Below, piece after piece: positions 1 through 61,361 of a DNA stretch of 61,361 nucleotides. The position numbers and the translations under genes were made by a program. The stretch comes from a bacterium. Lineage in GTDB: Bacteria; Patescibacteriota; Minisyncoccia; UBA6257; 2-01-FULL-56-20. The notes beneath the pieces are model-generated. The model was given only the letters and a program-made list of their open reading frames with translations, searched no databases and was not told where the DNA came from. Numbering within the stretch: position 1 is the stretch's first letter; every line of letters starts with the position of its first letter. The DNA is taken from assembly GCA_021780195.1 (NCBI GenBank), contig JAJXZE010000013.1, positions 1-61,361 on the forward strand, read 5' to 3'.

Positions 1-1071
1 GGCATCAAGGTGATCGACGCCCTGATCCCGATCGGGCGCGGACAGCGCGAACTCATCATCGGCGACCGGCAGACCGGGAAAACCGCCGTGGCGCTCGATG
101 CCATCCTGAACCAGATGAACGACAAGGGGCGTCGCACCCCTATCTGCATTTACGTCGCGGTCGGCCAAAAGGAATCAAAGATCGTGAAGATCGCGGAGAC
201 GCTCAAGAAGTACGACGCCATGAAGTACAGCATCATCGTCTCCGCGCCCGCGTCGTCGCCTGCGGCGCTCTGGTATCTCGCGCCGTACGCAGGATGCGCG
301 ATCGGCGAATTTTTCCGCGACAAAGGCGAGGACGCGCTCATCGTCTATGACGACCTTTCGAAGCATGCCTGGGCATACCGCCAGATTTCGCTCCTCCTCC
401 GGCGTCCGCCGGGCCGCGAAGCGTATCCGGGCGACATTTTTTACCTCCATTCGCGGCTCCTCGAGCGCGCGGCGAAGCTTTCGAAGGAAAAAGGCGGCGG
501 GTCGCTGACGGCGCTCCCGATCGTCGAGACCCAGCTCGGCGACGTGACGGCGTATATTCCGACGAACATCATCTCGATCACGGACGGGCAGATCTACCTT
601 GAGTCCGATCTCTTCAACCAGGGGCAACGGCCGGCGCTCAACGTCGGCATCTCCGTGTCGCGCGTGGGTTCCGCGGCGCAGACGAAGGCGATGAAGAAGG
701 TGGCGGGCAAGCTCCGCCTCGAGCATGCGCAGTTCCGCGAGCTCCAGGCGTTCGCGCAGTTCGCGACGGACGTCGACGAAGTGACGCGCGCGCGCATCCT
801 CCAGGGCCAGAAGATCAACGAGGTACTGAAGCAGGACGACCTCGCCCCGCTTCCCGTGGAGGAGCAGGTATGCGTGTTCTACGCGGTGCTCAACGGTTAT
901 TTCGGGGACATTGCCGTGGAGGACGTCAGGAAGACCGAAGCGGCCCTGCTCGACTATCTGCGCCGGCTCCACGAGGAGGACGTCCTCGCGCCCATCCGCG
1001 CGAGCGGCGAATTCGCCGAAGCGACCGAAAAGAAACTCCAGGAGGCCCTGAATGGCTTCCTCGGCAAATAA
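1..1071 (+). CDS. atpA: F1 ATP synthase alpha subunit, 5'-truncated by the window edge
   Basis: Frame 1 is open from nt 1. Walker A GDRQTGKT is present, the alpha-subunit C-terminal region is typical, and atpG-atpD-atpC follow. Confidence 0.95.
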
Positions 1072-1072
1072 C

Positions 1073-2011
1073 ATGGAATCCGCACAGAACCTCAAGCGGC
1101 GCATGAAGAGCGTGAAGAACATCGGCCAGATCACGAAGGCGATGGAGCTCGTCGCGGCCACCAAGATGCGGCGCAGTCAGGAGCTCGCCCTCAATTCCCG
1201 GCCGTACGCCTATACGGCGATCGAGATCCTCGCAACGCTTTCAAACCTCGACCGCGTGGCCCTGCCCGAGCTTCTGCGGGGGCGCGAGGTCAGGAAGACC
1301 GCGTTCCTCATGGTGACGTCGGACAAGGGGCTCGCCGGATCCTTCAACAGCTCCGTCATACGGAAATTCGAAAAATACGTGAAGGAAAACACCGTCGATC
1401 TCCGCGATCCGCGGTACGTCTTTATTGCGATCGGGCAGAAATCGAGGTCATATTTCGAGCGCCGCGTGCCCGCGGTCGCGGCCTCGTTCATCAGGGTGGG
1501 AGATTACATGAGACCGGAAGAAGTCGCTCCGATCTCCGACTATCTCATCAAGGGCTACCGCGAGGGGGTGTTCGACGAAGTGGTGCTTTTTTCCACGGTC
1601 TTCGTGACGGCGCTCCGACAGGAGGTTTTCGTCCGCCAGATCCTTCCGGTGAGCTTCGAGAAGATCAGGGAAAGCTTTGCGCTTCTGGTTCCGGAATCGG
1701 GGAAATATTCGCAGTACATCGACACGGCCACCCTCGAGGACGGGCGCGCGCGGGAGTATCTGATCGAGCCTTCGGCCGGGGAGATCCTTGAAGAGCTTGC
1801 GGCCCAGCTTCTCATGACCCGCATCTACCACGCGATCCTCGAGGCGAACGCGTCCGAGCACTCGGCCCGCCGCGTGGCGATGAAGAACGCTTCGGAGAAC
1901 GCCGCCGAGCTTTCGGAAAATCTCACGGTCGAATATAATAAATCGCGCCAGGCGGCCATCACGCGGGAGATCATCGAGGTGACCTCCGGCGCGCAGTCCT
2001 TCGGGCAATAG
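1073..2011 (+). CDS. atpG: F1 ATP synthase gamma subunit
   Basis: N-terminus MESAQNLKRRMKSVKNIGQITKAMELVAATKMRR and C-terminus NKSRQAAITREIIEV match the gamma family. The ATG at 1073 lies 2 nt after the atpA stop. An alternative upstream ATG at 1052 would overlap atpA by 20 nt. Confidence 0.9.
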   Translation: MESAQNLKRRMKSVKNIGQITKAMELVAATKMRRSQELALNSRPYAYTAIEILATLSNLDRVALPELLRGREVRKTAFLMVTSDKGLAGSFNSSVIRKFEKYVKENTVDLRDPRYVFIAIGQKSRSYFERRVPAVAASFIRVGDYMRPEEVAPISDYLIKGYREGVFDEVVLFSTVFVTALRQEVFVRQILPVSFEKIRESFALLVPESGKYSQYIDTATLEDGRAREYLIEPSAGEILEELAAQLLMTRIYHAILEANASEHSARRVAMKNASENAAELSENLTVEYNKSRQAAITREIIEVTSGAQSFGQ

Positions 2012-3651
<1,640 letters not shown>

Positions 3652-3668
3652 TGATAAATACCTTTTCG

Positions 3669-4103
3669 ATGGAAAAGATTTTTCCGTTCGTGTCGCCAAA
3701 GGAGCATTATACCGCCGATGTAACGGTGGTGTGGTGCTTTGATGCGCGCTTTCGTCCGTTGTTCAATGCGTACCTTCAATCGAGAGGGTTTGCAGAGAAC
3801 AGGATCGATGAAATAAAATGCGCGGGCGGTGCGAGAGCTCTTGCGGTCGGAAGTCCCGACCGAGATCCTATCTTGGAGCAGGTGAAAAAGTCTGTCCTGC
3901 TCCACAATCCGCAAACCGTGATCCTGATGGATCATATTGATTGCGGTTATACCGGCGGGTCGAAGGCCTTCGAGGGCCGCGAACACGAGATCGACGATCA
4001 TCGGAGGACGCTCCAGGAAAGTATTAAGACGGTTAGAGAAGCGATCCCCGGGGTAACGATCGAAGCCATTTTCGCGGATTTCGAAGGAGTCCACCTGTTG
4101 TAG
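3669..4103 (+). CDS. Small beta-carbonic-anhydrase-like protein (144 aa)
   Basis: C-x-D-x-R (WCFDAR), K-x-A-G-G (IKCAGGA) and H-x-x-C-G (DHIDCG) occur in the order and approximate spacing of beta-class carbonic anhydrases. The ATG at 3669 is preferred over the ORF-track start at 3567, which overlaps atpC. Confidence 0.45.
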   Translation: MEKIFPFVSPKEHYTADVTVVWCFDARFRPLFNAYLQSRGFAENRIDEIKCAGGARALAVGSPDRDPILEQVKKSVLLHNPQTVILMDHIDCGYTGGSKAFEGREHEIDDHRRTLQESIKTVREAIPGVTIEAIFADFEGVHLL

Positions 4104-4137
4104 TTTTGCTGGGCAGGGGAGGGAAATTGTGTGGTGC

Positions 4138-4172
4138 GAGCTGAGGAGGATTCTCCCAGCTCATTTTTTTAT
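4138..4172 (+). terminator. Rho-independent terminator-like hairpin plus T-run
   Basis: GAGCTGaGGAG-gatt-CTCCcAGCTC is followed by ATTTTTTTAT, directly after the CDS ending at 4103. Confidence 0.6.
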
Positions 4173-4206
4173 CCTTTCTGCCGGCGTGCGGTATAATAGA
4201 ACCCAT

Positions 4207-4911
4207 ATGAAGCTTCCATTCCTCGGTTCGCGGCTTGTCGTCTTTACTGCCCATCCGGATGACGAGGGTCTTGCGGCGGGCACGATGTACGAAAACCACA
4301 GGGCGGGAGGGAAAACGTTTTTGATCTGCGCGACTTCCGGTGAAAAAGGGAAGTCGCATCTTGCGCGTCCGGTCTCGGATGCGGCGCTTGCGCGCATCCG
4401 CCGCGGGGAGCTCCGCGCGGCGGCGAAAGCGCTGAAGATCGACCGCGTCATATTTTTTGGATTTCCCGATGCGGGAGTGCGCGCGAATGCCGCGCGGCTT
4501 TATGCGAAGGCGGTCCCCGTCATCACCCGCCTCAAGCCTGACCGCATCGTAAGCTTCGGTCCCGACGGCGTGAGCGCACATTGGGACCACATCACGGTCG
4601 GGCGCGTGGCGCGCCGCATCGCCAAAAAGCTCAAGACGCCGCTCGCGGCTTTCACCCTCACGCCGGAGGTCATCAGGGTCCGCCGGAATCAGAAAACCAT
4701 GTTTCTCAAACGGCGGAAATTCGGGAAATACGCCGGCATTCCGGAACTTCGCGAAGGGGATATAAAAATAAAGATCAATGCCGCGGTAAAGCGCCGCGCC
4801 ATGCGCCATCACGTTTCGCAGTTCGGTACCAGGCCGCCCTTCGCGGAGCTTCCCAAAACCCTTCGTGATAAAATGATGGGGTACGAATATTTTGTGGAAG
4901 AAAAAATATGA
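4207..4911 (+). CDS. PIG-L/LmbE family N-acetylglucosaminyl deacetylase
   Basis: Carries the AHPDDE motif (VVFTAHPDDEG) and HxDH (SAHWDHI). A TATAAT box at 4192-4197 lies 9 nt before the ATG. Confidence 0.8.
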   Translation: MKLPFLGSRLVVFTAHPDDEGLAAGTMYENHRAGGKTFLICATSGEKGKSHLARPVSDAALARIRRGELRAAAKALKIDRVIFFGFPDAGVRANAARLYAKAVPVITRLKPDRIVSFGPDGVSAHWDHITVGRVARRIAKKLKTPLAAFTLTPEVIRVRRNQKTMFLKRRKFGKYAGIPELREGDIKIKINAAVKRRAMRHHVSQFGTRPPFAELPKTLRDKMMGYEYFVEEKI

Positions 4912-5165
4912 AGGATTTCACGGAAAGAGTCTGCGACGTTGTGGCGCGCATTCCGAAAGGGAGCACGCTTACGTATAAAGAGGTTGCCCGCCGGGCGGGG
5001 AGACCGAACGCGTATCGCGCGGTGGGGAATATCATGCACCGCAATCCGGACACGAAGCGCGTGCCGTGCCATCGCGTGGTGCGCTCGGATGGCGATCCGG
5101 GCGGCTATGCGCGCGGGCGGAGGGCCAAGGTCGCTATCCTAAAGAGCGAAGGCGCCCTGCGGTAA
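4908..5165 (+). CDS. MGMT-family protein (stand-alone O6-alkylguanine-DNA alkyltransferase DNA-binding/active-site domain)
   Basis: The PCHRV active-site motif retains its Cys and a helix-turn-helix lies upstream. The protein is only 85 aa, so the N-terminal domain is absent. ATGA overlap with the preceding gene. Confidence 0.8.
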   Translation: MKDFTERVCDVVARIPKGSTLTYKEVARRAGRPNAYRAVGNIMHRNPDTKRVPCHRVVRSDGDPGGYARGRRAKVAILKSEGALR

Positions 5166-5186
5166 ACGTCTAAGCGCCGCGTCCCC

Positions 5187-5723
5187 ATGCTTGATCGCAT
5201 CGCAAAAATTATCGCCATCGGCCTCGGCGTGATCATTATCGTTCTCCTCGCGGTGCTCATCTTCGTGAATCCGCCGCGTGCGGACCACGGCGGCGCGGCC
5301 GCGGCTCCGGGTGCGGGAAGCGGTGCTGGTGGCGGCGCGGCGCAGGGAGGGCAGGACGGCGCGGGCGCGCCGGTCGCCACGACGCCCGCACTCTCCGCGG
5401 ACAGGCGGCTCGAAGTGGATGCCCCGCGGGCGGGAGCGCTCGTCGTCTCGCCGCTCGTGGTTGCGGGAACCGTGACGGGCGGCGGATGGTTCTTCGAGGC
5501 GTCGTTCCCCGTCAAAGTACTCGACGCGCAGGGGAATATCCTCGGTCAGGGCGTGGCCCGTGCCTCGACGGACTGGATGTCCGCGGGCGCGGTCCCCTGG
5601 AGCGCGAGTATCGCTTTCGAGGCGCCGAACTCGGCCACGGGGACCGTCGTTTTCATGAAAGATAATCCTTCGGGCGCGCCGGAAAACGCCGGCGAATTAC
5701 GGTTGCCGGTGCGGTTCGAATAA
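5187..5723 (+). CDS. Membrane-anchored Gmad2 immunoglobulin-like domain protein
   Basis: N-terminal TM helix, G/A-rich linker, and a C-terminal pattern typical of Gmad2 domains (GGWFFEASFPVKVLD...W...FMKDNPSG). Confidence 0.6.
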   Translation: MLDRIAKIIAIGLGVIIIVLLAVLIFVNPPRADHGGAAAAPGAGSGAGGGAAQGGQDGAGAPVATTPALSADRRLEVDAPRAGALVVSPLVVAGTVTGGGWFFEASFPVKVLDAQGNILGQGVARASTDWMSAGAVPWSASIAFEAPNSATGTVVFMKDNPSGAPENAGELRLPVRFE

Positions 5724-5787
5724 GGGACGGAGCAGAGGAGCGGCGCGGGAGGGCGCCATGCGGAAGCGTATAATAAAAGGAAAGGCC

Positions 5788-5943
5788 ATGAGACACTACA
5801 TCTGCACCGGCGAGTGCGATGGGATATCGGAAAAGCCGGGGGTATGCCAGTCGGCGACCTGCACGAAGCACGGCGAACCGCTCGCGGAGTGCGACTGCCG
5901 CGACGGAAAGCACTATCAGAAGAAGGACGAGAAGAAAAAATAG
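5788..5943 (+). CDS. Small Cys-rich protein (51 aa), putative metal-binding
   Basis: MRHYICTGECDGISEKPGVCQSATCTKHGEPLAECDCRDGKH contains 6 Cys. AAAGGAAAGG lies upstream of the ATG at 5788. A TATAAT box at 5769-5774 falls inside the longer ORF-track version (5758). Confidence 0.5.
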   Translation: MRHYICTGECDGISEKPGVCQSATCTKHGEPLAECDCRDGKHYQKKDEKKK

Positions 5944-5996
5944 GCGCGGATGGTCTGTGCTGGGCGCGCAAACGTCGGTGGGCTTTAGGTCGCGCG

Positions 5997-7229
5997 TTAC
6001 GCCGTCCGATAGCCCATGGCCTCTGCGAGGCGGCCGAGGGCAAGGACGAAGGCCGCGCGCCGGAGATCCGTCGCGAGCGCGGCCGATTTTTGATACACCG
6101 CTTCCGCTTCGCGGTCGAGAAGTTCCTTCAGCTTGGCATTGACCTCCATTTCCGTCCAGTATTCCTTTGCCAGATTCTGCTCCCATTCGAAAGTGGAGAC
6201 AACGACGCCGCCGGCGTTCGCAAGGATGTCGGGGACGACGGGGATCCCCCGCGCGAAAAGCAGTTCGTCGGCCTCGGGCGTCACGGGTCCGTTCGCAAGC
6301 TCCAGGATGAATTTCGCCTTGATGCGCGCGACGTTTTCCCCCGTGATCTGGTTTTCGAGCGCCGCGGGGATAAGGACGTCGACGGGGAGTTCGAGGAGAT
6401 CCGAGTTCGTGACGCTCCGCGCGCCCGGGAAGCCGTCGAGCGAGCCGTGCGTCTTCTTGTAAGCGGCGAGCGCCTTGAGGTCGATGCCTTCGTCCTTCAC
6501 GATGCCGCCCTTCGAGTCGGAAACGGCCGTGATGCGGTGGCCGTGCGCGGCGAATATTTCCGCCGCATTCGCGCCCACGTTGCCGAAGCCCTGAACCGCG
6601 ATCGTGCACGAGGCGGGAAGGGAATAATGCGGACGGAGCCGGTCAAAGACGTAGAATCCGCCGAGGCCGGTTGCCGCGCCGCGCCCTTCGGAGCCGCCGT
6701 GGTCGAGCGGTTTGCCGGTAAAGGTCGCGCCCGTCGCGTCGCCCGAGATCTTGGCGAACTCGTCCGCCATCCACGCCATGATTTCCGGCGTCGTGTTCAT
6801 GTCCGGCGCGGGTACGTCCTTGCGGGGGCCGAGGAGATCCGCCATGCCGCGCACCCAGCCGCGGGAGAGCGCCTCGAGCTCGCGCTTGGAGAGCGTTTTG
6901 GGATCGACGGTCACGCCGCCCTTGCCGCCGCCCATAGGGATGCCCGCGACGGCGCACTTCAGGGTCATCCAGAAAGCGAGGGCCTTCACTTCGTTCACGT
7001 CCGTGTCCTTATGGTAGCGGATGCCGCCCTTGTACGGGCCGCGGGCGTTATTGTGTTCCACGCGATAGCCCTCGAAGATCTCCAGCCGTCCATCGTCCAT
7101 CGCGACGGGGATCGATATGAGCACTTCGCGGTCGGGATGGGCCATGCGGGCGAGGAAGGCCTTGGGGAAAGGGTAGACCTCGGCCGCGCGGGCAAGCTGT
7201 TCCTGCGCGTTTTGAAAGGGGTTGTTCAT
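5997..7229 (-). CDS. gdhA: NAD(P)-specific glutamate dehydrogenase
   Basis: KGGIRYH and the catalytic-Lys motif GGGKGG, with Glu/Leu/Phe/Val dehydrogenase N- and C-terminal domains. Confidence 0.95.
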   Translation of the reverse strand: MNNPFQNAQEQLARAAEVYPFPKAFLARMAHPDREVLISIPVAMDDGRLEIFEGYRVEHNNARGPYKGGIRYHKDTDVNEVKALAFWMTLKCAVAGIPMGGGKGGVTVDPKTLSKRELEALSRGWVRGMADLLGPRKDVPAPDMNTTPEIMAWMADEFAKISGDATGATFTGKPLDHGGSEGRGAATGLGGFYVFDRLRPHYSLPASCTIAVQGFGNVGANAAEIFAAHGHRITAVSDSKGGIVKDEGIDLKALAAYKKTHGSLDGFPGARSVTNSDLLELPVDVLIPAALENQITGENVARIKAKFILELANGPVTPEADELLFARGIPVVPDILANAGGVVVSTFEWEQNLAKEYWTEMEVNAKLKELLDREAEAVYQKSAALATDLRRAAFVLALGRLAEAMGYRTA

Positions 7230-7360
7230 GGGTTCAGTATAGCGCGCCCATGGTCGCCGTCCACGGTGTGATAGTGCATGTGCCAGATACTACGCGCCCG
7301 GGAGCGGAAATATTCCACGCGCCAGCCGCCAAAAACGAAAAGGAGTATAATAAGAGCACT

Positions 7361-8332
7361 ATGATCGTCGACGATATCAAGAATTATCCGAAGCAATTCG
7401 AATATGAGCCGCTCGTCCAGAATGCGGGGAAGTTGAAGAAGACGAAGAAATTCGTCGTAGCCGGGATGGGAGGGTCGCATCTTGCGGCCGATCTTATCAG
7501 GGCGTGGCATCCCGAAACCGACATCATCATCTGGTCCGACTACGGGCTCCCGAAAGTGCCGGAAAAAGAGCTCAAAGAACGCCTCGTGATCGTGAGCTCG
7601 TACTCGGGGGCGACGGAGGAGACGATCGATGCCTTCAACGCGGCCCGCGAGAAGAAGCTTGCCGTCGCGGTCATCGCGGCGCGGGGAAAGCTTCTGAATC
7701 TTGCCGACAAGGCCAAGGTGCCGTACGTGGCGATGCCTGACTGGCACATGCAACCCCGGATGGCGACGGGCCTCGGACTGCTCTCGATGCTCGCCCTTAT
7801 GGGGGAGCGCGCGTGGCTTGCCGAAGCGCGCGTCCTTGCGGGTCAGCTCCATCCTGCGCGGGAGGAACACCGCGGCCGCGAGCTCGCCAAGCGCCTGCAC
7901 GGCATGGTGCCGATCATTTACACTTCCGCGAGGAACGCCGCGATCGGCTATAACTGGAAGATCAAGTTCAACGAAACGGGAAAGGTGCCGGCGTTCGCGA
8001 ACGCGGTGCCGGAACTCGACCACAACGAAATGACGGGGTTCGATTCGAAGGGAAGGACGCCGTCGCTCTCGCATCACTTTCAGTTCATTTTTCTGAAGGA
8101 CGGCGCGGACGACCGGCGCATTATCAAGCGGATGAGCATTCTCGAAAAGCTTTACAAGGACCGCGGATTCAAGGTGGAGGTGGTGTTCCTTCAGGGGAAG
8201 ACGGAGCTCCACAAGATGTTCGGCGCGCTGAACCTTGCCGACTGGGCCGCGTATCATACCGCGCTTCTCTACGGCGTGGATCCTGAGCACGTGCCGATGG
8301 TGGAAGAATTCAAGAAGCTCGTCGGGAGATAG
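7361..8332 (+). CDS. Bifunctional phosphoglucose/phosphomannose isomerase (SIS domain)
   Basis: GMGGSHLAAD SIS motif and a C-terminal PGI/PMI pattern (NWKIKFNE...ELDHNE). A TATAAT box at 7346-7351 lies 9 nt before the ATG. Confidence 0.8.
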   Translation: MIVDDIKNYPKQFEYEPLVQNAGKLKKTKKFVVAGMGGSHLAADLIRAWHPETDIIIWSDYGLPKVPEKELKERLVIVSSYSGATEETIDAFNAAREKKLAVAVIAARGKLLNLADKAKVPYVAMPDWHMQPRMATGLGLLSMLALMGERAWLAEARVLAGQLHPAREEHRGRELAKRLHGMVPIIYTSARNAAIGYNWKIKFNETGKVPAFANAVPELDHNEMTGFDSKGRTPSLSHHFQFIFLKDGADDRRIIKRMSILEKLYKDRGFKVEVVFLQGKTELHKMFGALNLADWAAYHTALLYGVDPEHVPMVEEFKKLVGR

Positions 8333-8338
8333 CCGCGC

Positions 8339-8698
8339 ATGCTCCACTGGACCATGCACGCGCGGGCAAAGATGGGATTTTACCGGCTCTCGCCGTCGCG
8401 CGTGCGGAGCGTGCTTCATTCGCCGTACCGGGTGGAGGAGGGCGTGGCGCCGAAGACGGTCGCCATGATGCAACCGGCGTCGCTCACGAAAGCGCCCGGC
8501 CGCGGCGGGAAAGGCAGGAAGGCCGAATGGAAGCAGGAGATATGGGTGATGATCCAGGATGCCGGCAAGGACCGGAAGGTGATCAGCGCGTGGCGCTATC
8601 CGGGCGTCACAAAGCCGCGCGCGGCGGCGGTGGCGGGCCTGATGCGGAAAGCGTATAATGAATATCTCAATGATACTCACGAGCCCATCATTCAATGA
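8339..8698 (+). CDS. Hypothetical protein (weak resemblance to a DUF4258-type small toxin-like domain)
   Basis: The ORF shows coding-like composition. The N-terminus H-x-x-x-R/K-M...R-x-x-S resembles DUF4258, but only weakly. Confidence 0.35.
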   Translation: MLHWTMHARAKMGFYRLSPSRVRSVLHSPYRVEEGVAPKTVAMMQPASLTKAPGRGGKGRKAEWKQEIWVMIQDAGKDRKVISAWRYPGVTKPRAAAVAGLMRKAYNEYLNDTHEPIIQ

Positions 8699-9128
8699 CG
8701 GCGAAGCGATCCCGCGAAAGTTCACCTGCGAAGGAGGGAACATCAATCCGGAGCTTCTGATCCAGAACGTTCCGCGGGGAGCGAAGAGCCTGGCGCTCAT
8801 CATGCATGACCCGGACGAGCCGCGCGAAGGCGGTTTTACGCACTGGGTGGCGTGGAATATTTCGCCGGAGACCGGCGTAATAAAACAGGAGAGCGTCCCT
8901 CCGGGGAGCCGGGAGGGTCTGCACAGTAAAGGGGGGTCCGGCTATGTGGGACCGTGTCCGCCGCCCGGTCACGGTGCCCATTGTTATGAGTTCCGGCTCT
9001 ACGCGGTCGATGCAACCTTCGATCTTCCGGAAACGACCGGGAGAAAGGAACTCGAGGCGGCGCTTGAGGGACACGTAATGGAACGGGCGCTTCTTACGGG
9101 CATCTACGAACGCCCTGCGGAGGGCTAA
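8670..9128 (+). CDS. YbhB/YbcL family PEBP (Raf-kinase-inhibitor-like) protein
   Basis: Motifs FTCEGGNINPEL, MHDPDEP and GHGAHCYEFRLYA. The ATG at 8670 lies 10 nt after the TATAAT box at 8654-8659. Alternative start at 8658. Confidence 0.85.
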   Translation: MILTSPSFNDGEAIPRKFTCEGGNINPELLIQNVPRGAKSLALIMHDPDEPREGGFTHWVAWNISPETGVIKQESVPPGSREGLHSKGGSGYVGPCPPPGHGAHCYEFRLYAVDATFDLPETTGRKELEAALEGHVMERALLTGIYERPAEG

Positions 9129-9167
9129 GCGGCGCGGACGGGGTACGCCACGCGGCGCATTATTTTT

Positions 9168-9734
9168 ATGGAAACGGAAAAAACCGACGTCGAACTGGTG
9201 CGCGAAGTGCTCGCGGGGAGCGAGACGGCATTCCGGCCGCTTCTCGACCGGCACCTGCAAGGCGTGCATCGTTTTGCATATTCTTATCTGAAGGATCGCG
9301 ATGTCGCCGACGATATCGCCCAGGAGACCTTCGTGCGGGCATGGAAAAATCTCCGGAAGTTCGACCAGGAAAGAAATTTCAGGACGTGGATATTCGCAAT
9401 CGCGAAAAACGCCGCGCTCGATCACCTGAAGAAAAAGCGCGCGATCCGCTTCTCGGAGATCGGGGAGGAAGAAGGCGTGCTTGACGCGTTCCTTGCGCCG
9501 TTCGTCGATGAGGGAGAAACGTCCGAGGAGGCGTATGAACGCGCCGCGGCGATCACGGGTCTTGCGCGCGCGATGGACGAACTCCCGCCGATCTACCGCG
9601 CGGTCCTCGGCATGCGCTCCCGCGACAATCTTAAATTCCGCGAGATCGCCGAGATGCTCGGCGAGCCGGTCGATACCGTGAAGAGCAAGTATCGGCGCGG
9701 CCTTGCCCTGCTGAGGCAGGCGGCTGAAAGATAA
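9168..9734 (+). CDS. ECF (sigma-70 family) RNA polymerase sigma factor
   Basis: Region 2 (DIAQETFVRAW) and region 4 HTH (FREIAEMLGEPVDTVKSKYRRG) are present. Confidence 0.85.
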   Translation: METEKTDVELVREVLAGSETAFRPLLDRHLQGVHRFAYSYLKDRDVADDIAQETFVRAWKNLRKFDQERNFRTWIFAIAKNAALDHLKKKRAIRFSEIGEEEGVLDAFLAPFVDEGETSEEAYERAAAITGLARAMDELPPIYRAVLGMRSRDNLKFREIAEMLGEPVDTVKSKYRRGLALLRQAAER

Positions 9735-9783
9735 CGGATAGCCGGGATGCACCCAACGCGCCCGCCGATTCGTATAGGTAAGC

Positions 9784-10167
9784 ATGGCGGAGCACAACGA
9801 CTTTCTTGCGGATCGGATCATGGCGCAGATCGCGCGCGAAACGCGGCGGCGGCTTGTTATTAAGACGGCGGCGTTCGGCGTCCTGCTTGCGTCGTCGGTC
9901 GCGCTCATGGTTTCCGCCGGCTTTGCGGACGCGTCCGCCGCATACGGCACCGGATTCTTCGCTTTTTTCTCGCTGATTTTCACCGATTTCAGAGCGGTAA
10001 TGGCGGATTTCTCCGATCTTGCGTTCTCCCTCCTCGATTCGTTCCCTGTATTTCCGTCGATCGCGCTTCTCGCGGGTGCATTCTCCGCCGTGTGGTCGGC
10101 GGCCGGCTTTGCTTCTGAGCTTGCGCTCTTCCGCCGTCTCCCGCGCCTTTCGCCCGCCCGCTCATAG
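9784..10167 (+). CDS. Putative membrane anti-sigma factor
   Basis: Immediately downstream of the ECF sigma gene and carries multiple hydrophobic segments. No recognisable catalytic motif. Confidence 0.4.
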   Translation: MAEHNDFLADRIMAQIARETRRRLVIKTAAFGVLLASSVALMVSAGFADASAAYGTGFFAFFSLIFTDFRAVMADFSDLAFSLLDSFPVFPSIALLAGAFSAVWSAAGFASELALFRRLPRLSPARS

Positions 10168-10187
10168 CGATTATTCCATTCCACTTC

Positions 10188-10676
10188 ATGAAGAATCTCA
10201 TTCATTCACCAAAGACAAAAGCGATCCTCTGGATTCTCGGCGGGATCATTGTCCTGCTTGCGGTATTTAGCGTAGGTGCCGCGGTCGGATACCGCCGCGC
10301 GCTTTTCGCGTCGCAGTGGGGGAGGAATTATTATGCGAATTTTGCAGGACGCCGTTCCGGATTTATGGGGCTCTGGGGAGGCATGGGCGGCCCCGGCCCC
10401 GCCATGCACGGCACGGTGGGCGAAGTAATCTCCGTTTCGAGCTCTTCGATTGCAGTGAAGGATCCGCAGGGTGCGGAGCAGTCGGTCGCGATCACCCCCC
10501 GCACTGAGGTGCGAAGCGGCGATGCCGTCGTCGCGCCGGCTGACATAAAGACCGGTTCATGGGTGGTCGTGATCGGCGGACCCGGCCCCGCGGGACAGGT
10601 TGAGGCGCGCTTTATCCGGATGTTCGGGTCGTCGTCATCTCTTCCTGTGTTTCCCCCGCCGCCTCCCGCGCATTAA
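10188..10676 (+). CDS. Membrane-anchored protein with a C-terminal DUF5666-like beta domain
   Basis: N-terminal TM helix. C-terminal pattern GTVGEVISVSSSSIAVKD...TGSWVVVIG...VEARFIRM. Paralogous to 14549-14971 and to the C-terminus of 18370-19164. Confidence 0.5.
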   Translation: MKNLIHSPKTKAILWILGGIIVLLAVFSVGAAVGYRRALFASQWGRNYYANFAGRRSGFMGLWGGMGGPGPAMHGTVGEVISVSSSSIAVKDPQGAEQSVAITPRTEVRSGDAVVAPADIKTGSWVVVIGGPGPAGQVEARFIRMFGSSSSLPVFPPPPPAH

Positions 10677-10696
10677 TAAAATAAATTTTACATAAA

Positions 10697-12532
10697 ATGA
10701 AGGAAAAAATCCGCACCTTTATCGTCGTCCGAAAAATCGCCACGACGATCATCGCGTTCGCTCTTGCCGGCGTCGGCTATTATCTGACTGTTGGATTGCG
10801 CACGACGGCGACGGCGACCCAGTATGTGGTCGAAAATGCGTCACTCGGCGCGGTCGTCACCTCCGTCTCGGGGAGCGGGCAGGTGGACACCGTAACCCAG
10901 GTTGACGTGAAGCCGCAGACGACGGAAAACGTGACGCACGTCTACGTCGGCGTGGGGGATCGCGTTGCGGCCGGCCAGCTTTTGATCCAACTCGATACGA
11001 CGAATGAGGCGAAGGCGCTCGCACAGGCGCAGATTTCCCTCCAGTCGGCCAAGCTCGCCCTCGCGAAGCTCCAGGAGCCGCCGACCGCGACAACCCTGAC
11101 GCAGAGCGAGAATAGCGTCACCCAGGCCGAGGGCCAGCTTGCCGCGGCCTCAACCACGCTCGAGAAGGATTACCAGGGTGGCTTTGATTCCGTCTCGGGA
11201 AGCTTCGTTGATTTCCAGACCGTGATGAGCGAATTGCAGAGCTTCGTGATCGGCACGAACCTCAGCAAGTCCCAGGCGAACCCCGACGTATACGTGAACC
11301 TCATGCCGACCTATCTTCAGGCCCAGGCAAGCCCTTATCGCGATGCGGTGATGAGCTCGTTCCAGGCGGCGAACACGGCGTACCAGGCGAATCTTGCGGA
11401 TTATCAGGCGGCAAGCCGGTACTCATCTCCCTCGGCGCTCGACGCGCTTTTCGGCGAGACCTATGACACGGCGAAGCTCATCGGCGGCGCGGTGAAGGCA
11501 GTGAAAAGTTTGCTCGACTTCGTGACGACGAATTATCCGACGGGAAGCGGGTATGCCGCCCTGCCGTCGCTCACCGCGACGTATCAGACGAACTTCGGGA
11601 CCTACACCAATACCGCGAACGGCGACATCGCGAATCTTGCGGACGCCGTGAACACGATTGCGAGCGACAAGACCGCGCTCACGAATGCCCAGCTTTCCCT
11701 GACGGAAGCGGAACAATCACTCGCCCAGTTGAATGCGGGAACTGATCCGCTCGATATCCAGTCCCAGCAACTTTCCATACAGCAGGCCGAACTTTCGGTC
11801 GAGACCGCCCAGCAGAATCTTGACGCCGATTCCATCCGGTCGCCGATCGACGGTATCGTGTCGGCCATGCCTTCGGTCGTGGGAGGTAGCGTGCCTTCTC
11901 CCGCGGTGAGCGTGGTGGGGCAGGGCAAGGTGGCGGAGATCACCCTGAACGAAGTGGATGCCGCAAAGGTGGCGGTGGGGGACAATGCAACCCTGACCTT
12001 CGATGCCATAAGCGGGCTTTCGCTTGCGGGGAAGGTCGTGGAGATCGATCCCGTGGGCACGGTGAGCCAGGGAGTCGTAAATTACAACGTGAAGGTGAGT
12101 TTTGCGGAAGCAAGCGGTCAGGATCAGGTGAAGCCCGGGATGAGCGTGAACGCGGACATCGTGACCGCGGTGCATCAGAATGTTGTCGCCGTGCCGAACG
12201 CCGCGGTCGTAACCGCGGGATCCGCGAGCTACGTGCTCGAACCCGCGTCGCCGCTTCCCGCGGCGGAAGTCGCCGCGAGCGCGAACGGAGGCGTGGAGCT
12301 TTCCGCGTCGCCCGTGCGGGTACCCGTGGTCACGGGGATTTCAAATGATACACTCACCGAGATCGTTTCCGGCGTGAACGAAGGCGACCAGATCATCGTA
12401 CAGACCATTGCGGGAACGGCGGGAACCGGCGCGCCGGCCGTCGTATCATCCGCCGGAGCGCCGCGCGCCGGCTTGGGCGGCCTCGGAGGACTGGGAGGCG
12501 GCGGTATTTACCGGGCGGCCACGGGACGATGA
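10697..12532 (+). CDS. HlyD/MacA-type periplasmic adaptor (membrane fusion protein)
   Basis: N-terminal TM helix, lipoyl-like motif (GDRVAAGQLLIQLD), a long coiled-coil hairpin, a beta-barrel and a membrane-proximal domain. ABC ATPase and FtsX permease genes follow. Confidence 0.8.
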   Translation: MKEKIRTFIVVRKIATTIIAFALAGVGYYLTVGLRTTATATQYVVENASLGAVVTSVSGSGQVDTVTQVDVKPQTTENVTHVYVGVGDRVAAGQLLIQLDTTNEAKALAQAQISLQSAKLALAKLQEPPTATTLTQSENSVTQAEGQLAAASTTLEKDYQGGFDSVSGSFVDFQTVMSELQSFVIGTNLSKSQANPDVYVNLMPTYLQAQASPYRDAVMSSFQAANTAYQANLADYQAASRYSSPSALDALFGETYDTAKLIGGAVKAVKSLLDFVTTNYPTGSGYAALPSLTATYQTNFGTYTNTANGDIANLADAVNTIASDKTALTNAQLSLTEAEQSLAQLNAGTDPLDIQSQQLSIQQAELSVETAQQNLDADSIRSPIDGIVSAMPSVVGGSVPSPAVSVVGQGKVAEITLNEVDAAKVAVGDNATLTFDAISGLSLAGKVVEIDPVGTVSQGVVNYNVKVSFAEASGQDQVKPGMSVNADIVTAVHQNVVAVPNAAVVTAGSASYVLEPASPLPAAEVAASANGGVELSASPVRVPVVTGISNDTLTEIVSGVNEGDQIIVQTIAGTAGTGAPAVVSSAGAPRAGLGGLGGLGGGGIYRAATGR

Positions 12533-13272
12533 TGAGGACCATTATTGAATGTCGGAATATTAGGAAAACGTACCGCACGGGCAATGAGGATACGGTGGTG
12601 CTGAAGGGGATCTCCTTTTTGATAAATGAAGGCGAGTTCGTGGCGATCATGGGGCCCTCTGGATCGGGGAAATCGACCTTGATGCATATTCTCGGCGCAC
12701 TGGATACGCCGACGGGCGGCGAGTATTTTCTGGACGGCAGGAACATCGCGACTTTCACGGACGACGAACTCGCCGACATCCGCCGCGAGAAGATAGGATT
12801 CGTTTTCCAGGCATTCAATCTTCTTCCGCGCGCCACAGTGCTCCGGAACGTATCTCTCCCGCTTGTCTATGCGGGCGTGGAGAAGGAAAAACGCGAGAAG
12901 ATCGCGGAGGCGGCTCTTGACGACTCGGCATTCCCGAAAGCGTTCTGGCGCCATCATTCGAACCAGCTTTCCGGCGGCATGATGCAGAGAGTGGCGATTG
13001 CGCGCGCGCTCGTGAACGATCCGGCGCTCATCCTTGCGGACGAGCCGACCGGCAATCTCGATTCCAAGACGGGTGAAATGGTGTTGCACACTTTCCAATC
13101 CCTGAATGCCTCGCGGGGAAAAACCGTGGTTTTGATCACGCATGAACCGTACGTGGCGGAGCATGCCGGCCGCATCATCCATATTCTTGACGGTACCATC
13201 GTGAGCGACAAGAAAAACGATGCGCGCCGGATCGCGCGCAAAACCGACGACGAAGCCCATGAAACCCATTGA
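12529..13272 (+). CDS. ABC transporter ATP-binding protein (MacB/LolD/YknY type)
   Basis: Walker A GPSGSGKST, signature LSGGMMQRVAIARAL and Walker B LILADEPT. Confidence 0.95.
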   Translation: MMRTIIECRNIRKTYRTGNEDTVVLKGISFLINEGEFVAIMGPSGSGKSTLMHILGALDTPTGGEYFLDGRNIATFTDDELADIRREKIGFVFQAFNLLPRATVLRNVSLPLVYAGVEKEKREKIAEAALDDSAFPKAFWRHHSNQLSGGMMQRVAIARALVNDPALILADEPTGNLDSKTGEMVLHTFQSLNASRGKTVVLITHEPYVAEHAGRIIHILDGTIVSDKKNDARRIARKTDDEAHETH

Positions 13273-14500
13273 TCTTTTCGAGGAGACCTATGGCGCGGTG
13301 ATCGTGAACAAGGTTCGTTCCGGCCTCACCATGCTCGGCATCGTGATCGGCATCGCCTCCGTGATCGCCATGGTGGCGATCGGGCAGGGTGCCCAGGGGT
13401 CGATCCAGTCAAGTATCCAGTCGATCGGGTCAAATCTTATCATCATCATGCCCGGGGCTTCGCGGTCCATCGGTTCCACGGTGAGCGCGGGTCGGGGAAG
13501 CGCGGAGACGCTGACGCCGGATGATGCTGCCGCCATCGCGGCGTTGCCAAACGTGGCGGCCGTGGCGCAGGAGGTGAGCGGCCGCTATCAGGTGCTTTCG
13601 AACGGCCAGAATACCAATACGACCATTCTCGGCACGACCTCGGCGTATCCCGCGGTTCGCAACGTGCAGGTGGATCAGGGGAACTTCATCACCGACGCGG
13701 ATGTCGCCGTATCGAACCGCGTCGCGGTCATTGGCCCTACCGTGCTCCAGGATCTTTTTGGAAGCACGACGGCGACGGCAACGCCCGCCATGGCGCTCGA
13801 CGCGACGATCCGCATCAAAGGGGTCGATTTCAAGGTGGTCGGCGTCACGCTCTCAAAGGGCGGGAGCGGATTCAACAATCAGGACGATATGATCTACGTG
13901 CCGCTCTCCGCGGCCCAGCATTATCTTCTCGGAACCAGCGCCTATCTCACCGAGGTGGATGTCGAGGCGTCGAGCGAGGGGGCGATGGCCGGCGTGCAGG
14001 CCGCGATCACGAACCTTCTCCTCTCGCGGCATAATATCTCCGACCCGACGCAGGCGGATTTCAACGTGCTGAATCAGGCGGACATCGTGGCGGCGGCGTC
14101 TTCCGTCACGAACACCTTTACGATGCTTCTCGCCTCGATCGCGGGCATCTCGCTCCTTGTGGGAGGCATCGGCATCATGAATATGATGCTCACGACCGTC
14201 ACCGAGCGCACGCGCGAGATCGGCCTCAGGAAGGCGATCGGTGCGAAGAAGAAGGACATCACGCTCCAGTTCCTCTCCGAGGCGGTGATGCTCACGTTCA
14301 CCGGCGGCGCGGCGGGCATCGTGCTCGGGTGGCTCGCCGCGTTTCTCGTCACGTATTTCTCCGGCACGGCGACCTCGGTCTCGCTCGGTTCCGTGATCCT
14401 CGCCTTCGGCGTTTCGGCGGCAATCGGCATCATCTTCGGTTATTACCCCGCGAGACGCGCGGCGGGCCTGAGTCCCATCGAGGCCCTGCGGTACGAATGA
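13259..14500 (+). CDS. ABC transporter permease, MacB/FtsX family
   Basis: MacB_PCD-like extracytoplasmic domain plus a C-terminal FtsX 4-TM module (REIGLRKAIGAKKKDI). Confidence 0.9.
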   Translation: MKPIDLFEETYGAVIVNKVRSGLTMLGIVIGIASVIAMVAIGQGAQGSIQSSIQSIGSNLIIIMPGASRSIGSTVSAGRGSAETLTPDDAAAIAALPNVAAVAQEVSGRYQVLSNGQNTNTTILGTTSAYPAVRNVQVDQGNFITDADVAVSNRVAVIGPTVLQDLFGSTTATATPAMALDATIRIKGVDFKVVGVTLSKGGSGFNNQDDMIYVPLSAAQHYLLGTSAYLTEVDVEASSEGAMAGVQAAITNLLLSRHNISDPTQADFNVLNQADIVAAASSVTNTFTMLLASIAGISLLVGGIGIMNMMLTTVTERTREIGLRKAIGAKKKDITLQFLSEAVMLTFTGGAAGIVLGWLAAFLVTYFSGTATSVSLGSVILAFGVSAAIGIIFGYYPARRAAGLSPIEALRYE

Positions 14501-14548
14501 GCATGCCTCTGGCGCGTAAAAGGTCGGAAAAAATATTTTAAGAACATC

Positions 14549-14971
14549 ATGAACAAAACCATCGTTAAAAAGTACGGAGTGCACGTCGTATGGTGTGTCG
14601 TCGCGATCCTTGCCTTTGTGGGCGGCATGTATTACGGCGGGAGCGGTGTTTCCGCGAATACAACCGCATCTGCCGGCGGTGCGGGAGGATCGGCGCGCAC
14701 GGGTGCTTACGCGGGCCGCGCCGGAGGGGGATTCGTGTCCGGCACGGTGAGTGCGAAGGATGCCTCGAGCATCACGGTCCAGCTCCCGAACGGAAACTCG
14801 GAAGTGGTCTTCTACTCAACTTCGACCTCGGTCATTATGCCTTCGCCCGCGTCGATGACGGACGTGGCGACGGGGAGCGAGGTCTCGATCGGCGGTACGG
14901 CGAACGGCGACGGAAGCGTAACGGCACAGACGATCCAGCTTCGTCCGGCGGCACCGGCGGGCGGGAAGTAA
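14549..14971 (+). CDS. Membrane-anchored protein with a DUF5666-like beta domain (paralog of 10188-10676)
   Basis: N-terminal TM helix, G/A-rich linker, and C-terminal GTVSAKDASSITVQLPNG...GSEVSIGG...VTAQTIQLR. Confidence 0.5.
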   Translation: MNKTIVKKYGVHVVWCVVAILAFVGGMYYGGSGVSANTTASAGGAGGSARTGAYAGRAGGGFVSGTVSAKDASSITVQLPNGNSEVVFYSTSTSVIMPSPASMTDVATGSEVSIGGTANGDGSVTAQTIQLRPAAPAGGK

Positions 14972-14983
14972 GCGAGCCGGTAA

Positions 14984-15082
14984 GCGCTCCCTGCCGCCAC
15001 GTGCCTCATGAGCATCCATCCCTCGTAAATGCTCCTGAGGTCTGTGGCGGCAGGGAGCGCAACGCCGACATTTTTATTTTTT
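14984..15082 (+). terminator. Very long near-perfect hairpin followed by a T-run (terminator-like or structured element)
   Basis: The 17-bp perfect arms GCGCTCCCTGCCGCCAC (14984-15000) and GTGGCGGCAGGGAGCGC (15044-15060) enclose a second 12-bp stem with 1 mismatch. TTTTTATTTTTT lies at 15071-15082. Confidence 0.5.
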
Positions 15083-15132
15083 GACACCCCGCACCGTGCG
15101 GGTACATACTTATTAAGTACCCTAACTACCTC

Positions 15133-15552
15133 ATGGCATCAAAAGATGGAACTATCGTATCGTTGCTCTTCGGCATCGGGCGGAAGATGCGCGACGGGGA
15201 GGGAGAAGCGCCGCGGTATGCGATGCTTCATTTTCACGCCCTGCGATACATCGAGGGTAAGGGAAAACCCTTGATGCGCGAACTTGCCGCATTCCTCCGC
15301 GTGACACCTCCCGCCGCCACCCTGCTCGTCGAAGGACTCGTAAAGGACGGGCTTCTTGCGCGGTCGCTCGACGTGAAGGACCGCCGTGCGGTGCGGATCA
15401 TGCTTACCCAGAAGGGAAAAACATTTCTCGCGCAGGGCATCCGGAAAAAAATGCGCACGCTGAAAAAACTTTTCTCCGTCCTTTCGCCGAAGGAACATGA
15501 CCAGCTGATCGCGCTCCTTAGGAAAATCGGCGGCGGGGATCAGGCGGTATGA
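15133..15552 (+). CDS. MarR family transcriptional regulator
   Basis: Winged-HTH pattern (LHFHALRYIEGKG...MRELAAFLRVTPPAATLLVEGLVKDGLLAR..DVKDRR). Confidence 0.8.
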   Translation: MASKDGTIVSLLFGIGRKMRDGEGEAPRYAMLHFHALRYIEGKGKPLMRELAAFLRVTPPAATLLVEGLVKDGLLARSLDVKDRRAVRIMLTQKGKTFLAQGIRKKMRTLKKLFSVLSPKEHDQLIALLRKIGGGDQAV

Positions 15553-16709
15553 AGGGGGTGCTGATCATCCTCCTCGTCATGGAGGGACTGCTCGTTTTCG
15601 TACACCTTGCGGTCTACGAAACCGTAGGAGCTGCTTTTGGCGCGGGCAGTCCAATCATCGGGGTGATCTTCATCGCGCTCGCGTTCACCTTTGTCTCCGC
15701 GTCGCTTCTTGCGCGCCGGTATAAAAATGCGTTTGTGCGCGGCTATTACCGATTCGCCTCCTATTGGTTCGGCCTCATCCATTTTCTTTTTATCGGTGCG
15801 CTTGCCTTTCTTTTTTCAGCCGCCGTATTCTATTCATTTAATTATTACGTCTCCCCGGCGCTCATCGGAGCCGTTGCGTTCGGGGCGTTTTTCATGCTCC
15901 ATATCTATGGAACGTGGGAGAGCGGACGAGCCCGCGTGACGGATGTGGCGATCGCTCTGCGCGGCCTTCCCGTCGCATGGCAGGGGAAGCGGATCGTCTT
16001 TGTGAGCGATCTCCATCTCGGTAACGTGCGGGGAAAAGGTTTCGTAAAAAAGATAACCGCGAAAATAAACCGGCTCTCCCCCGAGGCGGTTTTCATCGGG
16101 GGCGACCTCTATGACGGCGTCGCGTGTGATGCGGCGGCGCTCATCGAGCCGCTCTCCGCGCTTCATGTACCGCAGGGAGTTTTCTTTGTGACCGGCAACC
16201 ACGAATATTATTTTCCGAAGGGCGAAACGGCGCCGGCGCTCGCGGCGATCCGCGCGGCCGGCATCCGGGTGCTCGATAACGAGAGAGTGGATCTCGAAGG
16301 AGTCGCGCTTATCGGGGTGGACGATGCCGCGTCGCGCCTCCCGCAGGACCTCGAAAACATCATGGCCCGCCTGATTCCTGCCGGTGAACGAAAAGAGCGG
16401 AAGGCACCGAATGAGCGCAGGGGAGAAGGCCCGAGTCCCGTGATCCTCCTGAAGCATGAACCGCGCGGACTGGCGGTTGCCGCCGCGGCGGGGGTTTCGC
16501 TCATGCTTTCCGGGCACACGCATCACGGACAGATATTCCCCATTGGCTATCTCACGAGCGTGAGCTACGGGGGATTCGACTACGGACTGAAGCGGTTCGG
16601 CGGCGGGGAAGGAATGCAGGTCTATATTTCGAGCGGGGCCGGCACCTGGGGGCCGCCGCTCCGGCTCGGGACGAGGTCCGAGATCGTCTGTATCACGCTT
16701 ACCGCTTAA
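15549..16709 (+). CDS. Membrane-bound metallophosphoesterase (YkuE-like)
   Basis: N-terminal TM helices and calcineurin-like motifs VSDLHLG, GGDLYD, GNHE and GHTHHGQ. Confidence 0.85.
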   Translation: MKGVLIILLVMEGLLVFVHLAVYETVGAAFGAGSPIIGVIFIALAFTFVSASLLARRYKNAFVRGYYRFASYWFGLIHFLFIGALAFLFSAAVFYSFNYYVSPALIGAVAFGAFFMLHIYGTWESGRARVTDVAIALRGLPVAWQGKRIVFVSDLHLGNVRGKGFVKKITAKINRLSPEAVFIGGDLYDGVACDAAALIEPLSALHVPQGVFFVTGNHEYYFPKGETAPALAAIRAAGIRVLDNERVDLEGVALIGVDDAASRLPQDLENIMARLIPAGERKERKAPNERRGEGPSPVILLKHEPRGLAVAAAAGVSLMLSGHTHHGQIFPIGYLTSVSYGGFDYGLKRFGGGEGMQVYISSGAGTWGPPLRLGTRSEIVCITLTA

Positions 16710-17263
16710 AGCTCCTTGAGGTCGCGCTTCCCGGGGTTCGGCGCGGCCATGAGGATCAGGATCAGGGCAAAGATCGTGAGCGACATCGTGGGGATCGTCA
16801 CGTAGCCGTATTCAAGGAAATAGAGCGCCGTGCAGGAAGGGCCGGTGGCGGCACAGGGGAGGACCGATGCTCCTCCGAACTGGATGAAGGTGTGGTAGAG
16901 CGCCACGAGCGCGCCTAAGCTCGAAAGGATGAAGGCGTGGAAACGCATGCCCTCGTCCTTTTTGAGGAGCGCGGTGAAGAACAAGATGGTCTGCGGGTAG
17001 AGAAAGATCCTCTGCCACCAGCAGAGATCGCAGGGCGGGAATCCGATGATGTTCGAATAGAGCAGGCTACCGCCGGTTGCCACGAGGGCAGTGAGGAAGG
17101 CAAGGAGGATCGCCCGTTCGCCCACGAAGTCGGCGATCTCGCGGGTCACGCCGCGCCTTTTGAGCGGGGTGATAAGGATGACGAAAAGCGCCACGGCCGC
17201 CACGTCGAGGACGACGGTTCCAAAGGAAAGAAGGTCGGTGATTCCCTGGGCGAACGGCGTCAT
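16706..17263 (-). CDS. Disulfide bond formation protein B (DsbB/BdbC family)
   Basis: Four TM segments, the CDLCWWQR motif and a second Cys pair (LPCAATGPSC). Confidence 0.8.
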   Translation of the reverse strand: MTPFAQGITDLLSFGTVVLDVAAVALFVILITPLKRRGVTREIADFVGERAILLAFLTALVATGGSLLYSNIIGFPPCDLCWWQRIFLYPQTILFFTALLKKDEGMRFHAFILSSLGALVALYHTFIQFGGASVLPCAATGPSCTALYFLEYGYVTIPTMSLTIFALILILMAAPNPGKRDLKEL

Positions 17264-17267
17264 GGCC

Positions 17268-17696
17268 TTATGTCGAGGTGGGCAGGGGGCATCCGGTCTT
17301 CTCTGAGAGCGCCTGGAGCGACATCACGCCGGTCGAGCTCGATCCGTCGGGGAAATGCCACGTGGGATATTCCTGGATGCCTTTCGCGATGCAGGCGGGC
17401 GTTTGGCCCGATTCGTCAGGAAGGGAGCATTCGACGTAGGGAAGATACTGGGCGCCCGTGCCGAATTCGGCTTTCTGATCGTGGCAATGCGGGCACCAGA
17501 ACGCGCCGTAGAAGGTTGTCGAGGTGTTTGCGATGCATTTTGCGAACGCGTCGTATTTCCCGGCAGGGGGAGGAATGGTTTCGATATAAATGAAGATGGC
17601 GAGCAGGGCGGCGATCACGATGCATATCCACATCGCCACCTTGACCCTTCTTGCCTTCTTATCCCGCGCAATCTGTTGTTTTGCCTCGTCTTTCAT
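17268..17696 (-). CDS. Membrane-anchored thioredoxin-fold protein (CPHC active site)
   Basis: TM anchor and a WCPHCH motif. Sits directly upstream of dsbB on the same strand. Only the last 142 codons of the 470-aa track ORF are credible, because the remainder is antisense to a sigma-factor gene. Confidence 0.75.
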   Translation of the reverse strand: MKDEAKQQIARDKKARRVKVAMWICIVIAALLAIFIYIETIPPPAGKYDAFAKCIANTSTTFYGAFWCPHCHDQKAEFGTGAQYLPYVECSLPDESGQTPACIAKGIQEYPTWHFPDGSSSTGVMSLQALSEKTGCPLPTST

Positions 17697-17795
17697 CGTG
17701 GTCTCTGCAAGTAAGAGAAGTATACCATACCGCCCCCCGAAACAAAACGCGCGGCTGGTTCGTACTATAATGAGTCGGGAGAGGTCCTCAAGAGA

Positions 17796-18368
17796 ATGCC
17801 TATGCCATCCACGAAAACCGACGAGGAAATTGCCGCATCGGTGCAGGAGGGGGACGTCGATTCGTTCCGTGAACTCATGGAGCGGTACGAACCGAAACTC
17901 GCGCGCTACGCCCGGCGCTTTCTTTTCGATGTGGATGAGTCGAAGGATCTTCTCCAGGAGGTGTTCATCAAGGCGTACACCAACCTTAAGAGCTTCGATC
18001 GCTCGCGGCGGTTCTCGCCGTGGATCTACCGCATCGCCCATAATGAATTCGTAAACGCCCTGCGGAAAAGGAAAAACGATCGCGACAACGTCTCCATATT
18101 CGATTTTGACGTCCTTCTGCCGCATCCGGCGGCGAAGGAGACCGCGGACGGCGAAGCGGGACAGAAAGAGCTCCGCGCGGCCCTGGACCGTTTTCTCTCG
18201 AAGATCGACCCAAAATACCGTGAGACCCTGACGCTCTATTATTTCGACGAGATGGACTACCGTGAGATTGCGGAGATCATGCACGTGCCCGTTTCGACGG
18301 TCGGGGTGCGGCTCCAGCGGGGGAAGACCCTGCTTCGAAAGATGGTCGAGGGGGAAAACGTAGCATAA
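17796..18368 (+). CDS. ECF (sigma-70 family) RNA polymerase sigma factor
   Basis: Region 2 (DLLQEVFIKAY..FSPWIYRIAHN) and region 4 HTH (YREIAEIMHVPVSTVGVRLQRG) are present. Confidence 0.85.
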   Translation: MPMPSTKTDEEIAASVQEGDVDSFRELMERYEPKLARYARRFLFDVDESKDLLQEVFIKAYTNLKSFDRSRRFSPWIYRIAHNEFVNALRKRKNDRDNVSIFDFDVLLPHPAAKETADGEAGQKELRAALDRFLSKIDPKYRETLTLYYFDEMDYREIAEIMHVPVSTVGVRLQRGKTLLRKMVEGENVA

Positions 18369-18369
18369 T

Positions 18370-19164
18370 ATGACTACCGCCATGGACCAGGAAGAAAAAG
18401 AGATCAATAACGGCGTCATCGAGGCCATTAGGAGCGGCAAGGCGAAGATGCGGCCGAAGTGGCATTTTGTCCTGCAGGCGTCGCTCGTCGCGACCGTCGG
18501 CCTGCTGGTATTCTTCGTCGCCGTGTACATGGCGAGCTTCGCCGTTTTCGAGCTTGACGAAACCGGCCTGTGGTTCGTGCCGGCGTTCGGCGCCGCCGGA
18601 TGGACCGAATTCTTCGGCTCCCTGCCCTGGGTGATGATCTTTCTCTGCGCCGTGGCGATCCTACTCGTCATCATCATCATGCGCCGGTACTCCTTCGGCT
18701 ATCACTGGCCCATTCTTTATTCCCTGCTCGCCGTCATCATCATCGCGTCCGGCGGAAGCGCGCTCGTCACGCGTACGCCTCTCTACGATGCGCTTTTTCA
18801 CCTCCGGAAGGACGGTTCGCGGATCCCCGTGCTTGGGAACTGGTACGGCGCGTTTGCGGTGCCCGAGATCGACCGCGTATACCGCGGAGAGGTGCTTACG
18901 GTGGCGACGAGCGGCTTCATATTGAAGGATTTCCGGGGCCATACCTCGTCGATCGTCGTGGCGACCGATACCTCCCTTCCGAACGGTGCGTACTTCGCCC
19001 CCGGGGACACGGTGGTGATCCTCGGCGACCGCATTGCGACCGACACGATCAGGTCGGAAGGGGTGGTACGCCTCGTTGCGGCGGAACCCGCCGCTCCGGA
19101 GGCGCCGCCAGCATCATCCGCGTCATCCGCGCCCGCGGTATTTCCCGCCTCTTCCGGACAGTGA
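18370..19164 (+). CDS. Multi-pass membrane protein, putative anti-sigma factor, with a C-terminal DUF5666-like domain
   Basis: Starts 2 nt after the sigma gene stop. Several TM helices. C-terminal pattern YRGEVLTVATSGFILKD...GDTVVILGDR. Confidence 0.45.
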   Translation: MTTAMDQEEKEINNGVIEAIRSGKAKMRPKWHFVLQASLVATVGLLVFFVAVYMASFAVFELDETGLWFVPAFGAAGWTEFFGSLPWVMIFLCAVAILLVIIIMRRYSFGYHWPILYSLLAVIIIASGGSALVTRTPLYDALFHLRKDGSRIPVLGNWYGAFAVPEIDRVYRGEVLTVATSGFILKDFRGHTSSIVVATDTSLPNGAYFAPGDTVVILGDRIATDTIRSEGVVRLVAAEPAAPEAPPASSASSAPAVFPASSGQ

Positions 19165-19365
19165 AATATGGCTTCCATGGCCGTGTAGTAATGAGTGTTG
19201 AGCTCGACAGCAAAGGCCGCCGCAATAAATAAACAGAATAAAATAATATATCGCGTAATACATCCAAGGAAACCTGAATAAAATAAGCTCCCTGCACCTC
19301 TTTAGGTGTCGCGCCCTCCGCCCCGCTTCGACCCGGGCCGGAGGGTTTGCTATAATAAGGGAATC

Positions 19366-19938
19366 ATGGCGCGAGAAGACTTCATTGATATTCCGGAGCC
19401 GGCGGTGGCCCGGTTCCTTTTTGGAAGCACGCGCTTCGGCTGGGCGTGGTTCGCACTCCGGCTTTACGTGGGGTGGGAATGGATCACCGCGGGATGGGAA
19501 AAGCTTGCAAGCCCTGCATGGACGGGACCGCAGGCCGGGAGCGCGCTCCGGGGATTTTTGAGCGGCGCGCTCGCGAAAGCGGGAGGAGCGCACCCCGATG
19601 TTTCCGCCTGGTACGGCGCGTTCCTCTCTCATGTCGCCCTGCCTCATGCCGTGCTTTTTTCATATGTCGTCACGTGGGGAGAGCTCCTGGTCGGCGCGGG
19701 CCTCATGGTCGGCGCTTTCACCGGGATCGCCGCGTTCGCAGGCGCCTTCATGAACCTGAACTATCTTTTTGCGGGGACGGTGAGCGTGAACCCCTTGCTT
19801 TTCCTCATCGAGCTTTTCCTGATCCTTGCCTGGCGCACCGCCGGATGGTGGGGGATTGACCGGTGGCTTCTTCCCGCGCTCGGCGTCCCGTGGCGACCCG
19901 GAAAAGTGTTCACGCGCGGTGCATCCGCCTCTTCTTAG
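19366..19938 (+). CDS. DoxX-like membrane protein
   Basis: Four hydrophobic helices and a DoxX-type N-terminal pattern (LRLYVGWEWITAGWEK). A TGcTATAAT box at 19348-19356 lies 9 nt before the ATG. Confidence 0.55.
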   Translation: MAREDFIDIPEPAVARFLFGSTRFGWAWFALRLYVGWEWITAGWEKLASPAWTGPQAGSALRGFLSGALAKAGGAHPDVSAWYGAFLSHVALPHAVLFSYVVTWGELLVGAGLMVGAFTGIAAFAGAFMNLNYLFAGTVSVNPLLFLIELFLILAWRTAGWWGIDRWLLPALGVPWRPGKVFTRGASASS

Positions 19939-19977
19939 CCGCGCATCAGCATTGTTTCGGCCCCGCCACGCCCCGTC

Positions 19978-20433
19978 TTAACTCCACCCGAGGTGTTTCT
20001 TGAGTATCGTGCCGTAGATATCTTCGCGGGTCACGATGCCCGCGAGCGTCCCGCCGTTTTCCGTGACGGGAAGGCGGTGGAGTCCGTGCGCGAGCATGAG
20101 TCCGCCCGCGCGCAGGATGCACGCATTGGCGTTCACGGTGATCACGTGTTGCGTCATGAATTTTTCCACCGGTTCGCGGCGCAGGGCTTCGATCTCGTCC
20201 TCGCGATCTTCCTGATCGTGGTACGCTTCCGGTTCGTGGAGATAATCCTCGTAGCGCGGGAACATGGCGCGGAAAAGATCCTTTTCGGAAACAATGCCCG
20301 CGAGGCGTCCCTCGGCGTCCAGAACCGGTGCGCCGCTCACGCCGTGCGCATGAAGAATCCGCGCCGTTTCCTCGTACGTGGTTCCCGCGGAGACGGTGAT
20401 GACGGGTGTCCGCATGACCTCGCGCACCTTCAT
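19978..20433 (-). CDS. CBS-domain pair protein
   Basis: Two CBS repeats (VMRTPVITVS...APVLDAEGRLAGIVSEKDL and FMTQHVITV...LPVTENGGTLAGIVTREDI). Only the C-terminal 151 codons of the 495-aa track ORF are credible. Confidence 0.85.
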   Translation of the reverse strand: MKVREVMRTPVITVSAGTTYEETARILHAHGVSGAPVLDAEGRLAGIVSEKDLFRAMFPRYEDYLHEPEAYHDQEDREDEIEALRREPVEKFMTQHVITVNANACILRAGGLMLAHGLHRLPVTENGGTLAGIVTREDIYGTILKKHLGWS

Positions 20434-20512
20434 GCCACCATCATAGCGCCCGCGTGGCGGATGGGAATGGCGGGTTATGCACCGCGCGGATAGGCAGGTA
20501 TAATGGAGCCAT

Positions 20513-22447
20513 ATGCGCTTTTTGCGGCTTCCGGAGCGTGAATATCTCCTGATCGTTGCGGTAAGCGCCGCGCTTGCGGCCGATCTTTTTGCGCCGGCAT
20601 CCGCAGCCGCGGCCGCGGTGCTCTGGGTCGCCGCACTCGCGGGATCCCTTCCCACGGCGTGGGCGGCGGCACGTTCGATCGTCCGCCGGAGGATCACCAT
20701 TGACACCTTCAATATTTTCGCGCTCGCGGTTTCCTTCGCGACGCGTGAAGTGCGCTCCGCGGCGTTCATCGTCCTCATGCTCACGTTCGCGCGCCTCCTC
20801 GACTGGTATACCGAATCACGCACCAAGAACGCCGTGGAGGAGCTTCTTCGCCTGAAGCCGGAGCACGCCTTCCGTGTCGTGGGGGGCGCCCGCGGCGAGC
20901 ATGGCGAGCGCGTGGAGAAAATCGGCGCTGACGGGATCCGCGAAGGGGACATCCTGCTCGTGGAAGAGGGTGGGCGCGTGCCGGCGGACGGCATCGTCGT
21001 ATTCGGCGAAGCGCTCGTGAACGAAGCGTCCGTCACGGGGGAATCGGTGCCGGTGCCGAAGGGCGAGGGGGATCGCGTACTTTCGGGAACGCTCGCCGAG
21101 TCGGGGACGATCAAGCTCCGCGCCACGGGCGTCGGGAAGGATTCCACGCTCGAACGCATGGCGGCCCTGATCCGAGAGGCGCAGAAGAACAAGTCGCGGT
21201 CGGAACGGCTCGCGGACCGCTTCGCGGCGATCTTCTTTCCGGTGGTTCTCATCTCCGGCGCCGCGGTGTATCTCCTCACGAAGAATATCCTCATGACGGC
21301 GGCGCTTTTCCTTGTGGCGTGCGCTGACGACATGGCGGTGGCGATTCCGCTTGCGGCGACGGCGTCGCTCGGGAGGGCGGCGAGCCGCGGCGTGATCGTG
21401 AAGGGAGGCGAATGGCTTGATGCGATGGGAAAAGTGAAGACGCTGGTGCTCGACAAGACGGGCACGCTGACCTACGGCGCGTTCACGTTCCGGGATGCGG
21501 ACATCATCGAGGGCGTTTCCGCGGAGCGGTTCTGGACGCTCACGGGCGCGGCGGAAAAATTCTCTGAGCATCCCGTGGGGCGCGCGATATTCAGGGAAGC
21601 GGCCGCGCGCGTGACGGCGGGCGGCGTGCCTTCCCCCGACGAAGTGAAAGTGCATCGCGGCAACGGCATCTGGGCGCGCATCGGAAGCGAGGAAGTCGCG
21701 ATCGGCGATGAGGGAATGTGCGCGGATCTTGGCATCGTCCCCGATCCGCGTACCCTCGCGAAGCTCGGAAAAAAGCGCGCGCAGTTTGGCGGGACGACGG
21801 TCCTCGTCGCGATCGGCGGAAAATGCGCCGGACTCATCACCGTGGCGGACGTGCCGCGCGAGGAAGCGGGGGACAGCATCCGCGAGCTCAGGGCGCAGGG
21901 AGTGCGGAACGTGATCATGTTCACGGGCGATAATGAAGCGACCGCACGGACGGTTGCGGAGAAGCTCAGCATGACCTCGTACGTCGCGTCGATGTCTCCC
22001 GAGGATAAGATGCGCCGGCTTGAGGAGCTCCTGAAGGACGGTCCGGTCGCGATGGTGGGAGACGGCATCAATGATTCGCCGGCGCTCGCGCGCGCGGACG
22101 TCGGCATCGCGATGGGCGGCGGGGGTGCGGCGGTTGCGGTCGCGGCGGCGGACCTCGTCATCCTTACGGACGACCTTTCCCGCGTTCCGGAGATGGTGGC
22201 GCTCGGAAGGCGCACGGCATCCGTCATCCGTTGGGACATGATTATCTGGGTACTCTCGAATGCCGCGGGATTCGCGCTCGTCCTGACCGGTATCGCGGGT
22301 CCGGCGCTTGCCGCATTCTATAATTTTGCCACGGATTTCCTGCCGCTCGCGAATTCGACCCGGCTGTTTGCCGGCGGGCCGCACGGCGCGCGCCCTGCGC
22401 GATCGACGCGCCCCGCCACGCGCGCCACGGCGGAGCCGAGCCGCTAG
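20513..22447 (+). CDS. P-type cation-transporting ATPase (P1B-like topology, atypical ion-site motif, no N-terminal HMA domain)
   Basis: Motifs DKTGTLT, TGDN and GDGINDSPAL. The TM-helix motif is ACADD (C270-A271-D272, nt 21320-21328), at exactly the spacing where CopA-type pumps carry CPC. Confidence 0.9.
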   Translation: MRFLRLPEREYLLIVAVSAALAADLFAPASAAAAAVLWVAALAGSLPTAWAAARSIVRRRITIDTFNIFALAVSFATREVRSAAFIVLMLTFARLLDWYTESRTKNAVEELLRLKPEHAFRVVGGARGEHGERVEKIGADGIREGDILLVEEGGRVPADGIVVFGEALVNEASVTGESVPVPKGEGDRVLSGTLAESGTIKLRATGVGKDSTLERMAALIREAQKNKSRSERLADRFAAIFFPVVLISGAAVYLLTKNILMTAALFLVACADDMAVAIPLAATASLGRAASRGVIVKGGEWLDAMGKVKTLVLDKTGTLTYGAFTFRDADIIEGVSAERFWTLTGAAEKFSEHPVGRAIFREAAARVTAGGVPSPDEVKVHRGNGIWARIGSEEVAIGDEGMCADLGIVPDPRTLAKLGKKRAQFGGTTVLVAIGGKCAGLITVADVPREEAGDSIRELRAQGVRNVIMFTGDNEATARTVAEKLSMTSYVASMSPEDKMRRLEELLKDGPVAMVGDGINDSPALARADVGIAMGGGGAAVAVAAADLVILTDDLSRVPEMVALGRRTASVIRWDMIIWVLSNAAGFALVLTGIAGPALAAFYNFATDFLPLANSTRLFAGGPHGARPARSTRPATRATAEPSR

Positions 22448-23559
22448 TTTATTTCCCGCACAAGAAGCGCGGGGGTTGAGGTCGCGAAGACGACCTCGAA
22501 ATCGATGCGCCCGATCACCTGCCCGTTCGGCGTCATGATGTTCACGCGCCAGAGTCCCGCATCGGGCGCGGGTTCCACGGAGAACGTGCGCCAGCCACCG
22601 TCCGCGCCGCCTGCGACCGCAAGGGGGATGCGTCCGCGGGTAATCCACGCGCCGCGCGATGCGTCATAATACTGCCACTCGTGAATTACGTCCGCGGCAA
22701 ATGCCGTCGGCGAGAATATTGCCGTATAGGCATAGAGCGGTTCGCCGGGTGCGATGCGCACGGTCGTCCGGCGGGCGAGGAACGCGAACGGCCCCTGATC
22801 CTCGTATCCGGCCGTGTAGCGTCCCGGCCCGTTCACGGTGAAGGATTCGTATATCCCCGCGTCTTTCAGGGAAAGGGGAAGCGGCGGAATGACCTTCAGG
22901 AAATAGAGACCGTTCACGAGCGCGATGATCACGGCGATCACGGCGAATACCGCATGGCCGTTCCTTCCCGAGAACCGCCCGCGCGAGAAGGCGGCGATGA
23001 CGAGGACGACCGCAAGGATCGCGCCGAGCGATGCGAGGCCGCTCAGCAGGAAAACATCCGTGCCGATGCGGTGCAGAAGCATGGGGAGAAGGTAGATTGC
23101 GAAAGCATAAAACGAAAGAAAAAGCAGGCCGATCTGGAACGCGAGCCGTTCGTAGTGGCGCTTCAGCGATTCGTTCATGACGAATGCCAGGGCGAGGATC
23201 GCGAGGAAGGGCCAGCTTTCGGCGAGCGTCCCGCTCCGGAAATAGAACACAAGATAGACGGAGAGGATGCCGCCGAAGAAGAACTGCATCACATTCACGA
23301 GCCAGAAGTGGAGCTTCTCCGGGTTCGCCTCGTCCCGCCCCGAGTTCGGGAGAAGATTGATCCAGATCGCGGTCAGGGTGACGATCGCAAGATGGCCCAC
23401 GACCCAGAAATTCTCCCAGAACATGTCGACGCGGGTGAGCGTCAGGGCGTCGAAGACGAACCCGCCGACGAGCGAGAGGGACGAAACGGGGCGTTCAAAC
23501 CGGCCGTACCATCGGCGGGCGCGGGCGAGAGCGCGCGAAGCGGGAGAGGGGCGTTCCAT
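22444..23559 (-). CDS. DUF2914 domain-containing membrane protein
   Basis: Multiple N-terminal TM helices and a C-terminal pattern IHEWQYYD...GAWITRGRIPL...GGWRTFS typical of DUF2914. Only the 3' 371 codons of the 707-aa track ORF are credible. Confidence 0.6.
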   Translation of the reverse strand: MERPSPASRALARARRWYGRFERPVSSLSLVGGFVFDALTLTRVDMFWENFWVVGHLAIVTLTAIWINLLPNSGRDEANPEKLHFWLVNVMQFFFGGILSVYLVFYFRSGTLAESWPFLAILALAFVMNESLKRHYERLAFQIGLLFLSFYAFAIYLLPMLLHRIGTDVFLLSGLASLGAILAVVLVIAAFSRGRFSGRNGHAVFAVIAVIIALVNGLYFLKVIPPLPLSLKDAGIYESFTVNGPGRYTAGYEDQGPFAFLARRTTVRIAPGEPLYAYTAIFSPTAFAADVIHEWQYYDASRGAWITRGRIPLAVAGGADGGWRTFSVEPAPDAGLWRVNIMTPNGQVIGRIDFEVVFATSTPALLVREIN

Positions 23560-23664
23560 GAATAGATCTATCGTACCATAATAAAAAACCGCGGCCTCTT
23601 TACGCGGGGTGGAAAGTGGCGTAGGATGACAACGGTTCAAATTCAAACGAAAGAGGAGAGACGT

Positions 23665-24675
23665 ATGAATAATGTATATTGGGAAAAATGGCAGGCGGGG
23701 AAATGGGATCTGCCCGTGGTGCCGCTTGAGGATGAGCGCCTCAACCCCTTTCGGGATGAAGGCGTTGAGTTTCATTTCCTCCTCGGTAATCACGCCCCGG
23801 ACGAAACGCTGAAATTTGCCGCGGTGAGCGGCATTCTCAAGCATGCTGCAAAAAGCGGCGCGCTCGAGGGGAAAAATGAACATGCCGCAGCAACGTCGGG
23901 AGCTTTCGGGAGGGTTGCGGCGAGGGTTTGTCCCATGCCTATGTTCGGGGCCAGTAAAGTCACCCTCGTGATGAAGGAAGACGTTCCCGAAGGAAAACGC
24001 CGTTCGGCGTTTTTCGCAGGTGCGACCATTGTTCCTCCAGAGGAAGGGTTGAGCACGATTGCGACCGCCCAGAAGATGGGTCAACGGTCGAACGTTTTCA
24101 ACCTCGATCAATACACCGATTACCACGTTACGGACGACTATCGGGAGATTGTCGCTCCGCACGTGTGGGGGAAGCTCCATCCCGACGTCTTGGTGAGTCC
24201 AGTGGGTACGGGAGGAACCTTCATCGGCCTCGCCGATGCCTTCAAAAACTTTTCCGACGGCAACACTTTTGTTGTCGGAGCAATGTGCGCGTCCGGCGCA
24301 AAAATTCCCGGAATGCGTGACGTTGAGGGTATGGCGGAGATCCGGCATCCCTGGCAGAAAAAGATGGATGAAGCGGTGGAAGTCGGCACGGAGTTCGCCT
24401 ACCTTTCCGCGCTTTGGTTCCAGTGGGGAACCGGCGTTGCGTCCGGCGTAAGCGGAGGCGCATCGCTCGCCGCGATGACGTCGTTCATTGTCAGTCATCG
24501 GGCGGCAGGCGACCTCGACCGTTTCCGCGGTTCGGATGGAAGGATCCGGATTCTCGGGATAGTGCACGATGGATTCATGCCATATCTCGATCGATTTTCC
24601 ACGGTCCTATCATCGAAGAATAAAAACCGACGTACCGCGGAGACGCCATATGAGTTTCTCCGAAGAACCGTTTGA
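23665..24675 (+). CDS. Divergent PLP-dependent enzyme of the cysteine synthase/tryptophan-synthase-beta fold
   Basis: Candidate PLP-Lys region (NHAPDETLKFAAVSG, compare NPxGSxKDR) and the glycine loop VSPVGTGGTFIGL. A strong SD (AAGAGGAGAG) precedes the ATG at 23665. Alternative start at 23626. Confidence 0.6.
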   Translation: MNNVYWEKWQAGKWDLPVVPLEDERLNPFRDEGVEFHFLLGNHAPDETLKFAAVSGILKHAAKSGALEGKNEHAAATSGAFGRVAARVCPMPMFGASKVTLVMKEDVPEGKRRSAFFAGATIVPPEEGLSTIATAQKMGQRSNVFNLDQYTDYHVTDDYREIVAPHVWGKLHPDVLVSPVGTGGTFIGLADAFKNFSDGNTFVVGAMCASGAKIPGMRDVEGMAEIRHPWQKKMDEAVEVGTEFAYLSALWFQWGTGVASGVSGGASLAAMTSFIVSHRAAGDLDRFRGSDGRIRILGIVHDGFMPYLDRFSTVLSSKNKNRRTAETPYEFLRRTV

Positions 24676-24682
24676 CAGTATC

Positions 24683-24718
24683 CGGCTTCCGCGCACCGCG
24701 CACGGAAGCCGTTTTTTG
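24683..24718 (+). terminator. Rho-independent terminator
   Basis: Perfect 9-bp stem CGGCTTCCG/CGGAAGCCG with an 11-nt loop, followed by TTTTTTG, 8 nt after the stop of the PLP-enzyme gene. Confidence 0.7.
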
Positions 24719-24752
24719 TCGAGTGAATAAAAAAGTAGTACCATATCTCCAT

Positions 24753-25589
24753 ATGGCTTCCCCCACGCACGCACACGCCACCGCGACCGCGCCGAAACCG
24801 CGGTTTGACCCTGCCGTCGCCGCCGCGACCGCCGCGAAGGCTCCCGCGATGAAGCCGGGCATCCAGCCGGGCACGAAAATCACGGTCGACGGCGCGACCT
24901 ACGAGCGCTTTGCGATTCGCGTGCCGCACCTGATCCAGTTCGGCGAAGGCCTCGAGCACGTCCTCGAGGAGTACGTCAAACCTTACTATAAAGAAGGGGA
25001 TTGGATCGCGGTGTCCGAGAAGCTTGTTTCCATTTCGCAGAACCTGGTGCGCCATATCTCAACGGTCAAAGTGACGTGGCTTGCCCGCCTCGTGACAAAG
25101 GGCGTGAAGAAGCATAAGAACATGACGGCATGGTCGCGCCCTGAGAAGGTTCAGCTTGCGATCGAGATCGCGGGCGTGCACCGCATCCTGCCTGCCATGT
25201 TTTTTGGGGCGCTCGGCAAGTTGGTCGGCGTGCGCGGTGTCTTCTGGGTCATCGCCGGTCACCGCGTATCGGAGATCGACGGCTTTATCCCGGAAGACAT
25301 GTATCCGTATACCGAGTGGGCGGTCCTCCCTCCGCCCGACCCGCAGGCCGACTGCGACCGCGTCGAGGCCGCGACCGGCATGCCCATGGTCACCGCGGAC
25401 GCGAATTACATCAACGTGAAGATCGTCGGCGCGAGCAAGGGCGTCGGCCTCGACTGGAAGACGATCCGGAAAGTCCTTCTCGATAATCCGCTGGGGCAGG
25501 GAAACAAAATGACGCCGTTCGTCATCGTGCGGAAGCTGGGCGCCGGAACAAACGGAGGCCCGGAGGGCGCCGCAGGAGAAGCACGATAA
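24753..25589 (+). CDS. CofE-like (F420-0:gamma-glutamyl ligase family) protein
   Basis: GDWIAVSEKLVSISQN resembles the GD-x-x-x-x-x-x-K-x-V-S motif of the family. The C-terminus DNPLGQGNKMTPFVIVR is also family-like. Assignment by eye only. Confidence 0.45.
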   Translation: MASPTHAHATATAPKPRFDPAVAAATAAKAPAMKPGIQPGTKITVDGATYERFAIRVPHLIQFGEGLEHVLEEYVKPYYKEGDWIAVSEKLVSISQNLVRHISTVKVTWLARLVTKGVKKHKNMTAWSRPEKVQLAIEIAGVHRILPAMFFGALGKLVGVRGVFWVIAGHRVSEIDGFIPEDMYPYTEWAVLPPPDPQADCDRVEAATGMPMVTADANYINVKIVGASKGVGLDWKTIRKVLLDNPLGQGNKMTPFVIVRKLGAGTNGGPEGAAGEAR

Positions 25590-25594
25590 CTCCC

Positions 25595-26395
25595 ATGTCG
25601 CTCCGCCATCGCATCAAGTCGCATACGCCCTGGCCGCTCCACTACCTGTACCGGAAGGTTTATTATTTCCCGAAGGATTTCGTGGCCGCGTGCGCGCTCG
25701 TGTTCCACGGCACGCGCACCGGGACCACGTTCGCCGAACGTGCGGCGCTCGTGCGAAAATTTTACTCCATTTCCTATTATGTCGATTGTCCGCACACGGA
25801 GCACGAGATCCTTACGATCGCGCGGCGTATCCTGGACCTCGACCCAGGCGTCGAGGGGACGATCATCGAAGCGGGCGCATTCCACGGCGGGAGTACGGCA
25901 AAGCTCTCACTCGTCGCAAAACTCTCGCACCGGACACTCGACGTCTTCGACTCCTTCGAGGGCATGCCGGAGAACCGCGAGATGCACGGCAAGAGCATCT
26001 ACGGACGCGAGCACCATTTCCCGAAGGGGAGCCACGCGGTGGGGCTTGACGAAGTAAAGGGGAACGTCACGCGGTACGGCGTGGCGTCCGTCGCGCGATA
26101 CCACAAGGGCTGGTTCAGTGAAACCATGCCCGGTTTCAGGGAAAAGATCGCTGTCGTCTGCGTGAACGCCGACCTTGTACAATCCACGAAAGATTGCGTG
26201 AAGAACCTTTACCCGCGCATGGAACGGGGAGGAATTTTCTTCTCTCAGGACGGGCACTTCCCTTGGATCATTTCGCTTCTTAAGGACGATGCGTTCTGGG
26301 AAAAAGAAGTCGGCGTGAAGAAGCCGCCGATGGAAGGCCTCGGCGCGTCGAAGCTCGTCACGATCCGGGCCGACCGGCGACCGGCGATGCGCTAG
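25595..26395 (+). CDS. TylF/macrocin-O-methyltransferase family SAM-dependent methyltransferase
   Basis: Motifs EAGAFHGGST, LDVFDSFEGMPE and VCVNADLVQSTKDCV, plus the GGIFFSQD pattern. Confidence 0.7.
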   Translation: MSLRHRIKSHTPWPLHYLYRKVYYFPKDFVAACALVFHGTRTGTTFAERAALVRKFYSISYYVDCPHTEHEILTIARRILDLDPGVEGTIIEAGAFHGGSTAKLSLVAKLSHRTLDVFDSFEGMPENREMHGKSIYGREHHFPKGSHAVGLDEVKGNVTRYGVASVARYHKGWFSETMPGFREKIAVVCVNADLVQSTKDCVKNLYPRMERGGIFFSQDGHFPWIISLLKDDAFWEKEVGVKKPPMEGLGASKLVTIRADRRPAMR

Positions 26396-27852
26396 AGTTT
26401 CTCGAGGTCGAGCGTCTGGTCGATCCTGATCTGCTTCACGAATTCGGGCACGTGACTCACGAGGATCATCGCGCCCTCATAACGGTCAAGCGCGCGGGCG
26501 ATCACCGGAATATGGCGGAAGTTGATGTGGTTGGTCGGCTCGTCGAGGAGGAGGAGCCCAGGACGTTCGAGCGATATTTTCGCGAATGCCACGAGCCCTT
26601 TCTGCCCTTCGGAGAGCGCCCCCACGCGCATGCGGAGGATCTCCGCGTCGAGGAGGAATCCCGCCGCGCGCGACCGGAGCTCGGTCTCCGTGTCTTCCTC
26701 CATTGCGTCCGCGAGCGTCTCATAGACTGTCCTCTCAAAGTCGAGCGTCGAGAAGTCCTGGCGGTAATAGCTGACGCGCGTGCCGGGGATGATGTGCTCG
26801 CCCTTGGCGTGGCCCGTGGCGAGGGCCTCGAGGAGCGTGGTCTTGCCGATGCCGTTCGGCCCCCTGAGAAGAAGGCGCTCCTTCGCTTTGAGCGCCACAG
26901 CAACCTTCTTTGAGGCGGGCTTGTGCTCCTTGACGACGGAGACGGAGGTAAGTTCGAGGATGCGTCCCGCGAGATCTTTCTGCGCAGGGATCGCAAAGTC
27001 GCGGATCGTCCGATCCTCCTGGCGCATCTCCACCATATTCTCCTCGAGGTCGTCGATCTTCTCGTTCATCTTCCGCGCGACGTCGCGCATGTGGCCGCCC
27101 TTCTGCTCGAAGAAACTCGCCTGTTCCTTCCGGTGCTGGATCTCCTTCTGCAGGCGGACGTTCTTCATGCGCTCGCGCTCGAGGCGCGCCTTGATCTCCT
27201 CCACGACGTCAAGATAATCGCCGACGTACTGTTCCACTTTGTGCGTGAAGACATCGAGATAGAGGACCCCGTGCGTGAAGGAGTTCAGGAATCCGGCGTC
27301 GTGCGAGATGACGATGCAGGTTTTCCGGTAATCGATCAGGAACTGCGTGAGATGGGCGATGCCTTCCTTGTCGAGGTTGTTCGTCGGTTCGTCGAGAAGG
27401 AGAAGGTCGGGATCCTGGATGAGCGCCCGGGCGAGCAGGAGGCGCGCCTGCTGTCCTCCCGAGAAGGTGTTGACCGCGCGGTCGAACGGCGCCTTGAGAT
27501 GCACGACCTCGAGCACTTTCTTGATGCGCGGCTCGAGGTTGTAAACCTTCTTCGGGAAGGCGCGTTCGAAGAACGCGGGGACGGTGAATGCGAGTTCGTC
27601 GCGGGGGATGACCTGTTCCGCGGTCGCGATCGTGAGGCCGTCCTCGACGATAACGCTCCCTTCGGCGGGGGCGAGGGCTCCCGTAATGAGGCGGAAGATG
27701 GTGCTTTTGCCCGCGCCGTTCTGGCCCATCAGCGTGATCTTCGAGCCGCGGCGGACCGAAAAATCGGCCCCCTCGAGGATGAGCTTCCGGCCGTATTCGA
27801 ACGTGACGTTACTGAACCGCAGGACGACTGCGTGGTTTGCCTGACTTGCCAT
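26392..27852 (-). CDS. ABC-F family ATPase (two ABC cassettes, no TM domain)
   Basis: Walker A GQNGAGKST and GPNGIGKTT, two signature motifs (FSGGQQARL, LSEGQKGLV), and a charged inter-domain linker. Confidence 0.9.
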   Translation of the reverse strand: MASQANHAVVLRFSNVTFEYGRKLILEGADFSVRRGSKITLMGQNGAGKSTIFRLITGALAPAEGSVIVEDGLTIATAEQVIPRDELAFTVPAFFERAFPKKVYNLEPRIKKVLEVVHLKAPFDRAVNTFSGGQQARLLLARALIQDPDLLLLDEPTNNLDKEGIAHLTQFLIDYRKTCIVISHDAGFLNSFTHGVLYLDVFTHKVEQYVGDYLDVVEEIKARLERERMKNVRLQKEIQHRKEQASFFEQKGGHMRDVARKMNEKIDDLEENMVEMRQEDRTIRDFAIPAQKDLAGRILELTSVSVVKEHKPASKKVAVALKAKERLLLRGPNGIGKTTLLEALATGHAKGEHIIPGTRVSYYRQDFSTLDFERTVYETLADAMEEDTETELRSRAAGFLLDAEILRMRVGALSEGQKGLVAFAKISLERPGLLLLDEPTNHINFRHIPVIARALDRYEGAMILVSHVPEFVKQIRIDQTLDLEKL

Positions 27853-28831
27853 GTGGGGGGATTATAGCACGTTTTTCCGCTTCCATCACGCCGAGGATTT
27901 TCGAGATTTCCTTCATGCTCTTTTCGTCCGCGATCGAAACGGCGATCGTCTTTTTATTTTCCTTCCTGAGCGCCGCGAGCTTCTTTTTGAGATCGGCAGA
28001 GGTTGTGAGGTCGCTCTTGGAAAGGAGGATATATTCGGGCTTTTCAAGGAGTGCTTTGCGCCACGCGCCGAGCTCGCGGCGGATCGTGCGGTAGTCGTGG
28101 ACGGGATCCGCGGATTCCGTGGAGACGAAGTGGAAAAGGATGCGCGTGCGCTCGATGTGGCGGAGGAATTTCATGCCGAGGCCTTTTCCAGCGGACGATC
28201 CTTCGATGAGTCCCGGAATGTCCGCGAGAATGAGTTCGTAGTAGGCGCCGAGGTTCGGTTCGAGCGTCGTGAACGGATAATTCGCCACCTTGACGCTCGC
28301 GTTCGTGAGTGCGTTCAGCATGCTCGACTTCCCGGCGTTCGGGAGGCCGACGAAGCCCACGTCCGCGATGAGCTTCAGCTCGAGATGCGCGGCGAACGCC
28401 TCGCCTGGGAGTCCCGGCTGGAACTGGGTGGGGGACGTGTTGCGCGAGGAACGGAAGTGGAAATTACCTTTGCCTCCGTTTCCGCCCTTCGCGATCACGA
28501 TGCGTTCGCCGATTTTTTCAATGGAAAGTTCCGCGCCCGTCGCGAGGTTGCGGATTACAGTGCCCACGGGCAGGTGGAGCACGAGATCTTTGCCATCTCT
28601 GCCGTCGTGGAACTGGATGCCTCCCTCGCGCCCGTCTTCGGCGCGGAATTCCTTCTTGAAGCGGAACTGGCGCAGGGCGCCGATGTCCGCGACGCCTACG
28701 CCGAGTACGCTCCCGCCCCGGCCTCCCGACCCGCCCGCGGGCCCGAGTGCCATCATGTTGCGGTTGAAGGCCACCGCGCCTTTTCCGCCGTGGCCCGCCA
28801 CGACTTCGATTTTCACTTCATCGATGAACAT
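27809..28831 (-). CDS. obg: GTPase Obg/CgtA
   Basis: Obg fold N-terminus MFIDEVKIEVVAGHGGKGAVAF, G1 GLPNAGKSS, G3 DIPG and G4 SKSD. Confidence 0.95.
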   Translation of the reverse strand: MFIDEVKIEVVAGHGGKGAVAFNRNMMALGPAGGSGGRGGSVLGVGVADIGALRQFRFKKEFRAEDGREGGIQFHDGRDGKDLVLHLPVGTVIRNLATGAELSIEKIGERIVIAKGGNGGKGNFHFRSSRNTSPTQFQPGLPGEAFAAHLELKLIADVGFVGLPNAGKSSMLNALTNASVKVANYPFTTLEPNLGAYYELILADIPGLIEGSSAGKGLGMKFLRHIERTRILFHFVSTESADPVHDYRTIRRELGAWRKALLEKPEYILLSKSDLTTSADLKKKLAALRKENKKTIAVSIADEKSMKEISKILGVMEAEKRAIIPPHGKSGKPRSRPAVQ

Positions 28832-28892
28832 GAAGGTATTCTAGCATGTCCCACGCTCGCGCGCCGGGGCGGTTTATGGCAGAATAAAAGCC

Positions 28893-30188
28893 ATGACATC
28901 GCCGCACGCGACGGAGCCGCGGAAACGACCGAAGGGCCTGCGGCGCCTGCTCCGCATTTTGGGGCCGGGCCTTGTGACGGGCGCGGCGGACGACGATCCG
29001 TCGGGCATCGCGACATATTCGCAGACCGGCGCGCAGTTCGGCTATGGCCAGTTGTGGACCGCGCTTTTCATGTATCCCCTGATGACCGCGGTGCAGGAGG
29101 CGTGCGCCCGCATCGGGGCCGTGACAAAGAAGGGGATCGCGCAGGTGGTGCGGGAGCATTACGGCCGGAGCGTGCTCTACGCCTCGGTCTTCCTGATCCT
29201 TATCGCGAACACGGTGAACATCGGCGCGGATATCGGCGCCATGGCGGCGGCGGCGGGCCTTATCGTTCCGGTTCCCTTCGCGGCCGCGACGCTTCTCTTT
29301 GTGGCGATCATCCTTCTCCTCGAGATATTCGTTCCTTACAAGCATTACGTGCCCGTGCTGAAATGGCTTGCCCTCTCGCTCATCGTGTATCCCTTGACGG
29401 TGCTCATGATCCATATCCCATGGCACGAGGTCCTGCGGGCGACCTTTGTCCCACACTTCGAATTTACCTTCGGTTTTTTCTTCATCATCACGGGAGTCGT
29501 CGGCACCACGATCTCGCCGTACATGTTTTTCTGGCAGGCATCGGAGGAGGTCGAGGAGGAGCGCGCCGCGGGAATGATCTCACGTCCCCTTTCCGGGAGA
29601 TTCATCCGAAACATGAGGATCGACAACGCCGTCGGCATGTTTGCCTCCGAATTTATCACCTGGTGCATCATCATCGTCACCGGAACCGTGCTCAATCAGA
29701 ACGGTGTCACGAACATCGCGACCGCCGCGGATGCCGCGAAAGCACTTGTGCCGCTCGTGCACACTTTTGAGAACGCGGGGTTCATCGCCGGCGCCATCTT
29801 CGCGGTCGGCGTCATCGGACTCGGCCTTCTTGCGGTGCCCGTGCTCGCCGGCTCAGCCGCGTACGCGCTCGCCGAAGCGTTCCACTGGCACGAAGGCCTG
29901 TACCGGAAATTCAGGGAAGCGCACGGGTTCTACGGCGTGATCACGATCGCCACGCTCGTCGGCCTCCTCATTAATTTTGTGGGCATCGATCCCATGAAGG
30001 CCCTCATCGTGACGGCCGTGCTGAACGGCGTCGTCTCGATCCCACTTATCTTCCTCATCATCGCCATCTCGTCGAATAAGGAAATTATGAAGGGCCACGA
30101 GAGCGGCATGCTCTCAAAGGTGGTGCTCTGGATATCGTTCGTCGCGGTCTTGGGCGCCGCGGTGGGAATGCTCGGCGGATTTCTGTAG
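28893..30188 (+). CDS. mntH: NRAMP-family divalent metal transporter
   Basis: GPGLVTGAADDDPSGIATYSQTGAQFGY and about 11 TM segments. Confidence 0.88.
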   Translation: MTSPHATEPRKRPKGLRRLLRILGPGLVTGAADDDPSGIATYSQTGAQFGYGQLWTALFMYPLMTAVQEACARIGAVTKKGIAQVVREHYGRSVLYASVFLILIANTVNIGADIGAMAAAAGLIVPVPFAAATLLFVAIILLLEIFVPYKHYVPVLKWLALSLIVYPLTVLMIHIPWHEVLRATFVPHFEFTFGFFFIITGVVGTTISPYMFFWQASEEVEEERAAGMISRPLSGRFIRNMRIDNAVGMFASEFITWCIIIVTGTVLNQNGVTNIATAADAAKALVPLVHTFENAGFIAGAIFAVGVIGLGLLAVPVLAGSAAYALAEAFHWHEGLYRKFREAHGFYGVITIATLVGLLINFVGIDPMKALIVTAVLNGVVSIPLIFLIIAISSNKEIMKGHESGMLSKVVLWISFVAVLGAAVGMLGGFL

Positions 30189-30344
30189 CGCGGAGCGGCA
30201 GGTGCGGCGGCCGGTGCAGAATACGGCCGTGGCGCGCGGCGGCGCAGGGCGCGGAACTGTACGGCGTAGGTAGGTGTATTCGCGCAGGGGATAGAACGCC
30301 TTGTCCAAGAAAGGAAAGGTGGTTATAATGCGAGCATCTGACGC

Positions 30345-31490
30345 ATGAGCCAAAGAGGAAAAGCGGCGTGTTGGGTAGGCGCAATTCTTGTGGTTCTAAT
30401 CACGTGGTACGCGTTCGGCCTAAGGGGCTCCGCGCCCACAAGGAAGGGGCCGCTCAAAATCGGATTTATAGGCCCGCTCACGGGCGCTGCGGCGAACTAC
30501 GGCGAACTGTCACGCAATTCAATTGAACTCGCGGTGAAAAGCATTGCCTCACAAGGGAAAGATATTCAGGTGATCTACGAAGATGGGGGGTGCAACGGGA
30601 AGGACGCGGCGAGCGCGGCAAACAAACTCGTGAGTATTGATCGTGTTAATCTTATCGTCGGTGGAATGTGTAGCGGTGAGGCGCTCGCGGCGCTCCCCAT
30701 CACGGACGCGAACAAAGTTATTCTTTTTGCGTCAATGGCTTCTAGTCCTGCGTTGAGCGGCGCCGGGAAACTTTTCTTCCGCAACAGTCCATCTGACGCA
30801 GAGGGGGGCAGGGAGCTTGCAAGCGTTGTTTCGAAAGCGCATAAAGACGTGGCGATCGTCGCAGAGCAAACTGACTATGCGCAGGCGCTCCGAACAGTGT
30901 TCGAGGGCGCGTACAAGCAACAAGGCGGTACGATTGTTTCCGACCAATCATTCAATACGGGTATGACTGATTTTCGCTCACTTCTCCTGAGGGTAAAAAA
31001 TTCTGGCGCCCAAGCAATCCTCATTGATACGCAGGGAGATCAGACCGGAGGTTTGATCGCAAAACAAGCCCGAGATCTCGGTATTGCGGCGCCGTTTTAC
31101 GGCTATATCATTCCAGGCGGCGCAAATTTCATCAAGGCGGCTGGTTCCGCCGCCAATGGAACGGTTTTCGTTGACCTCGCCTCTGTGGATGATTCCAATA
31201 CTCGCGTGCAAACATTTCTCCGTGAGTACGAGAAAGCATATGGCGCACCGGACCACGAATATTATATGGCGGCGAGCTATGACGCGATAAACATCCTTGT
31301 ACAGGCGGTGAGTGCCGTTGGCATGGATACGACACGAATTGCGAGCTATCTTCATGCGTTGCCAAATTATGACGGCTTGATCGGTACGTATCATTTCGAT
31401 GAAAATGGTGATCCGGTCGGCGTGGGTTTTTCGCTCTATACAATCAAGAATGGGAAAGTGCAGATGGTAAGCGCATCAGTGCCGCAATAG
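30345..31490 (+). CDS. Liv-type (Peripla_BP_6) ABC substrate-binding protein 1
   Basis: N-terminal anchor, LKIGFIGPLTGAAANYGE, and length and pattern of LivJ/K-like binding proteins. Confidence 0.85.
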   Translation: MSQRGKAACWVGAILVVLITWYAFGLRGSAPTRKGPLKIGFIGPLTGAAANYGELSRNSIELAVKSIASQGKDIQVIYEDGGCNGKDAASAANKLVSIDRVNLIVGGMCSGEALAALPITDANKVILFASMASSPALSGAGKLFFRNSPSDAEGGRELASVVSKAHKDVAIVAEQTDYAQALRTVFEGAYKQQGGTIVSDQSFNTGMTDFRSLLLRVKNSGAQAILIDTQGDQTGGLIAKQARDLGIAAPFYGYIIPGGANFIKAAGSAANGTVFVDLASVDDSNTRVQTFLREYEKAYGAPDHEYYMAASYDAINILVQAVSAVGMDTTRIASYLHALPNYDGLIGTYHFDENGDPVGVGFSLYTIKNGKVQMVSASVPQ

Positions 31491-31582
31491 AACGTCGGCA
31501 CGGAGCAATATTAGACCACTCTGCTCCTTTACGCATCCGTCCTTGTGTGATACTTTAAGAGAAAATCAAATCTTATTCCAAT

Positions 31583-32725
31583 ATGAGTAAAAGCAAGACT
31601 CTTTGGGTGGTCGTAGGGATCCTGATCGTGGTGGTGGCGGTTGTGTATGTAGTAGCCGGAAGGAAAGCGGCGGAAAAGAACGTGATTAAGATTGGCTGGG
31701 TCGGGCCGCTCACGGGTGATGCTGCGGCGTATGGTGAGCCCATGCAGAAGGTTACCGAACTCGCGGTGAGCGAGATCAATGCCATGGGCGGGATCGACGG
31801 GAAGCAGATCCAAGTAGTTTATGAAGACGGAAAATGCGACGGGTTGGATGGTGCGAATGCGGTGCAGAAGCTTGTGAATGTCGACAGCGTACAGGCGATA
31901 CTCGGAGGGTTCTGCAGTAGCGAGACGTTGGCGGGAGTGCCGATTGCGACGGCTGCAAAGGTGCTTATGCTCTCGGCGGGTGCGTCAAGCCCGTCGCTCA
32001 CGAATATAAGTCCCTATTTCTTCCGCGACTATCCGAGCGATGCGGCGCAGGGGAAGGTGCTTGCGGATGCGGCATGGAATATGAAGCACTGGAAAGAAGT
32101 AGCATTCATTCAGGAACAGACCGACTATGCAAAGGGAGTATACGATGCGTTCGCGACGGAGTTTCAATCGCTTGGCGGAAAGGTGATCAACCAGCCATTT
32201 TCTTCAAATACGAATGATTTTCGATCGATCCTGACCACTCTGCGATCCCAGCACCCCAACGCGCTTTTTGTGGACGTACAAGCCCCGTTAGAAGCCACCA
32301 GGATTCTAACCCAGGTGCAGCAGCTCGGATGGAAACCGTCGCTTTTGATTCCGGATTCGGTGGCGGGCGATCCGCCGACCATCCGGGAGAATCAAGCCAT
32401 TCTTGAGGGAGCCCTCACGGCGGAGTTCGGGACCGACCCTACGAATTCGAAGTTCGAGCATCTCGTGAGTTCCTACCAGGCAAAGTACGGCGCAGTTCCT
32501 TCATACGAGAGCTATGCCCAGACCTTCTATGATGCGGTCTACCTCCTGAAGGACGGTATCAATGCGGTAGGCAACAATGGTACGGCGCTCGCGCAGTGGT
32601 CGCGGACAATCAAGGATTGGCAGGGATCCTCGGGTTCCGTGACCATCCTGCCGACCGGTGATCGCGCAAGCGGGCATCGCCTTGAGGTCATCCATGGCGG
32701 CAAGGCGGTCCCGGCCGCCCAATAA
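31583..32725 (+). CDS. Liv-type ABC substrate-binding protein 2
   Basis: N-terminal anchor and IKIGWVGPLTGDAAAYGE. Confidence 0.85.
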   Translation: MSKSKTLWVVVGILIVVVAVVYVVAGRKAAEKNVIKIGWVGPLTGDAAAYGEPMQKVTELAVSEINAMGGIDGKQIQVVYEDGKCDGLDGANAVQKLVNVDSVQAILGGFCSSETLAGVPIATAAKVLMLSAGASSPSLTNISPYFFRDYPSDAAQGKVLADAAWNMKHWKEVAFIQEQTDYAKGVYDAFATEFQSLGGKVINQPFSSNTNDFRSILTTLRSQHPNALFVDVQAPLEATRILTQVQQLGWKPSLLIPDSVAGDPPTIRENQAILEGALTAEFGTDPTNSKFEHLVSSYQAKYGAVPSYESYAQTFYDAVYLLKDGINAVGNNGTALAQWSRTIKDWQGSSGSVTILPTGDRASGHRLEVIHGGKAVPAAQ

Positions 32726-32727
32726 TA

Positions 32728-33594
32728 ATGTCGATCCTGCCGCAGCTCATCGCGAACAGTCTGATCGCGGCGGGCACATACGCGCTCATCGCGCTCGGCT
32801 TCAATCTTATCTATGCCGCGACCAAGTTCTTCAACCTCGCGCACGGCGCGATGGCGACCGCCGGCGGCTATGCGGCGTTCTTCCTCCTCCAGTCATTTGT
32901 GGGGATCAACGTGGTGCTCGCCGCGGCGCTCGGCGTCCTTTTTGCAGGTCTCCTCGGCTGGGCGCTCGACCGTGCCGTCTATCGCGAGCTCCGCAAGCGG
33001 AAGGCCTCGAACACCGTCCTCCTCGTCGCATCACTCGGCGTTTTCACGGTGATCCAGGCAGTAATCGCCATGATTTTCACGAGCCAGTTCCAAACCCTCT
33101 CGGGTGGGGCCGCGGACAGCGTATATCAGATCGGCGGCGCGGCCGTCACGGAGACGCAGGTCATCATGATCGCTGCGGCGGTCGCGATCGCAGCCGGCCT
33201 CGGCCTCCTTCTCAAAAAGACCCTCCTCGGCAAGGAGGTGCGCGCGGTGAGCGATGATGAGGAAGTGGCGAAGATCGTCGGCATCAATACGGAACGCGTG
33301 ATCGGGTGGGTCTTTTTCATCGGCTCGGCGATCGCGGGCCTCGGCGGCATACTGGTCGGCTTCGACACGGGACTCCAGCCCACCATGGGCATGAGTTTGC
33401 TCCTGCGCGGCGTCATCGCGTCCATCGTGGGCGGCGTTGGCACCGTGTACGGCGCGGCGGCAGGGGCGCTCCTGCTCGGCTTCGTGGAAAACTTTGGCAT
33501 CTGGAAGATCTCCGGCGAATGGAAGGACGCCATCGCGTTCTCCCTCCTCATCGTTTTCCTCGTTTTCCGGCCGCAGGGAATCTTTAAGCGATAA
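32728..33594 (+). CDS. livH: Branched-chain amino acid ABC transporter permease
   Basis: LivH-like N-terminus (LPQLIANSLIAAGTYALIALGFNLIYA) with 8 or more TM segments. Confidence 0.9.
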   Translation: MSILPQLIANSLIAAGTYALIALGFNLIYAATKFFNLAHGAMATAGGYAAFFLLQSFVGINVVLAAALGVLFAGLLGWALDRAVYRELRKRKASNTVLLVASLGVFTVIQAVIAMIFTSQFQTLSGGAADSVYQIGGAAVTETQVIMIAAAVAIAAGLGLLLKKTLLGKEVRAVSDDEEVAKIVGINTERVIGWVFFIGSAIAGLGGILVGFDTGLQPTMGMSLLLRGVIASIVGGVGTVYGAAAGALLLGFVENFGIWKISGEWKDAIAFSLLIVFLVFRPQGIFKR

Positions 33595-33607
33595 CAAGAG
33601 GAAGGTC

Positions 33608-34474
33608 ATGGACTATTTCATCCATCTTGCGATCCTCTTTGCCATCTATGGCATCCTCGGCTTGAGCTTAAACCTCGTGGTCGGTTATACCGGTCTCCTG
33701 TCTGTGGCTGAGGCCGCGTTCTACGGCGTCGGCGCGTACGTGACGGCGCTTCTTCTCGTGAACGCGGGGTGGAATTTCTTCGCCGCGATGGGCGTGGCGG
33801 TCATCGCGTCCGCCGCGGTCGCGCTCGTGATCGGCCTCGTACTCAGCAGGTTCGGCGGCGACTACTACGCCCTTGCCTCGCTCGGCTTCGGCGTCATCAT
33901 CTACAGCATCTTCCTCAACTGGCAGGCCGTCACAAACGGGCCGCTCGGCATCCCCGCGATCCCGCGACCGGACTTCTTCGGATACGTGATAGGCGACGAA
34001 GCGTCGTATCTCGTCATGTCTCTCGTTTTCCTCCTGCTGGTATACGTTGTCTCGCGCTTTATTGTGCGCTCGTCGTTCGGGCGCGCGATCCGCGCGATCC
34101 GCGAGGACGAGGCCGCGATCCAGGTTTTCGGGTATCGCGCCATCAACTACAAACTTCTGATTTTCGTGATCGGCGCGGGCATCGCCGCGATCGCGGGGGC
34201 GCTTTACGCCTCGTACATCACCTACATCGACCCCTCGACCTTCTCGGTGAACGAGTCGATCTTCGTTCTCGCTATCGTCATCCTCGGCGGCCTCGCGAGT
34301 CTGCGCGGGTCGCTCTTCGGCGCCGCGTTCCTCGTCCTCCTGCCGGAACTCCTTCGCTTCGTTGGCTTTCCCGACACGATCGCGGCGCAGATGCGCCAGG
34401 CGGTCTATGGCGTCCTGCTCGTCGTGCTCATGCTCTATCGGCCGGAAGGATTGACCGGGGAATATAGGCTATGA
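33608..34474 (+). CDS. livM: Branched-chain amino acid ABC transporter permease
   Basis: LivM-like pattern (GLSLNLVVGYTGLLSVAEAAFYGVGAY). The ATG at 33608 is preferred over the longer track ORF that overlaps livH. Confidence 0.9.
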   Translation: MDYFIHLAILFAIYGILGLSLNLVVGYTGLLSVAEAAFYGVGAYVTALLLVNAGWNFFAAMGVAVIASAAVALVIGLVLSRFGGDYYALASLGFGVIIYSIFLNWQAVTNGPLGIPAIPRPDFFGYVIGDEASYLVMSLVFLLLVYVVSRFIVRSSFGRAIRAIREDEAAIQVFGYRAINYKLLIFVIGAGIAAIAGALYASYITYIDPSTFSVNESIFVLAIVILGGLASLRGSLFGAAFLVLLPELLRFVGFPDTIAAQMRQAVYGVLLVVLMLYRPEGLTGEYRL

Positions 34475-35574
34475 TGAAAGCTATGAAACCGCGCAGAATC
34501 CTCTGGGTCATTCTGGCACTTGCGGCCATCCTCGTCGCTCTTGGGTTCGTGTGGCACTTCTCCCGACCTTCCGAAAGAAGCGTGACCATCGGGGTAATCG
34601 CCGGAACAACGGGGCAATACGCCGCGGCAGGGGAGGGCTACCTGAGGGGATTCGATCTTGCAATGGAGGAGTGGAATGCGGCGCACAGCCTCAAGTTTGG
34701 TGCGATCGTGGAAGACGACGGCTTCGACGCGCAAAAGGGCGTGTCGGCTTATCAAAAACTTAGAAATATCGACCATGTCGCCGCCTATGCGATCCTTTCC
34801 TCGTTCACCATCGACGCTATTTATGACCAACTCCATGCCGAAGGAAAGCCGGTGGCGCTTGGCTTCGAGCAGACCCGCCCGGCGCAGGACGACAATATTT
34901 TCCAGGTGCTTCCGGCGGCGCTTCCCGTGGAAACCGCCCTCGGGCAAAAGGTGAAATCGCTTGGCTATGCGCATCCCGTGGCGGCGGTCAGCAATAATAC
35001 TGCCGTCTATCAAAATTTTTACGAAGGATTCCGGAACGGCTTCGGACGGCCAGTGGAAGAATTCCGGGTGGGTAGCGACCTCGGCGGCATCCGCTCGCAG
35101 GCGCTCGCCATCGTGAGCGCCAAGCCCGACGTTGTGGCGTTTTTCATGGCGCCCCAGGATGGCGCCCAGCTCGTGAAGGCGATCCTACAGATCACGACTA
35201 TGGGGACGAGGCCTTATTTCGTGTTCGATCAGAGCGTGCAATCCGGCGGGAGCGATTATCAGAACATCCTCGGATCGGACGCCCCAAGGATCGACGGGAG
35301 TCTCGTGGCCATGTCGCAGAACAATTTTACCCCCGACTTCACCGTTGCCTTCAAGGCGAAATACGGCGAAGATCCGGTATTCGGTTCGGACATGGGCTAT
35401 AATTCGTTTATGTTGCTTGCCGATACGTACGATCCGAGTGAGAAAGAATGGGTAGCCAACATGAAAACCGCGCAGTTTGCGGGTGCCGATGGCGCGGTCT
35501 CCTTCGACTCGGTCGGGCTCCGCGTGCCGAATATTTTCTTTGCAAAACTTAAAAACGGCAATGTGGCCCAATGA
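34471..35574 (+). CDS. Liv-type ABC substrate-binding protein 3 (divergent)
   Basis: N-terminal anchor, VTIGVIAGTTGQYAAAGEG, and Peripla_BP_6-like length. Located between the permease and ATPase genes. Confidence 0.7.
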   Translation: MMKAMKPRRILWVILALAAILVALGFVWHFSRPSERSVTIGVIAGTTGQYAAAGEGYLRGFDLAMEEWNAAHSLKFGAIVEDDGFDAQKGVSAYQKLRNIDHVAAYAILSSFTIDAIYDQLHAEGKPVALGFEQTRPAQDDNIFQVLPAALPVETALGQKVKSLGYAHPVAAVSNNTAVYQNFYEGFRNGFGRPVEEFRVGSDLGGIRSQALAIVSAKPDVVAFFMAPQDGAQLVKAILQITTMGTRPYFVFDQSVQSGGSDYQNILGSDAPRIDGSLVAMSQNNFTPDFTVAFKAKYGEDPVFGSDMGYNSFMLLADTYDPSEKEWVANMKTAQFAGADGAVSFDSVGLRVPNIFFAKLKNGNVAQ

Positions 35575-35610
35575 GAAAGCAAAGAATTTCAATCCTGAAT
35601 TAATATCCAT

Positions 35611-36768
35611 ATGGCCGACAATCGATATTTATCCGCAAAAAAAATTTGGATCGCAATCGGTGTAATAATCATCGTGCTCTTTGTTGGTTGGCGTTGGTAT
35701 GGCGGCCAGGGGTCGCATGGTAACGCCATCGAGGTCGGGGTCGCCTCCGCGCAGACGGGGGATGGGGCCGAATGGGGTCAGGGAGAGCTGAATGCGGTAA
35801 AAATGTATATCGACGACGTCAATGCCCACGGTGGTGTCGATGGCACTCCCATCCGCCTCTCTATCGAAGATACAAGATCGACCGGCGTCGGCACGGTAAA
35901 TGCGATTACCAAACTTATCAGCATAGAACAAGTCCCGGCAATAATCGGTCCCACGTGGGCGGACAGCTTTCAGGGCGGCAATCCCATAGCGGAAAACGCA
36001 AAGACCGTGCTTATTTCTCCCAGCGCGGCGCTCGAAACGGTGCCCAATAAGGAGAAGTTCACATATCTTTTCTCGACCTGGTGGCCCCAAGCGCCGGAAA
36101 TCAAAGAGCTTCGGAATTTCATGCTGGCCCAGAGGGTGAAAACATTTGCCATCATTAACGATCACGATTCATTTGACACGAAGTTCGCCGATGATTTTGA
36201 GGCGAGCGCCGTGGAGGGCGGCATGAAAATGGTGGATCGCGAGCAGGTTCCCATCGACCAGACCGACTTCCGAACCGAGATAGTGAAAATAAAAGATCTG
36301 CATCCGGATGCCCTTTTCATAGAAATCGAAAATGTTTCCGAGATAGGTCCGTTCATGAAGCAGGCAAAAGAACTCGGCCTTTCGTCGAGGATCTTTGGTT
36401 CGCCGAGCGTGCAGAATGCGGATGCCCTCAGCAAGTTCGGCGATGTCATGGAGGGATTGACCTACGTTTTTGCAAGAACACCCACCAGCACGGCATACGA
36501 CAATTTTGTCAAAGGATATGAGGCGAAATATGGAGAATTGCCTTCGGGCCCGTCAGATCTCAATGCGTATAATGCTGTCGCGGCACTCGTGGCGGCGCTT
36601 CGGACCGGAGCGCGCACGGGAACCCAAATACGGGACGCGCTTCATGAAATTGAATTCCCAAGCATCACTGGATCAAAAAATTCATTCGATAACATCGGCC
36701 AGATTAAAAATGCCGATTTTGAGATGAAAATGGTTCACGGCGGAAAGTTCATAACAATACCCTCCTAG
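35611..36768 (+). CDS. Liv-type ABC substrate-binding protein 4
   Basis: N-terminal anchor and IEVGVASAQTGDGAEWGQ. Confidence 0.8.
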   Translation: MADNRYLSAKKIWIAIGVIIIVLFVGWRWYGGQGSHGNAIEVGVASAQTGDGAEWGQGELNAVKMYIDDVNAHGGVDGTPIRLSIEDTRSTGVGTVNAITKLISIEQVPAIIGPTWADSFQGGNPIAENAKTVLISPSAALETVPNKEKFTYLFSTWWPQAPEIKELRNFMLAQRVKTFAIINDHDSFDTKFADDFEASAVEGGMKMVDREQVPIDQTDFRTEIVKIKDLHPDALFIEIENVSEIGPFMKQAKELGLSSRIFGSPSVQNADALSKFGDVMEGLTYVFARTPTSTAYDNFVKGYEAKYGELPSGPSDLNAYNAVAALVAALRTGARTGTQIRDALHEIEFPSITGSKNSFDNIGQIKNADFEMKMVHGGKFITIPS

Positions 36769-36772
36769 TCGA

Positions 36773-37504
36773 ATGCTCATCCTCGAAACCAAGGATCTCT
36801 CAAAGCGGTATGACGGCGTGGCGGCGCTCGACGGCCTTTCGCTCGGGATCGAGGCGGGCGCGGTCACGGCCGTCATCGGCCCGAACGGGTCGGGAAAATC
36901 CACCCTCGTGAACGTCCTCTCGGGCGTCGCACCGAAGACGGGCGGCCGCATCGCGGTCTCCGGCGTCGCGCTCGGAAGGATCACGGCTTCCGATGTCGCC
37001 GCGTACGGCATCACCCGAACCTTTCAGGAGGTTCGGCTTTTCAATCAGATGAATGTGATGGAGAACCTGCTCGTGGTGCTGACGGAGAAAAATGTTTTCG
37101 GCGCGATTCTGGAGCGCCACGCCGAGAAGCACGCCCGTCGCGCCGAGGAACTTCTCCGCAAGGTCAATCTGTGGGAAAAGAGGAGCGAACTGGCGGGAGG
37201 CCTTTCGTATGGACAGCGAAAGCTCCTCGAGATCGCCCGGGCGCTTGCTTCGGGGGCGGACATTTACCTCTTCGACGAGCCGTTCGCCGGACTTTTTCCG
37301 GAGATGGTCAAGATCGTCGAGGGGGTGCTCGTGGAACTGCGCCGCGAGGGGAAGACCGTCGTCCTGATCGAACACAACATGGATCTCATCCGCGCGCTCG
37401 CGGACCGCGTCGTTGTGCTCGACGGCGGGAAGCTTCTCGCCGAGGGGGCTACTGCGGCGACCCTCGGGCGGCGCGAGGTTCTCGAAGCATACCTCGGCGA
37501 ATAG
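36773..37504 (+). CDS. livG: Branched-chain amino acid ABC transporter ATP-binding protein
   Basis: Walker A GPNGSGKST, signature LSYGQRKLLEIARAL and Walker B YLFDEP. Confidence 0.95.
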   Translation: MLILETKDLSKRYDGVAALDGLSLGIEAGAVTAVIGPNGSGKSTLVNVLSGVAPKTGGRIAVSGVALGRITASDVAAYGITRTFQEVRLFNQMNVMENLLVVLTEKNVFGAILERHAEKHARRAEELLRKVNLWEKRSELAGGLSYGQRKLLEIARALASGADIYLFDEPFAGLFPEMVKIVEGVLVELRREGKTVVLIEHNMDLIRALADRVVVLDGGKLLAEGATAATLGRREVLEAYLGE

Positions 37505-37505
37505 C

Positions 37506-38225
37506 ATGGAAAACCTCCTCACCGTCAAAAACCTCAGTGTCCATTACGGCGGCGTGCACGCCCTCGACGGCGTCGATGCCGCGATCGGGGAGGGCGAGAT
37601 CGTCGCGCTCATGGGTCCGAACGGCGCTGGGAAATCCACCGTGCTCAAGGCCATCTTCGGTCTTGCGCCGATTGTCGCCGGCGAGGTGTGGTGGCACGGC
37701 GCCCCCGTGCGGCCGGTGTCGTACGAGATGGTGGAGCGAGGCATCTCGTTCGTGCCCCAGGGACGGCGCGTGTTTGCGCATCTGACGGTCGAGGAGAATC
37801 TCGAAACGGGTGGCGTTGTGGTACGGGACCGCCGCGAACTGCGCCGCCGCATCGAGGAGTCGATGCGGCTATTCCCCGTGCTCGCAAAAAAACGTGGACG
37901 GAAATCGGGCGAGCTCTCGGGGGGAGAGCAGCAGATGCTCGCGCTCGCGCGCGGGCTCATCACCGATCCCCGCGTCCTCCTGCTTGACGAGCCATCGCTC
38001 GGCCTCGCGCCGAAGATCGTGAAGGAGGTCTTCGCGAAAATAAGGGAGATCAACGAACGCCATCACACGGCGATCTTCGTCGTCGAGCACAACATCAAGT
38101 CCCTTCTTGAGATCGTGCACCGCGCCTACGTACTCGACAAGGGGAGAGTCGTACGCGAAGGAGACCCTGCGGCGCTCATGGCGAGCGGCGTGCTGGAGAA
38201 AGTGTTTCTGGGGAAGCTGGAATAG
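37506..38225 (+). CDS. livF: Branched-chain amino acid ABC transporter ATP-binding protein
   Basis: Walker A GPNGAGKST, signature LSGGEQQMLALARGL and Walker B LLLDEPS. The ATG at 37506 lies 1 nt after the livG stop. Confidence 0.95.
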   Translation: MENLLTVKNLSVHYGGVHALDGVDAAIGEGEIVALMGPNGAGKSTVLKAIFGLAPIVAGEVWWHGAPVRPVSYEMVERGISFVPQGRRVFAHLTVEENLETGGVVVRDRRELRRRIEESMRLFPVLAKKRGRKSGELSGGEQQMLALARGLITDPRVLLLDEPSLGLAPKIVKEVFAKIREINERHHTAIFVVEHNIKSLLEIVHRAYVLDKGRVVREGDPAALMASGVLEKVFLGKLE

Positions 38226-38234
38226 GATTCCGGC

Positions 38235-39374
38235 TCATTCGGTTATCCGCGCGATGGCGCCGTTCCGGACGGTGCGCAGGGTGGTTGCCGCGGAGGCCTC
38301 GCAATCTCCGTCGAAGGTCAGCGAGCCGGAAACACCGGGATAATCGGCGAGGTGAGTGATGTAATTGGCTACCTTGGCGGGATCTCCCGCGCTCGCCGCC
38401 GCGGTTTTCGCAAGTATCATCACCGCGTCGTACGCATTGGCGGCGATGATGGGGGGATTTTCTCCGGTCGCCGCGCGGAAGCTGGCCTTGAAGGCGGCCG
38501 CGTTCGCGCTGTCTGCCGTTTCCGGCAACCCCTCATAGGCGAAATCAGTGAAAATGACGCCGTTGAGGAGCGATAAATTCGTGATATTCTGATTCACGAC
38601 CGTCCAGTTGTTTGAAAAGATATGCTTGTTGAAGCCGAGTTCTTTCAGCTGGCGAAAGAGAATTTCGCCGTACTGCCCCGGCGCGATCGCGACAAGTGCA
38701 TCAGGATTCGCTGCGTCAATCTTCGCGATCTGAGTGCGAAAATCACTGTCCTGCACCTGATAGCTCTCTTGGTCCGTAATGTCACCCCCGAGCGGACGCA
38801 GGTCGGCGGCGAGGGTTTTCACTACCGCCGCACCCTGTTCGTCGTTGGAAACCAGCGTGGCGATGCGGAGGAGGCGGTGGGAGGCAAGATATCGTGCAAG
38901 CACGGCCGATGAGGCGTCGGCGGTCAGGGCGGAACGGCAAGTGAGGGGCGAGCCGTCGCGGTAAGCAGGAGTGACGGCGCTCAGTTCATATTCGAGGTTT
39001 CCGTCGGCCCGCGCGCGCGGACCAATAGTAACAGAAACTTGGGAACCGATGGTGAGAAAAAAGCGGACGCCTTGGAGCTTGAGCTGTTGGTAGGCATTAA
39101 GGGCGGGTGCCGATTGGAATTGGCTGTCTTGATATACGACCCGAAGAGGCCTCCCGTCGACTCCTCCGTCCGCATTAACGCTCTTCACCGCGAGCGTAAT
39201 GGCCTGGGATGCCTGTTCGCCATAGCTTGCATTCGGTCCCGTAAGGGGGAAGACGGCGCCGATGGTGAAGGGTTCGGCGCTCGAGCCGTTTTCATGAATC
39301 CTTTGCCATCCCAGAAGGGCGGCGACGAGGACGAGGATGGTCGCGGTGATGATGATAATGTTTCGACGCGTCAT
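38235..39374 (-). CDS. Liv-type ABC substrate-binding protein 5 (opposite strand)
   Basis: N-terminal anchor and FTIGAVFPLTGPNASYGE. Confidence 0.85.
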   Translation of the reverse strand: MTRRNIIIITATILVLVAALLGWQRIHENGSSAEPFTIGAVFPLTGPNASYGEQASQAITLAVKSVNADGGVDGRPLRVVYQDSQFQSAPALNAYQQLKLQGVRFFLTIGSQVSVTIGPRARADGNLEYELSAVTPAYRDGSPLTCRSALTADASSAVLARYLASHRLLRIATLVSNDEQGAAVVKTLAADLRPLGGDITDQESYQVQDSDFRTQIAKIDAANPDALVAIAPGQYGEILFRQLKELGFNKHIFSNNWTVVNQNITNLSLLNGVIFTDFAYEGLPETADSANAAAFKASFRAATGENPPIIAANAYDAVMILAKTAAASAGDPAKVANYITHLADYPGVSGSLTFDGDCEASAATTLRTVRNGAIARITE

Positions 39375-39384
39375 AGGCGGGAGG

Positions 39385-40626
39385 CTACTGGTACTGAATG
39401 TAGCTTGGCTGAGGGCTCAGGCGCAGGAGCTCCTGCGGCGTCATGAGGTGGCTACCCGGCACGCGGATGTCATTCTTGTAAAAAAGTTTGAAGCCGGTGA
39501 ATTGCACGGGTTCGGGGATGATGAAGTCCTTGTAGGTGCGTAGCTTCTGTGCGGGCGGGCCGAAGCCGTCCATATCCATCACGATCTGGACTTCGGGAAG
39601 CGGGGTGATCGCGCGCGCGTTCGTCACCATAGGTTCCGTGAAGCGGTGCACGACGAGGATCTTCGGCGGCAGATTGTTCTTGCGGACGAGGTCTGCAAGA
39701 TACTGCGCCGCCCAGTTGATGTCCTTCGCGTCCATGGAACCGATCACGGTGCCGGGACGCGCGCCGTTATGCATGGCGAATTCCGGATCAAGGGAAAGTT
39801 CGACGTTCGGCATCGAAAGATACGCCGCAAGCGGCGGGATCTCCCGCTCCACGGTGCTCAGGCCCACCTGGATATCGAGAAAAACGATGCCATGAAGCTG
39901 GTTCGCCATATCGATCGCCTTGTCGATCTGGTTCGACGGCATGCGGAGGCGGTACGTACCGTCGGTTCCCGCGCTTGCCTGCGCGGACACCGCGATGTAA
40001 TCGATCGCTGGGATCACCGGCGTCGAAGGATCCGCGGCGGCCCACATCGCGCTCGTGCTTGCAAGCATCCGGATGACCTGGTCCTCGGGGTATTCGCCGA
40101 GCACGCCCATTTGCGTGGAATAAAAATTGCCGTAGTAGGCGACGATGCGGTTGAAGGGAAGGAGCGCGCCCGCATCCGGATACGCGGCCTTTACGGGCCA
40201 GAGTTGCGGCTTGGGTGGGGCGGTGGTGTCCACTGCCGCTCCCGTCGCCGACGCGACGGCGGTACCCGTTGTGGCGCTTCCCGTTGCCGCGCGCACCGTG
40301 CCGCTGGACGCCGCGAGCGCCGCACGCGCGGCGGGCTTCGGCGGAGGAAGATTCGCGATGGCGAGCAGTTTGGCGTCGTATGCCGCGCGGTCGGCGGCGT
40401 TCATCGCGACCGGATGCGCGGGAGCGGGGAGGGATGCTCCCTCTGCCGCGGGAGCCCCGCCTCCGGTCGCGCCGCTTTCGGATTCCGGCGGATCGTTCAC
40501 AACAAGAAGGATGCGCGGAGTCCGGACCACGGCGAGTGCCACGGCGGCAAGGCAGGAAACGAAGCCGACCGTCAGGAGTAGCCAATACGCACGATGCCAG
40601 GAAGGCGGTTTTCGTCCCTGTTCCAT
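39385..40626 (-). CDS. Membrane-anchored extracytoplasmic protein of unknown function (Ala-rich linker plus a conserved globular domain of about 270 aa)
   Basis: N-terminal TM helix, a low-complexity A/P/T linker, then a non-repetitive domain (NRIVAYYGNF...VFLDIQVG...LSLDPEF...VVHRF). No motif I can name. Confidence 0.5.
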   Translation of the reverse strand: MEQGRKPPSWHRAYWLLLTVGFVSCLAAVALAVVRTPRILLVVNDPPESESGATGGGAPAAEGASLPAPAHPVAMNAADRAAYDAKLLAIANLPPPKPAARAALAASSGTVRAATGSATTGTAVASATGAAVDTTAPPKPQLWPVKAAYPDAGALLPFNRIVAYYGNFYSTQMGVLGEYPEDQVIRMLASTSAMWAAADPSTPVIPAIDYIAVSAQASAGTDGTYRLRMPSNQIDKAIDMANQLHGIVFLDIQVGLSTVEREIPPLAAYLSMPNVELSLDPEFAMHNGARPGTVIGSMDAKDINWAAQYLADLVRKNNLPPKILVVHRFTEPMVTNARAITPLPEVQIVMDMDGFGPPAQKLRTYKDFIIPEPVQFTGFKLFYKNDIRVPGSHLMTPQELLRLSPQPSYIQYQ

Positions 40627-40778
40627 TCCACTATAGTAAACCGAAATGCGAAAATCGGGAACGGCCCGGCGCTAATTTTTCCCGCCGCGGGGAAAGGGGC
40701 GCGGCACGTCGGCCGCGGCGGCGGCGCGCCGGACGTGCGCACCACTGCGCGTCCGAGACGGTGTGATATAATGAACCC

Positions 40779-41228
40779 ATGAACAAAAAGGCCCTCTATA
40801 TCATTCTTGGTTGCGTGGTCGTGATTGCGGCGGTTGCGGCGATCGTGGCGGGAGTTGGTTCCCGGCATCAGGCGGGGACTTCGGGAGAAGCGGGAATTTC
40901 CGGCGGGGCGGCAGGGACCGCAGGCTCTGAGGGCGCCACACCGGCCCTCTTCAGCTTTGCGGTGAACCAACCGAACCTTACCGCGACCGGGAAGAATCTT
41001 TCGAAGGTAGAGGTTTTGAACGGCGCCAAGCTGATCGGAGAGGCGACCCTCATCGGAACCGGCACATCGGGTGTTGAGACGTGGAATTTTGCGATCCCGT
41101 CATCGCCAATCTCTGCAACCGCGATCACGGCGAAGGGTTACAACGCAAGCGGGACAATCGTGGGAAGCATCGCGCTTCCTTATTCCGGAGCCGCCCTCAA
41201 AAACGCGCTCTGGCCGGTAAAGAAATAG
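40779..41228 (+). CDS. Membrane-anchored hypothetical protein (Ig-like beta domain likely)
   Basis: N-terminal TM helix, G/A/S linker and a beta-rich C-terminus. A TGaTATAAT box at 40764-40772 lies 6 nt before the ATG. Confidence 0.5.
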   Translation: MNKKALYIILGCVVVIAAVAAIVAGVGSRHQAGTSGEAGISGGAAGTAGSEGATPALFSFAVNQPNLTATGKNLSKVEVLNGAKLIGEATLIGTGTSGVETWNFAIPSSPISATAITAKGYNASGTIVGSIALPYSGAALKNALWPVKK

Positions 41229-41235
41229 CGCGCGG

Positions 41236-41982
41236 CTATTTCACGAAGGCCGACACGAGCCAGCCGAATAAGCTGAATCCTTTCTGCGACGCTGAAAGGT
41301 TTGCCTGAATACCGGCGTTCGCCTGGGTGAGCGTCTGGATCTGGGCCGCGAGGGCCTGCGTGTCGCTCGCATTCGCGATTTTGCTCTTGATCTGGTTCAG
41401 CGCCGTGATCTGCTCCTCGTTCTGCGCGAGGGTCGCCTGTGCCGCCTTGATGGCGCCATAATCGGGTCCGATCAGGAAGGAAAGGATGCCGCTCCGACTC
41501 GCGATCTTCTGAAGATTTGTCTGGAGCGTTTCCTGGTTCTTCTCCTGATTCTGGGCGATCGTGCGGATCTCCTGACCGACGCCCCCGGTCGAACTTGCGA
41601 TCTGAAGAAGCGCGTGTACGGCATTCGCCACTTCGCTTCTCATCGCGCCGCCCTTGCCATTATCGGTGGAGCTCGCCTCGCTCGTGGTTGCTTCGGTGCT
41701 GGTACCGGCTTTGTATTGCGCTCGTTCCTGAATTTGCATCTGCGTCTTTTCCCTGGCCTGAGCGCTTTCACCCCGGCCGGTGCTCGTACTGTCCTGCGCG
41801 TGCGCTCGCGTTTGTGTTTCCGCCTGCGTCTGCACCTCAATCTGCGCGCCGGAGTCCGCGCTCACAACTCCGACCTTCGACTGGACCGAGATCGCCGCGG
41901 ACGCGACCACCGCAAAAGCGAAAGACGCGATAACCGCCGCGCCGGCCGCCGCAACCGTACCGCCAATTAATTTATTTTTCAT
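41236..41982 (-). CDS. Secreted Q/A/T-rich coiled-coil hypothetical protein
   Basis: N-terminal signal-like hydrophobic segment and a low-complexity Q/T/A-rich helical body. Confidence 0.5.
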   Translation of the reverse strand: MKNKLIGGTVAAAGAAVIASFAFAVVASAAISVQSKVGVVSADSGAQIEVQTQAETQTRAHAQDSTSTGRGESAQAREKTQMQIQERAQYKAGTSTEATTSEASSTDNGKGGAMRSEVANAVHALLQIASSTGGVGQEIRTIAQNQEKNQETLQTNLQKIASRSGILSFLIGPDYGAIKAAQATLAQNEEQITALNQIKSKIANASDTQALAAQIQTLTQANAGIQANLSASQKGFSLFGWLVSAFVK

Positions 41983-42033
41983 GATTTTTTTATTTATTTG
42001 ACCTTGTTTTTATTGTACCATTCTTAGCATACG

Positions 42034-42063
42034 TTGACTAGTGGCTGGCTGGTGTGGTAAGAT
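42034..42063 (+). promoter_or_regulatory. Sigma-70-like promoter (TTGACT-18-TGgTAAGAT)
   Basis: -35 TTGACT at 42034-42039 and an extended -10 TGgTAAGAT ending at 42063, 6 nt before the ATG at 42070. Confidence 0.4.
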
Positions 42064-42069
42064 GAAGGC

Positions 42070-42462
42070 ATGAGTAAATTCGAAGAGCCTCCTAGGGGGG
42101 AAAATGCAGACGTAGAGGCAGGGTCCCTCGCGGAGAAGTCGGGAAACGCGGAAAATGGTGAGCGTTTCGTGGATAAAAAAATCTCTGAATACTTTAATTA
42201 TAAAAACAGTTTCGTGGGCAGGCACGAAGTTGGAGCAAGGGTTCTTGGCTACGAAGTGGCTGGAGCGGTGTTAGGCGGCGCCACGGGTAGCGTGTTCGGG
42301 GCTTCGGAAATCGGAATGCTTTTAGGAGTTGTCGCCGCAGGGGGAGCGGTGGAGGAATGGCTGAAGAAAGACACCGCGAAAGCCAACCGTATGAATAAGC
42401 TTTTGGGCAGAAATCTTGCCTTCCGCAAACACATGGAAGAGAAGGATAAAAAAGACGAATAA
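42070..42462 (+). CDS. Hypothetical protein with a glycine-zipper hydrophobic segment
   Basis: ORF with coding-like composition and a GxxxG-rich segment (AGAVLGGATGSVFGASEIGMLLGVVAAGG). Confidence 0.4.
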   Translation: MSKFEEPPRGENADVEAGSLAEKSGNAENGERFVDKKISEYFNYKNSFVGRHEVGARVLGYEVAGAVLGGATGSVFGASEIGMLLGVVAAGGAVEEWLKKDTAKANRMNKLLGRNLAFRKHMEEKDKKDE

Positions 42463-42466
42463 AACG

Positions 42467-42757
42467 ATGACTAGTGGCATGGACCTCGGCGAAGCATTGG
42501 GGAAACAACGCGAGATACTCGGCATCACCGGACAGGAGTTCGATGTTCAAATAGAAAAATTGGGAGAACTCGTATTGGCAGGCATGGTTCAAAAACTGCT
42601 CGCGGCAAAGCCCATCCCGAACGGCCTCGACGAAGATGACCCCGATAAAGTCGCCGCGTACATAGCGCAAATATTCACGCCCAAAGAAATCGAAGAGGCA
42701 TATTTCGAAGCGGCACGCGAACTGGGTGATGGATACCTCGCGGCGCTCCGAGGATAA
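42467..42757 (+). CDS. Hypothetical protein (96 aa)
   Basis: The ORF starts 5 nt after the preceding stop and is acidic and helical. No recognisable motif. Confidence 0.4.
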   Translation: MTSGMDLGEALGKQREILGITGQEFDVQIEKLGELVLAGMVQKLLAAKPIPNGLDEDDPDKVAAYIAQIFTPKEIEEAYFEAARELGDGYLAALRG

Positions 42758-42761
42758 TATT

Positions 42762-44027
42762 ATGGAATCTTCATCCGGCTTTTACGGGCTCGGCATCGCG
42801 CCGAACATTCTTGCGGTGCTTGAGCGCTTGCATTTTAAGACGCCCACGCCCATCCAGGAAAAAGCGATCCCTCCGGCCATCGAGGGAAAGGATCTTGTCG
42901 GGCTTGCGCAGACCGGCACGGGGAAGACCCTCGCCTTTGCGGTCCCCATGCTTCAGGCGGCGCTCCGCGGTGCGCACGGACTCGTGGTCCTGCCGACGCG
43001 CGAGCTCGCGCTCCAGGTGGAAGAGACGTTCCGCGCGCTCGGCGGGCCGCTCGGCGTCCGCACCGCGCTCCTGATCGGCGGGGGATCGATGCACGCCCAG
43101 CGGTTCGCGCTCCAGCGGGGCCCCATGATCGTGATCGGCACGCCGGGAAGGATCATCGATCATCTCGAACAGAAGACCGTGTCCTTCAAAAGCGTTTCCA
43201 TGCTCGTGCTCGACGAAGCGGACCGCATGCTCGACATGGGATTCGCGCCCCAGCTCAAGCGGATCCTCGCCGTGGTCCCCGCGGAACGGCAGACGATGCT
43301 CTTTTCCGCGACCATGCCGGAGGACATCGTGAGGATCGCGAAGGCGTATATGAAACTGCCGCTCCGGATCGAGATCGCCCCTCCGGGGACGGCGATCGAA
43401 AAGATCTCGCAGGAACTGTATTTCATCTCGAAGCCTGACAAGCCGCGCTTCCTCGAGCGGCTCATTTATGAATTCAAAGGATCGATCCTCGTGTTCACGC
43501 GCACGAAGTTTGGCGCAAAAAAGATCGCGGCGGGCCTCCGCGCGCTGGGGCATAGCGCCGCGGAACTTCATTCGAACCGGACGCTCAATCAGCGGCGCGA
43601 AGCGCTCGACGGTTTCCGGAACGGAAAGTACCGCGTGCTTGTCGCGACCGACATCGCCGCGCGCGGCATCGACGTGAAGGGGATCGAGCTCGTGCTGAAC
43701 TACGACCTGCCGACGAATCCCGAGGATTACGTCCACCGCATCGGCCGCACCGCTCGCGCCGGGGCTTCGGGACGCGCGATCTCTTTCGCGACGCCCGACC
43801 AGAAGAACGACGTGCGCGATATCGAGCGTCTCATGCGGGCGACCCTGCCGCAGGCGAAACTTCCAGCGGATCTTCCTCCGCCCCGCGCGGAGGCGCCGCG
43901 CCCATCATTCGGCGCGTCCTCCTTCGGCCCCGCGCCGCGGCCGGGAATGCGCCCTTCGCGGCGCCCCCCGGGCCGGAGCGGCCCCGCACGACCTTCTTTC
44001 GGCCGCCGACGCTCCTTCGGGAGATAG
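42762..44027 (+). CDS. DEAD-box ATP-dependent RNA helicase with an R/P/G-rich basic tail
   Basis: Q motif (PTPIQEKAIP), motif I AQTGTGKT, motif II DEAD, motif III SAT and motif VI HRIGRTARAG. The C-terminal tail is RPSFGxxxxFGR-type. Confidence 0.95.
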   Translation: MESSSGFYGLGIAPNILAVLERLHFKTPTPIQEKAIPPAIEGKDLVGLAQTGTGKTLAFAVPMLQAALRGAHGLVVLPTRELALQVEETFRALGGPLGVRTALLIGGGSMHAQRFALQRGPMIVIGTPGRIIDHLEQKTVSFKSVSMLVLDEADRMLDMGFAPQLKRILAVVPAERQTMLFSATMPEDIVRIAKAYMKLPLRIEIAPPGTAIEKISQELYFISKPDKPRFLERLIYEFKGSILVFTRTKFGAKKIAAGLRALGHSAAELHSNRTLNQRREALDGFRNGKYRVLVATDIAARGIDVKGIELVLNYDLPTNPEDYVHRIGRTARAGASGRAISFATPDQKNDVRDIERLMRATLPQAKLPADLPPPRAEAPRPSFGASSFGPAPRPGMRPSRRPPGRSGPARPSFGRRRSFGR

Positions 44028-44076
44028 CGCGGGAACGAATGTGGTTTTTGGTGTAAAATAGAGTCATTCGGGATCT

Positions 44077-45369
44077 ATGAGAAATTCTTTCCGGAAGTAT
44101 AAAGTGCTCTTTGCACTGCTGGTTATCGGCATGACTGCGGCACTGCCGGGGGCGGTTGCTCCGGCCTCTCCCGCGCACGCGCAAACGGCCGCCTCCGGCG
44201 CGGGTACGGCCACAGCGAGCACAAGCACCCTCCAGGCGCAGATCGATGCGAATAACCAGAAGATTGCGTCGCTGAATCAGCAGATCGCGACCTACCAGAC
44301 CGCGCTTCAGCAGGTAGGCGCGGACAAGAAGACGCTCCAGGCGGCGATCAAGGCGCTCGACCTTCAGAAGAGCAAGGTGCAGGCGCAGGTCGCGATCACC
44401 CAGCATCAGATCAGCATCACGGGACTCCAGATCCAGCAGCTCGGCGGTCAGATCGCGGATACGGAAAGCGCAATCACCGACGATGAGGCCGCCGTCGCCG
44501 CCGCGCTGAGGAATCTCCAGAAGGCGGACGGCAAGTCGCTTCTTGCGCAGGTGTTTGCCGCAGGAACGCTTGCCAGCGCGTGGAGCGACGTGAACGCGAC
44601 CCTCCAGATCGAGGAGGGGATACAGAATCAAATGCAGGCCCTGAAGGCGCAGAGGGCGACGCTTTCCGACGCGCAGACCGCTTCCCAAGAGAAGCGGGCG
44701 ACCTTGACCTCGCAGAAGCAGGCGCTCGCGAACCAGCAGGTTTCGCTCGCCGCGACCGCGGAGCAGAAGAGCCAGCTCCTCGCCCAGACGAACGCCAAGG
44801 AGTCCTCGTACCAGAAACTTCTCGCCGAGGCCGAGGCCGAGCTCGAAAGCTTCTCCGCGTTTACGCAGAACGCGGGCGGCGCGGGGCTCATCGGCAACCA
44901 GACCGTGTGCGATTCCTGGGGCTGTTATTACAATCAGCGTGATTCCGCGTGGGGGAAGAGCGCGCTGAACGGCACGAGGTACACGCTCGCGAGCGACGGA
45001 TGCCTCGTGACCTCCATGGCGATGATGATGACCCATTACGGCTACCGCGACGTGACGCCGGTCACCATCAATTCCAACCCCGACAACTTCTCCGTCTATT
45101 ATCCCGCATACCTCATGTCCACGATCTACGTCGACGGCGTGACGGCCGCGCGGAAGACGGCGGCGATCGACGCCACGCTCGCGACGGGAAATCCGGTCGT
45201 GGTGGGTGTCCGCGCATACGGCGGCACGCACTTCGTGGTGCTCGTGAGCGGCCGCGCCGGGAATTACGTGATGAAGGATCCGTACGTCGCGAACGGCAAC
45301 AACATCAGTTTCGGCGCTCATTACACGCTGAGGAGCGTCTTCGCCGTCGCGCGGGTCGTGATAAGCTGA
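44077..45369 (+). CDS. Secreted coiled-coil protein with a C-terminal papain-like (peptidase C39-like) domain
   Basis: Signal peptide (..PAHA/Q), about 220 aa of heptad-rich Q/A/L sequence as in CwlO/PcsB-type N-termini, then a domain with candidate Cys (SDGCLVTSMAMM) and His (GGTHFVVLV). Confidence 0.6.
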   Translation: MRNSFRKYKVLFALLVIGMTAALPGAVAPASPAHAQTAASGAGTATASTSTLQAQIDANNQKIASLNQQIATYQTALQQVGADKKTLQAAIKALDLQKSKVQAQVAITQHQISITGLQIQQLGGQIADTESAITDDEAAVAAALRNLQKADGKSLLAQVFAAGTLASAWSDVNATLQIEEGIQNQMQALKAQRATLSDAQTASQEKRATLTSQKQALANQQVSLAATAEQKSQLLAQTNAKESSYQKLLAEAEAELESFSAFTQNAGGAGLIGNQTVCDSWGCYYNQRDSAWGKSALNGTRYTLASDGCLVTSMAMMMTHYGYRDVTPVTINSNPDNFSVYYPAYLMSTIYVDGVTAARKTAAIDATLATGNPVVVGVRAYGGTHFVVLVSGRAGNYVMKDPYVANGNNISFGAHYTLRSVFAVARVVIS

Positions 45370-45378
45370 CGAACGGCC

Positions 45379-46578
45379 ATGGAACGCGCCACGGAAAAAG
45401 CGCCGCGCCCCTTCCTGGGAGTCCATCCCGACGTGGTGAAGCTCGGCGCGGTGAGCTTCCTTACGGACGTCAGTTCGGAGGCCATTTTCTCGGTATTCTC
45501 GATATTCTTCACGACGATCGCCGGCGCGTCCGCGGCGCTTCTCGGCATGGTCGAGGGCTTTGCGGATTTTTCCGCATCGTCGCTCGATTATGTATCAGGA
45601 TGGCTTTCGGACCGGACGGGGAAGCGAAAAGTGTTCGCCGCCGCGGGATACGGATTCTCGACCCTCGCCAAGTTTTTCCTCGTGATCGCGAACTCCGTCT
45701 CTGCGCTCGCGCTCTTTCGCGTCGTCGAACGGCTGGGCAAAAGCTTCCGCGGGCCGCCGCGCGACGCATGGCTTGCCGAGGTCGCCGCCACGGATACGAG
45801 GGGGTACTCTTTCGGCGTGCATAAGGCAATGGATAAGGCCGGAGCCGTCGCGGGCCCTCTGCTCGCGTTCTGGCTGCTCTCGTCGCTCGGCGAGACCACG
45901 CACGCGTTCCGCCTGCTCTTCATCGGCGCGGCCCTCACGGCCGTGCTCGCGGTGGTCGTGCTCCTCATGATTGGAGAACGGCCGGGACGATCCGCCGAAC
46001 GCGAGAACATCTTCTGCGCGTGGCGCACGCTTGATCGCGGCTTCAGGTGGTATCTTCTGCCCGCCTCCGTGTTCTCGCTCGCGTATTTCAGCTTCGGCTT
46101 TCTTCTTCTCCGGGCGTACGACGCGGGGTTTTCGATTGCGGACGTGATCCTGCTCTACGCGCTTTTCAACGCCGCCTTCGTGGCGGCTTCGGCGCCGGTG
46201 GGCGCCCTGGGCGACCGGATCGGTCGGCGCGCCGTGATCATGCTTGGCTATGTCCTCTATGCTCTCATGGCCGCGGGCTTCATCTTTGCCTCCGCGAAGT
46301 GGGAGATCGTCATTCTTTTCGTCCTATTCGGCGTTTTCTACAGCATCGATGAGGCGCAAAGCAAGGCCTTCATTGCCGACATCGAACATGCGCGTCGGGG
46401 GAGTGCCATCGGCCTCTATAACTTTGCGACTGGCCTCGTCTACCTGCCCGCCTCAATCATCGCCGGATGGCTTTGGACAATTAACTCAGCGTACGCCTTC
46501 GAGTTCGCGTTCGTGTTCGCCGTCGCGGCGCTCGTCATTTTCGCGGCGCTGGGGAAGAAGATCCGGCCAACGGCGTAG
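45379..46578 (+). CDS. MFS transporter
   Basis: 12 predicted TM segments and an MFS loop motif (GWLSDRTGKRKV). Confidence 0.85.
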   Translation: MERATEKAPRPFLGVHPDVVKLGAVSFLTDVSSEAIFSVFSIFFTTIAGASAALLGMVEGFADFSASSLDYVSGWLSDRTGKRKVFAAAGYGFSTLAKFFLVIANSVSALALFRVVERLGKSFRGPPRDAWLAEVAATDTRGYSFGVHKAMDKAGAVAGPLLAFWLLSSLGETTHAFRLLFIGAALTAVLAVVVLLMIGERPGRSAERENIFCAWRTLDRGFRWYLLPASVFSLAYFSFGFLLLRAYDAGFSIADVILLYALFNAAFVAASAPVGALGDRIGRRAVIMLGYVLYALMAAGFIFASAKWEIVILFVLFGVFYSIDEAQSKAFIADIEHARRGSAIGLYNFATGLVYLPASIIAGWLWTINSAYAFEFAFVFAVAALVIFAALGKKIRPTA

Positions 46579-46592
46579 CGGATCGTCGAAAA

Positions 46593-47444
46593 TTATTTGC
46601 AATCCTCGAAGCGGGCGTCTGAATGCAGTGCGCCCGCGGCGTCCTCAAGCACTTTCTTTGCTTCCGGGAAGGTGAGCCGCGCCACGGCCTCGTCGTACGG
46701 GAGCCATGCACATTCGGTGATCTCATTCTTGAACTCGGCGGGGGTGTCGTTTTTGGCATCGCGCGCGAAGCCGAGAAAATAATCCACCGTTTTTATGTAG
46801 CGTCCGCCGGTTCTTTCGAATGAATACTCTTCACTCACGAGTGCACCGGGGACGAGGTCGATGCCCCTGATTCCGGTTTCCTCATAAAGTTCGCGCCGCG
46901 CGGTGGCTTCCGGTGCCTCGCCGACGTTCGGGTGGCCCTTGGGGAATCCCCAGTGTCCCGCGGCGAGATGGACGACACAGAACAGGAGGCCGCCGTCCGG
47001 CGCCTTGAAGGCGGGAACGATGCCGATCGAATAGTCGGAGAGAGACATTGGTTCCGATTCGAGTCGTGACGCTTCTATCGCTTCCACCCGGCGGTCCGAC
47101 AGGCCGAAGTGGTGCGCCACCTCGTGCCATATGGTTTCTTCTATCACTTTCCGCACCGGGACGCCGTCTTCTTCGGCGGCGTCAAGGATCGGCATGCGGA
47201 ACAGCGTGATGGTGTCCGGGAGGGTGCCGGAACGGCCGTACGCGTCGTTCCGTTCCGTCCGCGGGATTCCTTGGTACAGCCCGAGCAGGGTTTCATCGTC
47301 CGGCAATCCGAGGTCGCGCCGGACATCTTCCGGCACGTCGTCCTCGATCAGAAGCGCAACGTTTTCCACGAGGCGCCGGAACCGTTCTGGCACGGGGGCA
47401 AATCCGATCGACGCCACCAGCTTCTCGAATGCGCGGGGAGTCAT
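46593..47444 (-). CDS. Fusion protein: N-terminal zincin-like metallopeptidase domain (DUF1025 type) plus C-terminal NUDIX hydrolase
   Basis: HEVAHHFG in the N-terminal part. Nudix box GHWGFPKGHPNVGEAPEATARRELYEETG in the C-terminal part. Confidence 0.7.
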   Translation of the reverse strand: MTPRAFEKLVASIGFAPVPERFRRLVENVALLIEDDVPEDVRRDLGLPDDETLLGLYQGIPRTERNDAYGRSGTLPDTITLFRMPILDAAEEDGVPVRKVIEETIWHEVAHHFGLSDRRVEAIEASRLESEPMSLSDYSIGIVPAFKAPDGGLLFCVVHLAAGHWGFPKGHPNVGEAPEATARRELYEETGIRGIDLVPGALVSEEYSFERTGGRYIKTVDYFLGFARDAKNDTPAEFKNEITECAWLPYDEAVARLTFPEAKKVLEDAAGALHSDARFEDCK

Positions 47445-47454
47445 GATGCTCTGA

Positions 47455-47916
47455 TCAGTTTTTTATTGCATCAAGCGCCGCTTTCGCATAGTACTTAACC
47501 TGCTCCCTCACGTCCAATGAGGGATCATTGAGTTCTTCCCGCGTGAGCCATCGGATGTCTTCGCTGACCTCGGTATCTCCCTGGGTGATCTTGTCGCCGC
47601 GCGATGTGGCGAAATAAATGAGGGAGACGTGCTCGTGCGTGGCGTTGATCCTGTGCCGATTAAGGAAGCGCGGCGGGATGAGTTCCGTGACGTCCTTAAA
47701 ATCCGGGAGCGGACAATCAGGAAGAAGTTCTATGTCCAAACCGACTTCCTCCTTGACTTCCCGGATGGCGGCACGGTTCGGATCTTCGTCAAGCTCGATA
47801 TGGCCTCCGGGCGGCAGCCAGATTTTATACTTGTCGTGCTTCCTGAGGAGAACGCGCCCGCGGTTCACTATAAAAACCTCTGCCACGAAATCGATCTTTT
47901 CATGGATGTGGGGCAT
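47455..47916 (-). CDS. NUDIX hydrolase
   Basis: Nudix box PGGHIELDEDPNRAAIREVKEEVGL. Confidence 0.85.
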   Translation of the reverse strand: MPHIHEKIDFVAEVFIVNRGRVLLRKHDKYKIWLPPGGHIELDEDPNRAAIREVKEEVGLDIELLPDCPLPDFKDVTELIPPRFLNRHRINATHEHVSLIYFATSRGDKITQGDTEVSEDIRWLTREELNDPSLDVREQVKYYAKAALDAIKN

Positions 47917-47971
47917 GACTTCAGTATAACCGAAAGACGATCGTCAGGGTTTTGAGCGCCCGCGCCGGAAC

Positions 47972-48289
47972 TTAATATGGAAAGCGGGTCTCCGGATTCC
48001 TGTCGATGAGGTCGTGCGCCTTGCGCATCTCTTCGGGGGTGTAAAGGTATATGATCCTAAACTTCCCGGAAGTGGTTCGGGCAACTTGATCGTGAACCAC
48101 CTCCAACACATGGACGAGGCCCCAATAGATCCATTTGCCGTTGCGATTTTCCACGAGAAAAACCCGTACCGGAGGAGCGTGATATACGCGAATGCCATCC
48201 TTGTTTTTAAATTCAAAAACCCGGCCCTCAAAATCCCCGGCGTTTTTTGTACCGACGTAGCCTCCTGCCATCCTGATGGGTCGCAACAC
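47972..48289 (-). CDS. Hypothetical protein (about 100 aa)
   Basis: More protein-like than its antisense partner (48014-48385). No motif recognised. Confidence 0.4.
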   Translation of the reverse strand: MLRPIRMAGGYVGTKNAGDFEGRVFEFKNKDGIRVYHAPPVRVFLVENRNGKWIYWGLVHVLEVVHDQVARTTSGKFRIIYLYTPEEMRKAHDLIDRNPETRFPY

Positions 48290-48433
48290 GGCGGTTGCTC
48301 TTTGCCGGGACGACGGGCTCGATACCGCAATCGACGAAGAAATTCCGGAGCGGGTTTGAATCGTATTTCATTGACAATCGTTTAAAAATCTAGGATTTCT
48401 GCTATACTCAAAACATTAAATCCTAAAGATATC

Positions 48434-48826
48434 ATGGCTTATCTCGGCACAATCATTGAAGAAAGCTTGAGCGACAAGTCGGTGCTTGCCGATATGAAAA
48501 TCACATCTACGAAAGTTGAGCCAGTCACTGAAGAGGATAAGCATCAGACGCCGTGGATCAAGCAGTGGACCCTGCATAAGGTAGAAATCTCGGACGAGAA
48601 AGCGCAAGCAATTGCCGGGAAGCTCAGCAGATTGATCGACAAAGAACACGCGCAAGCGTGGTATGTGGATTTTAAAACGGACACCGAGCACTATATTATT
48701 TTTCTCGATAAAGTTTTCCACATAACCGATCGAACCGATAAAGCTCAATACGATGAGGCCATAAATTACGGTATCGCATTTGGCATCCCTCGCCATCAAA
48801 TGGACGTGCCAAGTTGGAGAAAATAA
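48434..48826 (+). CDS. Hypothetical protein (130 aa)
   Basis: Coding-like composition in an A+T-richer segment. The antisense ORF 48416-48799 is less plausible. Confidence 0.45.
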   Translation: MAYLGTIIEESLSDKSVLADMKITSTKVEPVTEEDKHQTPWIKQWTLHKVEISDEKAQAIAGKLSRLIDKEHAQAWYVDFKTDTEHYIIFLDKVFHITDRTDKAQYDEAINYGIAFGIPRHQMDVPSWRK

Positions 48827-48828
48827 TT

Positions 48829-49395
48829 ATGAAAAACGTAATCATCGTCCATGGTTGCTCTTCCGCGCCCGAAGAGAGCAAAGAATATCCCGAAAACAAG
48901 CATTGGATGCCGTGGGTTAGGGATCAGCTGATTGCTCGCGGCATACCGACCACGACGCCGCTTATGCCCGAGTCGTGGATGCCAAATTATGAAAAATGGA
49001 AGGCGGAGTTCGAGAAACAGGATGTAGGTGAACAAACAACGCTCATCGGGCACAGCTGCGGGTGCGCGTTTCTGGTTCGTTGGCTCGGAGATTCAAAAAA
49101 GAAGATCGATAAGCTTATTCTCGTAGCCCCATGGAAAATTGGCACGAGTAGCGAGGAGAAGAAAAGATTTTATGACTACCCCATAGACGAGACGATTAAG
49201 TCGCGCGTGAACAAAATTATTATGTTTACCGCCGATAACGAAGAACGGGATGGGAAGAGAAGCTTGGAGATGTATAAAAATGCTTTAGGTGGCACCGTTA
49301 TCGAGCTTAAGGGGCGAGGGCACTATACGTATGAAGATATGAAAACAGAGGAATTTCCTGAATTATTGGCAGAAGTTATCCCATCTCAAATTTGA
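48829..49395 (+). CDS. YdeN/RBBP9-type alpha/beta serine hydrolase
   Basis: VIIVHG near the N-terminus, nucleophile elbow GHSCG, and a family-typical length of about 190 aa. Alternative start at 48814. Confidence 0.7.
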   Translation: MKNVIIVHGCSSAPEESKEYPENKHWMPWVRDQLIARGIPTTTPLMPESWMPNYEKWKAEFEKQDVGEQTTLIGHSCGCAFLVRWLGDSKKKIDKLILVAPWKIGTSSEEKKRFYDYPIDETIKSRVNKIIMFTADNEERDGKRSLEMYKNALGGTVIELKGRGHYTYEDMKTEEFPELLAEVIPSQI

Positions 49396-49614
49396 TATAC
49401 TGATGTTATGAAAGATAAGAATTCCCATTCAACACCATCGTAGCGATAGCCGAACAAGATAGTCAGCTGTGTTCCTCGGTCTGGTACCACCACCGTTCAA
49501 GCCCTGCGAGCGTTCTTGAGGGGTCGTCGGGAGGGGAGGTCTGACCCGTCTCGGTCAGGCACTCCTTGCTCTACGATCCTCCTTCATATATACTTCTCGC
49601 AGCTCCATAAGCCC

Positions 49615-50088
49615 TTATCTATAAGGCAGGATCAAGAGGTGAATGTGAAAACAGGTAGGGTAGTAACCTCGTTCGACCAACGTTTTTTCGATAGCTTTGA
49701 GTGTCCCATTGTCAGTTCTCCCGGGATGAAATTCGTCCTTCGGATGATCGACTACATGCATCACCTGCTTTTGTTCGGCAAGTCGCCGATTTTGGTTGAC
49801 CTTGACGTTGAAGCATGGGGTGAATATTTTGGCGGTCGGACCAGCCATGCCGGACACGAGGAAGTGCGACTGAGAGAAATCGTAAAGATGGCCAATTTGG
49901 TTGTATGCCGTGTCAAGCCAGTCGTTCTGCCCGGCAACATTCACTGCGTTCAATGCGACATCGAGTTTAAGAAGAACAAGCAGATCATCTTCAGCCGTCG
50001 AATCAATGTCGACGGACTCAGGAATCATTGGGCCGATTCCGGGCAAATGATTCTTTCTCCAACGCGATAGGACAAGGGTGGTTCCCAA
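49615..50088 (-). CDS. Hypothetical protein (157 aa), downstream partner of the P-loop kinase-like gene
   Basis: Starts 34 nt after the stop of 50122-50646 on the same strand. Codon pattern looks coding. No motif recognised. Confidence 0.4.
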   Translation of the reverse strand: MGTTLVLSRWRKNHLPGIGPMIPESVDIDSTAEDDLLVLLKLDVALNAVNVAGQNDWLDTAYNQIGHLYDFSQSHFLVSGMAGPTAKIFTPCFNVKVNQNRRLAEQKQVMHVVDHPKDEFHPGRTDNGTLKAIEKTLVERGYYPTCFHIHLLILPYR

Positions 50089-50121
50089 TCTAAGCCACGA
50101 CGGATGACGCCGTGGCTTTTT

Positions 50122-50646
50122 TTATTGAGTCGCCAGTGCTTTGATAATCCTGTTCACCGCGTCGTCCAAGCCTCCTTCGGTACTTACCGGCATCGCACCC
50201 AGCGAAATGAGGAGAGAGTCGTATTCTTCCTGCCATTCAATGTTGTCTTTCTGTTCCGCCTCCGTTTTTCCGTAGCCAGATTTGTTGGTTCGTGTCTGCA
50301 TGCGATGAACGATGGTGAGGGGATCTGCCTGCAGGAGGATGATCCTGTCGAACTGCGAGAAAAACTCTTTTTGATTGCTGCCGCTTGTCGATCCGGACAT
50401 GACAATGTCGCCGCGTTGGGCGAACAGTTCTTTCAACTTGTCGATATTGCAGATCCGATCCACCGTATCGAACCACCCTTGCTCATGGACCGGGCTGTAG
50501 GGGACTATTTTCCCGGTTTTTTTGTCTTGCCAAACGAAAAGATCGGGCACGTCATGAAGATCCATGGCGGGAATTCCTCTTTCGTTGAGGGCCCTTGCTA
50601 TGGTGGATTTTCCCGTCCCGGCGATGCCCGTGATCAATGCTTTCAT
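50122..50646 (-). CDS. P-loop NTPase, small-molecule/nucleotide kinase-like (AAA_33/adenylate-kinase-like fold)
   Basis: Walker A at the extreme N-terminus (ITGIAGTGKST), 174 aa, Walker-B-like IILLQAD. Confidence 0.7.
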   Translation of the reverse strand: MKALITGIAGTGKSTIARALNERGIPAMDLHDVPDLFVWQDKKTGKIVPYSPVHEQGWFDTVDRICNIDKLKELFAQRGDIVMSGSTSGSNQKEFFSQFDRIILLQADPLTIVHRMQTRTNKSGYGKTEAEQKDNIEWQEEYDSLLISLGAMPVSTEGGLDDAVNRIIKALATQ

Positions 50647-50699
50647 ATTAAGAACAATACCACGGAGCGACCCGATGATATTTTTTCATGATTTCATTG

Positions 50700-50728
50700 T
50701 TGGACAATTCGACCTTTGTGTCTAGTAT
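50700..50728 (+). promoter_or_regulatory. Sigma-70-like promoter TTGGAC-17-TAGTAT for the 433-aa gene
   Basis: -35 at 50700-50705, a 17-nt spacer, and -10 at 50723-50728. The implied leader to the ATG at 50855 is about 120 nt. Confidence 0.45.
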
Positions 50729-50854
50729 ATGGGGGTAAGGCCATACAAAAAGAATGCGATGTTAACTCTATATGAACTCAAAATCACTATCGAGCACGCC
50801 TCTTATTTTGCTGGAAACATAGCCAGTATGGGTATAGGATGAAAATAAAATCCT

Positions 50855-52156
50855 ATGGGTCCGAGCCTTATTTTCGACAAATCAACCTTGCAGAGCCTTA
50901 ACCTGGACGAGGCGATGTGGTTCGACAATTTTTTCCTTTGCAACATAACACCGCTTTTCTACATCGAGACCTTGGCCGATCTTGAAAAAGAAGTAAGGGC
51001 TGGGCGTACTCCTGAACAAGTGGTCGGTAACTTGGCGATCAAAACCCCCGATGCAAGTTCGAAATGCAACGTTCACCATCGGCAACTGCTTTCGGGGGAA
51101 CTTTTTTATGGAGAGGAAATTGAGATGGCGCATGGACGCCCGATTATCTCCGGCGGGCAAGCGATGGAACTCGGTGGTAAGACAGGTGTCATTTTCCAAG
51201 AGTCGCCTGAAGAGGAAGCATTTCACCGCTGGCAGCGCGGCGAGTTCCTACTACTTGAGCGAATGCAGGCAAAACTTTGGCGCAATGCACTTTCGAATGT
51301 GAACTTCGAGGAAAACTATCGGCTGTTTCAGATTTTCTTCCCGACGGGAAGGCCTAGGGCACTGGCTGACGTAAAGAGGTTTGTCGATTTTTATACCGGC
51401 GTTCCAGATCAGGAATCAGTGCTATCATTTGGGCTTGCGATGGTTGGTATTAGTGAAGAGGGACAGAAGACCGTGCTTGATCGATGGCGCAAATCTGGTA
51501 AAAGTACGATCAAGGATTTCGTACCTTACTTTACCCATGTTTTCTCAGTTGATTTCTTTTTCAATTTGGCGATCGCGGCTGACCTTATCGGACGCGGTCG
51601 GCCGAGTCATAAAATAGATCTCGCGTATCTATACTATCTCCCGTTCTGTACGGTATTCACGTCGAATGACAAATTGCACGCGGATATCGTTCCGTTCTTT
51701 TTGCGAGATAATCAAGTCTTTATTCTAGGATCGGAGCTGAAGGCCGATCTTGCCAGGCTGGATAGCTACTATAATAAGAATATTCCAGATGAAGTAAAAA
51801 AACGTGGAGTGATACATTTTGCCTTTTATCCTCCGACTGACGGCTCTTTTCTAGTGAGTAAGTTGTGGGATAAATTCATGTCCCCACACTGGCGGGAGCA
51901 CAAAGTAGAGCTGACACCTCAGTCGGATAGCGAAATGAGCAAAGCCCTTTTGGAAGAAATGCGGAAATTCAAGGAGGGTGCCGCACCGATTCCCGCCGAA
52001 AAACGCGTCCACTCCGATTCCGTCGATCATATTATTCTTGAGCGAAGAGTCTATGGACAAAAAGGAAAATGGAAACGATTCCCTCCGGAAGTGCTCAATC
52101 GTCGCAAAAACGAAAAAGGAGAACGGGAAGCAATTCCTGCCGATGAGCAGCAATGA
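50855..52156 (+). CDS. Hypothetical 433-aa protein, possible split PIN-like nuclease
   Basis: N-terminal LIFDKS (D8) and YIETLADL (E38), then KIDLAYLYYLPFCTVFTSNDKLH (D255, D272). These resemble the four acidic positions and the vTxD motif of PIN domains, separated by an insert of about 200 aa. Confidence 0.5.
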   Translation: MGPSLIFDKSTLQSLNLDEAMWFDNFFLCNITPLFYIETLADLEKEVRAGRTPEQVVGNLAIKTPDASSKCNVHHRQLLSGELFYGEEIEMAHGRPIISGGQAMELGGKTGVIFQESPEEEAFHRWQRGEFLLLERMQAKLWRNALSNVNFEENYRLFQIFFPTGRPRALADVKRFVDFYTGVPDQESVLSFGLAMVGISEEGQKTVLDRWRKSGKSTIKDFVPYFTHVFSVDFFFNLAIAADLIGRGRPSHKIDLAYLYYLPFCTVFTSNDKLHADIVPFFLRDNQVFILGSELKADLARLDSYYNKNIPDEVKKRGVIHFAFYPPTDGSFLVSKLWDKFMSPHWREHKVELTPQSDSEMSKALLEEMRKFKEGAAPIPAEKRVHSDSVDHIILERRVYGQKGKWKRFPPEVLNRRKNEKGEREAIPADEQQ

Positions 52157-52279
52157 AATGCGGCATTGTCTCGCTTGGTTCTCACTGGTTCGGGTGACCC
52201 GTCTCGGACTCGAAACAACCAAACGGAAAGCATTGGAAAATATGTATCCCGGTATCCCACGATACTATGCTGATGACTG

Positions 52280-52350
52280 CTGCCGGGCCTGGATTCGAAC
52301 CAAGATAACGACTTCCAGAGAGTCGCGGCCTACCATTAGCCGACCCGGCA
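52280..52350 (-). tRNA. tRNA-Gln (anticodon CUG)
   Basis: Manual fold: acceptor TGCCGGG/CCCGGCA (U1-A72, discriminator G, as in bacterial tRNA-Gln), D arm GGCT-AATGGTA-GGCC, anticodon arm CGACT-CTCTGGA-AGTCG, T arm CTTGG-TTCGAAT-CCAGG. CCA is not encoded. Confidence 0.9.
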
Positions 52351-52351
52351 A

Positions 52352-53029
52352 TCAATACTCGCGAAAATGGAGGAGTTTTCTCAATCGCTCGACCTCCGAC
52401 TTTCTCCTTACGCGTATAGCATTATGACGTATTTCCGGATGAAATTCAAGTTCACGCAAAGCGCGCGCGACGATACCGAGGAGATGTTGATTGAAGTTGC
52501 TGAAGCCGAAGTTATGGGTGCAGGTGGGAAGATGGACGCATAAATATCCTTCGGCCTCGTAGAGGCCCCGCAGGAAGCGGATTGTGTATGCTCGCCGCGC
52601 GCGAATCCATTCCGGCATACGGTACGGGAAGTTCTTTCGGTTTCCGGAGGGTATGCCGAGGCGTTCCGAAATGAATTTTTGGTAAATGCTTATCCGCACC
52701 GCGTTCGAGGCGGCCACCTTGCCGATCATCGGCGTCTTACGAAAGAGCACCTTCGTAATGGCGGCGTAGCGATTGATGAAGTCCATTTTCCGGGCATCGC
52801 CGACAATAATCAGCCGTTCGGTTCTGGGGAATTGCTGAATGTGTCCATCGCCGAGTACCACGCCGATAAATTCGGCGAGCATGCCATTTCGCGGGAAAGA
52901 AGGATATGCAATGACGTGATCACGCCGCCAGGCGGCAAAATTGTCCACTTTTCGCGCCCGCATGGTCGCCGAAGTTTTTGCGACGCTCGGATGGGTTGCC
53001 TTCGTGAGTCCTTTATTCCATGGAATCAT
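52352..53029 (-). CDS. LAGLIDADG-family homing endonuclease (double motif) with an N-terminal NUMOD3-like motif
   Basis: LAEFIGVVLGDGH and FLRGLYEAEGY motifs, with PWNKG at the N-terminus. The TGA stop at 52354-52352 lies 1 nt from tRNA-Gln. Confidence 0.85.
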   Translation of the reverse strand: MIPWNKGLTKATHPSVAKTSATMRARKVDNFAAWRRDHVIAYPSFPRNGMLAEFIGVVLGDGHIQQFPRTERLIIVGDARKMDFINRYAAITKVLFRKTPMIGKVAASNAVRISIYQKFISERLGIPSGNRKNFPYRMPEWIRARRAYTIRFLRGLYEAEGYLCVHLPTCTHNFGFSNFNQHLLGIVARALRELEFHPEIRHNAIRVRRKSEVERLRKLLHFREY

Positions 53030-53072
53030 GGAATAATTGTAGAGCAGTAAGATTAAATTTTTCTAAAGTCAG

Positions 53073-54182
53073 CTACTGCGCTCCGAGGTTTTCGACAAGC
53101 GCGATTTCGAGGGGCACGGCGGCGAAGGGGGAGTAGCGCATTTCGGAATACGCGCGGATGAACGTGCGGAGGAGGCGGACGAGGAACTCCGCGTCGGCGT
53201 CCGCGGCGAGGCGCGCCACGGTCTGGATCTCGTCGCGCGTGAGTTCCTTTTCGAAGACGACGGCGAGCGCGGGGTTCACCTTGAGGGAGAGCACCTTGCG
53301 GAGATAGTGGATGAGGTCGCGCATGAACTGCACCAGATTCACCCCGTCGTCCCCGAGGGCCGCGAGATAAGCGAGCGCCGCTTTGAGGTCCTTCGCAAGG
53401 ATGAGCGCGGCGAACTCGTTGATCTTTTTGAGGCCCGTGCGGCCGGTCACGCGTTCCGCGACCGCGAGGTCGATCGGGATGCCGAGGGAGGCTATCTGGT
53501 CAAGGAGCGAGATCGCGTCACGGAAACTCCCCTCCGCCGCGGCCGCGATGAGCTCGAGCGCCGCCGCGTCGATTGCGATGCGCTCCTCCTTCGCTATCGA
53601 CGCAAGGCGACCGATGATAACGGTCTTCGAGAGCTTTTTGAAGGTGAAGCGCTGGGCGCGCGAGGTGATGGTCGCAGGGAGCTTTTCGTATTCCGTGGTT
53701 GCCATCACGATCACGGCGTGCGCGGGCGGCTCCTCGAGCGTTTTGAGAAGCGCATTGAACGCGGCACCGGTCAGCATGTGCGCCTCGTCGATGATGTACA
53801 CCTTGGAAGTCGCGGAGGCGGGTGAGGTCTTGATGCTCTCCTTCAGGTTTCTGATCTCGTCGATGCCGCGGTTCGAGGCGGCGTCGATCTCGATCACGTC
53901 GAAGGAGTTCTGGGCGTCGATCGCGAGGCACTCGCGGCACTCGTTGCAGGGTTCGCCGCGTTTCGCGAATTCGGGGTCCGTGCGGCGTTTTTCGCAGTTC
54001 AGGAGCTTGGCGAGGAGGCGGGCGGTCGTCGTCTTCCCCGTGCCGCGAGGACCGTGGAAGATGTATGCCTGGCCGAGGCGGCCCGACTTCGCGGCGTTTC
54101 TGAGGATCTCGATATTGGTCTCCTGTCCCAGGACCTCGTCGAGCTTCTTCGGGCGGTACTTGCGGTAGAGGGCTTGCGCCAT
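53073..54182 (-). CDS. dnaX: DNA polymerase III subunit gamma/tau (short, gamma-length form)
   Basis: YRKYRPKKLDEVLGQ, Walker A GPRGTGKTT, Zn module CNECRECLAI, IIDEAHML and SRAQRF. The ATG at 54182 (MAQALYRKY) is preferred over the track start at 54224. Confidence 0.95.
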   Translation of the reverse strand: MAQALYRKYRPKKLDEVLGQETNIEILRNAAKSGRLGQAYIFHGPRGTGKTTTARLLAKLLNCEKRRTDPEFAKRGEPCNECRECLAIDAQNSFDVIEIDAASNRGIDEIRNLKESIKTSPASATSKVYIIDEAHMLTGAAFNALLKTLEEPPAHAVIVMATTEYEKLPATITSRAQRFTFKKLSKTVIIGRLASIAKEERIAIDAAALELIAAAAEGSFRDAISLLDQIASLGIPIDLAVAERVTGRTGLKKINEFAALILAKDLKAALAYLAALGDDGVNLVQFMRDLIHYLRKVLSLKVNPALAVVFEKELTRDEIQTVARLAADADAEFLVRLLRTFIRAYSEMRYSPFAAVPLEIALVENLGAQ

Positions 54183-54205
54183 TACGAAAATCATACGAAA
54201 TATCG

Positions 54206-54234
54206 TTGATTTCGGCAATCGCATCGCGTATTAT
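54206..54234 (+). promoter_or_regulatory. Sigma-70-like promoter TTGATT-17-TATTAT, 9 nt upstream of the scpA ATG
   Basis: -35 at 54206-54211 and -10 at 54229-54234, with the ATG at 54244. A divergent TATGAT box (54190-54195, minus strand) lies 7 nt before the dnaX ATG. Confidence 0.45.
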
Positions 54235-54243
54235 GGGAACATA

Positions 54244-55077
54244 ATGCCGTATCAACTGAAGCTCGAGAAATTCAGCGGCCCGCTCGAAAAACTCCTCGAA
54301 CTTATCGAGGCCGAAAAGCTCGATATCAACGAGATTAGCCTGGCGAAAGTCACGGACGGTTTTCTGAAGTACCTGGAGGAGCTCCGCGGCGGTACGGCGG
54401 CAGAGCGGACGGGTGCGCTCGGCGCGGTCGCAACCGCGACGGCGGAAACGGATGCGCGGTTCCGGGGCGACCTCAGGATCCTCGCCGATTTTGTCGCGAT
54501 CGCGAGCCGCCTCATTTTCCTGAAATCGAAATACCTTCTGCCGGGCCTCGAACTCACGGAAGAGGAAGAGGAGGACATCAAGGACCTTGAGGAGCGCCTC
54601 AGGCGGTATCAGGACCTGAAGCCCGCGCTCAGGCATCTTCACGCGCTCTGGCGTGCGAATCACCGCTCGTACGGCCGTCCGTATTTCCTCGGCAAGGGAA
54701 GGGGACTCGCCGCGGGTCAGACCGTCTTCTATCCGGGACGCAACGTGGACGTGGCCGGACTTGAAGCGTCCCTTGGAAAGATATTCGAGAACGCGACGGA
54801 ATACGCCTTCGAAACGGAGACCATAAAAGAAAAAATAATCACGCTCGAGGAAAAGATCGCGGAGGTCATGCGCCGCATCGAGGGCGAGGGCGACCGGGGC
54901 TTCATGGAGCTCGCCGGGAAGAAATCGCGCGGAGAGATGATCGTACTTTTCCTCGCGCTTCTCCATCTTGCGCGCGAGCAGATGGTGCTCCTCGAACAAA
55001 TGGGAAACTTTTCTGATATAATGGTCAGGAAAAACCACGGCACGGACGGCGAAAACGGCACGCACGAACATGGATAA
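54244..55077 (+). CDS. scpA: Segregation and condensation protein A
   Basis: N-terminus LEKFSGPLEKLLELIEAEKLDINEISLAKVTDGFLKYL is characteristic of the family. scpB follows. Confidence 0.9.
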   Translation: MPYQLKLEKFSGPLEKLLELIEAEKLDINEISLAKVTDGFLKYLEELRGGTAAERTGALGAVATATAETDARFRGDLRILADFVAIASRLIFLKSKYLLPGLELTEEEEEDIKDLEERLRRYQDLKPALRHLHALWRANHRSYGRPYFLGKGRGLAAGQTVFYPGRNVDVAGLEASLGKIFENATEYAFETETIKEKIITLEEKIAEVMRRIEGEGDRGFMELAGKKSRGEMIVLFLALLHLAREQMVLLEQMGNFSDIMVRKNHGTDGENGTHEHG

Positions 55078-55723
55078 AAAACTGGCATCACTCGAAGCAC
55101 TGCTCTTCATTCACGGCGAACCTCTCGCGTACAAGAAGATCGAGGCGGTTCTCGGGCTTGAAAAAGGGGAGGCGGAGACGCTCGCCGCGGAGTTTGGCCG
55201 TCGGCTCGAAGATGACGTGCGCGGCTTACAGCTCGTTGCGGACCGCGAGAAGGTCCAGCTCGCCACGAAGCCCGAGTGGAACACGATCCTCGAGGATTTC
55301 GTGAAGGAGGAGCTGACCGAGGATCTCACGCCCGCGTCGCTCGAGGCGCTCGCGATCGTTGCATATCTCGGCCCCATCTCGCGCGCAAGGATCGAATACC
55401 TGCGCGGCGTGAATTCCATCGTGATCCTCCGGAACCTTATGATCCGCGGCCTCGTGGAGCGCGTACAGGACGCGGAGCATCCGTCGGGTTTCCTGTACGC
55501 GCCCTCCTTCGATCTCATGAAGCATCTCGGCCTTGCCCGCAAGGAAGACCTGCCTGAATACGCAAAGTTCCAGGAACTGCTGAAGGTGTTTGACGAAGCA
55601 AATGCCGTGACAGCACCGGAAGCGGGCGCAGGGGCGGTCGGCGATACCGGCGCGGGCGCCGGGGCGGACCAGGGCGGGGGCGGCGCCGCGATCCCTGACG
55701 CGGGACAAAGCGTACGCCGATGA
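55070..55723 (+). CDS. scpB: Segregation and condensation protein B
   Basis: LEALLFIHGEPL and the ALAIVAYLGPISRARIEYLRGV winged-helix pattern. Confidence 0.85.
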   Translation: MDKKLASLEALLFIHGEPLAYKKIEAVLGLEKGEAETLAAEFGRRLEDDVRGLQLVADREKVQLATKPEWNTILEDFVKEELTEDLTPASLEALAIVAYLGPISRARIEYLRGVNSIVILRNLMIRGLVERVQDAEHPSGFLYAPSFDLMKHLGLARKEDLPEYAKFQELLKVFDEANAVTAPEAGAGAVGDTGAGAGADQGGGGAAIPDAGQSVRR

Positions 55724-56721
55724 AGGACTCGCGCTACCAGTTCCTGCTCCTCGCGGGCGTCGTGGTTGCGGCACTCGTCTTCCGATTCGCGTACGATGCG
55801 GCCTCGCCCGCCGCGCTTTCCGAAGCGGCGGCACCTGCCTCCGCGTCTGCCGCAATGGACAGCATCGCCGCAATCGCGGGACCAGGAAATGCGTTTGCGC
55901 CGTCTTCCGGCAACGCGGCGGGCAGTGCCGCGGGTTTCAATGCGGCCGCGGCAACTTCTTCGGGCCCGTCCATGTACGTGCGCGCCGGCGATGCGCCCGC
56001 GCCGACGTTCGATGATGCCGCGACCCTGGTTGCCGACCTCACGACGGGGACCGTTTTCGAAGCGACGAATCCTGACCGCCGCTGGCCGACCGCGTCGCTC
56101 GCCAAGCTCATGTCCGCGACCATCGTGGAGGACAAGATCGATCTCACGACGCAGGTTTCGATCACGAGCCAGATGTTCGCGGCGGATCCGTCGGAGCCCG
56201 TGCTCGCGGTCGGCGGGACGTATACCACGGCGGACCTCCTGCACCTGATGCTCCTGCCCTCGTCGAACGTGGCGGCCGAGGCCGTGGCGTGGTTTTACGG
56301 CCACGGCGCGTTCCTGAATGAGATGAATGCGCGCGCGACGGCGTGGGGGATGACGAGCACGTATTACAACGATCCCTTCGGCATCTCCGCCGCGGACCAG
56401 TCGACGGCGCACGATCTCATGCTCCTCGCGCAAAAGATCTATACCGACTATCCGCAGATCCTCGCCGTCACCCGCACGCCGGTCTGGACCGTGACGGACC
56501 TCGCAACGGGCGGGAAGACCGTGATCCGGAGCATCAACGATTTCGCGGGCGGGCCGACCTTCATCGGCGGCAAGACCGGCCATACGCCCCAGGCCGAGGG
56601 TAACCTGATTTCGATATTCCGGTATGACGATTATCCGGTGCTCGTGATCGTCCTCGGAACGAATAACCGCTTCAATGACACCCAGGAGCTGTACGATTGG
56701 TTCAAAGCGAACTATAAATAA
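55720..56721 (+). CDS. D-alanyl-D-alanine carboxypeptidase (PBP5/S11-like serine peptidase)
   Basis: SxxK (SLAKLM), SxN (PSSNV) and KTG (GGKTGHT) motifs, with an N-terminal TM anchor. Confidence 0.85.
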   Translation: MKDSRYQFLLLAGVVVAALVFRFAYDAASPAALSEAAAPASASAAMDSIAAIAGPGNAFAPSSGNAAGSAAGFNAAAATSSGPSMYVRAGDAPAPTFDDAATLVADLTTGTVFEATNPDRRWPTASLAKLMSATIVEDKIDLTTQVSITSQMFAADPSEPVLAVGGTYTTADLLHLMLLPSSNVAAEAVAWFYGHGAFLNEMNARATAWGMTSTYYNDPFGISAADQSTAHDLMLLAQKIYTDYPQILAVTRTPVWTVTDLATGGKTVIRSINDFAGGPTFIGGKTGHTPQAEGNLISIFRYDDYPVLVIVLGTNNRFNDTQELYDWFKANYK

Positions 56722-56724
56722 ACC

Positions 56725-57777
56725 ATGCTTCTTGAACAGACCGTCCGCATTATTGTGCTCACGACCATCGGATTCGTCACGGCGCTCATCATCACGCCGT
56801 TCTGGTACCGTTTCCTGAAAGCACGGCATTTCGGAAAACAGATCCGCGACGGCGCGGATACGCCGGTCTTCCATGAACTTCACAAGAACAAGGAGGGAAC
56901 TCCGACGGGCGGCGGCGTCATCATCTGGTCCACGGTGATCATCCTCGCGATCGTTTTCGGCGTGATGAATCCGCTCGTGGACGGCGGCTTTTGGCACTAT
57001 CTGAATTTCATCAACCGCGCGGAAACGTATCTGCCGCTCGCGGCGCTTCTCCTTGCGGCCGTCCTCGGCCTCGTGGACGACTGGTTCGGCGTGCGGCGCA
57101 TCGGCGGCGCCTCGGGCGGGGGACTCAAGGTGCGGCAGAAATCGCTCCTCTATCTCGGTCTCGCGCTCGTCGGGGCATGGTGGTTCTATTTCCGCCTCGG
57201 GTGGGACGTCATCAACGTGCCCTTCCTCGGCAACTTCCAGATCGGCTGGTGGTACATCCCAATTTTTATCTTTATCGTGTTTGCGTCGGCATTTTCCGCG
57301 AACGAAACGGACGGCTTGGACGGCCTCCTGGGCGGCGTCTCGCTCTTTGCCTTCGCCGCGCTCACGACTGTCGCCTTCGTGCTCCACCGATATGACCTCG
57401 CCGCATTCGGCGGCGTGATGGTCGGGGCGCTTCTCGCGTTCCTCTGGAACAACATCTATCCCGCGAAGTTCTTCATGGGGGACACGGGTTCCATGTCCCT
57501 CGGCATCACGATCGGCGTGATCGCCATGCTTACGAACACCGCGCTCCTCCTCCCGTTCTTCGCGTTCATTCTCGTCGTCGAATCGGGATCCGTTCTCGTC
57601 CAGCTTACATCAAAGAAGCTCCGTCGCGGGAAAAAGATCTTTCGCTCCACTCCCATCCACCATCACTTTGAAGCCCTCGGCTGGCCGGAATCGCAGGTCA
57701 CTATGCGCTTCTGGATCGTCTCCGCCATCATCTGCGCCCTGGGCCTCGTCATCTTCTTCCTGTCGCGCGCGATGTAG
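56725..57777 (+). CDS. mraY: Phospho-N-acetylmuramoyl-pentapeptide transferase
   Basis: NETDGLDGL, MGDTGSMSLG and PIHHHFE motifs with 10 TM helices. Confidence 0.95.
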   Translation: MLLEQTVRIIVLTTIGFVTALIITPFWYRFLKARHFGKQIRDGADTPVFHELHKNKEGTPTGGGVIIWSTVIILAIVFGVMNPLVDGGFWHYLNFINRAETYLPLAALLLAAVLGLVDDWFGVRRIGGASGGGLKVRQKSLLYLGLALVGAWWFYFRLGWDVINVPFLGNFQIGWWYIPIFIFIVFASAFSANETDGLDGLLGGVSLFAFAALTTVAFVLHRYDLAAFGGVMVGALLAFLWNNIYPAKFFMGDTGSMSLGITIGVIAMLTNTALLLPFFAFILVVESGSVLVQLTSKKLRRGKKIFRSTPIHHHFEALGWPESQVTMRFWIVSAIICALGLVIFFLSRAM

Positions 57778-57787
57778 GGAAAGCGCC

Positions 57788-57847
57788 GCGGAGAGAATGC
57801 CTCGCCGTCGTGGGCTCCCTTTAACGCCGTCTCGGCATTCTCTCCGC
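57788..57847 (+). terminator. Long-stem hairpin after mraY (terminator-like, weak T tract)
   Basis: Perfect 14-bp arms GCGGAGAGAATGCC (57788-57801) and GGCATTCTCTCCGC (57834-57847) around a 32-nt loop. Confidence 0.4.
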
Positions 57848-57853
57848 TTCAAT

Positions 57854-57881
57854 TTGACGCCCCGCGCCCTTCTGTTATACT
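57854..57881 (+). promoter_or_regulatory. Sigma-70-like promoter TTGACG-16-TATACT, 9 nt upstream of the rpsB ATG
   Basis: -35 at 57854-57859 and -10 at 57876-57881, with the ATG at 57891. There is no SD between them. Confidence 0.5.
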
Positions 57882-57890
57882 ACCTCTCGT

Positions 57891-58688
57891 ATGTCAGACG
57901 AGAACCTCATTGAAAGCGAACAGGCGTATCCTGCCGAAGCGTCCCGCGAACTGATCGACGCGGGGGTTTTTTACGGCCGTAAGAAGAGCAAGACGAATCC
58001 CAAGATGCGCCCGTACGTGCTCATGAACCGCGGCGGCATCGAGATCATCAATCTCCAGAAGACCGCCGAGCTCATGGAGAAAGCTACCGCGGCCATCCGC
58101 GAAAAAGTGAGCAAGAACGGCCTTGTCCTCCTTGTGGGAACCGAACCCTCCGCCGAAGCGTCCATCACGGGCATCGCGAAGAGGTTCGGCCTCCCGTATG
58201 TCACCGGGCGCTGGGTGGGCGGCGCGATCACGAACTTCAAGATCATTGCGCTTCGTATTGAGCACATGAAGAAGCTTCGCACGGATCTCGCGTCCGGTGC
58301 GCTCGTCGAAAAATACACCAAGAAAGAGCGCCTGGGTCTCGAGCGCGAACTTGCGCACCTCGAGGAGCTCATGGGCGGGCTCGAAAACCTCACGCGTGAG
58401 CCGGATCTCGTGATCATGGTGGACCCAGTCATGCACCGCACTGCCCTCCGCGAAGCGCGCGTGAAGAAGATCCCGATCGCGTCGCTCGCGAACGTGGACG
58501 CGGATCCCGATGAGGTGGATCATCTGGTTCCGGGCAATGACCGCGCCCGCGCGAGCATCGAGTGGTTCTTCGGCAACGTGGAGAAGGCAATCGAAGAGGG
58601 CATCAAGCTGAGGGTCATCCCTGAGGCGGCAGGAGAAGGTGCGGGAGCCGCGCCCGTATCCGCCGCGCCCGCGGTGAGTGCCGAATAA
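57891..58688 (+). CDS. rpsB: 30S ribosomal protein S2
   Basis: Typical uS2 sequence (AGVFYGRKKSKTNPKMRPYV...) with an A/G/P-rich C-terminal tail. Confidence 0.95.
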   Translation: MSDENLIESEQAYPAEASRELIDAGVFYGRKKSKTNPKMRPYVLMNRGGIEIINLQKTAELMEKATAAIREKVSKNGLVLLVGTEPSAEASITGIAKRFGLPYVTGRWVGGAITNFKIIALRIEHMKKLRTDLASGALVEKYTKKERLGLERELAHLEELMGGLENLTREPDLVIMVDPVMHRTALREARVKKIPIASLANVDADPDEVDHLVPGNDRARASIEWFFGNVEKAIEEGIKLRVIPEAAGEGAGAAPVSAAPAVSAE

Positions 58689-58707
58689 TTTTTTAACATC
58701 CGCACAC

Positions 58708-59169
58708 ATGGCGAACGAAAAAAACGTGAGCATGGAAGAGGTGCAGAAACTGCGCGCGGAGACGGGCGCGGGCGTGATGGATTGCCGTAAGGCGCTCATC
58801 GAGGCGAACGGCAACTTCGAGAAGGCGAAGGCCGTGATCCGCGAGAAGGGGCTTTCGAAGGTGGAAAAGCGCGCCGATCGCGCGACCGGCGCAGGGCTGG
58901 TTCATTCCTACGTCCATAACGGCCGCATCGGCGTCCTCGTGGAGGTTCGCGCCGAGACCGACTTCGTGGTCCGTTCGGAACCGTTCCAGGAGCTCGCGCA
59001 CGAGCTCGCGATGCACATCGCGGCCGCCGCCCCCGCCAACGTGGAAGAGCTTCTCGCCCAGCCCTACGTGAAGGACGAATCGCGCACGGTGAAGGACGTG
59101 GTGAACGAGGTGATCGCGAAGACCGGCGAGAACGTTTCCGTGAGCCAGTTCGCCCGGATCGAGGCATAG
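58708..59169 (+). CDS. tsf: Elongation factor Ts, minimal 153-aa form
   Basis: UBA-like N-terminus (VQKLRAETGAGVMDCRKALIEANGNFEKA), TDFV motif (RAETDFVVRSEPFQELAHELAMHIAA) and the C-terminal IAKTGENVSVSQFARIE. Confidence 0.9.
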   Translation: MANEKNVSMEEVQKLRAETGAGVMDCRKALIEANGNFEKAKAVIREKGLSKVEKRADRATGAGLVHSYVHNGRIGVLVEVRAETDFVVRSEPFQELAHELAMHIAAAAPANVEELLAQPYVKDESRTVKDVVNEVIAKTGENVSVSQFARIEA

Positions 59170-59184
59170 CGGTATACTTACCTC

Positions 59185-59529
59185 ATGGTAGAGATTATTT
59201 TTACGTGCGCGCTCATGGTATCGCTCGGCGCGATGCTGTATCTTATGGTGCGCGCCCTGCCGCGGATCGCGGAAGAGCCGCCGGCGGAAAAGCGCGGCCT
59301 GCTTGATCGCTGGGCGCACTCCGAGATCCCCGAGAGAGTGGACCGCGCGCTGAACGGATTCCTCCTCAAGTTCCTGCGACGCTTCCGGGTGTTCGTACTG
59401 AAGATCGACAATGCACTTGCGGGCCATCTCCAGCGGGTGAAACCGGAGGATGCGGACAAGAGGCCGGCCATTGATTTTAAGGAGATTGCGGGGCAGGGGA
59501 AAGAAGAGAGAGAGGACGAGAGGAGTTAA
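59185..59529 (+). CDS. Hypothetical membrane-anchored protein (114 aa)
   Basis: N-terminal TM helix and a charged C-terminus. A TATACT box at 59173-59178 lies 6 nt before the ATG. Confidence 0.45.
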   Translation: MVEIIFTCALMVSLGAMLYLMVRALPRIAEEPPAEKRGLLDRWAHSEIPERVDRALNGFLLKFLRRFRVFVLKIDNALAGHLQRVKPEDADKRPAIDFKEIAGQGKEEREDERS

Positions 59530-59564
59530 GATATTTTTAATGATTGCTTTGGTATGCTTGAGGC

Positions 59565-60395
59565 GTGCCAAAACGATGGACGAAAAAGGAGGAGTCATTT
59601 TATCGGACGCAAATCCGCATTTTATATATTAATCAGAATAAGACCATCAGTGAGATTGCTAAGATATTAAATATTGGTGAGTCGAGCGTTGGGAAAAGAC
59701 TGCATCGCCTCGGTATTGAGACCGTACCGACGACGAAGCTTCATTATTGCAATCGGAGGACCGACGTGGTGGTTCCATCCAATCGTTCGAATGACCTGGC
59801 AGAATTTTTCGGCATCATGCTGGGTGATGGCCACCTCACTTCATCGCAGGTCTGCGTGACGCTGGGGACGAAAGAAATATCTTATGCCCGACACGTGGCA
59901 CATCTCTATCAACGCCTCTTCGGGGTTCTTCCCAGAGTGTCGGTTTCACGGAAGGGATATGTTGGGGTGTGCCTCTCATCGGTTATAGCCTCCAAGTGGC
60001 TCTCCTCCGAGGGTTTGGTTTATAACAAAGTTAAGTCTCAGGTTGATGTTCCCGGATGGGTTTTTCGGAGAAAAATATGGATCGCAAGATGCGTGCGTGG
60101 TTTCTTTGACACCGACGGATCGATATATTCACTGAGATTCGGCATCCAATTGTCGTTTACCAACGCTTCGCGGCCGCTTCTCTCTTCTTTACAGAGAGCC
60201 CTGAAGCAATTACTATATAAGGTGTCAGAAATAAGCGGGCCACGGTTTTATATTACAAGGTTTGAAGATATCGAAAGATTCTTCACGGAAATCGGACCTC
60301 AGAATAAAAAACACCTGGAACGCTATCGAGCAATTTTACAATCGAGGAGGAGATTAAGCGCAGGTGACGGAGTGGTCAATCGTAGCGCGCTGTAA
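59565..60395 (+). CDS. LAGLIDADG-family homing endonuclease (double motif) with an N-terminal HTH
   Basis: LAEFFGIMLGDGH and VRGFFDTDGS motifs, with HTH TISEIAKILNIGESSVGKRLHRLGI. GTG start. The ORF has no stop before the tRNA and ends at a TAA inside tRNA-Tyr. Confidence 0.8.
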   Translation: MPKRWTKKEESFYRTQIRILYINQNKTISEIAKILNIGESSVGKRLHRLGIETVPTTKLHYCNRRTDVVVPSNRSNDLAEFFGIMLGDGHLTSSQVCVTLGTKEISYARHVAHLYQRLFGVLPRVSVSRKGYVGVCLSSVIASKWLSSEGLVYNKVKSQVDVPGWVFRRKIWIARCVRGFFDTDGSIYSLRFGIQLSFTNASRPLLSSLQRALKQLLYKVSEISGPRFYITRFEDIERFFTEIGPQNKKHLERYRAILQSRRRLSAGDGVVNRSAL

Positions 60396-60443
60396 ACGCG
60401 CCGCCTTCGGGCTACACAGGTTCGAATCCTGTCCTGCGCACCA
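60358..60443 (+). tRNA. tRNA-Tyr (anticodon GUA), long variable arm, CCA encoded
   Basis: Manual fold: acceptor GCGCAGG/CCTGCGC, D arm ACGG-AGTGGTCAA-TCGT, anticodon arm GCGCG-CTGTAAA-CGCGC, variable arm GCC-TTCG-GGC, T arm ACAGG-TTCGAAT-CCTGT, then A-CCA. Confidence 0.92.
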
Positions 60444-60475
60444 TGGAGGCAAATATATAGTGTGGAGAAAGTTGA

Positions 60476-61195
60476 TCATTTTGTCCGATTAGCAATCGAC
60501 CAGAGAAACCGAACTTCTGCGGCGGGCAATTTCACCACCGTGGGATTTTTGGGAATACGTTGCGATTTGGACGAATATGATTCTAGGGGAAGATCGGATA
60601 TCTTTTTTCGGAATAGTTTCCTGTAAAATAAACTAGCGATAAGATAGATTCCCGTGGAATTTGGATGATGCCCATCGCGTTCAAATAAATTCATATCCGG
60701 TCGCTCTTTCATGGCGAGTGCAAAAGCAGGTTCAGTGGAGATCATTTTAGCATGCAATTTTTTTGCCACCGTCGCATAGAGTGCATTTAATTTTTTTGCG
60801 TCTTTGAGAAGACCGATGCCGATGAATGAAGGAGGGCAGTAGAGAATTGTCTTTGCCCCGATCTTTTTGGCTAGCTTATCGAATCGAGCTGCATATGTAC
60901 TAAACACCTGAGGTCTCCCTACGTGAACGACGCCATCTTTAATGATCCCTCCCAAACGTCCTCGTTCCTGGAGAACAACATAATCCCAATTTCTGCTTTT
61001 GAGTTTTTTAATAGCTGGGCCGTCATCCCAGAGCATTTTGAGTGTGGCACCTCCGCGAAAAACACTATCTACAAAAAGATCACCCGAATTCGATACGTGA
61101 GCGAAATGAGCTATCAGTTTTGGCAGACTATGGTAGTAGCTAAAACTGTTTCCGATAAAAAGGATTGATAGTGGGCCGCCTTTCATTTTTGTCAT
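60476..61195 (-). CDS. SGNH/GDSL-like hydrolase family protein
   Basis: Block I LFIGNSFS and block V DGHHPN. Lies in an A+T-richer segment downstream of tRNA-Tyr. Confidence 0.65.
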   Translation of the reverse strand: MTKMKGGPLSILFIGNSFSYYHSLPKLIAHFAHVSNSGDLFVDSVFRGGATLKMLWDDGPAIKKLKSRNWDYVVLQERGRLGGIIKDGVVHVGRPQVFSTYAARFDKLAKKIGAKTILYCPPSFIGIGLLKDAKKLNALYATVAKKLHAKMISTEPAFALAMKERPDMNLFERDGHHPNSTGIYLIASLFYRKLFRKKISDLPLESYSSKSQRIPKNPTVVKLPAAEVRFLWSIANRTK

Positions 61196-61262
61196 TGTTT
61201 CATTTTAGCACAGAATTTTTCTAGGGGAATTGACGCTTGAATTTGCACTCTGATTGCACAGG

Positions 61263-61361
61263 TCAGCCTTTCTGAAATATCTGTCGGGGATTTTTGAATG
61301 CGAGACGCTTCCGTGGCCGGTCGTTCAATATACGGACGACATGGGTAAGTTCTTCGGAAGT
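61263..61361 (-). mobile_element. IS30-family transposase gene, 3' end only (runs off the window edge)
   Basis: The minus-strand frame reads TSEELTHVVRILNDRPRKRLAFKNPRQIFQKG-stop. L-N-x-R-P-R-K-x-L-x-F-K-x-P is the characteristic C-terminal signature of IS30 transposases. Confidence 0.6.

Follow-up and report, generated by a model that had tools for sequence, protein, structure and literature searches.

LAGLIDADG homing endonucleases make a site-specific cut in a target of ~20 bp and leave 4-nt 3' overhangs. Homing endonucleases are already known to occupy essential RNA genes in two ways, as residents of self-splicing introns and of intervening sequences. tRNA genes are also entered by phages and genomic islands, which carry a partial tRNA copy that reconstitutes the gene after insertion. 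These elements use tyrosine or serine recombinases, are kilobases long and usually duplicate the 3' part of the tRNA.

Three described systems come closest to the locus studied here. The mORFs of fungal mitochondria (Allomyces macrogynus atp6; Glomus atp6, atp9, cox2 and nad3) are endonuclease ORFs, often of the LAGLIDADG type, that are inserted without an intron or intein; they bring a diverged, foreign-looking copy of one end of the gene, which keeps the gene functional, and the native end is left nearby as a remnant (PMC3630166). SegB, encoded in the tRNA cluster of phage T4, binds at a motif conserved among tRNA genes and promotes its own inheritance along with that of the neighbouring tRNA genes (PMC2330249). 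In candidate-phyla-radiation (CPR) bacteria, LAGLIDADG genes, including LAGLIDADG_3 members, target conserved rRNA genes and have a patchy spread that suggests homing; they reside in 16S and 23S intervening sequences or in introns removed from the rRNA, and tRNA genes are not mentioned (PMC11270868).

Here we analyse two LAGLIDADG ORFs in a 61,361-nt stretch of Patescibacteria DNA (the whole stretch is hereinafter designated the window). Each ORF is quite probably the cargo of a small, intron-less LAGLIDADG homing cassette that invades one specific tRNA gene. A first-pass annotation of the window did not recognise the arrangement as a described one, and likewise we found no description of intron-less endonuclease insertion in bacterial tRNA genes in the searchable literature.

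Two LAGLIDADG ORFs and their tRNAs

The window contains only two tRNAs, and both have a LAGLIDADG ORF on the 5' side. Cassette 1 lies on the minus strand. Its upstream neighbour, outside the element, is the host gene dnaX (DNA polymerase III gamma/tau; 53073..54224, minus strand), identified by Pfam DNA_pol3_delta2 (147.8 bits) together with the lid domain and domain III. A promoter scan upstream of ORF1 gives TAGAAA-18-TACAAT at 53065-53036, as checked directly on the sequence, and the −10-like box TACAAT (53036..53041, minus strand) is located 6 nt upstream of the ORF1 ATG. ORF1 (52352..53029, minus strand) is a double-motif LAGLIDADG endonuclease gene of family 1, with 225 codons for amino acids and a TGA stop at 52354-52352. 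A single base, T at 52351, separates this stop from +1 of tRNA-Gln(CUG) (52279..52350, minus strand), the functional, cassette-linked copy. The coordinates of this junction, given by the first-pass annotation, were confirmed, and its tRNA call is upheld by ARAGORN and Rfam, with 54.4 bits for 52350..52279 against RF00005 (gathering score 29). The GC content of ORF1 is 52.9%, compared with 62.8% for dnaX.

Cassette 2 lies on the plus strand. An extended −10 box, TGGTATGCT (59550..59558, plus strand), lies 6 nt (TGAGGC) before the GTG start codon of ORF2 (59565..60395, plus strand), a family-2 LAGLIDADG endonuclease gene that encodes 276 aa with an N-terminal helix-turn-helix. Its GC content is 46.3%, compared with ~62% for host genes. 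The linked functional tRNA-Tyr(GUA), with encoded CCA, occupies 60358..60443 on the plus strand (ARAGORN; Rfam, 58 bits). The two genes were at first taken to be in head-to-tail contact; instead, they overlap by 38 nt. Specifically, the final 38 nt of ORF2 fall within tRNA-Tyr, reading ends at the anticodon-loop UAA, and the TAA stop codon (60393-60395) overlaps the anticodon GTA (60392-60394).

Both ORFs match Pfam LAGLIDADG_3, ORF1 with 26.4 bits (cut-off 22.5) and ORF2 with 48.8 bits (PF14528, above the cut-off). The acidic residues of the ORF1 motifs GVVLGDG (D61) and LYEAEG (E160) are invariant across 29 sequences, and the ORF2 motifs MLGDG (D88) and GFFDTDGS are invariant across 28. The AlphaFold model of ORF1 (pLDDT 92.3, pTM 0.82) has the order of secondary structure expected for two tandem alpha-beta-beta-alpha-beta-beta-alpha domains, the LAGLIDADG fold that makes up a DNA-binding saddle. 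A Foldseek search with this model returns I-DmoI-DNA complexes at the top (probability 1.0, TM 0.6–0.7 relative to target), and I-DmoI is the closest solved structure in a profile search (E = 5e-4, ~18% identity). Like the archaeal, monomeric I-DmoI, ORF1 carries two LAGLIDADG motifs in one chain; unlike this rRNA-intron-encoded enzyme, ORF1 has an extra N-terminal ~45 residues, its N-terminus carrying a 'PWNKG' extension, and ORF2 has the N-terminal helix-turn-helix. The ORF2 profile matches intein endonuclease domains. A Seg-type (GIY-YIG) endonuclease was considered and rejected because Pfam gives only LAGLIDADG_3 and helix-turn-helix signals. We found 350 homologs for ORF1 (family 1) and 590 for ORF2 (family 2).

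The linkage between ORF and tRNA was examined in 80 genomic loci for each of the two families. tRNA-Gln(CTG) is next on the same strand in all 77 family-1 loci with sufficient contig reach, and tRNA-Tyr(GTA) in all 78 such family-2 loci. None of the other tRNAs in 280 loci is preceded by a LAGLIDADG ORF. The linkage is more than chance. Vertical synteny was rejected as its explanation because the neighbours differ between loci: the upstream ones vary (ftsEX, pyrG-like, dnaX and others), and the downstream ones are almost never shared. The recurrent position at the tRNA 5' boundary, proposed from the two window copies, stands in that it recurs with one tRNA per protein family. The exact spacing does not: the 1-nt spacer is not conserved across family 1 (mode 4 nt, range −82 to +39), and the tRNA-Tyr case is an overlap. 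A third LAGLIDADG family is found at tRNA-Leu(CAA) with the mirror-image design, namely the replacement part, then the ORF, then the native remnant. Each of the three families is associated with a different tRNA (Gln-CUG, Tyr-GUA and Leu-CAA), so specificity tracks the encoded protein.

Insertion within the tRNA gene

When occupied relatives are aligned with empty alleles, the place of the intact tRNA is taken by a truncated 5' tRNA fragment. A TCTAATGGTAG-like fragment is present upstream of the ORF in 60 of 81 family-1 loci, and GAGTGGTCAAT in 50 of 80 family-2 loci, against a background of 0.016 in each case. The order in occupied relatives is 5' fragment, extended −10 box, 6 nt, start codon, ORF and complete tRNA, so that a segment of the host gene is duplicated on both sides of the ORF, once as functional part and once as remnant. 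Because a fragment lies upstream and a complete tRNA downstream, the ORF is, by sequence comparison, inserted within the tRNA gene, near positions 22–27, and brings a replacement 5' segment.

Strict regular expressions undercount the remnants because the fragments decay. Motif-free alignment gives scores of at least 13 in 37/77 (family 1) and 30/77 (family 2) loci, compared with 0 in shuffles. Alignment of the upstream regions to the tRNA of the same locus gave weak scores, in hindsight owing to the differences between remnant and functional copy. D-loop lengths vary in family 2, which defeats a per-position comparison.

In the window itself, no clear in-register tRNA-Gln 5' remnant was found upstream of ORF1. 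The sequence TTTAATCTTAC at 53057-53047, which matches at 7/11 positions, was rejected as the ORF1 remnant because it is out of the canonical register. Upstream of ORF2, a possible decayed tRNA-Tyr 5' remnant, GAGGAGTTAAG at 59520..59530 (plus strand), matches GAGTGGTCAAT at 7/11 positions, which is weak evidence. Its distance of 19 nt to the TG of the downstream −10 box is the register predicted from the relatives, and by our own binomial estimate at least 7/11 matches at one fixed position occur by chance with a probability of ~0.008. The candidate overlaps the 3' end of an unannotated ORF (59185-59529). Because the window remnants have decayed, the insertion architecture rests on the relatives. 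Both window cassettes look old, with ORFs and promoter spacing intact and upstream remnants largely decayed.

It is highly improbable that, on a literal reading of the first-pass annotation, a free-standing endonuclease gene homes to the tRNA 5' boundary and sits beside an intact target, the tRNA being the ancestral resident. The lack of a clear upstream remnant in the window and the 1-nt distance between ORF1 and its tRNA would fit such an arrangement, as would the precedent of T4 SegB, a free-standing endonuclease gene among the tRNA genes it cuts (PMC2330249). In relatives, however, the 5' part of the resident tRNA is upstream of the ORF, at its native position, and the tRNA copy linked to the ORF differs from this remnant, which places the insertion point in the D-arm region, near positions 22–27, and not at the 5' boundary. 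Another suggestion of that annotation, a mobile endonuclease-tRNA unit, was close to the truth, with the tRNA that touches the ORF being the reconstituted copy. The elements resemble SegB in that a free-standing endonuclease gene is tied to tRNA genes. SegB is a phage-borne GIY-YIG enzyme encoded between tRNA genes without a duplicated tRNA segment, and it cuts several tRNA genes because it recognises the generic T-psi-C motif; the present elements, by contrast, are LAGLIDADG genes on Patescibacteria chromosomes, each within the gene of one tRNA species.

Rfam searches of both cassettes, run with gathering scores and with E <= 1, gave the two tRNAs alone, with no intron family and no other structured RNA. 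Self-splicing group I introns in tRNA genes typically interrupt the anticodon loop; such an intron was rejected, since both tRNAs are uninterrupted (54–58 bits), no intron model matches and the insertion is at the D-arm. The endonuclease ORFs are free-standing, without intron or intein, and have their own start codons and promoter box. Compared with the CPR rRNA-gene insertions, the host group and the enzyme superfamily are the same; unlike there, no intervening sequence is present, and duplication of a segment restores the tRNA.

Like integrase-type elements, the cassettes target a tRNA gene and reconstitute it from a carried copy; unlike them, they have the endonuclease as sole gene, and in families 1 and 2 they duplicate the 5' 22–27 nt. 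We consider it distinctly improbable that other machinery acting in trans, such as a recombinase or transposase with tRNA genes as its target, moves the cassette, so that the ~22–27-nt repeat would be a target-site duplication and the LAGLIDADG gene mere cargo. Such a route would account for the direct repeats of tRNA sequence that flank the cassette, and tRNA genes are classic integration sites. Serine-recombinase-like genes are located downstream of tRNA-Gln in two loci (L065 and L068). In addition, many loci have a remnant with an intact D-loop part and no acceptor part, a pattern that would suit a unit with a fixed left end; decay of a dead fragment alone does not account for it, which also counts against the homing-cassette reading. 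Against this, there is no recombinase gene between the remnant and the rebuilt tRNA, where the LAGLIDADG ORF is alone, and three LAGLIDADG families each go with a different tRNA. The repeat copies are usually non-identical, with the functional one systematically diverged, which is unexpected for an insertion duplication. A target duplication of 22–27 nt is also unusually long for a transposase.

For a homing cassette, the insertion would be at the junction of the D-arm and the anticodon stem, at ~23/24 in tRNA-Gln(CUG) and at ~27 in tRNA-Tyr(GUA). From 5' to 3', the cassette would comprise ~20–35 A/T-rich bases with the extended −10 box, the LAGLIDADG ORF, and a replacement tRNA 5' segment directly after or overlapping the ORF end. 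This segment would join the remaining tRNA gene and rebuild an intact tRNA, leaving the original 5' segment upstream as a dead fragment. Such a design would explain why ORF1 ends 1 nt before tRNA-Gln and why ORF2 runs into tRNA-Tyr.

The closest parallel is the mORFs, with which the cassettes share an intron-less ORF, a replacement gene segment and a native remnant; family 3 at tRNA-Leu even has the same polarity. Unlike the mORFs, whose hosts are mitochondrial protein genes, the cassettes reside in bacterial chromosomal tRNA genes, in which no reading frame has to be kept intact. Families 1 and 2 also have the reversed polarity, with the replacement 5' segment after the ORF; the cassettes have their own extended −10 promoter and a predicted leaderless start; and the rebuilt tRNA follows the ORF at 0–9 nt or overlaps it.

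Divergence of the linked tRNA and patchy occupancy

The tRNA copy linked to the ORF differs from the copy in empty alleles, of which the common forms are TGCGGGATCGTCTAATGGTAGGACACATCCCTCTGGAGGATG (tRNA-Gln) and GCGTCGGTGGCAGAGTGGTCAATTGCAATTGACTGTAAATCAAT (tRNA-Tyr). In the window, the D-arm of tRNA-Gln is TCGGCTAATGGTAGGCC, compared with TCGTCTAATGGTAGGAC in the common empty-allele type, and the D-arm of tRNA-Tyr has an A10:T25 pair in place of the common G10:C25. Of the empty tRNA-Tyr alleles, 49/70 carry the common D-arm, compared with 0/79 linked copies (p = 4e-15); for tRNA-Gln it is carried by 52/99 empty alleles and 3/29 linked copies (p = 3e-5). These contrasts use phylogenetically related sequences, with some empty alleles from other phyla, an effect that paired tests mitigate and do not remove. 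A motif-anchored paired test was partly circular and was replaced by an unbiased one. The paired comparison indicates that the carried tRNA segment has diverged from the native one: the upstream region is closer to the commonest empty allele than to the tRNA of its own locus in 63 loci versus 7 (family 1) and in 55 versus 7 (family 2).

This divergence suggests immunity to cleavage. The common D-arm is retained in 5 of 78 cassette-linked tRNA-Gln copies, so this motif cannot be the sole basis of immunity. From such sequence data we infer the target site, the mechanism of immunity, cleavage and homing. The predicted target of the encoded enzymes is the empty tRNA allele around positions 12–35. 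The enzyme would cut the common empty allele around positions 22–27, repair of the double-strand break would copy the cassette, often with the whole linked tRNA, into the cut allele, and the altered D-arm would shield the linked tRNA from cleavage.

Occupancy was determined in samples fetched with tRNA 3'-half patterns, which are blind to the upstream region. Occupied are 4 of ~104 tRNA-Gln(CUG) genes, plus one decayed stub (L211), and 3 of 73 tRNA-Tyr genes; such an ORF is absent from ~95% of comparable tRNA genes, and occupancy is about 3–5%. Empty and occupied alleles are found at the same position both after ftsX and after dnaX, a presence/absence polymorphism. Contigs are also seen to break after the tRNA, for which the coexistence of both allele types in one population would be an explanation. 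Specifically, locus L168 has an empty dnaX-tRNA-Gln site, although its dnaX is 82–85% identical to those of the occupied loci L002-L004. In L168 and L233, both without the ORF, tRNA-Gln comes directly after dnaX, ~60 nt on. Stages of decay are represented by L241, which is frameshifted, and by L211, which keeps only a 15-codon stub. Carriage by phages was rejected because a search of IMG/VR returned no relatives of family 1 and only distant ones of family 2 (20–35% identical).

These observations also bear on domestication, which we regard as improbable. The ORF would then be a host-serving protein, for example a WhiA-like DNA-binding regulator or a maturase-like chaperone of the precursor RNA, in a vertically inherited operon with the tRNA that was lost many times. 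Several observations would suit this reading. Homologs are 45–67% identical across many candidate phyla, and the ORF-tRNA juxtaposition persists while the genomic context changes. Between genomes, the endonuclease has a median identity of 57%, higher than the 40% of the adjacent FtsX, with which it is partly correlated (rho 0.48); this would also fit long vertical inheritance under selection. Moreover, the structural neighbours of ORF1 include bI3 maturase and WhiA. WhiA has lost the catalytic acidic residues, whereas both are invariant here. Low occupancy, near relatives with empty sites, frameshifted and stub copies, and window ORFs of markedly lower GC than host genes all argue against domestication, and the upstream tRNA remnant points to an insertion event and not to an ancestral operon. 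WhiA-like regulators also have a C-terminal helix-turn-helix and occur almost throughout their clade; such a regulator was rejected here on the invariant acidic residues, the N-terminal helix-turn-helix of ORF2 and the patchy occupancy; the WhiA_N Pfam match, at 17.6 bits, is below the cut-off of 23.4.

If the homing-cassette reading is right, a homing endonuclease has a third way to occupy an essential RNA gene, namely by carrying a spare piece of that gene. It would extend a mechanism of fungal mitochondrial protein genes to bacterial tRNA genes in hundreds of uncultivated species, and would explain stray tRNA fragments and unusual D-arms in CPR genomes. For annotation, short stretches resembling a tRNA ahead of a LAGLIDADG gene would have to be read as scars and not as noise. 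The families would also offer meganuclease engineering natural endonucleases with predicted, writable tRNA-gene targets. A broader generalisation is tentative, with the balance slightly against it: that Patescibacteria harbour a general, undescribed intron-less class, in which at least three LAGLIDADG families act as gene drives for tRNA alleles, cutting the common allele from D-arm to anticodon stem and replacing it with the endonuclease gene plus a cleavage-resistant tRNA variant. If true, gene drive of this kind would be a major cause of the diversity of D-arms and of the tRNA-gene fragments in Patescibacteria.

Promoters and the ORF-tRNA junction

The extended −10 motif TGnTAnnnT is present in 48 of 60 remnant-bearing family-1 loci (6.4 expected) and in 29 of 51 remnant-bearing family-2 loci (4.5 expected). 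Its offset from the remnant is fixed at 17 or 19 nt, with a family-2 mode of 19 nt, and the start codon most often follows the −10 box after 6 nt in both families (32 loci in family 1). Both window cassettes keep the 6-nt spacing, which predicts a leaderless mRNA. One possible role for the half-site retained beside this promoter is that of an autorepression operator; another is that of a homology arm.

The first-pass annotation had argued that the junction leaves no space for a tRNA promoter of its own. This is supported, and none is conserved in the ORF 3' ends. Promoter-like sites in the last 120 nt of family-1 ORFs number 23 versus 14.6 and 18 versus 15.3 expected, at most a slight enrichment, and those in the last 120 nt of family-2 ORFs are below expectation. 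The window has a weak promoter-like TTGAAT-17-CATAAT inside the 3' end of ORF1 (52449-52421). A separate tRNA promoter within the ORF 3' end was rejected because no promoter is conserved across families.

With no room for a tRNA promoter and none conserved, co-transcription followed by RNase P release is the most economical reading: ORF and tRNA would form one transcript, from which RNase P would free the tRNA by a cut where the coding sequence ends or inside that end. Since a processed family-2 mRNA would have lost its stop codon, the overlap of ORF end and tRNA would tie endonuclease output to RNase P processing. The cassettes would make a simple system in which to ask if expression of a gene upstream of a tRNA, or overlapping it, is restricted by RNase P processing.

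The abutment of stop codon and tRNA is not special to the endonuclease genes: in alleles without the ORF, the ftsX stop codon is located 0–5 nt from tRNA-Gln +1. The FRxY* end of family-1 ORFs resembles the IRKYL end of ftsX, which we treat as a coincidence of A/T-rich codons.

Two LAGLIDADG genes joined to tRNA genes

The window contains two tRNA genes in total, tRNA-Gln and tRNA-Tyr, each joined to a LAGLIDADG gene. ORF1 (52352–53029, minus strand; 225 aa) matches Pfam LAGLIDADG_3 and ends in a TGA at 52354–52352, with a single base between this stop codon and +1 of tRNA-Gln(CTG) at 52350 (minus strand). The 1-nt spacer reported in the first-pass annotation agrees with these coordinates, and the tRNA call is upheld by Rfam (54.4 bits; gathering score 29). 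ORF2 (59565–60395, plus strand; 276 aa) had been described as meeting tRNA-Tyr(GTA) (60358–60443, plus strand) head to tail. It really overlaps the tRNA gene by 38 nt, and its TAA stop (60393–60395) overlaps the GTA anticodon.

ORF1 has 350 homologs (family 1) and ORF2 has 590 (family 2), at 45–67% identity and essentially all in Patescibacteria (Paceibacterota/Parcubacteria-type) assemblies. Neither family shows any variation in the two LAGLIDADG acidic residues. In profile searches, family 1 matches I-DmoI and I-AniI, and family 2 matches intein endonuclease domains; the ORF1 model (pLDDT 92.3) superposes on I-DmoI–DNA complexes with probability 1.0. Structurally, families 1 and 2 are unremarkable double-motif endonucleases of the monomeric type that carry additional DNA-binding segments at the N-terminus. 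Some family-1 proteins have N-terminal extensions of 30–65 residues (L070, L073, L080), longer N-terminal forms occur at L047, L051, L053, L057, L061, and L066, and one extension type has a CxxC motif (MVKCKLCGKHFK…) with a zinc-finger-like look.

The G+C content is 52.9% for ORF1 (52352–53029) and 46.3% for the ORF2 part at 59565–60357, against ~62% for host genes (dnaX, 53073–54224; rpsB-tsf, 57891–59169) and 59.1% for the whole window, which indicates a foreign origin of both ORFs. Pfam gives no match for two further plus-strand ORFs that flank the cassettes: one of 433 aa (50855–52156), convergent with tRNA-Gln, and one of 114 aa (59185–59529) just upstream of the ORF2 cassette, whose 3' end overlaps a putative decayed tRNA-Tyr remnant.

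The adjacency proposed to be recurrent is indeed so among relatives. tRNA-Gln(CTG) lies directly downstream on the same strand at 77 of 80 family-1 genomic loci, the contig ending within ~60 nt of the ORF at the remaining three, and tRNA-Tyr(GTA) lies downstream at 78 of 80 family-2 loci, the other two being contig ends. No LAGLIDADG ORF was found 5' of another tRNA in the examined loci. In family 1 the commonest spacer is 4 nt and the extremes are −82 and +39 nt; thus tight packing is conserved, and 1-nt spacing is not. The ORF runs into tRNA-Tyr in ~70 of the family-2 loci, with stops clustering at −6, −15, and −37/−38. Most family-2 ORFs (L081–L160; window 60358–60395) lack their own stop codon and borrow one from inside tRNA-Tyr, either TAG in the D-arm (at −6 or −15) or the UAA that the GUA anticodon makes with A37 (−37/−38).

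Upstream neighbours of family 1 are ftsE/ftsX in about one third of loci and pyrG-like genes, dnaX, and others elsewhere; downstream neighbours are almost never shared between loci. Contigs end 60–200 nt past the linked tRNA-Gln at L001, L006, L012, L013, L016, L020, L023, L026, L046, L050, L051, L060, and L072, and serine-recombinase-like genes lie downstream of it at L065 and L068. A separate hotspot of integration or strain variation may lie on the 3' side of tRNA-Gln.

Empty alleles and an upstream tRNA remnant

In a scan of one genome per species, using patterns from tRNA 3' halves, which take no account of the 5' half or of upstream sequence, the ORF is present at 4 of ~104 evaluable tRNA-Gln(CUG) genes and 3 of 73 tRNA-Tyr genes. 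Empty alleles (tRNA genes without the ORF) exist in the window's own context: at L168 and L233, dnaX is followed ~60 nt on by tRNA-Gln, and dnaX of L168 is 82–85% identical to that of occupied L002–L004. In empty alleles with ftsX upstream (abutment at L175, L206, L225, L232, L243, L266, L269), 0–5 nt separate the ftsX stop from tRNA-Gln +1, so a stop codon abutting tRNA-Gln is the native state of the locus. Normally tRNA-Gln seems to be transcribed at the 3' end of the ftsEX message and to be cut off by RNase P where the coding region ends. At L093, L113, L114, L133, L135, L141–L143, L146, L154, and L159, a tRNA cluster is split by a family-2 cassette, which has tRNA-Thr(TGT) on one side and tRNA-Tyr(GTA) on the other; in empty relatives such as L340 these two tRNA genes are directly adjacent.

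In occupied alleles of the ftsX context, the ftsX stop is followed by a few bases and then by TGCGGGATCGTCTAATGGTAG(G), the first 21–22 nt of tRNA-Gln, at exactly the position of the intact tRNA in empty alleles. Beyond this fragment empty alleles continue as tRNA, whereas occupied ones turn A/T-rich and reach a TGnTAnnnT box, 6 nt, and ATG. A TCTAATGGTAG-like fragment precedes the ORF at 60 of 81 family-1 loci, and a tRNA-Tyr fragment (…GAGTGGTCAAT-TGCAA, positions 1 to ~27) at 50 of 80 family-2 loci, the expectation for an equivalent stretch being 0.016 in each case. The extended −10 box is found at 48 of 60 family-1 loci (6.4 expected) and 29 of 51 family-2 loci (4.5 expected), with modal spacings of 17 or 19 nt from the remnant and 6 nt to the start codon, the latter implying a leaderless mRNA. 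In N-terminally extended family-1 ORFs the start codon still lies ~30 nt past the remnant.

A tRNA 5' fragment at its native position upstream of the ORF indicates that the ORF has entered the tRNA gene itself, where the D-arm meets the anticodon stem. On the same comparison, the tRNA touching the ORF has evidently been rebuilt, with a 5' segment that is part of the cassette. One option raised in the first-pass annotation was an endonuclease gene beside its target, with homing at the tRNA 5' boundary. The abutment of stop codon and tRNA on which this was based recurs in the HEG-less ftsX alleles; homing at that boundary is contradicted by the upstream remnants.

At six family-1 loci (L008, L010, L015, L020, L028, L029) a perfect or near-perfect TCATCTAATGGTAG survives in the remnant, with the acceptor-stem part expected ahead of it swapped for unrelated sequence. 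At L016 (~3790–3990) the tRNA-Gln remnant is split by a ~45-nt G+C-rich insert (TGCGGGATCGTC-ctaccgcatcggtggggcgccggagaggcgagggg-CGTCTAATGGTAGG). In the window's clade (window, L002–L004) the remnants are decayed, with ORFs and −10-to-ATG spacing intact, and the remnant evidence in the window itself is weak.

Divergence of the linked tRNA and a proposed homing account

The D-arm GAG[CT]GGTC[AT]A[AT][CT][GA]CA occurs in 49 of 70 empty tRNA-Tyr alleles and in none of 79 cassette-linked copies (p = 4e-15, on a pattern-matched subset). The common tRNA-Gln D-arm occurs in 52 of 99 empty alleles versus 3 of 29 cassette-linked copies (p = 3e-5); the sequences compared are related by phylogeny, and the empty set includes alleles from other phyla. 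With no motif pre-selection, the 300 nt preceding the ORF were aligned to one reference, the commonest empty allele, and to the functional tRNA of the same locus; the reference fits better at 63 versus 7 family-2 loci and 55 versus 7 family-1 loci. In the window's tRNA-Tyr, an A10:T25 pair beside the junction replaces the common G10:C25. We infer that this divergence reflects target-site immunity, a foreign origin of the linked tRNA, or both.

On the evidence, all of it comparative, homing is the simplest account of the cassettes. The enzyme would cut the common tRNA allele near positions 22–27, repair from an occupied allele, with the upstream remnant and downstream tRNA serving as homology, would copy in the cassette, and the linked tRNA variant would escape recutting. 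One ORF–tRNA transcript would start at the cassette's extended −10 promoter, and RNase P would free the tRNA; in family 2 this processing would strip the stop codon from the mRNA and might limit endonuclease output. No conserved promoter was found inside ORF 3' ends, and Rfam found no intron-like RNA in the cassettes. The homing account leaves unexplained that the D-loop part of the remnant is intact while the acceptor part is often gone. Selection may be preserving this half-site by the cassette promoter, as an operator or homology arm, or the cassette may have a fixed left end.

Were the cassette a passenger moved by another recombinase, specificity would hardly track the endonuclease family as it does, nor would the two repeat copies differ systematically; this model is disfavoured. 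Family-1 copies are also found in decay: L241 (3284–3821) is frameshifted, and at L211 (~5880–5928) the last ~15 codons remain 5' of a tRNA-Gln with a non-standard D-arm. Because loci were picked by best protein match, the frequency of decayed copies is underestimated. Domestication of the LAGLIDADG protein for host service would fit the high protein conservation and the partial correlation with FtsX divergence, but is disfavoured by patchy occupancy, retained catalytic residues, decayed copies, and the insertion scar. A further decay stage, the family-1 copy at L009 (4001–4666), is truncated C-terminally and has a 39-nt spacer.

The closest mechanistic precedent for the tRNA cassettes is the fungal mitochondrial mORF, an endonuclease ORF in atp6, atp9, cox2, or nad3 that brings a foreign replacement C-terminus and leaves the native one as a remnant (PMC3630166). 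In phage T4, the GIY-YIG endonuclease SegB is encoded by a free-standing gene among tRNA genes, which it cuts via the T-psi-C motif (PMC2330249). In CPR bacteria LAGLIDADG genes are known in rRNA insertions, in a report that makes no mention of tRNA genes (PMC11270868). The arrangement did not turn up in full-text literature searches that combined LAGLIDADG and tRNA genes with Patescibacteria or Parcubacteria.

A third family at tRNA-Leu(CAA)

A third LAGLIDADG_3 family (874 homologs, ~190 aa, without N-terminal extension) was first met by chance at L086 (7404–8067, minus strand), adjoining tRNA-Leu(CAA). At 71 of 80 metagenomic family-3 loci (L411–L490), tRNA-Leu(CAA) lies upstream on the same strand, within 60 nt at 61 of them. 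A tRNA-Leu 3' fragment lies just past the ORF at ~15 of 70 loci, running from the anticodon stem through the 3' end at L434; fragment alignment scores of at least 16 are reached at 9 of 70 loci versus 1 of 70 in shuffles. By this comparison family 3 mirrors the layout of families 1 and 2, and its predicted insertion point is again near position 26/27. At one family-3 locus, L456 (488–1140), the ORF instead comes first, with tRNA-Leu(CAA) 2 nt beyond its end, as in families 1 and 2.

Follow-up and report, generated by a model that had tools for sequence, protein, structure and literature searches.

The window, i.e., the whole stretch of 61,361 nucleotides that was analysed, encodes on its forward strand a LAGLIDADG homing endonuclease ORF (59565..60395; 276 aa, GTG start codon) that runs into a tRNA-Tyr gene. 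Upstream of it, a conserved small membrane-protein ORF of 114 aa with homologs in relatives (59185..59529, forward strand) is located 3' of tsf, and the endonuclease ORF begins 35 nt behind this tsf-smallORF operon; in relatives that lack the endonuclease gene, tRNA-Tyr begins 3-7 nt past the stop codon of the small membrane-protein ORF. The functional tRNA-Tyr(GTA) gene (60358..60443, forward strand) was identified by ARAGORN, including its encoded CCA, as well as by Rfam (60358-60440, 58 bits), and both agree on the identity and the 5' end at 60358 that an earlier note on this DNA had proposed. That note had also claimed that the ORF lacks a stop codon of its own and borrows one overlapping the anticodon, and direct reading of the sequence bears this out: no in-frame stop is present upstream of the TAA at 60393-95, which corresponds to U35-A36-A37 of tRNA-Tyr and overlaps the anticodon at 60392-94. 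The ORF and the tRNA gene share 38 nt (60358..60395, forward strand) that encode the protein tail SAGDGVVNRSAL (residues 265-276), and the other two frames have stops close to this junction, TAA at 60355-57 and TGA at 60365-67. Since U35-A36-A37 of any tRNA-Tyr reads UAA in the frame of the window ORF, a stop at the anticodon is unavoidable there.

By its motifs and fold the product of this ORF is a monomeric, two-motif LAGLIDADG homing endonuclease, for which cleavage is predicted. Pfam assigned LAGLIDADG_3 (E = 8e-13), a weak WhiA_N match in the first half of the protein, and a sigma-70 region 4-like helix-turn-helix (HTH; Sigma70_r4_2, E = 3.6e-4) to the N-terminus (residues 7-48; 59583..59708, forward strand), where the AlphaFold model contains three helices (residues 7-23, 28-35, and 39-48). 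The first LAGLIDADG helix (59790..59831, forward strand; residues 76-87 in the model) ends at the invariant G87-D88-G89 (LAEFFGIMLGDGH), and the second (60072..60122, forward strand), which was recognized by Pfam, alignment, and model, carries the invariant G179-F-F-D182-T-D184 and S186, with G185 being nearly invariant. The acidic residues D88 (LGDG) and D184 (FFDTDG) are invariant across an alignment of 43 homologous sequences with approximately 50% identity, of which the window protein retains all invariant residues (45/45), and its GTG start aligns to residue 1 of the homologs (MARRWT..EE). The AlphaFold model (pLDDT 91) displays the LAGLIDADG fold, and the tandem alpha-beta-beta-alpha-beta-beta-alpha arrangement was found in this model and by Foldseek. 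The top Foldseek matches included the TliVMA intein endonuclease domain, I-Tsp061I, WhiA, I-AniI, and I-DmoI, and a probability of 1.0 was obtained for TliVMA, I-Tsp061I, I-AniI, I-DmoI, and I-SceI; a search of the PDB by sequence alone yielded no significant match (best E = 0.17). An intron- or intein-borne endonuclease was rejected, because the only Rfam matches in the window are two tRNAs, nothing interrupts the tRNA sequence, and no host protein encloses the ORF in its own frame. An integrase-type tRNA-targeting element was rejected as well, because the ORF and Pfam survey of the window revealed no integrase between tsf and tRNA-Tyr, and the duplicated part, described below, is the 5' end of the tRNA and not a 3'-end direct repeat.

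The linkage to tRNA-Tyr is a property of the entire family. All 79 evaluable loci, from 78 other species and the window, have a homolog directly abutting a co-oriented tRNA-Tyr(GTA) gene, which is far beyond chance, and the spacer between ORF and tRNA is at most about 11 nt. Stop positions in these 79 loci were derived from the conserved C-terminal motif N..H..R (mis-detected in L024 and L056), and these values replaced tblastn-derived positions that were unreliable at L008, L017, L029, L049, and L062. The ORF runs into the tRNA in 65 of the 79 loci, with all three frames being used, and 27 ORFs end on U35A36A37, the same anticodon-overlapping codon as in the window; the other 14 homologs have their own stop 1-11 nt 5' of the tRNA, and one further ORF counted as ending upstream is a motif mis-detection. 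Stops within the tRNA occur at more than 15 positions (4, 8, 9, 13, 14, 16, 20, 24, 29, 30, 35, 36, 52, 59, and others), and whatever the frame phase, the C-terminal motif itself stops 11-41 nt 5' of tRNA position +1. The closest relative (P0003/L210) has the tail ...GIEVAKRDAL in the frame of the window and the same anticodon TAA, while homolog tails in general vary with frame and tRNA type, and the tRNA-encoded tail is not conserved. As the ORF lies flush against the tRNA, its stop in a given frame is usually the one that happens to be available in the tRNA, and sharing it is probably a family-wide by-product and no defect of the window copy.

The endonuclease gene is approximately 7 GC points lower than its flanks in 78/80 loci (0.46 versus 0.57-0.59 in the window), and its GC content follows that of the host (r = 0.85, slope 0.83). 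Together with the family identity of approximately 50%, this tracking points to long residence and largely vertical descent and not to frequent transfer, and a recent horizontal origin from one source is not supported. These genes form a large and apparently undescribed family of free-standing, tRNA-Tyr-specific endonucleases with an N-terminal HTH in Patescibacteria (CPR); in the limited literature collection searched, CPR LAGLIDADG genes were reported solely in rRNA insertions.

The 5' side of the endonuclease gene revealed a second tRNA-derived element, a stump that corresponds to positions 8-27 of canonical tRNA-Tyr (AGAGTGGTCAATTGCAA). At least 12/17 matches to it were found in approximately 55/81 loci and at least 13/17 in 47/81, with a binomial estimate for the latter within 120 nt by chance of approximately 1e-3 per locus. 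Perfect stumps are present in L018 (27/27) and L068 (25/25). Conservation of the columns corresponding to tRNA positions 8-27 is mostly 66-100% (two columns 47% and 56%), in contrast to merely 32-40% for the acceptor positions 1-7, and the acceptor strand of the stump, where kept, is unlike that of the functional tRNA (L018, L026, and L076). The similarity ends at position 26/27 in most loci and at approximately 23-24 in L026, L076, and L077. In the family consensus, the left side reads AGAGTGGTCAATTGCAA-17 nt-TATAAT-6 nt-ATG, in which the last six stump bases TTGCAA serve as -35 box, followed by an AT-rich spacer of 17 nt, and the modal distance from stump end to ATG is 29 nt (17 + 6 + 6). 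A -10 box with at least 5/6 matches was found in 54/81 loci, positioned 6-7 nt 5' of the ATG in 38 of these, and with the -10 box 6 nt before the ATG the consensus mRNA would be essentially leaderless. A displaced target fragment accompanied by a complete tRNA copy is therefore found at the level of the family (47-55 of 81 loci). The earlier note had described the window gene as fused to the 5' end of a tRNA, a description that falls short of this anatomy, since the homologs sit between a displaced stump and a complete, variant tRNA-Tyr.

The variant nature of the linked tRNA resides in its D-arm. In the window, two D-stem base pairs are swapped in a compensatory manner in the D-arm GACGGAGTGGTCAATCGTA (60366-60384) relative to the canonical GGCAGAGTGGTCAATTGCA, and none of the 79 endonuclease-linked functional tRNAs has the canonical D-arm. 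Conversely, with the canonical tRNA-Tyr gene pattern written as GCGTCGGTGGCAGAGTGGTCAATTGCA-N5-CTGTAAA, more than 120 metagenome stretches were found to match AGAGYGGTCAATTGCA-N5-CTGTAAA, which ARAGORN called as intact tRNA-Tyr genes except for a few that are cut by a contig end, and an endonuclease homolog was found beside none of these canonical genes. These sequence patterns suggest that the D-arm variant would render the linked tRNA gene resistant to cleavage. Comparison of orthologous rpsB-tsf-smallORF-tRNA-Tyr loci, which the earlier note had suggested, revealed both occupied and empty sites, the insert being present in L210, L212, and the window and absent in L209 and L211. Presence and absence thus concern one precise site, as seen in a comparison between relatives. 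The tRNA-Tyr of L211, which lacks the endonuclease gene, is nearly identical to the variant tRNA of the window, and the linked tRNA in the window lineage therefore looks host-owned, unless L211 lost the gene secondarily. Sequence alone gives no proof as to which 5' copy of the tRNA, of the two present, is the resident one and which the imported one.

We consider it likely that these loci are homing cassettes within the tRNA-Tyr gene, inserted near position 26/27, that regenerate a cleavage-resistant tRNA-Tyr in a home-and-rescue arrangement. In the family consensus, the cassette consists, in this order, of the stump with the -35 box, the spacer, the -10 box, the ATG, the endonuclease ORF and, without a spacer, a complete variant tRNA-Tyr. 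The enzyme is predicted to cleave canonical tRNA-Tyr genes that are intact, close to position 26/27, with a target of roughly GGTCAATTGCA/NNNNN/CTGTAAA; both target and insertion point are read solely from the end of stump similarity, which varies by locus. Break repair would then copy the cassette, using as homology arms the stump on one side and the 3' portion of the tRNA on the other, such that the stump would represent the recipient's own 5' tRNA part that is left behind, whereas the imported 5' part or whole tRNA would restore the essential tRNA without the target.

The earlier note had proposed that the borrowed stop ties endonuclease expression to unprocessed precursor or targets the message for ribosome rescue. 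In this explanation, which is compatible with the cassette, the missing stop is selected regulation: RNase P cleavage at 60358 would convert the window message into a non-stop message, output would be limited to unprocessed precursor, and later products would be tmRNA-tagged and degraded. The absence of a stop before the tRNA in 82% of the loci (65/79) and a spacer that never exceeds about 11 nt agree with this, and the leaderless consensus mRNA would imply a transcript trimmed to little beyond the ORF, recalling mitochondrial tRNA punctuation. However, 14/79 copies own a stop, all three frames are in use with stops scattered over many tRNA positions, and the homolog junction sequences contain no conserved incomplete T/TA stop of the mitochondrial style. 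Moreover, the tails are not conserved, the last 8 residues of the window protein (269-276) are predicted to be disordered (pLDDT < 50 in the AlphaFold model), and the host ORF in relatives without the endonuclease gene also ends 3-7 nt before the tRNA, which indicates that tight packing of mRNA and tRNA is normal for genomes of this kind. With frame and stop position varying and the tail unconserved, the borrowed stop as a selected device is left unsupported, and we regard this explanation as unlikely.

Somewhat less probable still is that the gene encodes a domesticated, vertically inherited LAGLIDADG/HTH factor for expression of the tRNA-Tyr operon, comparable to WhiA or intron maturases, which is not mobile and for which the stump would be the operator. 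The strict synteny in 79 species, the intact state of all sampled ORFs, and the amelioration of GC toward the host (r = 0.85) are in line with such a role, and so is the conservation of stump positions 8-27 next to a decayed acceptor part, which implies selection on the stump. A regulatory role also has a precedent in I-TevI, a homing endonuclease that acts as autorepressor. WhiA shares the double LAGLIDADG fold and the HTH with the window protein and is among its structural neighbours (Foldseek), but WhiA has its HTH at the C-terminus, no longer possesses the catalytic acidic residues, and shows no linkage to tRNA genes, whereas the HTH of the window protein is N-terminal and both D88 and D184 are invariant, and a WhiA-type domesticated regulator was rejected on these grounds. 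Furthermore, domestication is at odds with the patchy distribution, including clean empty sites in the close relatives L209 and L211 and more than 120 canonical alleles without an endonuclease gene, with the stump itself being a 5' segment of the targeted tRNA (27/27 in L018), and with the linked tRNA always being a D-arm variant (0/79 canonical), for which a regulator has no need.

Within the homing-cassette reading, the window copy appears to be an aged one. Its left junction (GATATTTTTAATGATTGCTTTGGTATGCTTGAGGC; 59530..59564, forward strand) is homologous to that in the endonuclease-bearing loci L210 and L212 and is eroded, with a D-stem stump remnant ATTGC at 59543-47 and a -10-like TATGCT at 59553-58, located 6 nt 5' of the GTG. 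Approximately 14 nt of the promoter spacer is missing in the window lineage relative to the family consensus, and the hybrid promoter is therefore probably dead in this lineage. A promoter scan of 59100-60600 gave no match at the left junction and a single weak site at 60188-60216, no more than shuffled sequence gives (1 found versus a shuffle mean of 1.2); a promoter of its own for the tRNA was therefore rejected, and no terminator was detected 3' of tRNA-Tyr within the same region. The endonuclease gene and tRNA-Tyr are probably transcribed from the tsf-smallORF operon. Erosion of stump and promoter, and the GTG start, indicate that the insertion is old, and lacking a recognisable stump and a promoter the window copy may no longer be mobile. 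The chance that the window copy is a pseudogene or assembly artefact in which a point mutation or frameshift removed an own stop, as the GTG start, the eroded promoter, and the TAA at 60355-57 adjoining the tRNA in another frame might suggest, is negligible, because homologs do not consistently end on a stop of their own but read into the tRNA in 65/79 independent assemblies, the nearest homolog (P0003/L210) shares both frame and anticodon stop, and all 45 invariant residues are kept, so that the homolog tails and frames rule it out.

The earlier note had counted two separate endonuclease/tRNA junctions in the window, and this count holds. A second LAGLIDADG ORF (52352..53029, reverse strand) belongs to a different family, with 24% identity to the first, and its TGA stop lies 1 nt before a tRNA-Gln(CTG) gene (52279..52350, reverse strand) that was identified by ARAGORN and Rfam. 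Adjacency in this family was found in 5/5 loci, four sampled homologs (L201-L208) each preceding tRNA-Gln(CTG). A stump was found in just 2/5 loci, a weak signal at the edge of the shuffle controls: L205/L207 and L208 have borderline matches to tRNA-Gln, the one in L208 matching its own tRNA, and no stump was detectable 5' of the second endonuclease gene of the window (score 5, below shuffles). A third endonuclease family adjoins tRNA-Thr(GGT), and Rfam detected no introns at these loci.

Several known systems resemble the proposed cassette in part. The insertion in atp6 of Allomyces macrogynus is reportedly a free-standing mitochondrial endonuclease gene that brings along a substitute for the end of its host gene. 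Such atp6-type genes, like the loci described here, reside within an essential gene without intron or intein, with a substitute segment restoring function and the original fragment adjoining, but here the target is a CPR bacterial tRNA, replacement concerns either the tRNA 5' end or the entire tRNA, and the fragment is reused as -35 box. I-Ssp6803I is encoded by a group I intron in the anticodon loop of cyanobacterial tRNA-fMet, where the ribozyme restores the tRNA; a bacterial tRNA gene is thus a homing endonuclease target in both cases, but Rfam found no intron in the window and the enzyme family is different. Home-and-rescue or cleave-and-rescue gene drives are synthetic Cas9 systems in insects that share the logic of a nuclease directed against an essential gene with a linked, recoded, resistant rescue copy, which is a functional analogy alone. 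CPR rRNA insertion sequences and introns carry LAGLIDADG endonucleases (PMC11270868; also PMC11809585, PMC7143001), and tRNA is not mentioned in PMC11270868. These rRNA elements occur in the same host group, encode enzymes of the same superfamily, and are likewise directed at a structural-RNA gene of high conservation, but they interrupt the rRNA and need removal from the RNA, whereas the tRNA of the cassette is uninterrupted and duplicated and involves no splicing. SegB of phage T4 is a free-standing GIY-YIG endonuclease in a tRNA gene cluster that co-converts flanking tRNA DNA, with the donor allele being resistant by sequence differences (PMC2330249). SegB likewise lies beside tRNAs, but it is a phage enzyme of the GIY-YIG type that is located between genes, without a tRNA stump or an ORF/tRNA overlap (PMC2330249).

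A wider interpretation is advanced tentatively and falls somewhat short of being favoured, namely that CPR bacteria harbor an undescribed class of natural home-and-rescue LAGLIDADG cassettes, each dedicated to one tRNA (Tyr, Gln, or Thr-GGT), which would break an essential tRNA gene and supply a self-transcribed resistant tRNA, use a promoter built on the stump, produce a leaderless, stop-less message through transcription start and RNase P, and drive D-arm diversity. The presence of non-canonical stumps (L068, L073, and L079) suggests a succession of waves, with each new endonuclease specificity pursuing D-arm variants of tRNA-Tyr that had escaped. If correct, the cassette model would provide a third route, besides introns and inteins, by which a homing endonuclease can occupy an essential conserved gene while the host stays alive, through an element that makes a second, re-coded copy of part of an RNA gene, the product of which is freed by the RNase P of the host. 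It would also account for the genes labelled 'hypothetical' or 'WhiA-like' that directly adjoin tRNA-Tyr and tRNA-Gln in hundreds of CPR genomes, for the odd and variable C-termini returned by gene callers, and for the diverse D-arms of CPR tRNA-Tyr. Annotators should leave the overlap of ORF and tRNA as it is, without 'correcting' it or marking it as a pseudogene. Finally, the family is a source of new meganuclease scaffolds whose target of approximately 22 bp can be predicted, and would represent the natural equivalent of synthetic home-and-rescue gene drives.

The LAGLIDADG open reading frame (ORF) on the forward strand of the window (59565-60395, GTG start, 276 aa) has TAA at 60393-60395 as its first in-frame stop, as read directly from the sequence, and this triplet corresponds to U35-A36-A37 of a tRNA-Tyr(GTA) on the same strand with its anticodon at 60392-60394. 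ARAGORN places the tRNA at 60358-60443 including CCA, an Rfam match (58 bits versus a cut-off of 29) extends to 60440, and both agree on the 5' end. The earlier note's claim that the gene lacks a stop codon of its own and reads 38 nt into the tRNA was thereby confirmed. The other two frames have stops at 60355-60357 and 60365-60367, and alignment places residue 1 of the homologs at the GTG start.

A database search retrieved 589 relatives of the window protein at E ≤ 1e-5, those with a named source being almost all from Patescibacteria/CPR, with lengths of 254-301 aa and identities of about 50-58%. Their C-terminal tails vary in length and sequence, and several read ...EV(A/V)KRDAL, resembling ...GVVNRSAL in the window. 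Scanning of one genome per species yielded 80 loci, and in 78 of 78 with a continuing contig the 3' side of the endonuclease gene is followed by a same-strand tRNA-Tyr(GTA). N..H..R, the final motif conserved in the protein, terminates 11-41 nt ahead of the tRNA +1 position, in all three phases. Counted from this motif in 79 loci, the ORF runs into the tRNA in 65, and 27 of the 79 ORFs stop, like the window copy, at U35-A36-A37 across the anticodon; 14 stop upstream as counted, 13 at 1-11 nt and one (L056) through motif mis-detection. The overlap is thus a family trait and not one of the window copy. Pseudogenisation of that copy by point mutation, against homologs with their own stops, was excluded because read-through is family-wide and the closest protein homolog (P0003, locus L210) has the identical frame and stop. 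Whatever the frame, translation into any tRNA-Tyr meets a stop codon by about position 36, with UAA at 35-37 in one of the frames, and the 'borrowed' stop is therefore automatic.

In most loci the conserved element AGAGTGGTCAATTGCAA, which is the D-arm of a tRNA-Tyr, lies 28-30 nt 5' of the ATG. It belongs to a displaced 5' piece of canonical tRNA-Tyr, the stump, of which all 27 nt are present in locus L018 (GCGTCGGTGGCAGAGCGGTCAATTGCA). Among 47 loci, stump positions 8-27 are mostly 66-100% conserved (two columns reach 47% and 56%), and conservation drops to 32-40% at the decayed acceptor positions 1-7. The stump's terminal TTGCAA is followed by 17 AT-rich nt, a TATAAT-like box (at least 5 of 6 matches in 54 of 81 loci), 6-7 nt and the ATG. 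TTGCAA and this box form a predicted sigma-70 promoter with optimal spacing, which would yield an essentially leaderless mRNA. Promoter function, autoregulation or homing could each underlie selection on the stump. The stump of L068 is non-canonical, with a perfect 25 nt of the 'ACTCAAGCGGTCAACGA' type that constitutes the functional, endonuclease-linked tRNA in L013, L020 and L039; the functional tRNA of L068 is of yet another type, unlike its own stump. L073 and L079 display a weaker form of this pattern, with stump matches of about 16/20. Such non-canonical stumps suggest that invasions came one after another, with enzyme specificity and the tRNA-Tyr D-arm evolving against each other in an arms race.

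Metagenomes were scanned for the stump sequence with an anticodon stem and CTGTAAA immediately 3' of it, giving at least 120 matching stretches. Nearly all matches listed are intact tRNA-Tyr genes according to ARAGORN, the few exceptions being cut by a contig end, and no endonuclease homolog occurs among them. Many of these insert-free genes lie in a native tRNA-Thr/Tyr/Thr/Trp cluster that also surrounds insert-bearing loci. The canonical D-arm was found in 0 of 79 endonuclease-linked functional tRNAs, which carry a handful of variant D-arms and score slightly lower in Rfam (51-58 versus 58-64 bits). Five of the linked tRNA-Tyr genes (L012, L018, L033, L053 and L061), only putatively functional, have a very unusual G/C-rich D-arm, e.g., AGACCCGTAGGGGGCGGGG; ARAGORN calls all five, and the L012 copy is unreported by Rfam at the gathering threshold. 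In L018, L026 and L076, which keep the acceptor strand of the stump, that strand does not match the acceptor stem of the locus's functional tRNA, which suggests that import exceeded the D-arm alone. The well tags H41, H43 and H51 recur in sample names of both endonuclease-bearing genomes (L011, L019, L048, L068, L071 and L077) and insert-free canonical tRNA-Tyr contigs labelled 'Hain' (L108, L113, L117, L120 and L150). Donors may thus occur alongside potential recipients.

The with/without comparison proposed in the earlier note could be made at the tsf/tRNA-Tyr locus. Relatives found via EF-Ts share the gene order scpB, S11 peptidase, mraY-like, rpsB, tsf and a small membrane-protein ORF (59185-59529 in the window), the last conserved in the window and in L209-L212. 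The endonuclease gene is absent from L209 and L211, in which tRNA-Tyr begins 7 and 3 nt past the small ORF stop, respectively, and sits between the two in L210, L212 and the window. Because this gap leaves no room for a promoter of its own, tRNA-Tyr is predicted to be natively co-transcribed with rpsB-tsf. An eroded left junction is common to the three loci with the insert: TTTTTAAT.ATTGC.T..TATGCTTGA.GC followed by the start codon, with just a few nt between the ATTGC remnant and a -10-like TATGCT. As about 14 nt of spacer are lost, the window copy, with its GTG start, appears to be an old insertion whose hybrid promoter is dead; gene and tRNA probably depend on the tsf operon for transcription. 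Two compensatory D-stem swaps set the window tRNA apart from the canonical type, and it is nearly identical to that of insert-free L211, which may have lost the endonuclease gene, or the variant tRNA may be native to the lineage. Beyond the tRNA, 60444-61361 has a GC content of 0.43 versus 0.57-0.59 elsewhere in the window and holds a minus-strand 239-aa ORF (60476-61195) that matches DUF4886 weakly; this region, cut short by the window end, may represent foreign DNA that entered beside tRNA-Tyr.

Pfam assigns the window ORF LAGLIDADG_3 (8e-13), a sigma-70 region 4-type HTH and, over its N-terminal half, a weak WhiA_N. The AlphaFold model is confident (pLDDT 91) except for the tRNA-encoded tail (residues 269-276, pLDDT < 50), and its Foldseek neighbours are the TliVMA intein endonuclease domain, I-Tsp061I, I-AniI, I-DmoI, I-SceI and WhiA. 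The acidic residues closing each LAGLIDADG helix, D88 and D184, are invariant among homologs, which argues for a predicted working nuclease rather than a WhiA-like regulator.

The second endonuclease/tRNA junction noted earlier is also real: a minus-strand LAGLIDADG ORF (52352-53029, 225 aa), only 24% identical to the first, ends 1 nt before tRNA-Gln(CTG). This family has 350 relatives, and in 4 of 4 sampled homologs tRNA-Gln(CTG) lies 3', with gaps of 1, 14 or 15 nt or a 10-nt overlap. Stumps gave only borderline matches in the family, and none was recognisable in 53030-53072 (minus strand) upstream of the window ORF. A TACAAT box in that interval lies 6 nt 5' of the ATG, in the -10-to-start geometry of the Tyr family, which hints that this message is also leaderless. 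A third, more distant HTH/LAGLIDADG-like family (about 200 aa, motif GLGLGLYWGEG) adjoins tRNA-Thr(GGT). In L148 the ORF (2014-2610, oriented) is separated by 1 nt from tRNA-Thr (2612-2685), and in L121 the TAG of the ORF lies within GTAGCTCAG of a tRNA-Thr-like 5' half. In L121 and L084 such halves continue after the GGT anticodon into non-tRNA sequence, which may represent either an intron or another insertion; no group I intron was reported by Rfam at the Thr-linked loci.

RNase P cleavage would leave most family members with non-stop messages, which might limit expression. The variable frames and the 14 copies counted with their own stop (including the mis-detected L056) argue against such a limit as the selected feature. 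Moreover, the ordinary ORF of insert-free relatives likewise ends 3-7 nt before tRNA-Tyr, and tight packing is therefore normal in this lineage.

The anatomy is best explained by a homing cassette that entered the tRNA-Tyr gene around position 26/27. The 5' tRNA part of the recipient would stay behind as the stump and supply the -35 box, and the cassette would contribute the -10 box together with the ORF and either a substitute 5' part or a whole tRNA, whose altered D-arm would remove the target. Stump and 3' tRNA part would be obvious homology arms for repair; we infer the cleavage, target site and homing themselves. Its nearest known counterparts are endonuclease genes of mitochondria that bring a substitute end for the host gene, T4 SegB, and endonucleases encoded by introns of tRNA genes; for CPR bacteria, the literature surveyed places LAGLIDADG genes solely inside rRNA insertions. 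The GC content of the endonuclease gene tracks that of the host (r = 0.85), with a deficit of about 7 points in 78 of 80 loci, and this tracking indicates long residence rather than frequent transfer. Tight packing would hold nuclease and resistant tRNA inseparable, which would account for the flush junction of ORF and tRNA.
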